Shown here in pieces: positions 1 through 64,000 of a stretch of 64,000 nucleotides of DNA. The stretch is from positions 141,670,001 through 141,734,000 of the forward strand of contig OZ024742.1 in NCBI GenBank assembly GCA_964016885.1, given 5' to 3'. The first letter of the stretch is position 1, and every line of letters begins with the position of its first letter. This DNA is from Eledone cirrhosa. Taxonomy: Eukaryota. Position numbers and translations under genes: made by a program. The notes below the pieces were generated by a model, which did no database searches, was not told the DNA's origin, and saw only the letters and a list, made by a program, of their open reading frames with translations.

Positions 1-61
1 ATTTAGAATGTAAATAGAACGTGAGCATGTGTGCTGGAAGAAGTAATATATATATATATAT

Positions 62-340
62 ATTTCGTTTCTGAATTTGTTTAGCAAGATTCTTTATCTG
101 AAATCGTGTGTTGAAACCGATATTGTTATACTTTGGGAGGGTCATGTTGCCAATAAGAAACACACGCACCAGTTGCTTTCACTTCAATTTATTATAATAA
201 ATTTATAATAAATTTATAAATTTATAAGAAATTTATAAATTTATAAATTTATAAATTTATTATAAATTTATTATAATAAATTGAAGTGAAAGCAACTGGT
301 GCGTGTGTTTCTTATTGGCAACATGACCCTCCCAAAGTAT

Positions 341-348
<8 letters not shown>
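62..348. mobile_element. Fold-back repeat element (family shared with 32905-33320), arms ~120-200 and ~265-348, flanked by (TA)n
   Basis: atattgttatactttgggagggtcatgttgccaataagaaacacacgcaccagttgctttcacttcaatttattata is followed by its reverse complement. The centre is made of tttataaa repeats. A near-identical copy lies at 32905. Confidence 0.85.
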
Positions 349-382
<34 letters not shown>

Positions 383-573
383 GTGTCGTTTGAAAAGTTC
401 ATAGGGTGACCAAGATACTCTAATGAAATGTCCAAATGAGCTTTATTTTCCAACATAGGCACTGGAAAGAAACATTGCAATTATTAATCAGAAGTGAAAT
501 TAATGCATGCAAGATTTCACAAGTCTAGCGTCACTCCTTTATAGTCAGCCTAAGAACTTTTCAGGTCACACTC

Positions 574-608
<35 letters not shown>

Positions 609-610
<2 letters not shown>

Positions 611-774
611 GAATGCAAAACGAAAAATCAGTGATGTATCGGAACTCAATTTATTGCAATAAATTGAGTTCCGATGCATCCCTGATTTTTCGTTTTCCAT
701 TCTATCATACTCTGCTCCGTAGGAGCATAGAGTGCTCAACCGACATAACTATGGACGCATCTTAGCTACCATAA

Positions 775-776
<2 letters not shown>
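609..776. repeat. Short fold-back (609-704, centre ttgcaa) with unpaired tail, between (TA)n and (CA)n
   Basis: tagaatgcaaaacgaaaaatcagtgatgtatcggaactcaatttatt pairs with aataaattgagttccgatgcatccctgatttttcgttttccattcta. Confidence 0.8.
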
Positions 777-852
<76 letters not shown>

Positions 853-1096
853 CGGTCCCTTGTAGCTTCAGCACCCCACCCCCTCCCCTATTCTATGGTA
901 GATTTGGCTGACTTCGCTTTTTATAGCAGAGGTGTTAGACCTCGGATACTTGCCCCCTTCTCCGACCGCTGTTCCTTTTTTCCGTGCCTTCTATATTTCT
1001 TAGTGGCATCTTTGCTTTAATTTCTCGTTTATCCAGTATTTCTTTCTTCTTTTTCTCTTTTTTTTGGGGGGGGGGGTGTGGTGTGTGGTGTGGTGT

Positions 1097-1130
<34 letters not shown>

Positions 1131-1552
1131 CTGTATTAATTTTCCGTTCTTTACTTTTACTTCGTACGATCTTTCATGTAGCTTGTATAAGACTTTTTGT
1201 TTCGTGGCGGTACCCTTAGAGTTAGCACGAGTATTTTTTTGCGGGACCCTGAATTATATTCTCGTACTAGTTTACTTTCTTGCACTGGGTGGTTGCTGGC
1301 CCTGTGATTGGGGTAGAAACCTTTATTATTTCGTGGTAGTCTCTTTAGAATTTTGGACCCCCCCCCCCCCCCCCCTTCTTGACCCGTCACCGTACGATAC
1401 ACGCACTTATACCTCGTATAAGGGTCCCTTTATTTCCGTCCCACCTCGTTTATTTTTATTATTATTATTTATTTACTTATTTATTTTTTTATTCTTTATT
1501 ATATATATATATATTTTTTTTTTTAAATTTATTTATCTATTCTTTTATTCAC

Positions 1553-1583
<31 letters not shown>

Positions 1584-2031
1584 TGTATTTCTTTAGCCTA
1601 GCAATAGCGAGAGACTTAAGTCTTAGTAACCAGACTTTGCTTATTTTTATTTTTTATTTTTTTTATTTTTATAGTTTTACCCTTCATTGTTCTACTTACC
1701 GTTTCGACTTCCTCCTCTCCCCCTCCCCAGTATCCTCTTTGACCTCACGCCCAGCTGTAGCCAGCACTACCAACGCATGAATGGGTCTACTCCACCCCTC
1801 TCCCTTTTTCTCCTACCGGCAGGTTTAGCTTCCCCTTCCCCCACCAATTTGCCATCACAGATTTACTACTAACTTGTGATGTGACCAATCCTGGTGATTA
1901 TCTCTTTGACCATATAATAAGCTCGGCTATTTAAATACCAGAATAAATTTTCATTCAGTCCAGAATTAGCCGTCGAAACGGCTTGAGCTCAGCCGTCGGG
2001 GTCTTACTTGTTCCTATATATATATATATAT

Positions 2032-2532
<501 letters not shown>

Positions 2533-3096
2533 AACAGTCTATATTTTCTGGAAGGTATACTTTCAGTTCAATTACTGCTATTTTAAAATTGGATTTTACT
2601 CCTTCTAATCCTCTGTCCACTAATTATCTTTTGTAATTTTGTAAAGAAGTCGCTGTACATCTGCCTGTGGGTCATATGAAGATGTTTCCAGTATTAGTAT
2701 CTTATCTAGGTATTTCAATCATCTTTCAATTACTTATGTTAAATAAAGCTTAGTAATAAGAAACACTACAAATATTGTGTTGGAGATTAATGCCCCTTGT
2801 CTGTTGTTTTCATTCTGTTGGTCGCTTCTCTGCTCTAAATTAACTGGTCTTCCTGTATTTCCGTTTGTTTTTTATTTGATACCTCCACCGTCAACACCAC
2901 TACACTAGTAGTTGTTGGTGTTATTGCTTCTATCATAGAATCAAGGCCAGAAACATTGGGTGAGGGAAACAGTTGAATGTATCAACCCCAACTATTTCAT
3001 TGGTACTTTATTTATCGAACTCCAAGCACAGTATTGACTACGGTTGGTTTTGACCCCAGAACGCAAAGGGCAGCAATCACACCAGCATTATTAAAT

Positions 3097-3280
3097 GGAT
3101 TGGCAGTATCGATAGAGGGTCGGACGCCATGCTTTCTAGCATAGTTACGTCCCTTTACAGTCTGCGTTCAAATCCCACCGAGGTTAACTTTGCCTTACAT
3201 CCTTACGGGGTCGATAAAATAAAGTACCAGTAATGTACTGGTGAATTGCTGGCCTTGTGCCTAAAGTAGAAACAATTATT
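3097..3280 (+). mobile_element. tRNA-derived SINE (major family, Deu/Nin-like central domain)
   Basis: A-box-like tggcagtatcga, B-box gttcaaatcc, central gccttacatccttacggggtcgataaaataaagtaccag, and a short att tail. Confidence 0.85.
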
Positions 3281-4249
3281 AAACTGCTATTTGGTTTTCA
3301 AGATTTAAATACCTCAGTAAATGTTCCAGCTGTCTGCGCTCTCATCTCAAATCACGTCGAAGTTGTCTTTACTTTTTCGGAGTTGATAAATAAAGTATCA
3401 ATGCAGAGGCAATGGATTGGTGGAATTGAGTTGATCGGGATGTTTGCGGTATCTCATTCGGCTCTGTGACTTCTGAGTTCCAATCTCACCCCCATGAATT
3501 GCGACTGGTAGACAGTATCAGCACAAGCAAGACCAATGGAAACAGTTTTCTGGGTATGATCTAATGATCTGTCACTCTTCTTTTGTTGGTATTCAGTAGT
3601 TCCCTAGAAACTCAATCCAAGTATTGTGGACATCTTCCAGAAATCTCAGACCTGGTTGTAGTAACGGGGAGCATTACGGTTTATTGAAAACTATATAAGT
3701 ATGGAAGTGTTGAAAGCTGGGTTTGTCCTGGTTGCACTCGTTCAGTGGTCAAACATTATTGACATGTAAAGTTGTGTTAAATAGCTATTGTCAGGAGTGA
3801 AACGGATTTGGTCAGCAGTCGATTCCATCATGATCCTTTCATTAAACGGGAAAGGAAGACAGTTTTTTTTCTCTGTCTGGTAGCTACAGCGATAAAAATT
3901 GTATTGTGGAGATAACTGAAAGCTCATCTTCGGTCAAACCCTCAACAACTTCAAGTTCCATTTGAAGAGGAAGGTGAGAGTGAAGAGGGAGCTGCTGCCC
4001 TATAGCGAATTTGTTGAAAGCTGAATAAGAGTGGTTAAAATGACTGGCATGAACGAGCCCATTCTTAAGAGGCGCCTGTAAACCGGAGAATGCAACAAGA
4101 AAAAAAGATTAATTTGGTAGTTAGTAATTCTGAATATGTGAGGTATCTTGATTGACTCTAGGTGCTGCTCGTAGTGAGACACTTTAATCATTACGTTTCG
4201 TATTAGATTAAGGAGTCATGCTTCAATCTTAGCAGGAAAATATGACATT

Positions 4250-4495
4250 AATTGTTTCTACTTTAGGCACAAGGCCAGCAATTACCCACTGCATTACTGG
4301 TACTTTATTTTATCGACCCCGTAAGGATGAAAGGCAAAGTCAACCTCAGCGGGATTTGAACTCAGATCGTAAAGGGACGTAACTATGCTGGAAAGCAAAG
4401 TCAACCTCAGCGGGATTTGAACTCAGATCGTAAAGGGACGTAACTATGCTGGAAAGCATTGCGTCCGACCCTCTACCGATACTGCCAATCCACCA
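4250..4495 (-). mobile_element. tRNA-derived SINE with internal ~62-bp tandem duplication
   Basis: Reverse complement of the SINE consensus. The segment gcaaagtcaacctcagcgggatttgaactcagatcgtaaagggacgtaactatgctggaaa is duplicated. Confidence 0.85.
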
Positions 4496-5325
4496 ATGAC
4501 ATGGATTCCTTATCAATATAAACATCAGAAATTATTTTTTAAATCATAAGAGCATGAAAAACGCATATAAATATATGCACACATATGCTTATATGCATAC
4601 ACATGAACAAATAATACATTCAACACCCATACATATTATGTCTGTAGAAGACCATTGACATATATACACTCTCATTTGTTCAGCTATACTCACACATGCA
4701 TGCATTTGCACAAAGTGGAAGCATACATCAAATACGGCCTGACGTAAGAGGGAAACATGACAAATTGAAGGAAATTGCAAAATACTGTAGTAAGACATGT
4801 AACAATAATGTGATTATAGAAAACACAAACTGAATAGCTGTTATTAAGCCACTGTTTTCTGCGAATTAATGGATTGTATGTTGAGTGTGGTAGAGGATCC
4901 TGTAACTGTTACATAAATATTAAGAAGTTGTTGTTGTTGATAATATAACAATCGTTGTAGTTGTAATTGTAAAATGACTATGTTTGAGTAAATATAATTC
5001 TAAATGGTACGAGAATACTCGATTAAAAGTTTGATGCGAGTTTGCAAATTCGTAATATCAGACGTAGTCGTATAGCTTTTAATGTATTACATCAATATAT
5101 TATTGACAAATCATCGATATTTTTTATTGAACGTAAATAGGTGAAAATAGTGGAGGGTGAAAACCTAAATTGATATTCGATGGATTCGCCCATTATATTC
5201 CAGTGCATTAAATGTCAAAATATCTGAGATAAATATACTATTGTTAACACTATATCTCGGACTATAAACGTCATCTTTAAAGGATGAATAGTTTTTGCAA
5301 TATTTACACCCCCTTCTTCTTTGAG

Positions 5326-5848
5326 TACCTTTAGCGGAGTTTCCCTTGGGTTCCTCTAGCGGAGTTTATTTTGGGTTCCTTTAGCGGAGTTTACTTTGGG
5401 TTCCTTTAGCGGAGTTTACTTTGGGTTCCTTTAGCGGAGTTTACTTTGGGTTCCTTTAGCGGAGTTTACTTTGGGTTCCTTTAGCGGAGTTTACTTTGGG
5501 TTCCTTTAGTGGAGTTTATTTTGGGTTCCTTTAGCGGAGTTTACTTTGGGTTCCTTTAGCGGAGTTTACTTTGGGTTCCTTTAGCGGAGTTTATTTTAGG
5601 TTCCTTTAGCGGAGTTTACTTTGGGTTCCTTTAGCGGAGTTTATTTTGGGTTCCTTTAGCGGAGTTTATTTTGGGTTCCTTTAGCGGAGTTTATTTTGGG
5701 TTCCTTTAGCGGAGTTTATTTTGGGTTCCTTTAGCGGAGTTTATTTTGGGTTCCTTTAGCGGAGTTTACTTTGGATTCCTTTAGCGGAGTTTATTTTAGG
5801 TTCCTTTAGCGGAGTTTATTTTGGGTTCCTTTAGCGGAGTTTATTTTG
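5326..5848. repeat. 25-bp minisatellite, ~21 copies (ttcctttagcggagtttaYtttggg)
   Basis: Direct reading of head-to-tail units with no unique spacers. Confidence 0.95.
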
Positions 5849-7619
5849 TTTGAAGGTTTCGGACCAAACGTTTTGTTTGAGTATTGCTTTCTACATTTTT
5901 GCCACAAGCTGGAGACACCGAAAAAATATAGGGTCTTCACTTCCTGACAAAACCATAAAAGAACCAAAGTTTAGATTAGTTTTATCACTTTATCCTATTT
6001 CTCTTATACACTTTTACTTTTTTATTGCTTTCAGTATTAGTTGGCGTCCAGGATAACAACAACAACAACAACAACAACAACAATATAATGATAATAATAA
6101 GCTGAGAATTATTAAAAGCAGAAGCAAAAAATACAATCAATGTGTGATTAAGTTCGTAGACACTCTATTATTTGTTAGTATCCATTATATTTATTTCGCT
6201 TTATTAATAGGGACATTCCTCAAGCAATCATTCATTGTACATTAATTACACGATTGATTTTTTTTTTACAGCAGGAACAATGAGTAGGCAATGTGAAAAC
6301 ATTTACTATTACTGTCTGTGTTGATGAAATCTCCATCGTATCACGTTAGCTTCAAAATTAGTAGTCATAAGTTATTTATATCACTCGGCAGAATATCAAA
6401 TGGCTTCATGATTTTAATTCTGTATTTTTCTAAATACATTTCGTTTGTGGACACTAGCTGCGAGAGTTTATAGGTTTTCGACAGTCTAGTCACCATTAAT
6501 TGTGTATTTCCGGTGACGAGGGAGTGTCTGTATAACACAGAAGGAAATATATACAAGGTATTTTTCTTGGACGTATTGTTAAGCATATAAATCACTAGAG
6601 ACGGAGAAAAGGATAATCGCACTTTTTTTAATATATCGACGGGTCTATATGCTAAGCTACATTTTATAGACAAATATGCGTTGTAGCAGCTTACTAAGAT
6701 ACTTTCAGAATTCTCTCTCTCTCACACACTCTATCTCTAACTCTCTCTTTCTCTTTACCTCTCTCTATCACACACATACATACATCAATTATTATTACTA
6801 GTGTCTACGCGACCCCCATAAAGTTTTGTTATGGTGTCATGTGGAGGGAGTGACCAAAGGCTCACTTGGTTGTTGGATGAACGTCATATAATCACACCCC
6901 AGCCACACTCGTCCGTATATAGGATACATTTATAGGGAAGTAAGGAATGGGACATAGAGAAGCCCGGAAATGTAATGCTGTGAAGTACATGCTTTTCTCA
7001 AGTACATTTAATAGTTACAAGAAATGACTTCATACAACCTCGGGTACTAAATTTTCTCGTGGATTCCATTGACAGGGTACACAAAACTATATACGCGCCA
7101 TATTTATATCCTAATGGATATATCATGTAAGATATTGAATTTAAAAAAAAAACATACGCACTATCAAAATATATAGGAATATATGCATAAGTGTTTGTCT
7201 TTCAATATTTTTAGAAACCTGTATTGTTTATTCATATAATGCATGCTTAAAAGCAAACAAAACAAAGGAGAAAACACAAAAATCCGAACACAAATTTACA
7301 TTAAAACTCAAACATACAGAATTAATACAGGTACCACACACACACACACGAACACATATCCTCACAGACACTCACACATACCGTATCTGAATGGAAACAA
7401 TGCATTGCACTGATGCACACATTTAGTTAACTATACTCATGAACAGGCACTAGAAAAGCAAAGCTAGATATATTCTGCACACACATTTATATAGTTTAAT
7501 CAATAAATGAGTATGAAGTGTGATGACAAAGAAATTCTTAATTTATAGATAAGCAGCCTTGCATCGCTAGATTGACAGGTAAGGTAGACAGGTACGGCTG
7601 CGGGTATATAAGTAAGTGG

Positions 7620-7708
7620 GTATGTATGTATGTATGTATGTATGTATGTATGTATGTATGTATGTATGTATGTATGTATGTATGTATGTATGTATGTATG
7701 TATGTATG
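7620..7708. repeat. (TATG)n microsatellite
   Basis: Direct reading. Confidence 0.95.
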
Positions 7709-8514
7709 TCCAAAGTCACCCTCCTCACCAAGAAACCTTGGTGGGGTTGCCAGTTTAGTCGCCAACGACCCGACCATGAGACAGGTTGTACTGGGATACA
7801 TGTTACCAGTAGCACCAACATCCTGCAGGACTAAAAACAAAACCTGTCAAAGGGCAAAGGAGCTCGTAAGAGTCAATGGCCATCCAAAATCATCGGGAGA
7901 GATGACCTCTTAGCCTTTGTCAAGGCAGAATTCTAGGAGAAGGAAAACTCTGATATAACACCTGCAACCCTGATGGTATCCAATGATGTTGACTTGTTCT
8001 TCTTTTTGGTAAATACCATCTTGGTTAAGAGAGTGGGACTGGCTTTGTGCAGTGCCTTTGCTCACTATAAAAGCTTCACGGCACAGGCATTGCTTTATAT
8101 CTGGAGATCTCTCTGCACTTGTCATCACATGGTACCATGAGCCCAGCACTATGTGTCAATAATTGTCAGAAGTGTAGTGTTTGTACCAGAGTTTTCAAGT
8201 CGCTGGCTGGACTAAAAAGTCACACTCGTTCAGCGCATCGGTAGGGGTTCTCCTACATGGATATAAAGTAGTGGTCGTACTCGAAAACGAGTTGGCAGCC
8301 ACCATGTATGTATGTATGTCTTTTTTTTTTAATTTCAAGTTTATTTTTGAGCGACCATCTTCCCGACAGTAAGGTTGTAAGGAAAAAAGAATTTCCGTCG
8401 TCCCTTGTTCAATCATTCATCTTTTGAATTTAGATTTTGAAGGTTAAAAAGCTGCATTCGTTCAGTCATACTTTAGTCCTGGTGGGTTGCTATATATACT
8501 GTAGCTTCAATAAT

Positions 8515-8940
8515 AATGGTTTCCGATTTAGGCACAAGGCCAACAATTTTGGGGATGGGAAAGTCGATTAAATCGACCATAGTGCATTACTGGTACTTTA
8601 TTTTATCGACCCCGTAAGATTGAAAGGCAAAGCTAACTTCGGCTGTTTTTGAACTGAGAACGTAAAGGGGCGAACTATATACAGCAAAGCATGTTGTCCG
8701 ACACTCTACCAACATTGCCAATCCATCGCTCTTGTAGCATCAATAATAATTGTTTCTACTTTAGGCACAAGGCCAGCACATACCCAATGCATTACTGGTA
8801 CTTTATTTTATCGACGCCGTAAGGATGAAAGGCAAAGTTAACCTAACCTCGGCGGGATTTGAACTCAGAATGGCAAGGGCCGTAACTCTATGCTTCAAAG
8901 CATGGCGTCCGACCCTCTACCGATACTGCCAATCCACCAC
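8515..8940 (-). mobile_element. Two adjacent tRNA-derived SINE copies (~8515-8730, ~8748-8940)
   Basis: Both match the reverse complement of the SINE consensus (ggtactttattttatcgac, gatttgaactcaga, gccaatcca). Confidence 0.8.
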
Positions 8941-10462
8941 GAAACTGAACAAGTATTTTGGGCAGTGGATCTGCAAACTCCTCATGCGTAATTTTTCTAA
9001 CAATATTGATATCGAGTGGGCAGTTGACTTCCACAACAAAGCATGTTTTCTATGTGTGGTCAATTTGTTTTAATTTGGTGACAGATTTTATTTTTAGATT
9101 CCTCCAATATTGCCTTGAGCCACCAGTCTCAATATATTCATCCCCATTTATTCATTTTTTTAGCTATCACATTATGTCTCATAGGAAGAAGGTATAAACG
9201 AAAAGACATTCTCTCGCTGTTGGCAATGGTTTAGCTAACATCTTTGAATCACCGTGGTCAGTGATAGAATTTGCTAAATCTTTTTCTTACGCATCTAAAT
9301 CATGTGCCTTGTGCAGCAACGAACAATTCTTCACATCGGTGTTTCTTGTCAATCTGCTGAATTCAAAGAACGAGGTACTTCAACATTATGTCAACGAAAC
9401 AAATTTGTTGTGAGGGAATTTTATTCTAACTACAGGTTGAATATACTGCAATTTTAATGGTAGATTTTCTTTTTACAATTCTTCGATTTTTTTGGTAGCT
9501 CCACAAGGTTTCATAAATGTCCTATCCTACAGATATCGTATTTTGTGGCAACAGCTGGTAGCTGAATGTTATTCAAAGGTGTTTCGCAGAAGAATAAAAA
9601 CTATTAGTAGACTGTCTAGAAATCTCTTGTTTGCTTCTTGATACTAATAAAAGAACTCGAATTTGTATGCTGCATCTTGAGCACATTTTCTCTTTATTTA
9701 CTTATATTCTTTTACATATTTCTGGATGCAGCATTCGTGGAATATTGGGCACATGTCATTTAACGTGTCCGTAAGTTGACTCAAACCTTGTGAGTGAAAT
9801 TAAGTAAAGGGAAACTATTGACTGTGCTTATAATTCAAAGACTTGACACTGAGAGGAACTAAGTTTGACACTGTCAAACTGAGTTCCCCTGAGAATTCCA
9901 TTAAAGGTGCACGGGACTTTGGAATGCATAACCACTTGCATGTTAATTTCACGAGCAGTCTGTTCTGGTGATTGAATAACTGGAACATGTATCATCAAAA
10001 TTGACGGAGATCCATGGATTTATGTACTTATTTAATCACTGATCAACTATTTTTCAATTTTCCATATGTTATCAATATAAATATTTCTTTTATTTTCATT
10101 TTCATTCTTTTCTTCTTCTTTCTATTTCTATATTCCGTAAATCCGAATACAGCTTTCTTTTCTACTTCTTTCTGTCTCCATTCATAGCTAAGTTTATATC
10201 AAATTAATAAGTTTTCTTATATTTTTGAGTTTATTTTTATTTTGTGTTACGATCTTAATTTAAATTAATATATTAATAATGTATTTCGCAGAGAATAAGA
10301 ACTATTAGATATCTGTTTTCTACTTTCTTCCAAATTCCAAAATGAATTTGAAATTTTCTATAGAATCTTGTACATGTTTTGATTTTGGTTTTGTTATATT
10401 TTATTTATTTGTTTACTTTTAAATTTAAGCAATAATCATCTGTTTACACTCTACTATTAATA

Positions 10463-11359
10463 CGAGGTGTGTCAGAAAAGTTCCAGGACTGATGTCACAA
10501 AAGATTTATTTCAAACCCCAACTTCACTCTAAGAGTTTTCTCCTTCAAAGTAATCCCCCTGGAGTCTAATGCACTTTTCCATCCTTTTCTGCCACGCTTG
10601 CATGCACTCATGGAAAGATTCTTCCGGGATTCTCCGCAGTTCCATCGTCACGGCCTTTTTGATGTCGTCCACGTCTTCAAAACGTGTCCCCTCCGGGTCG
10701 TACTCGGAGATCCATGACTCACCACCGGTGATGACTGTCCCTAGCAAGTCTGGTTCGGTTTCAAGACGCTCGAGGATGTCCTGGCACACTTGCATGCGTC
10801 GACCCTTCTGGTCATCATTCAGCAGTTTTGGCACCATCTTCGCGCAAGACTCTCCGCATGTCCAAATCTTCAGTGAGAATCTTCCAGACGCTGTCCCGAT
10901 TCATGCCCAGCTCATTTGTCATCAGTCGAACAGTCAGCCGACTATCGCTACGCACCATCTGCCTGACGCGCTCAACGTTGACTTCAGTCCTGGTTGTTGA
11001 GGGCCTTCCGCTCCTGGGGTCATCTTCCACGTCCTCGCGTCCTTCTTTAAACCTCTTGCACCACTCAAAAACGCGCGAGCGTGACATCGTCTCATCTCCA
11101 TACACTTGCTGCAGCAATCCCAGTGCTTCTGACAGAGTTTTCAAGTTTGTTCGTTGCTCTGTGCTCATTGCTTGACGACCTGAAACAGAGGACATGTATA
11201 TAAAATTATGAAGAAGAAATTTTGATCGTTGCTGAGAACTAAGATTACAGTTACATACTCCAGGGGGATTACTTTGAAGGAGAAAACTCTTAGTGTGAAG
11301 TTTTGGTTTGAAATAAATCTTTTGTGACATCAATCCTGGAACTTTTCTGACACACCTCG
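10463..11359 (-). mobile_element. Internally deleted mariner transposon with ~105-bp TIRs and TA TSD
   Basis: TIRs ta|cgaggtgtgtcagaaaagttccagga ... tcctggaacttttctgacacacctcg|ta. Transposase remnants include SRSRVFEWCKRFKEGREDVEDDPRSGRPST, VPKLL, TGGESW and WQKRMEKCIRLQGDYFE. The catalytic middle is deleted and the ORF is frameshifted. Confidence 0.95.
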
Positions 11360-11397
11360 TATATATATATATACGTCTTCCTCCACTTCACCATTTT

Positions 11398-11452
11398 CTT
11401 CTTCTTCTTCTTCTTCTTCTTCTTCTTCTTCTTCTTCTTCTTCTTCTTCTTC
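11398..11452. repeat. (CTT)n microsatellite
   Basis: Direct reading. Confidence 0.95.
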
Positions 11453-12029
11453 AATTATATCTTTTCTTTATACTCCTCCTTATCAAGCAAACATTCCTTC
11501 TTCCCAGCATCTTTCTACATTCAATCAGTTACCTATTCTAATTTACTTTCGCGTATCCCTTTAATAAATACCCCCCATAAAGCTTCCTGTACCCAAAATT
11601 ATACAGAGATAAATACACCATTTACCACTCATTCCTTCATTTATTCCCCACAGTTCCTTTATATATCTATAAGTCTATTCATCGATACCTTTCCCTTTCT
11701 TTTCTATTCTATATATACCTACTTTCATATCTAAATATTTTGTCAATCGCTATATATTACAAATACTTAATTTTTCCAAAATTATTTAACCTTATTTGTA
11801 AACCTTATTTTTCCAAAATTATTTAACATATATTTCTTTTATTATTTTTCCAATGGTTTCCACACAGTTTCTGTCTACCAAGTTTCACTTGCAAAGCGCA
11901 TATCTATAGTAGAAGACACTTTCCAGGGGTAACGTGCAAGGGGATTGAACTTGAAACCACGTGTCCATATATATAAGCCTGTAATTTAAAATAAAGCATT
12001 TAGTCATATCGAAAAATATTAGCTTGACG

Positions 12030-12675
12030 GCGAAAACTCTTTTCAATTACTGCTAGGGCATCGGAAAAAATGACTGGACAGTATTTCTTCTGTCTCTTTA
12101 CGTTCTGGATTCAAATAGACTCAACCTCAACTTTGCCTTTCATCTTCCCAAGGTCGATAAAATAAAATACCAATCAAGCACAGGGGTCAATATAGCTGAA
12201 CTGATGGTTCTGTGCTTAAATTAGAAATCATTATTCATTTCACTATATAAATATAGTTTCTAACATAAACACAAGGCCAGTAAATGGAAGGAAAAAGTCG
12301 ATTAAATCGACCCCAGTACTTTATTAGTATTTCGTTTTATCGACCGGAGAAGGATGAAAGGCAAAATTGACATCGGCAGGATTTGAACCCAGAAAATAAG
12401 GTGCCAGAACAAATACCACTAAGCATTAGTCTGATGGAATAACGACTCTGCTAATCCTCTCCTCCCATTCCATTATATATATTGAGGGCGGTGGATTGGC
12501 AGTATCGGTAGAGGGTCGGATGCCATGCTTTGACGCATAGAGTTACGGCCCTTTCCATTCTGAGTTCAAATCTCGCCGAGGTCAACTTTGCCTTTCATCC
12601 TTACGAGGTCGATAAAATAAAGTACCAGTAATGTACTGGGTAATTGCTGGTCTTGTGCCAAAAGTAGAAATAATT
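12030..12675. mobile_element. Cluster of three SINE copies (~12030-12235 +, ~12255-12460 -, 12485-12675 +)
   Basis: All match the SINE consensus. The last copy is nearly intact (gggcggtggattggcagtatcgg...gagttcaaatctc). Confidence 0.8.
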
Positions 12676-12758
12676 ATATATATTGATAACGTTTTCCATA
12701 GATGTGTGCGGATGCGCGCGTGCATACATGCGAGTGTGTAAATATATATATATATATA

Positions 12759-12867
<109 letters not shown>

Positions 12868-12890
12868 GTATGTGTGTATATATATATATG

Positions 12891-12922
<32 letters not shown>

Positions 12923-13040
12923 TATGTGTATATATATATGTATATATGTATATGTATGTGTATATATATATATGTATGTGTGTATATATATATGTATATA
13001 TATATATGTATGTATATATATATATGTATATATATATATG

Positions 13041-13198
<158 letters not shown>

Positions 13199-13432
13199 TA
13201 TATGTATACATATATATATATATATGTATACATATATATATATAATATTTATAATATATATAATAAAAAAGAAATAGGATTTCGCTTCAAGCATATCTTT
13301 ATACAATATGTATAAATATTTTGTATCTCCAAAGAAATACAGTTTTAGGAAGCCGTAGCTATGCAAACACCGAGGGGGGGGGGGGGGTGACTAACGCCGC
13401 CTGGTGATGTCCAGCAGAAGCAAGGGGGACAA

Positions 13433-13474
13433 CCGTCTATGCATTTCAGGCTTAGCTGGCCTCCGTCAGGACGG
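13433..13474 (-). ncRNA. Type I hammerhead ribozyme copy with A9G core mutation (CUGACGG)
   Basis: Inverted copy of 13781-13822. Confidence 0.7.
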
Positions 13475-13780
13475 TCCCTCCCACTGCTTGCGACTGCTGG
13501 ACTAGAAGACAGGCGAGAATATATACTTTTCTCGTCTGTGTAAATGAGGAGATTAATCTCATTTGCATATGAAGCTGCACAAGTTGGCTCAACTAATAAA
13601 AAAGAAATACACATATTGTATAAAGCTATGCTTGAAGCGAAATCCTATTTCTTTTTTATTAGTTGAGCCAACTTATGCAGCTTCATATGCAAATGAGATT
13701 AATCACCTCATTTACACAGACGAGAAAAGTATATATTCTCGCCTGTCTTCTAGTCTAGCAGTCGCAAGCGGTGGGAGGGA

Positions 13781-13822
13781 CCGTCCTGACGAAGGCCAGC
13801 TAAGCCTGAAATGCATAGACGG
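13781..13822 (+). ncRNA. Type I hammerhead ribozyme (intact core)
   Basis: ccgtc-CTGACGA-aggc(cagctaa)gcct-GAA-atgcat-A-gacgg. All three stems pair and stem III is palindromic. Confidence 0.9.
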
Positions 13823-13982
13823 TTGTCCCCCTTGCTTCTGCTGGACATCACCAGACGGCGTTAGCCCCCCCCCCCCCTCCGGTGTTTGCATAGCTACGGC
13901 TTCCTAAAACTATTTCTTTGGAGATACAAAATATATATATATGTATATATATAATATATATGTATATATATATATATATATA

Positions 13983-14375
13983 CGAGGCCAATCCCAAAAG
14001 TAAGGTCTCCTTCCCATATTGCAACTTTTCCGTTAAAATCCTGTGGATGGTGCTTCGGGAAACCTCAGGAACCAAAATGCAGAGAGCATCCAGAGTGATC
14101 CCCCGATCTTTACGCATGTTTTCCTCGGAAGGAGACCTTACTTTTGGGATTGCCCTCTATATAATAACTGCGTGAAATTCGCACTTGGCGGTAGCGTTCA
14201 ACGGGAGCTCCATTCTCAACGGCTGCCAAGCCAAGATTGAGCATCCCAGCGAAGCGCGCGCATGCTTGTTTGGGAGTGAAGGAAGCACCCATCACAACAG
14301 TGTTGCCAACAGCCGTACGAACAGCTTCTCTGCGTTCAAATCGCTTTGGAGACCTTACTTTTGGGATTACCTTCG
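13983..14375 (-). mobile_element. Non-autonomous mariner derivative with three TIR copies
   Basis: TIR cgaggccaatcccaaaagtaaggtctcc has inverted copies at 14131-14157 and 14348-14375. The transposase remnant is RKDRGITLDALCILVPEVSRSTIHRILTEKLQY. Confidence 0.8.
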
Positions 14376-29060: not shown

Positions 29061-29669
29061 TACCATTATACTATTTACTATTAATAGTGACTGTTTACTT
29101 CGAAGTTTTGCCAACATTACCGGCATATCAAATCTGCCCGATATATATGCCCGATGCGCTGACGATTCTACTAAACAACCTAACAACCTCACAGATCCTC
29201 TTCTTAAATGTGGATTTTAACAATGATACAATGCCATACATTTTGGGAAAGGTAGCAGTCCATTCTGTCGACTTCACTACTTCACAGGTACATACTCAAG
29301 ATATAAAATGCAGAAACAAATACCACGAAATATTTTGTGTAATGCTGTAATTTACTGCCAACCCACCACCCTATAATTGAATACCACAAGGTATTATTTC
29401 TGACCATGTAATATTGATTTCTGAACTGTTCTGAAAGATATCTTACAGCTTCAATTCTTAAGCAAGTCACTTTCTTCACTGCTGTCTACTTCATTGAAAA
29501 CCATATCAATATATATATAACTATATATTATTACATTGCAGCAACACCAAATCTATTTTTAGCGTCAAAGTATGGTATGATCATTAATATAATATGATAC
29601 CATATATAAACATGAGATGTAAACCCTCTGTTGGCTTCCACACACATACATACATCTATCACCCATATA

Positions 29670-29749
<80 letters not shown>

Positions 29750-29780
29750 ATGTATATATGTATCTATGTATTATGTATGT

Positions 29781-29842
<62 letters not shown>

Positions 29843-29868
29843 ATATGTATCTATGTATTATGTATTCT

Positions 29869-29934
<66 letters not shown>

Positions 29935-30062
29935 ATATGTATCTATGTATTATGTATGTATGTATGCATATGTATATATGTATATCAATCTCACTCACTC
30001 TCTCTCTGTCTGTCTGTCTCTATCTCTCTCTATCTCTCTGTCTCTGTCTCTGTCTCTCTCTT

Positions 30063-30153
<91 letters not shown>

Positions 30154-30178
30154 TTGTGTGCGAGTGTGTTTGTTTATA

Positions 30179-30249
<71 letters not shown>

Positions 30250-31728
30250 CCAAAGACAGAAGTGGGAGACAAAGAGATAGAGATACATAGATCAACATAT
30301 CACGTAGAGACAGCATTTCTCCAAAATTAGAAAGGAAAAAAAGAAAAGTGAATTTTTTCTAGAAACAGAAATTGTTATATTTCTGTCTCTTTGTATTATT
30401 CTGAATTAAAATAATCTTACAGTAATACGTGAAGAAACTACATAGATGGCAGTTGAAATTGTTTCGATGACACCATATTTTTGATACTGGACATAAAATG
30501 GCGACACCATACTGCAACATAACATAGAGCCATGATGGCTAAGATGATGATGTCAACGATAAAATCGTGCTATATAAAATTTCCTACCGGAGTCTTTTGC
30601 TTTATTCTACTCTTTCAAAAATTCGTTTAAACTAGAAATAATTTAACTAGCATGTTGAAAATTATTTTCATTTTTGGAAGTAGTAGAAGATGTTCTATGC
30701 GTGTAGCAATAGTATCGTCCGAGATCTAGAAGCAGTACTCCATTGGTGGTCTCAACTGAGATTTGTAGAGGATTAATAGCTGTTGTTTGGGGTAGATGGG
30801 TGGGTGAAGTGGAACACCAAGCTTTTTGATGCGGCTATTGCTATGTTGAGTAGCTTCACCACGAGAGTTTCTCAGTGACGGTGAAGCCAAGCATTTGCGA
30901 CGTCGTTGAGGATTCTATAGTATTTGTATTTCTAAGTGAGCACATGCCCCTTCTGAGTGAAAATAACAATTTCAAAGTGAACACATTTCTCTTAAACTTG
31001 AACATACTTGATTTAATTGCTCCTAAAGAATGTATCTCCACACAGAGAGAATGTAGTAAGAAAGACTTCATCAAACAGAGAACACAATACTATGATAAAC
31101 AAGACAATGAAAAACCGGCAATTTTACAATAATTATTTTCTCTGTATAACTTATTTTATATGGAATTACTGTATGTTTTGATAAAATCTGATGCAGTGTA
31201 CAACTTACAAATTCATTGTGCGAACTGATCTTTTACGTCCAATGCAGCACATAATCGTTTGAGTTTAATTGCTTCATCTCTAAACAGTATTTTTCTGTAA
31301 AGCCTTAACAAGCAGTGTCAAGTGGAATACAGAAAACTCCAAGTGTCCATTATCGCTCATAGTGACTACATAAATTTGTGTTAATGTTGTGAATCGGAAT
31401 ACAGTGCAAATGAATTTATGTTGCTTTGGCCTTTTTCTAATAGATAAATTATGTTAATCTCACCTTGAAATTGCTCTTCTCATTTTGAACTGGCAAAGTC
31501 TCATTTAACTTGAAATCTTTAAGCTCACTTCAAAGCTGAAATGTTTCCTTTGAAGTGACACGTGCTCACACAGAAATACAAATACCTTAGTTGTATGCGT
31601 GTAATTCTTTTTGGAAAGAAGAATATTTTCTTGAGATGTGCAGTGCTTGTCTTTGTGCTGTTAAAGAAGACAAAATTAATATGACGTTCATTGAAGGATA
31701 TTTCCGAAGGCTTTGTTTATATATGTAT

Positions 31729-31759
<31 letters not shown>

Positions 31760-31774
31760 AGTATATATATATTA

Positions 31775-32125
31775 GTTTTGCGAGTTTTTTATATGAAATC
31801 GTGTGTCGAAACAAATATTGTTATACTTGGGGAGGGTCATATTTGTGTAATATTGCCAGAATTAATAACAGAACACACTCACTGTTTGGTTGGTTTGCGC
31901 TTTTCGCTTCTGTGTCTTTTATATCGGTAACCTAATTTACTCGGTCCTCAATGTTGCCATTGACTGACCGACGGTCAAAAATAATACAGATACAATATAG
32001 ACACAAACACATATATATAGTTTATCATAAATCTTTCGTTGCACATCTGCAACATCGTCAGTGGTGCTATTGTTTCCTCCTTTTGTATTGTATGTCTACG
32101 CCATTTTTATTCAGTCTGTCTATAT
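31775..32125 (-). mobile_element. Dispersed repeat (copy at 35045-35365) with a hammerhead-like motif at ~32023-32066
   Basis: Minus strand reads ca-CTGACGA-t-gttgca(gatg)tgcaac-GAA-agattt-A-tg. It shares atattgttatacttgggagggtcat with the 62/32905 family. Confidence 0.65.
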
Positions 32126-32139
32126 AGACAGACTGAATA

Positions 32140-32376
32140 AAAATGAGCTGACATTTGGGATGCTCCCATACAGCTCTGAGTTTTTCATCCTCAGTGTATA
32201 CTGATTAATGTTCAGAGCCATCCTCAGCATTCTCATGTAGCACCCATCCACCATCTGAGTGAGTTTCTTGGTCAGTGTCCAAGTCTCAGACCCATACAGC
32301 AGCACAGACTCGACTACAGCAATGAAGAGGCGGATTTTCAGGTCTCTACGAAGGTCCGACTTCCACACCGACTTCC
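32140..32376 (-). mobile_element. RTE-clade LINE ORF fragment (post-RT region)
   Basis: WKSDLRRDLKIRLFIAVVESVLLYGSETWTLTKKLTQMVDGCYMRMLRMALNI contains the typical RTE LLYGxETW motif. Confidence 0.85.
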
Positions 32377-32407
<31 letters not shown>

Positions 32408-32409
32408 CT

Positions 32410-32441
<32 letters not shown>

Positions 32442-32494
32442 CTTATATGTGAAAAAATGGGGAGAAGAATACTGCAGGTTGCACATGGATAACA

Positions 32495-32561
32495 TGTTAT
32501 AAAATGAGTCCCTCATCAGTGATTTGCCAACGATCACTGATGAGGGACTCATTTTATAACA
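32495..32561. repeat. Short fold-back containing CTGATGA on both strands
   Basis: tgttataaaatgagtccctcatcagtgat pairs with atcactgatgagggactcattttataaca. Confidence 0.8.
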
Positions 32562-32872
32562 ACGATCATAGATATTTCATTGCATTAAAAATCATATACC
32601 TCACGTTGGTGCAATAATAACTAAATTAAGTTATTAGGACAATTAAAACGCGTAAAGCTAGTGAGACAAGTAACAACAAAGAGGAAAGCTAACCGTAGAT
32701 AGGAAGAGGCACAAGCTACATAGTTATTCTGTCAGCATAAGCTGGGTGAATATATGAGCGCGTAGAAAATAGACCTTTCGAGATGAATCCAAATGTAAGA
32801 AAGAAGGAAATTGTTTTCGTCGCGAACGGGGTGAAGTGAGAAGGGGAGAAACAGTGAGTGAGTGAGTGGAAG

Positions 32873-32904
<32 letters not shown>

Positions 32905-32907
<3 letters not shown>

Positions 32908-33313
32908 TTCGTTTCTGAATTTGTTTAGCAAGATTCTTTATCTGAAATCGTGTGTTGAAACCGATATTATTATACTTTGGGAGGGTCATGTTGCCAATAA
33001 GAAACACACGCACCAGTTGCTTTCACTTCAATTTATTATATATTTATAAATTTATAAATTTACAAATCAACAAACTTATAAATTTCTGGTTGGTTGGTTG
33101 GTTCCACAACCAGATAGTTGTTTAGTTGTTTATAGTTGACGAAAGGACTATGACTATATATAAACAACTATCTGGTTGTGGAACCAACCAACCAACCAGA
33201 AATTTATAAGTTTGTAGATTTGTAAATTTATAAATTTATAAATATATAATAAATTGAAGTGAAAGCAACTGGTGCGTGTGTTTCTTATTGGCAACATGAC
33301 CCTCCCAAAGTAT

Positions 33314-33320
<7 letters not shown>
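32905..33320. mobile_element. Fold-back element, second copy of the 62-348 family with longer arms and a different centre
   Basis: Arms ~32964-33123 and ~33161-33320, flanked by (TA)n. Confidence 0.85.
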
Positions 33321-33354
<34 letters not shown>

Positions 33355-33395
33355 TATATATATACATACATATATATACATATATATATATATAA

Positions 33396-33602
<207 letters not shown>

Positions 33603-33703
33603 CATATATGTATACATAAATATATATATCAGTATATATATATAAGTATATATATATATATATAAGTATATATATATATATATAAGTATATATATATATA
33701 TAA

Positions 33704-33844
<141 letters not shown>

Positions 33845-33891
33845 TATATATATATATATATATATAAGTATATATATATATATAAGTATAA

Positions 33892-33931
<40 letters not shown>

Positions 33932-34038
33932 TATATACATATATATATCAGTATATATAAGTATATATATATATATATATATATAGATGAGATTCTACAG
34001 GACTAGAACTGTTTCATTCATTAGAAATCATCAGGAAT

Positions 34039-34087
34039 GATTCCTGATGATTTCTAATGAATGAAACAGTTCTAGTCCTGTAGAATC
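34039..34087 (+). ncRNA. Type I hammerhead ribozyme (intact core)
   Basis: gattc-CTGATGA-tttc(taat)gaat-GAA-acag(ttctagtc)ctgt-A-gaatc. Confidence 0.85.
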
Positions 34088-34170
34088 TCATCTATATTAA
34101 AACTGTTATACTCTGCTATGTATTGAGTACCTTACTTACTGTGGTTACCTCCGATTCAACCCGGAATAAC

Positions 34171-34265
<95 letters not shown>

Positions 34266-34397
34266 TATGTATATATATATATATATATATATATAAGTAT
34301 ATATATATATATAAGTATATATATATATATATATAAGCATATATATATATATATATAAGTATATATACGTTATTCCGGGTTGAATCGGAGGTAACCA

Positions 34398-34446
34398 GAT
34401 TCCTGATGATTTCTAATGAATGAAACAGTTCTAGTCCTGTAGAATC
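34398..34446 (+). ncRNA. Type I hammerhead ribozyme, identical copy of 34039-34087
   Basis: Direct sequence identity. Confidence 0.85.
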
Positions 34447-34513
34447 TCATCTATATTAAAACTATAAGTATATATATATATATATAAGTATATATATATA
34501 TATATATATATAA

Positions 34514-34596
<83 letters not shown>

Positions 34597-34682
34597 TATA
34601 TACATATATATATCAGTATATATAAGTATATATATATATATATATATATAAGTATATATATATATATATATATATATATAAG

Positions 34683-34732
<50 letters not shown>

Positions 34733-34843
34733 AGTATATATATATATATAAGTATATATATATATATATATAAGCATATATATATATATATATAAGTATA
34801 TATATATATATAAGTATATATATATATATATATATATATATAA

Positions 34844-35365
<522 letters not shown>

Positions 35366-35481
35366 ATTTATTTATTTATTTGCTTGTTTGTTTATCTTAT
35401 TTTATTTTGTCTTCTTTGCGCATGCGTTTGCGTGTGTGCATAGTGTTATGTGTGCTGTGTGACTAGTGTGTATAGTGTTGT

Positions 35482-35684
35482 GTCTGCTGGGTGACTAGTG
35501 TGTGTTTATGTGCTTGTTGTTATTGTGCTTGTGTATGTATTTATTTATCTTATTTTATTTTATTTTATTTATTTATTTATTTAAATAAATACATTTATTT
35601 ATTTATTTATTTATTTATTTAATAAATACATACACAAGCACAATAACAACAAGCACATAAACACACACTAGTCACCCAGCAGAC
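35482..35684. repeat. Fold-back with an (TTTA)n-rich centre
   Basis: gtctgctgggtgactagtgtgtgtttatgtgcttgttgttattgtgcttgtgtatgtatttatt is followed by its reverse complement at 35621-35684. Confidence 0.85.
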
Positions 35685-35694
35685 TATATATATG

Positions 35695-35730
<36 letters not shown>

Positions 35731-35765
35731 TGTGAGAAAAAACACAGACCCTCCATCTCAACTAA

Positions 35766-35803
35766 CCTTTTGAAAAGCAGAAGAACTGCGAAACCGGTAA
35801 AGG
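35766..35803 (+). ncRNA. Hammerhead ribozyme with U3-A8 variant core, in repeat 35730-35945
   Basis: cctt-TTGAAAA-gcag(aagaa)ctgc-GAA-accggt-A-aagg. Confidence 0.8.
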
Positions 35804-35968
35804 AACCAAATAAATATATATATTTAAAAAAAAAAAAATAAGACTCCAGTTGCATTTTCGATTTCATCTCTTTTTCTTTATACTTTCACTCGTGTAGGAC
35901 ACCTCGGTTATTTTTCATTTTGTAAAAATCCCTCACTTTCTAATATATATATATCTATAGATATATAA

Positions 35969-36082
<114 letters not shown>

Positions 36083-37448
36083 TTATATACATTTATATGC
36101 ACACACCCACACAGAGACATATATATATATATTCAATTACCAGCAGTTTTGTAACAACCGGCATATATAATTGCTTGCATGCTATGTTTATCTCAAACGA
36201 AAAGCATTCACATACGTATAGTATCTAAGCGTTTTCTTTCCACAAAAGTGCCAAGAATTATTAACAATTGTTGTGGAGTCAAATGTATAAGGAGAGGTTT
36301 GAGGGATATTTGACTGTTCTTTTAGTAGGTTGATCGACCATACAAATGTTTCCTCGTTGTCTCATAAATATTTGTTAATCACTTTCATCCGAATATTTCT
36401 TTCCTGTGTATTTTCATCTGTCTTATAATAAATTGTATCCATAACTCTTTCAAACGATGGAATACAGTTGCCAATTCTGTGTTAATAAAATATCTTCAAA
36501 AAAAGGTATACTGTAATGGTTTCACTTTGCTCTTTTTTAAAGACCTTGGGATTAAAAACTGTAAAATAACAATATTGTATATTTACAGATGTATATTGCT
36601 CCTTCTGCTTACAGTAAACAATCCCATCATACTTGTTATATCAACTGGCAGTTAGTCATTTTTAACCCCAATTCATCCTTGATCGAGCAGATCTATGCTC
36701 AAAGGTGTTCCAACCATTACTATCACGGATTCGATATCGCTGCGTTTACATCTTGGGCAAGTATCTCTACAGAAACTGCGTTGAAGTCTGCTGCTTGCAT
36801 TGTGCCTGAAATTCAAATGTCCAGCCTTGTCACATTTTGTTTCATCCTGATTCCATCTTATAATTACGCTAAATTTACACGTGTCTGTGGAATACCCAAC
36901 CACTTATATGTTAATTTACGTGTCGGATGTTCAGTTCATAATACCACTAAATGCACATCGTCGAAGCAGACCAAAAATCCATGGTCTATTGGGCATCTCG
37001 TTTTTAAGGCTGTATGATGGGTTAAGAAAGAAATTTGGTTGCTATTTCTAGCAAAACTAACAGTCATCTATCAAGAAACTTTCTCCTCGTGCACCTCCAG
37101 TGATTGGATACGAACTGATAATACTTCGAGAAGTAGTTTTGCATCTTATGTAAATGGTTAAATGCAACTTTTAGGTTGTTGAAAAATCGATATTAATTTC
37201 TTCCAATTTGGTGATCAGAAGATTACGTTATTGTTTTTATATTTATAACAATCCGCGACATTGAAGACATCTTTTTTATCCCGATTAGAAAGTCAATATA
37301 TTCTATTTGTTCATAAAGTTTGAAAATCTTTTATATTATATATAGAAAAAATTCTCTGCCACTTCTAATGTCAACCTTGCTGAAACAGACTCCTCTCAAA
37401 TCAAAGCTATTCATGTTTTGACCATTACCCCCTCTCTCTCACTCTCTC

Positions 37449-37539
<91 letters not shown>

Positions 37540-37607
37540 ATATATGCACAGAGAGAGAGAGAGAGAGAGAGAAAGAGAAAGAATGAAGACATAACTAATC
37601 GGCCTTT

Positions 37608-37702
<95 letters not shown>

Positions 37703-37727
37703 CACATATATATATACATATATATAT

Positions 37728-38086
<359 letters not shown>

Positions 38087-39143
38087 AAAGAGAAAACTGA
38101 AGTGGAAACAATTATCGAACGCGCCCTCATATCGGAGTGGTATGAGAAGCTGTCGATTATGTGACCTTGAGCTGTTCCACATTTTGAGTTCGAAGAATAA
38201 GTTACTCAACAATAACATCGAAAGATCAATTTATTGTAACCATAGACTCAAAGAAAAGTTTTCGCACTACAAGTGCAAATCGAACCCTTAACCTCTTACT
38301 ACTAATTGAAAAACTGCATATACTTAGACTTTATACCCTATTATTGTATCTAAATCCTTTTAATTACCCACAAAAAACAATGCCTATAGCCCTCCCTTCT
38401 CCTTCATTCCTCTTATATTTCTTCTATTTCTTCCTTTCTTCCCTCCCCTTTTTGGCTATTTTTTCTTTTCTTCTTTCTTGCCCCTTCTTTAATTTTATTT
38501 TTGTCATTATTATCTTTATCTTTATTTTTTATATATATATTTATCTCTTTATATCCCCCCTCTCTCTCTCTCTCTCTCTCCATCCCTCCCACTATGATAA
38601 ATTTAATTCTCTTTAACTCACTACATTCGACGACATGAAGTCTACATATCAAAACTGACCAAGGAATCCTTCCACCTCTACCCCTCCCTCCATCTCAGTT
38701 TGCCACCCTACTTCCTAACTCTTCTCCCCCTTCCTCTCTCTCTACACTATTCCGTGTGTCCCCTCACCTTCTAATTCCTCTTCCTCTCCCTCGAAAAATG
38801 TTTTTCTCCATATATTAAGAACTATTTCAAGAGTAACTTACTCACTATTTTGAAAATTTGGACGTGAACAACAATTATAATTGAGTGGCTGCTATTTGCA
38901 GTATAGCAATATAAGGTTGCACTTACCAATGAAACGGTCGTAAATACCTGGATAAAATCCTTCTCTTAATGCTTACCTGTGTTTTCTCTTTTATACTTTC
39001 TTACAAACTTGTGGAGTTACCCCTAACCGTACGTTGAAACCGTCCATGAAACTGGCTTTCTTAACCACGAACTGGATCACAATAAGCAATTTTCTGCTTC
39101 CCTAACTATATATATATATACATATATACATATATATATATAC

Positions 39144-39246
<103 letters not shown>

Positions 39247-39273
39247 CATAGATATATATATATACATATATAC

Positions 39274-39314
<41 letters not shown>

Positions 39315-39333
39315 TATATACATATATATATAC

Positions 39334-39398
<65 letters not shown>

Positions 39399-39600
39399 CA
39401 CATATATATATATACATATATACATATATATATACATATATATATACATATATATATATACATATATATATCTATACATTTTATATATATATATATACAT
39501 TTTATATATATATATATATACATTCTATATATATATATATACATTATATATATATATACATTATATATATATATACATTTATATATATATATATATATAC

Positions 39601-39639
<39 letters not shown>

Positions 39640-39701
39640 TATATATATATGTATGTATATATATATATACATTATATATATATATATATATACATTATAT
39701 A

Positions 39702-40290
<589 letters not shown>

Positions 40291-40348
40291 TTATTATATA
40301 TATATAATAAAAGGGCGATTAGTTATGTCTTCATTACGTTCATTGAGT

Positions 40349-40433
40349 AGTGACGCGTGTTTCACTATTGATCGGCTCAAGTTACGATCTGTATCGATCT
40401 AGCCCGTCTCTAGAATCAAAAGCTCATCGGACC
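40349..40433 (-). ncRNA. Hammerhead-like motif with long stem II and CCGATGA core
   Basis: Minus strand reads ggt-CCGATGA-(~60 nt)-GAA-acacgcgt-C-act. The downstream flank recurs at 37581-37615. Confidence 0.55.
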
Positions 40434-40448
40434 TCTGCGCTACATTCC

Positions 40449-40524
<76 letters not shown>

Positions 40525-40822
40525 CTGTGTGTGTGTGTGTATACAATTTATATATATAACCATAGCTGATTGAGGTAATACGACGACAACAATAACAACA
40601 GCGGGCCTGTTTGTTATCGATTGAGCTGCTAGAAATAGCAGTGACATCTCATTAAATTCACAACAGACCGCCTTAAAGTGGGATTGGCATATTGATCAAT
40701 GTAGTCCTAGCTAAAAGACGGAATAATTACGCTTGGATTCGACTTTCATCACAAGTCTACTCAGCCAATGTTGATATGATAAATAACAACACCAGCTACA
40801 AAAACCACAGTGACAAAGACAA

Positions 40823-41003
40823 ATAATTGTTTCTACTTTAGGCACAAGGCCAGCAATTATCCAGTGAATTACTGGTACTTTATTTTATCGACCCCGTAAG
40901 GATGAAAGGCAAAGTCAACCTCGGCGGGATTTGAACTCAGACGTAACTATGCTGGAAAGAATGGCGTCCGACCCTCTAGCGATACTGCCAATTCACCGCC
41001 CTT
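40823..41003 (-). mobile_element. tRNA-derived SINE
   Basis: Reverse-complement match to the consensus. Confidence 0.85.
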
Positions 41004-41169
41004 GAGTAGACAAAGACAAATAATAACGACAAAAATGATATTGGTAACGTCAACAGTAATAAGAATTGTAATAGAAATGACGACACAAAAACTAGAACAA
41101 GACCAACAACCAAAACATTAAATTACAGACGAAGTGTTAATCGATGTTATAGACATGATTCTTGTGGTA

Positions 41170-41686
41170 TTATTATTATTATTATTATTGTTCTTTGAGG
41201 CTCAGTTATTGATGTTATTGAACTGGAAAGTTTGTTGAAATGAATATCAAGTCGCTACTTGCAGCCTCAGATATTCAGGACGTATCGGAGGGTTCTTGCT
41301 GTTCCCAGCAAGCATGCCTTTTGAAGTATTCCAAAAAGCGGGGCTGGACTAATCTTCTTTAACCATCCTTGGAAACTTTTTGAGATAGTACCTAGTGCGC
41401 CTATGACAATCGGAACGACCTTGATTTCATGGCAGTTCCAAATCCTTTTTACCTCCCACTTTAAATCCTGGTATCGGTTAATTTTCTCCCTCTCCTTTTC
41501 TTGCACTCTCGTGTCAAATGAGCAGGCTACATCTACAATCAAGCACGATCTTTTTTCCTTGTCCCAAACCACTAGGTCAGGCCTGTTGTGTTCTAATTTC
41601 TTGTCTGTCTGTATCCTAAAATCCCGTAGCACCTTCACCTGATCGTTTCTATCACCGACTCTGGCTTATGCTCATACCATTTATTA
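41170..41686 (-). mobile_element. 5'-truncated R4/Dong-type LINE (restriction-like endonuclease C-terminus) ending in (TAA)n
   Basis: ORF 41267-41638 reads IQTDKKLEHNRPDLVVWDKEKRSCLIVDVAC...EKINRYQDL...VVPIVIGALG...LQKACLLGTARTLR, with the PD..D motif. Confidence 0.88.
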
Positions 41687-41687
41687 T

Positions 41688-41845
41688 CTCGGCGGGATTT
41701 GAACTCAGAATGCCTTTGCCATTCTGAGTTCAAATCCCGCCGACGTTAACTTTGCCTTTCATCCGTACGGGATCGATAAAATAAAGTACCAGTAATGCAC
41801 TGGGTAATTGCGGGCCTTGTGCCAAAAATTAGAAACAATTATTAT
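41688..41845 (+). mobile_element. 5'-inverted SINE fragment
   Basis: tcggcgggatttgaactcagaatg followed by cattctgagttcaaatcccgccga and then the SINE 3' half. Confidence 0.75.
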
Positions 41846-42097
41846 TATTATTATTATTAAAATAAATAAAGAAATCATTATTATTATTATTGGTCTAAGC
41901 GGACGTATTTTGCTCGCTCACAGTAAGTCGCGTTATTTGCCTGTTAAAATTATTTGTTGTTAAATATTTCTTGTTGTGTAAGGGATATAAGCCCTTAGAC
42001 TTTGCCCCGTGAAGGGGAAAGTATAATATTTGGGCCTTTTGGCCCAAATATCTGAACTTTTTTTACATGTTAAAAAATTTACGAAGAAAAAAAAAAC

Positions 42098-44059
42098 ATG
42101 GCTGAGCCACGCCCCCAGCGATATGTCGGCTGTCGTGCGACAACGACGTAGAAGTTGAGAGGAGCGCTACAGCGAAATTAACACAAATTGATAACACAAA
42201 CACCACCACAAACAAAGTAAACAAAGACACCAATGATACCAATGAGAACTCTACTTTTGAAAAAAATGACAGTAACAGCGACAAAGAAAATACAGATAAC
42301 AAAAAAAAAAAAATAACAAATACAACAAGATCAACACCACTAACATGAAAACAAATAGCGACAACAGCAACAGCAACAATACCAACTGCACCGAGAACAA
42401 CGGTGGCAACAAAGACAACAATGATAACAGCGACAGTGCTAACAACAACACCAACAAGAACAACGACAACACCCCCAACGAAAACAAGAAGAACACTTTC
42501 GCTGCGGCAGCAGCAAAAAAGAGGCCATGCTTCAACATGGACCTCTCAAACAAAGATGAAAAGTTGGCCCAAGCATGGAAGCTCATCAAGCAAGAGCAAA
42601 CCTGGGCCAACTTAACTGTCCCGGTAGAAGCTATTGAGGCAGTGGAGCGCAGAACGGTGCATTATAGATGCATCTCAGCACAAACCAAAAGTGCAGCTTT
42701 AATCCCACAAGAAGTTGTCGAAGTCGCGCTGAGGTTCATCAGAGAAGACACCCAGTACATAGAGAGGGGCAGACAGTACGGCACCATTTCGGTGTTGTTC
42801 AAGTCAGAAGCCCTCGCTATGAAACACGCTATGACTCCTTGCAAAACCAGCAAGGTCATAATGTACCCCTCCCACATGGGAAAAAGAACCAGGACTTGAC
42901 ATGTGGTGGCTTCTGGGATGTGTGATTGTGGAGGGGACGGATACCGTCCCTATAGAAGTGACCAGAACGGCCAGAGAGGACTGGTCCGGGGTTGACCTGG
43001 AGATCCTTCTCAAGATCAGGCCCGAGAATGTGAAGACAATCCCGGACCACATCCGCATTCAGAATGGGACGGTCATTCACATTATGACCGAAGGCAAAAG
43101 GCCGCAGTGTTTTGTTTGTGGGGAAAAAACCCATTTGCGAGCCTTCTGCCCTCAACTGCTGAAAGAGGCAAGGGGTCGAAAGGCTCCACTGCTGCCGACG
43201 CCGGGGCGAGGACCACAACCAACACCAGCACCGGCAAAACCACCAACAACAACACCAATAGAAAGACCACCACCAACATTGACCACCCAGGGGGGAAACG
43301 AGGAAAGCTGTCAAATTCGCCCTCCCCCCCAAAATACACACACCAATAAAACCATAAACATACATACAGACACACTTACAGACATAGACCCCTCATCTAC
43401 CAGTAGTGAAAATGAGGGAAAACCCAAATCCCCCAAAATACAAAAAACTCAACACAAAAAGAAAAAAAAACTCAACAAAGCACAAAAGCACCCACAAGAA
43501 AAAAAACGCAGACACCACCCACGCAGACACCACCCACGCAAACATCTCTCCAATAACACCAACATCAACACCACCATCACCATCACCAGAATCCCCCAAA
43601 CGCAAACAACCGAAACAGACGCAAGAACAAATATACACACAAACATCTGAAACAACAGACACCGCACTCACAACAAACACAGATACAACCGAAACAACAC
43701 CACCAAAACCATCACCACCACAGCCACGCAAACAAATAAAATCACACCAACAAAACATACAAAACTTCGTGATCGTCAGGAGGGCCAACAAGGAACTGAT
43801 GGCCCTCGTAGCACGAAGTGAAAATATACAAAAAGAGGGGGAAATTTTTAAATCGAGCACATTTCGCGTGCCGGAAGATTTGGTTCTGGTGCGAATGTCG
43901 CTCGACATATTCAAAGAAATACGAGACAGCTTTCCTCGGGACGTGGGAACCCCGAACGTAAAACCCACTTCAAGACTTTTAACGGGGTTCCCAAAAGAAA
44001 CCCCACCAACTATAGAGGTCGAACAACCCGACCTTCACAAGAGCCCGGAAGGTAAGTAA
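42098..44059 (+). pseudogene. LINE ORF1 (gag-like, frameshifted) with zinc knuckle
   Basis: CFVCGEKTHLRAFC (CX2CX4HX4C) plus N/T/P-rich low-complexity segments, split across frames. Confidence 0.8.
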
Positions 44060-44090
44060 ACCTTCCTCTCTCTCTGTTTAACCTGCCAAC

Positions 44091-47000
44091 ATGGCCGTAT
44101 TAAGAGTAGGATGTTTAAATGTTCGAGGCCTGCGATCGTCCTGGAAGCAAGGTCACCTGCTCAACGACCTCAGGTCTATAGAAATGGATGTAATTGCAGT
44201 CAGCGAGACCAGGATTTCCGACACGCGCGCACTAGCCCCCATTTTCGACGACTATCAGATCTTTGCATCTGTTAGCCGGCCGGGAATGGGAGGCGGGGTG
44301 GAAGTGCTGTTTAGGAAAGGCCTGGACCTCAAGGTAAGGTCGATCTTCCGGGACCCGGACGGGAAGTTGGTGGTCCTGGACGTGAACAATAATGAAGGTG
44401 GTGCTTTTAGACTGGTGGCCGTCTATGCTCCTACTGGGGAAGGACGGCCGGACTTCATTAGACGCCTGGAAGCCTTTCTGGGTACGTCTCGCCTTTTACT
44501 GTTAACGGGGGACTGGAACGGCATCTTAGACGCACGCTGGGACTGTGTGGGAGTATCCGATAGGAGCGGGGGTGCAAAAGCCTCAAGAACCTGATCAGCC
44601 AGTTCCAACTGTCTGACAGGTACCGACTAGATTTCCCTAATGCGCCAGTGTAGACCTACTAACCGCATAGGGTAATCTAGATCGTATATAGACAGGATAT
44701 TCATTAGGAAAATAGACAGAAATAGTGTAAGCTGTCCACGTTTTGAAACGCTCGCCTATTCAGATCACAAGTTTGTGATCTGTATGGTCGACCTAGATAA
44801 GACGCGTAGGTTAGGACCTGGTTACTGGAAGCTAAACATGTCATTTCCGGCACGTAAGGCTTACAGGGACCAGGTCAACAATTTAGTTAAGAAAAAGTTG
44901 ACAGGGGGAATCGTCAACAATAGATGGTGGAGGGCTCTCAAAAGAGAGATTAGAGTTTAGCAAAGAAGTAGCATTAGAGAAAAATAGAAAGGAGGGGGAG
45001 TTGGTAGATAAGTTAGACGAGGCATTGCAACTGATGTGCTAGCGGCGAGAATGGCATTAGACCATTTCTTCAATGCGAAACACGAAGGTTGCATTGTCAG
45101 AGCTAAGGCGCGTGCTCTGAGAAACGAGGGAACCAAAGCTGTTCGATGGGCCCGCGTGGCAGAGGCGCAGCGTGGTAATAAAACCACGATTCGGTCTTTG
45201 ACGGACCGAGACGGGCACGAGCTGAGCGATTCCAAGAGGATGTGTGAGGCCTTTCGCCAACATTTTGCTCGGTTGTTCGGGGGAAGTGGCGGGTCAGAGA
45301 TGGTGGCGGACTTCAGTCCCTACCTCGATGGCTTGCCGCAACTCTCGACGGCTGACACTGCGAAAGGCCAATTACTTCAGCCGAGATTCAGGATGCCCTT
45401 GTAGGCTGCATGAGGCGCAAGTCACCCGGTTTGGATGGTCTGCCCTACGAGCTTTATGTAAATATGCCAGACTTGTTCTCCAATCTCCTCGAAGCCCTCT
45501 ACTGCAACTGGCAGAAAAACGGGAGTATTCCCAGTTCTGTGAGCCGGGGCGTAGTGAAGCTGATAAGGAAAGACGAGAACGAGAGGGACACATTAGACAA
45601 TTTCAGGCCCATAATTCTGCTCAACACAGAGTTTAAGATTTTGGCCAGGGTGTTAGCGAAGAGGTTGGCGCTTGTCGTCGGGAATTTGGTTGGGGAGGAG
45701 CAAACTTGCACAATCCCAACCAGGTCCATACACGACAACCTCCACCTAATGCGATACATCATAGAGAGGGTAGGGTGTAAACCTGGCTTCGGTGGGGCTC
45801 TGATCAATTTAGATCAATCGAAAGCATTCGATAGGGTCGACCATCGGTACCTGGAGGCTGTCCTCAAGGCGGCTGGCTTCGGCCCCGTCTTCAGAAGCTG
45901 GATCGCTGCAATGCACAGCGGCACCTGCTCGATGGTCAAAATTAATGGCCACCTCTCGGAACCGTTTCAGGTCTCCCGATCGGTCCGTCAAGGGTGCCCT
46001 CTCTCCCCCCTTCTGTACGTATTGACTCTCGAGCCTTTACTGCGGAAGCTGGAGCTGTTGCAGGGCATCCCGCTCGAACCGGGACGCGGAAAGGCCGTGT
46101 CGGCTTATGCGGACGACATCACCGTGATGGTGTCGGACACCTCAGAAATCGAGGTGCTCGGCAATATAATGGAGGAATATGAAAGGTTGACGGGAGCAAA
46201 ACTTAACCCGGAAAAGTCAGTAGGCTTGCAACTCGGCACCAGGAGAGGCAAGTCCATGCCGTCCAACAGCGTCGTTAGGCGCTGGACGGACGGACCGGTA
46301 AAGTTGCTAGCGGTTTGGTTCGGGCCAGACCTCCAGGTGGATAAGAATTGGGACGATGTGACGGGCAGGGTAGTCAGTCTCACCCAGAAATGGGCTGGGA
46401 TGAAGCTATCACTGAAAGGTCGGGCGGAGGTGGAGGACGCCTACATCGCGTCCGTCATCTACTACCGTCTGACTGTCGTCCCTTTCCCCCGTTCGTGCCT
46501 CGCCATCTTGGAGCGGCTCCTCTTCAAATTCTTGTGGAGGGGTCAGGTTCCGCTGGTGAGGCGGTCCATCTGCTGCCAGCACCCTCTACGTGGAGGGCTA
46601 GCATGCCGTGGCTAATGATGCGCAGGCACGCGCTGAGGCTGCGGCATCTCCAGATATTCTGCCTAAACGGTGAACAGGTGTGGTCGTCGTTTGTCAGACG
46701 GGCCTTTCCGCAGCTCGTTTCTTTGACTGAGTTGCAGTCCTGGGTCAAGAAGAGACCGAGACTGGGTGACTGGCATCTGGAATGTTGCCAGGCACTCACT
46801 GCCCTCTGCCAGGCGGGCAATACGGTCAGTGGAACTTCCACTCTCGAGTTCTATAGAGGATTAGTGGTGGGCAAGTGCGACGATGCACTCGGAGAGGCTC
46901 TGGGCGTCAACGAAGTCGAACTAACCAGTCTGTACCGGAGGACTTTCGAGCCGGGGACGATGGATAATTTCCAAAAATCCCTCGCTTGGCAGTGTTACCG

Positions 47001-47480
47001 GGGGGCACTGCCGGTTCGAGATAAACTCTACAGGCACGGAAGTGCTGTCAGACGGACCTGCCCGAGATGCGCGCAGAGCGACGAAACCGTTCTGCATGCA
47101 CCGTCCAGTGTCCGTGTATTACTGACTTGTGGAGTTATGTCGAACAGCTGTTGTCGCGTGTAGAACGGATCCAGCTATCGGCCGAGTCCATAGTGAAGAT
47201 CGACCCGCCGCCTTCTTTTGGCCAGGAAGGGCAGGCAATGTTCCTCTGTCTAGTGGCAGTAGCGAAAGAGGTTGTATGGTGGACGAGGTTGAAAGGACTG
47301 AAGACAGACACTTTTCTCTTCGGCCAATCCCTCATCAACTTTTTCAAGTTTCACTTGGAAAGGAAGGTGAGGGTGGAGAGAGAAGTGCTGCCCCCCACCC
47401 CCCAGTACATTTGCTGAAAGGTGGGTGAATGTGGTGAGAATGGCCCGTGTGAGTGGGCCTACTCTGGTCATGCGGCTGTA
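44091..47480 (+). pseudogene. LINE ORF2 (APE endonuclease + reverse transcriptase + zinc finger), disrupted
   Basis: LNVRGL, SET, VYAP, GDWN, SDHK (APE). KSPGLDG, NFRPIILLN, LDQSKAFDRV, RQGCPLSP, AYADD (RT). CPRC...ETVLH (zinc finger). Confidence 0.92.
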
Positions 47481-47787
47481 GGTAGGTAAATTTGAAGAGG
47501 AGAGGGGTGCCCTTCCAGGGTGCTCTCGAAGCGTCGGGTCGTTCAGGACTGGTGGGGTACCTGAGCGAACCCTAGGTGGTCATCCCCCCTATTGGGGAAT
47601 TTTTTTCTTGTAATTTTCTTGTTACTTTACTGTTACTTTGTTATTGTTACTTTGTTTATTCATATTGTTTACTCGATTTTTCTGTAAAACCCCACTGTCC
47701 CAGTCTTTTGTGTTGTCCCCTATATGTCGGCCCTTGTGGCCAATAAATGAAATCATTATTATTGTTATCATATTTATTATTATCATT

Positions 47788-47790
47788 AGT

Positions 47791-47831
<41 letters not shown>

Positions 47832-48004
47832 TAGTAGTAGTAGTTGTTGTTGTAGTAGTATTAGTAGTAGTAATAGTAGTTGTTGTAGTAGTAGTAGTAG
47901 CTGTAGTAGTAGTAGTAGTAGTAGGAGTAGTAGTAGTAGTTGTTGTTGTAGTAGTATTAGTATTAGTAGTAGTAATAGTAGTTGTTGTAGTAGTAGTAGT
48001 AGCT

Positions 48005-48036
<32 letters not shown>
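47788..48036. repeat. (AGC)/(AGT)n compound microsatellite
   Basis: Direct reading. Confidence 0.95.
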
Positions 48037-48037
<1 letters not shown>

Positions 48038-49324
48038 ATGTTAAGAAGGATAATGTTGCTGATGCTGTTTTGACGACACTAATATCCTGTAGCCAATCGT
48101 CCATTATTGTTAAAAAACCGAATTAACAGCTATTTACTTTAGACCAGATGTGCTTTCATCTGTATGAATCTATGAGAATTTACTTGGTAACGTAATATCC
48201 CCAACAAGCTTTCGTCGCCAACAGATGTCTGGCTTTTAGCTCTTCACTTCCGGAGTACAATTTTCACTAAAACGATGCTTTTAAAAGACTTTAAGAAAAG
48301 AAAAGAAAAACTGAAATGATATTACGCAATTTTTCATTTCCTTTATCTCCTTTTCGTCTTCTAGTGTCCCACCTTTGAATAGTTTCATTATTTTTTAACA
48401 CTTTATTTATCTTATTTAGTTTTTCCTGTCAAATGTATTTCTTTTCGTCTTACTACACTATGCCAACAACACTCTCCTTCTTACATTATCTTTTCATTCA
48501 TTCTCTTCTTTTATTGACGTCGAATTGACAATGGTTAGAGAGTAGGACATCATATCTTGCTGTATTTGGTATAATGTTGCTGTATTTGGTATAATGTATT
48601 TGGTATAATGTTTATTTAACAGCGAATTAGCAAAGTCTCTGTGCTATGAGTTCAAATCTCTCCCAGGTCAACTCAATCTTTTAATAAAGTACCAGTTCGA
48701 TGCAGTAAATTAGAGGTATTGTGAGATATATTGCAGTATTAGTTCCTTTCTTAGCGTTATGAGCTCAAATTCCACCCTGGCCTACTTGTATAATAGCTGT
48801 AATCCATCACCTGTTTAAACTCCACCCCATAACAAGAGACACTGACAAGAGTCATGGGCACATCCCTTCCCTCTCTGACTAACGAGTAAAAAATAATAAC
48901 AGCAATGAAACTCCAACAAGTCTCCAGTTTCAGGAAAACTTCCTCATTCTCCCAACGGTATTTAGTCTCAGAGACTCTGAAAAAAGTTATGGATACTGCT
49001 TTTCTATCACCCACTAAACAGTAAACAATAAAATCATCAACAGACACGAAACAGCATATTCTTATTGTTAACAGTTTTGTGTCATCAGAAATCTGTGCAT
49101 CATCACTATTTCGCAAACTCACTATCAACGAAACAATCTTTATAGTTTCATTACACTTTCGTTGTGAGGTCACTTCCATTATTTTGTTACTATTTTGAAT
49201 GGCCTGATTTTATCACTGTCTCAACATTTATGTCCAAACATTATTCTTGTTGTCAGTGATGTTCATACATAAATACATACACACACATACATACATATTT
49301 ACATACATATTTACATACATATAG

Positions 49325-49365
<41 letters not shown>

Positions 49366-49394
49366 AAATTTGTGGTCTTGTTTTGCTTAACTAA

Positions 49395-49435
<41 letters not shown>

Positions 49436-49493
49436 ATATATTTGTGTGTGTGTATTTGTATATATATATATATGTATCTATGTATATATACAT

Positions 49494-49528
<35 letters not shown>

Positions 49529-49579
49529 GAATAAGGAAAAGCGAAGTAGTTTCAGATGTTCAAGTCCTTTAATAATAAT

Positions 49580-49644
49580 GCTGTGATATATATTTCACTG
49601 GCGACACTGTTCTGTGTGCGAGTGTCGTGACATCATCAGACAGC
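49580..49644 (-). ncRNA. Type I hammerhead ribozyme (left-arm copy)
   Basis: Minus strand reads gctgt-CTGATGA-..cgacact(loop)agtgtcg..-GAA-atatatat-C-acagc. Confidence 0.75.
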
Positions 49645-51212
49645 TTGTTACATAATAAGGTTATGTTTCCGAGGCAATCCAAATTGAATCGACAAGGGAA
49701 CGGATGAAATGCGTGCTTTTGGGTCTCTCATCCGTTACCCTGTGAGTACCAATTCACCCCCACCGGTCTGCGCATGCGCATGTCCGAAGGAAGTTGACCA
49801 TTAGCTATCGCAGATTTCAACGAAATTCGCTTAGTCAGGTCACCCTCTCAGCCACACAATGGCTCGTACCACAGTTTACTGCTACCCATCCCGACTGTGG
49901 CAGTCAGCCGAAAGCCAGAGGGGATGGGATAGTGTTAGTTCCTACAGGTCATAATACTACCTCTCACCTAGCGTGGACAGTACGACTGACCATCAACTCA
50001 AAGGGAAAATAAACTTAATTCTAGGTATCATGGTTTTACATTGTATGTTAAGAGTGAGAGTTGGAAATAAAAATTAAAGTCCTAAATCAAATATTATAAA
50101 TTATAAATTAAACAATTAAAAAATTAACAATTAGAAATTAAAAGTTAAACAGTTTTTTCAGGTGAGAATTCGGATTGAGGTGAGTAAAAAAAATATAGAT
50201 TGAAGTGAGTAAATAATATGGAGATAGATGTTTAAGTAAGAAGTTCTGAGAGGGGTTCTAGTGTCACAGTTACTCTATCCACATATTGAACGACAGTGCC
50301 GTGCATTAGAACGGTGGGTAAACTACAGTATTCAAGGCATTGGTCAATCTGGTACACAGTCATAATTTCCATCACATGGAACAATATCAAAGAAAAACAG
50401 ACATAAAGTACACAAAAGAAAAGAAAAGAACCAATAATGAATAAATGCAAAAACACAGAGTACATATATGCAAAATGATCCATATGATTGTCAATCTGTC
50501 AATGTATAGATTGAATTGAGGGGGCTTCTGTTCAAATGCGATTTGGTGCAGGGAAATAGGGGTTTATCTTATTTTTTGTTTCCGCGTATTTATCCTGCCG
50601 AAAGTTACTATTATGTCCGTCCAGTTTCAAGGGTTTCCATTATTATTTACTCACTTCAATCTATATTTTTTTACTCACCTCAATCCGAATTCTCACTTTA
50701 AAAAATTATTTAACTTTTAATTTCTAATTGATAATTTTTTATTGTTTAATTTATAATTTATAATATTTGATTTAGGACTTTAATTTTTATTTCCAACTCT
50801 CACTCTTAACTTACAATGTAAAACCATGATACCTAGGATTAAGTTTATTTTCCCTTTGAGTTGATGGTCAGTCGTACTGTCCACGCTAGGTGAGAGGTAG
50901 TATTATGACCTGTAGGAACTAACACTATCCCATCCCCTCTGGCTTTCGGCTGACTGCCACAGTCGGGATGGGTAGCAGTAAACTGTGGTACGAGCCATTG
51001 TGTGGCTGAGAGGGTGACCTGACTAAGCGAATTTCGTTGAAATCTGCGATAGCTAATGGTCAACTTCCTTCCGACATGCGCATGCGCAGACCGGTGGGGG
51101 TGAATTGGTACTCACAGGGGAACGGGTGAGAGACCCAAAAGCACGCATTTCATCCGTTCCCATGTCGATTCAATTTGGATTGCCTCGGAAACATAACCTT
51201 ATTATGTAACAA

Positions 51213-51286
51213 GCTGTCTGATGATGTCACGACACTCGCACACAGAACAGTGTCGCCAGTGTCGCCATTGAAATATATATCACAGC
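51213..51286 (+). ncRNA. Type I hammerhead ribozyme (right-arm copy, 9-nt duplication in stem II)
   Basis: gctgt-CTGATGA-tgtcacgacact...agtgtcgccagtgtcgccatt-GAA-atatatat-C-acagc. Confidence 0.75.
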
Positions 51287-51409
51287 ATTATTATTAAAGG
51301 ACTTGAACATCTGAAACTACTTCGCTTTTCCTTATTCGATATTTACTCCGTCACTCCTATGTGGAAAAAGTACGTTGAGTGCTTGAATTGAATTGCATCA
51401 ATATTTACC

Positions 51410-51489
<80 letters not shown>

Positions 51490-51833
51490 TGAATGTATGT
51501 ATAGTATATTTGGCAATATACCGTATGTTTAATTAAAAACATTTTGAAGACCTTGCGCTATTGTTTTTAAAGTAGTGACTATGTCACTTCTTTTTTCGGC
51601 AAAGAATCCAGCCTCTAGAATTTTCGGCAAAGTACGTTACTCTGAGGAACACCAACAGTGTGAAACAGAATCTGTCAGCTTCTCTCCCTTCCTTTGCCGA
51701 AAAAAAAAGTAAGTGACATAGTTGAAAAACAATAGCGCAAGGTCTTCAAAATGTTTTTAATTAAACATACGGTATATTGCCAAATATACTATACATACAT
51801 TCATGTATACATCGCTATTTCAGAGCACCATTC

Positions 51834-51836
<3 letters not shown>
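51490..51836. mobile_element. Fold-back (arms 51490-51604 and 51692-51803) with hammerhead in the spacer
   Basis: The arms are reverse complements and the element is flanked by (TA)n. Confidence 0.85.
51639..51679 (+). ncRNA. Hammerhead ribozyme with weak stem I
   Basis: ct-CTGAGGA-acac(caaca)gtgt-GAA-acag(aat)ctgt-C-ag. Confidence 0.7.
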
Positions 51837-51867
<31 letters not shown>

Positions 51868-51869
<2 letters not shown>

Positions 51870-52196
51870 AAAGTTTCATTTAAAATTGTTGGGATACAAC
51901 AAGTAAATATTTTATAACTGATATAAAGCACTCGACGAGTTTTTGGAGTAGATATACGATATTAAATAAATGGAAACTATATTTATAAAACCATATTTAT
52001 TTCAATATATAAACAGTTTCAATATATAAACAATTTCAATATATAAACAATTTCAATATATAAACAGTTTTATAAAACTGTTTATATATTGTATTTTATC
52101 TGACGAAGGCATGCCATATTTTAATTTGGTATCCCTGAAATATGTATAATGAAATAAATATGGTTTTATAAATATAGTTTCCATTTATTTAATATC
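51868..52196. mobile_element. Rearranged fold-back with hammerhead at 52092-52156(+) and 17-bp tandem repeats
   Basis: tattttat-CTGACGA-aggcatgcca...tggtatccct-GAA-atatgtat-A-atgaaata, plus aatatataaacaRtttc x3-4. Confidence 0.8.
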
Positions 52197-52444
52197 ATAT
52201 ATATATATATATAAGTGGTTATACAACATGTGTGATGTGACCGAGTTTCTGCGCATGCGCGTTCGTACAGTTGTCCTTCCTGTTCCTATAACCATACACA
52301 TCCCGAGCTGAAGATTCGGTAAGGTGAAACAATTGTTCTCGGTATGGTGAACTAACTGTTGTGTAACCACTTCTACCTTGGATTGAGTGTTCTACCACTA
52401 CGGATATTACCTTCCAGTGTTCCACCACTATATATATATATATG

Positions 52445-52888
52445 TAGAAGTTATATTTAATTTGTTGGGATACAACAAGCAAATATTTTTAAAACTGATA
52501 TAAAGCACTCGACAAATTTTTGGAGTAAAAATACAATATATTAACAAATGGAAACTATATTTATAAAACCATATATATTTCATTATACATATTTCAAGGA
52601 CACCAAAGCAAATTATAGTGCGCTTTCATCAGATAAAATATAATATAGATCAGTTTTATAAACAAATATTGACATACCCTTAAAGAATGCGACCATGTCG
52701 GTTGGAAGCTCCCGGAACTTCCAACCGACATGGTCGCATTCTTTAAGGGTATGTCAATATTTGTTTATAAAACTGATCTATATTATATTTTATCTAATGA
52801 AAGCGCACCATCATTTGCTTTGGTGTCCTTGAAATATGTATAATGAAATATATATGGTTTTATAAATATAGTTTCCATTTGTTAATAT

Positions 52889-52894
<6 letters not shown>
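52445..52894. mobile_element. Fold-back (arms 52531-52708 and 52718-52894) with hammerheads at 52576-52640(-, intact core) and ~52786-52850(+, CTAATGA)
   Basis: Same family as 51868-52196 and distantly similar to 25551/63047. Confidence 0.88.
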
Positions 52895-52943
<49 letters not shown>

Positions 52944-53128
52944 TAAAACAACAACAGGAGGCCGGCGGACTGGATATTTACTTTAGAGTTTCAATTCCGC
53001 GAAAGCGCTATTATATATATTTATATTTCGATGACCCAGCCTTATCATCTGATCCTGATACAAGACTTAAACGAATTAGACAACGAACACAAATAGTGAA
53101 TAGAAAATAGAGGACCGATTCGATTCGG

Positions 53129-53161
<33 letters not shown>

Positions 53162-53215
53162 GTGGGAAAGTAAGAAATCGGAGAATAGACCGTTAAAACA
53201 TGTTTATTTAAAACA

Positions 53216-53255
53216 GCACCTACGTACGTTTCGCCCAGTTGGGCTTCTCAAGGGC
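53216..53255 (-). ncRNA. Hammerhead ribozyme with U3-A8 variant core
   Basis: Minus strand reads cc-TTGAGAA-gccc(aact)gggc-GAA-acgtacgt-A-gg. Confidence 0.7.
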
Positions 53256-53437
53256 ATAAATAATCAAAAGTGTTCCTTACATAGCTCGGAAAGAGTTTTG
53301 GGGGTTAAATCCACGTCAAGGTTCATTGCAAAAATAGCTTGTTTTGATTTTGCAGCACCTTTGGCATACGCTACTTGACAAATAACTATATGTATCACCT
53401 ATCCTCCCCTTTTTTTCTCTCTCTCGATACGTAAATA

Positions 53438-53496
<59 letters not shown>

Positions 53497-53629
53497 CCCC
53501 GATTCAACCCGGGATAAACATATATATATATATTTTTATTCTTTTACTTGTTCCAGCCATCCGACTGAGGCCATGTATCCATATATATATATATATATAT
53601 ACACATACCCCCGATTGAACCTGGGATAA

Positions 53630-53722
<93 letters not shown>

Positions 53723-53798
53723 TTAAGTACATTACAATTCTATATAGGAGTCCAGAAATGTGAGAAGAATATTTACGCAAGAGAGAGAGAGAGGGAGG

Positions 53799-53852
<54 letters not shown>

Positions 53853-54106
53853 TAGAGATAGATAGAGAGAGAGAGAGAGGGAGAGAGATAGAGAGAGAGA
53901 GATAGAGATAGAGAGATCAATGAAAGTGAAAGAAATTATGAGAGAGATAGAGAGAGAGTTGGATATGCATAAATCATAAAGATGTACGCAACAAATATTT
54001 ATATATAATTTATATATAAACTTTTATAAAAATCATTACGTAGCAGTATTCTAACACACGCATATGTACATGTATGAATGTGCATTATCACATATATATA
54101 TATATG

Positions 54107-54167
<61 letters not shown>

Positions 54168-54244
54168 CTGTAATTATACATTAGTGAAAACGAGTGCATT
54201 TTGTATGATTCAATAAACACATACGTCCAGCGTCCACATACTCC

Positions 54245-54980
54245 CTCCACAGCACTAATATCAAGAAGTCTTCTTGTGAACGTGACCTGGGCATTACGGT
54301 CAGCAGCGATTTGCGTTGGACGAGGCACGTCTCTAAAATTGTCAAGAGGGCCGAGGGTGTCTTAGCATCACTCAGCAAGACCTTTGTCAGCCGCTCTCCA
54401 GATATCTATTTAAGGCTGTACATGGCTATGGTGCGACCACACCAGTCTGGAACCCCTATCTTGCTCATTGACCGCCTGGAAACTGTTCAGAGACGTGCAA
54501 CCAAGCGAATACCCTCCATCAGGCATCTACCATACTCTGAGCGCCTTGCTTCCCTGGGCATGGATACATTGAAGCTCCGACGCCTGGCAACTGACTTGGT
54601 AAACACCCACAAAATTGTTAACCATGTTGCCAACAACAACCCTGAGTACCTTTTTGATTTCCACGTGTCTAACACACGTGGACATGCCCACAAAGTAAGA
54701 AAACAGCACAGTTCCCATGACTTTCGGAAACATTTTTTCACGCTCAGAGTTGCTGAAGCATGGAACAAACTGCCTGCATCAGTTGTTAGCTGTCGAGACA
54801 CTGCATCCTTTAAGGCCTCCATGCTTCCCGAGATCCGCCAACACTACAGCTAACACATACACACATGTACTTCCCTGACATTTGTGTATTTGTGTATTAT
54901 TCTATGTACTATACATACACATTTGACGAGTTGTAGTGCACCTGAGCACTTTACACAATAATTTTATTATTATTATTATT
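54245..54980 (+). mobile_element. 5'-truncated CR1-clade LINE 3' end with (ATT)n tail
   Basis: LETVQRRATKRIPSIRHLPYSERLASLG...RRLATDL...NTRGH...FFTLRVAEAWNKLP. Confidence 0.9.
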
Positions 54981-56584
54981 ATACGCTTGTTGGATATAAA
55001 CTTTTATCCTTCTTTTATAACAAATGCATTATCTATTTCTAAGAAATTGTTGCAGATGATTATCGAATTTCAAAAATAGTATATCATATATAATATTTAG
55101 AAAGTGCTAGTTAATGTCTCACTTTAAAGGGGAAAATGGGAGAATATGACGAGGTTTATCGACTCCGGAAAGTCTGAAGGGCTAAGTGACGGGATTTGAA
55201 CTTAGAACGTAAAGAGCCGTAACAAATACCACAAAGTGTTTCTTTGATGCTCTAACAATTCTGTCAATCCACCGCTACTTACAGCAATAACTAAATAAAG
55301 GAAATATTGTTCACGTATAGCAAGTTGTTTTGGCTGATGTTCCAACGTCACCATCACTACTACTACGCTCTTATATGGAGTGGCAGAAATCATCCGTTTC
55401 AGGTATGAACACAGCAGATTTATTCCTGAGAAGGATAGAATGATGAGAGAGATTAAGTGAGAAAGAGACATAGAGGAAGAATCAACCCCAATATAGACTA
55501 GTACTTTTTCAGCGACCTCGAAAGGATGAAAAGGCAAAGTTGACCTCGGCAGGATTTGAACTCAAAGAGTCGCCTTATATGAGTAATTTACAACACATTT
55601 AAGTACATTAATCGCTAGTAGGCCAATACTAACTAAAGGATAAAAATCTCCCAAATTGAAAACTAATGGTTGGAGAAAACATCAGCAAAATTAATGCGAA
55701 TAAGTTAAGGATAAAATGTCTCTGAGGAAAGTGAAAGTACTCTAAAATCTCCTCTTGCTGTTTGTGCGTATCTTTATCTTTCTATGCCATGAGATGTTTC
55801 CCTTTCCTATTTCGCGGTCGATACTATAAAGTACAGGTCCTGTATGGAAGACAATATAGGGGTCTTTTACCTCCCCTCTCAATAAACAACCTTGAATAAG
55901 AAATCAATAGCAATATTTCCTTTAATATGTTCTATTACTTCTATATCATTTCTGAAATAATTTCATATGAGAAGGAATAATTTTAGAAATGTGTTCATGA
56001 TACAAACATATGTGAACATTTTCTTTTACTGCGTTTCTTTGATCTGTACCTGGGAGAATATAACTATATATCATATCTCAAGTCAAAGTAAAAACTTAAA
56101 TGCTGTCGCTCTATCTATTAGAAATACCAGCCAAATCTACCTTAAATTCCTATTTATGCATCTATGTCTAATTTGGAAGAGAACATAACCATAGCCTGTT
56201 GTGTGTGGCTCTTTTATAATTTAGAATTAAGAGTATTAATCATAGATGCTGTGTAATACTGACAAAGAAATACAAACCACATTATTTCGGTCGACAATCC
56301 AATACCGTGATAACCTCCGTAAAAATAAAACGACACTCTTATTGAAAGGTCGACACATTAAGATGAAATTCGGTAATGTTTTGGAGTAGTGTATTATGTA
56401 CGCGTTAAAAAATAAGGATATTATAGCTTCAAATATGACACACTATCCAATTTAGAACCTTGTTCTTATGTAAAGAGCACTTCAGAAGCCGATACTCTGA
56501 TACCATTTTTCTCAAAAGTCTCTAAAAGCTGTTATCTAGAAATTCAGAAACTGAGTTTACTATAATGTCTTATGTTAGTTATAC

Positions 56585-56670
<86 letters not shown>

Positions 56671-56703
56671 TGTATGTATGCATATATATGTGTGTATGTA
56701 TGT

Positions 56704-56736
<33 letters not shown>

Positions 56737-64000: not shown

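Follow-up and report, generated by a model that had tools for sequence, protein, structure and literature searches.

An insert of 672 nt (13261–13932) in the genome of Eledone cirrhosa raises the question of how two copies of one short, hammerhead-bearing unit came to stand head-to-head with their parts in different order, and what kind of RNA served as their template. Positions are those of the window, the whole 64,000-nt stretch of DNA that was analysed. A sequence-only reading had described the two copies as different circular permutations of one unit and had taken them as the trace of a circular or multimeric RNA. The insert is flanked on either side by a TA-rich microsatellite, and self-alignment of the window resolves it into two head-to-head arms of one 333-nt unit, made up of segments A and B. 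Window-wide BLAST located the unit in this single insert only. The features of the locus are the following.

12740–13260, no strand: left TA-rich microsatellite, the likely insertion target (from the sequence; a target-site duplication is unreadable within the tract)
13261–13609, minus strand: long arm, made up of the final 16 nt of A followed by B and a complete A; total length one unit plus 14–16 nt (BLAST, alignment)
13261–13317, minus strand: 3' extension on one side (56-nt "tail") that corresponds to segment A, its outer end being site L (56 nt on the left, 0 on the right; the end at 13263 beside (TA)n recurs in other copies)
13431–13476, minus strand: long-arm copy of the hammerhead motif, its core altered at 13463 by a private change (descriptor, alignment, family letter)
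13594–13609, minus strand: 16-nt terminal redundancy of the long arm, the same as 13261–13276 (sequence match)
13608–13610, no strand: head-to-head junction, a 2-nt overlap plus base 13610 (alignment blocks)
13611–13932, plus strand: short arm, A then B; one unit minus 1–6 nt, its outer end being site S (BLAST, alignment)
13779–13824, plus strand: type I hammerhead motif, cut predicted after 13817 (descriptor, predicted folds)
13933–13982, no strand: right TA-rich microsatellite (sequence)

The alignment pairs 13646–13934 with 13609–13316 and 13608–13661 with 13314–13261, and 8 of the 342 aligned places, together with three small indels (4, 1 and 2 nt), distinguish the arms. In ribozyme-sense order, the plus arm reads A then B from 13611 to 13932 (at most 13608–13934), as the sequence-only reading had given it. 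For the minus arm (13609–13261), the order had likewise been recognized correctly, B running into a complete A down to 13261; its start moves from 13607 to 13609, and the arm opens with the final 16 nt of A. That this arm starts and ends with the same sequence was also borne out, over 16 nt, or 14–16 nt considering that the TA tract may account for the final two letters. Segment A occurs at both the centre and the left end of the insert, a recurrence far beyond chance (E = 3.8e-21 in window-wide BLAST; an independent score of 96, with a maximum of 30 among 200 shuffles). This recurrence, the head-to-head alignment and a descriptor match for the ribozyme uphold the claim that the arms are different permutations of one hammerhead unit. 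The proposed size of about 335 nt was close: the unit is short, with an exact period of 333 nt at the locus vs 336 nt across the joint found in the wider family. At the centre, 2 nt are compatible with both arms and 13610 with neither. Three frames of at least 60 aa lie within the locus, and none has a Pfam match. Directly to its right, 13983–14385 is a short element with a 27-nt motif at 14131 and 14348 that is repeated in inverted orientation near 13990.

The type I hammerhead of the plus arm was identified with our own descriptor, with C3 at 13786, an intact core and a cut predicted after A13817; sites S and L lie 115 and 175 nt past this cut. The motif has a helix I of 7 bp, a helix II of 4 bp with a 7-nt loop and a palindromic helix III of 2 bp. 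Helices I and II are present in predicted folds of the unit, and the helix III stretch is predicted to form a self-dimer of 6 bp (−6.7 kcal/mol). The minus copy carries one core change, at 13463, where the plus-arm letter makes up 99.9% of the depth in X1, one of the public runs considered below. A subfamily consensus read by hand (36 contigs, agreement 0.68) has three of the four helix II pairs changed with the pairing kept. Rfam at gathering scores gave no hammerhead match in the window, and at E up to 10 it gave 22 hairpin-driven matches below threshold, none of them to a ribozyme. The predicted motif fits the "canonical" metazoan hammerhead working as a dimer, as described in PMC4209133; among nine predicted retrozyme dimers, one is reported to have cleaved (bioRxiv 10.64898/2026.07.22.740005). 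No argument for a circle or for a strand was drawn from folding energy, as the antisense folds better than the sense (z-scores of −5.25 vs −3.17 for linear and −5.3 vs −4.23 for circular folds).

The unit belongs to a very abundant repeat family. Of eight public runs listed for it, none recorded as RNA, four (X1, X4, X5 and X6) were compared with the minus arm. X1 holds 3,697 contigs of the family, with a summed depth of about 50,000–180,000 over most of the unit vs 5–10 per contig, figures that express abundance and not copy number; contigs built from short words may combine letters of several copies, and the RAD reads pile up at a small number of loci. The A-to-B joint (13596 to 13261, period 336) was found in all four runs: in two contigs of X1, one of X4, one of X5 and 27 raw DNA reads from nine starts in X6. 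Past 13594 and 13599, loose ends run on into A-like letters (30 and 31 contigs in X1; 114 reads in X6), and in X5, which carries the label of another organism, a single contig of 148 nt covers the end of B, A and the start of B. At the B-to-A junction the X1 depth is 98,031, like that of its neighbours (120,376 and 98,940). The joining of the end of B to the start of A, deduced earlier from the locus, holds for the wider family, in which both junctions occur, and other copies are not confined to one colinear order. No family record among those listed covers the complete unit, and the locus itself is without a tandem dimer. In X4, a small run of 88 million letters and unrecorded kind, the family fills 29 of 30 bins, head-to-tail joint included. 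X5 has just two family contigs (depth 4–7), one of them with a strand change. Peaks of read starts at 13489 and 13568 in X6 are likely RAD restriction sites and were set aside. Exact-pattern scans of metagenome contigs, viral contigs and prokaryote genomes gave no match to the unit.

Because the family is abundant with both junctions, and shows the 336-nt period in four of four runs, the unit is short and permutable rather than the end of a long element. As an alternative, the arms could derive from the truncated ends of a long autonomous Penelope-like element (PLE) in which A happens to be duplicated locally, or the locus could be an artefact of assembly or of library fold-back. Most PLE copies are indeed 5'-truncated (bioRxiv 10.64898/2026.07.22.740005), and the locus's own joint was not seen among the joints listed. 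Against this explanation stand the 336-nt-period joint, which is present in raw DNA reads as well, and the high depth along the entire unit; the differences between the arms argue against a fold-back artefact. We regard this explanation as scarcely credible. Opposite-strand joints are present in other family copies, with orientation not assigned, and the short end S was not seen among the loose ends listed. Breakpoints near S occur in other copies, as joints (13307/13507 and 13320/13537) and as loose ends (13306 and 13308), and could belong to tail-only copies or to full laps.

The outer ends of the family look fixed, not scattered: in both X1 and X6, copies reach as far as 13263 and there meet (TA)n, as at the locus, with stops beside TA-rich letters in 27 X1 contigs and 253 X6 reads and a consensus of the loose letters that ends TA-rich. 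This end, shared by other copies, bears on a narrow form of the sequence-only reading, in which an RT primes a circle at random and each copy is an arbitrary permutation. Random priming would yield two different permutations of about one lap each, as found here, and circles of retrozymes of similar size are abundant in coral, mussel and axolotl (PMC7229834). It does not predict the shared end at 13263, and the one-sided extension found in all 12 fold-back inserts picked from the window points to two set start sites; we consider random priming very improbable.

These inserts show that the fold-back design is common in the window and not special to the family of the 333-nt unit. TA tracts number 137, a frequency that weakens the argument from the insertion target, and many of 64 intervals between TA tracts contain inverted repeats. 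From these intervals 12 fold-back inserts were chosen by eye, the locus included, leaving out 35245–35684 and 51479–51836 (older, 78–83% identity), 11975–12473 (two dispersed repeats), and 8499–11359 and 49594–51272 (long terminal inverted repeats). The extension measures 56–222 nt on one side vs 0–2 nt on the other. Among the picked inserts, only the locus at 13261–13932 has arms long enough for the extension to recur at the centre, and a permuted tail was not found in the 11 others. Five of the six hammerhead matches in the window lie inside such inserts; 27665–27720, a hammerhead-like match with a long helix II, stands alone outside them. Another hammerhead family, with a long helix II, is present at 25553–25926 and 63048–63465, head-to-head in TA tracts with one-sided extensions of 90–96 nt, and a third has the same design at 51867–52196 and 52446–52888, two inserts 250 nt apart with extensions of 91–92 nt. 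The inserts at 64–344 and 32908–33317 form one fold-back family with an extension of 60–62 nt and no hammerhead match, which could represent the ends of a PLE clade without a ribozyme. One-sided extensions without a hammerhead match are also found in the fold-back inserts at 609–780, 16752–17077, 33986–34171, 39800–40294 and 62641–63017.

A rearrangement purely at the DNA level was also considered, in which recombination or repair would have inverted or duplicated part of a tandem satellite without an RNA step. Inverted repeats can arise in DNA repair, and the head-to-tail junctions of the family and its roughly uniform depth over the unit are compatible with a satellite. However, no array remnant lies beside the locus, which is the sole copy in the window; moreover, TA tracts stand at both of its ends, unrelated families of the window share the same design, and the ribozyme core is conserved. 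An origin of this kind appears highly improbable.

The design has counterparts among PLEs, whose insertions often consist of an inverted, 5'-truncated copy with a tail of 30–40 bp at one end and a bias for (TA)n (PMC8557442, PMC3846280). The locus displays the inverted 5' copy in head-to-head orientation, the 3' tail on one arm and the (TA)n flanks, in likeness to the endonuclease-bearing PLEs (Penelope/Poseidon, Neptune and Naiad, and PAc of Anolis, with their AT-rich or (TA)n targets), with a tail of 56 nt vs the published 30–40 bp. The purified Anolis protein PAc cuts and extends both strands of AT-rich DNA, and its reverse transcription begins at two internal RNA sites whose spacing equals the tail, with ribozyme cleavage not required (PMC11167929). 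The hammerhead lies 115 and 175 nt upstream of the end sites in the unit vs about 85–92 nt upstream of the RT start in PAc, by that paper's numbers. Unlike endonuclease-bearing PLEs, which measure kilobases, the 333-nt unit has no RT or GIY-YIG ORF, and its ribozyme has a canonical helix II of 4 bp, whereas minimal PLE hammerheads have a long one. Non-coding relatives are known among the non-autonomous PLEs of Chlamys, such as MRC1, a type with pseudo-LTRs and multicopy head-to-tail insertions; unlike the unit described here, MRC1 is green-algal, belongs to a clade reported to lack canonical hammerheads and has a sequence link to its autonomous partner (PMC8557442). Opposite-strand hammerhead pairs 100–700 bp apart were noted in Schistosoma (PMC4209133), so that such pairs, like non-autonomous PLEs, are already in print.

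Against a PLE origin stands the autonomous partner, which was not found among the 148 of 161 open frames of the window that were scanned: none of these gave a GIY-YIG or PLE-type match, and the unit has no ORF for RT plus GIY-YIG. The only clear domain matches among the scanned frames belong to a mariner remnant and a LINE. The former is mariner-like, with 103-nt inverted ends and a Mos1-type HTH domain (10463–11359), and the latter is frameshifted, with matches to AP endonuclease, RT and zf-RVT (42300–47400). The window also contains an element with 628-nt inverted repeats of 97.8% identity (49596–51261), a minisatellite with a period of about 25 nt (5319–5848), and a dispersed repeat of about 190 nt (3096–3281 and about ten other places) that we presume to be SINE-like. 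A SINE and the load of microsatellites are in keeping with a cephalopod host.

Considering these data together, we judge it likely that a non-coding 333-nt repeat, equipped with a predicted hammerhead, was placed at the locus as two head-to-head copies in one insertion by a PLE RT-endonuclease encoded elsewhere, from an RNA longer than one unit or circular. The unit is most likely a non-LTR retrozyme that behaves as a non-autonomous PLE derivative. By analogy with PLE insertions, what appears as a permutation is best read as the PLE tail on a unit short enough to wrap. In such a process, a source containing at least A-B-A would be transcribed, and its predicted ribozyme would cut as a dimer and could yield circles. 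A PLE protein acting in trans would nick both strands of a (TA)n tract, and each DNA end would prime a cDNA at one of two internal sites, S or L, about 55 nt apart; the end points are seen at the locus, and their use as starts is modelled on the in vitro work with PAc. Each cDNA would then cross the intact ribozyme site and halt after about one lap, as the arm lengths suggest, and the two cDNA ends would presumably be joined head-to-head at the 2-nt overlap visible in the sequence. Classical twin priming of LINEs was rejected: it inverts different parts of one RNA, whereas both arms here copy all of B.

The letters of the two arms were compared with the family in X1, using the 18 rows with a sizeable X1 share among the 40 variants listed. 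At 12 places more than 90% of the X1 depth is unlike the minus arm; both arms have a rare letter in common at five of them, the plus arm has the family letter at six, and one is a gap. This pattern suggests that the arms come from one source lineage and that later divergence fell mostly on the minus arm, and it is likely that the two copies were inserted in one event; the rare letters common to the arms could also reflect gene conversion between them. Three of the six private changes of the minus arm (13400, 13463 and 13580) are A-to-G in the RNA sense, and the plus arm has at most one private substitution; such changes could record RNA editing of the template, with numbers too small to decide.

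The shared rare letters would equally follow if only one cDNA, the long arm, was made from RNA and the short arm was copied from it, folding back at S, reading A, jumping by means of the 16-nt redundancy and reading B to its own start. The full lap of the short arm would then be a DNA event. Such a course would explain why the short arm starts where it ends, to within 1–6 nt; self-priming has been proposed for head-to-head PLE junctions (PMC3846280), and several inserts of the window have central spacers of 0–1 nt. Two switches are required, however, and six later changes on one arm would be needed, given that the short arm has the family letter at six places unlike its supposed template. The long arm would still demand an RNA of more than one unit. 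Copying of one arm from the other is in our view improbable, and insertion of two cDNAs by PLE machinery is retained as the better explanation.

Assignment to the retrozymes follows from comparison with the metazoan non-LTR class, 150–450-nt tandem repeats with type I hammerheads that form circles in coral, mussel and axolotl and for which PLEs are proposed as mobilisers (Cervera and de la Pena 2020, PMC7229834). The unit resembles them in being non-coding and 333–336 nt long (350–390 in mussel, 330 and 350 in axolotl), in its canonical-type type I hammerhead with a weak palindromic helix III, and in the head-to-tail junctions and great abundance of its family. Non-LTR retrozymes are described as standing in head-to-tail tandem arrays, whereas the locus is a dispersed insertion in a TA tract, its two copies head-to-head and a tail on one side only; base pair 10.1–11.1 is A-U in the unit vs the usual G-C. 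Circular RNA and cleavage have been demonstrated for some non-LTR retrozymes; for the present unit, cleavage is predicted.

Neither arm is interrupted at the predicted cleavage site, and a linear monomer running from cut to cut could therefore not have served as the template of either without a jump. The template was thus presumably either an uncleaved RNA spanning no less than A-B-A, about 1.16 units, or a circle closed by religation. To this extent the sequence-only reading stands, since both junctions and the unbroken arms call for an RNA of more than one unit or a closed one. Its further step, from the permutation specifically to a circle, does not: a linear A-B-A transcript would suffice, the ends at 13263 are fixed and the tail is a known feature of PLEs. 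The earlier reading gave too much weight to the circle and overlooked the signature of PLE integration.

If the insertion was made by PLE machinery, we lean slightly towards a linear multimer as its template, considering that the PLE tested in vitro uses uncleaved RNA (PMC11167929). A circle we place a little short of even chances: each arm measures close to one lap, and circles are abundantly produced by related retrozymes (PMC7229834). With uniform phase, roughly 4% of 5' ends would be expected to fall within 6 nt of their own start, a figure derived post hoc from one locus whose two 5' ends are correlated. On the side of the multimer, breakpoints near S in other copies may mean that S is a natural stop whatever the topology; a DNA-level copy via the 16-nt redundancy would also end at S. 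It is conceivable, though on balance unlikely, that the arm lengths record a PLE RT circling a retrozyme RNA once from two fixed internal starts and stopping at its own start. A circle religated by the ribozyme across A13817 has the same sequence as tandem genomic DNA, and for that reason junction reads or divergent RT-PCR alone cannot separate a circle from a tandem.

The question of the template apart, the locus is an ordinary repeat insertion of a known class, and its family may already be catalogued in Repbase or Dfam. A PLE origin of retrozymes is supported by co-occurrence and trees (Li, Clavereau and Pollet 2026, bioRxiv 10.64898/2026.07.22.740005). The main text of that preprint contains no wording on an insertion "tail" or "head-to" arrangement, and nothing on insertion structure was found in parts of PMC7761336, PMC13282606 and PMC11722881. 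We found no published statement of a PLE integration footprint on retrozymes; supplements, such as figures S1–S2 of PMC11167929 and the retrozyme family tables of 2020 and 2026, may bear on it. A retrozyme-sized unit with such a footprint is a different kind of evidence for borrowing from PLEs, beyond shared ribozymes, co-occurrence and trees. With an abundant family and a short unit, the choice between a circle and an uncleaved multimer can be tested from the genome alone, by setting arm length against start site. Circles as the template and mobilisation of retrozymes by PLEs have been proposed, not shown mechanistically (PMC7229834; bioRxiv 10.64898/2026.07.22.740005); were the single lap from two fixed starts to hold true family-wide, the genome itself would reveal circles made by the ribozyme as the template of integration, and PLE enzymes as the mobilisers of retrozymes.
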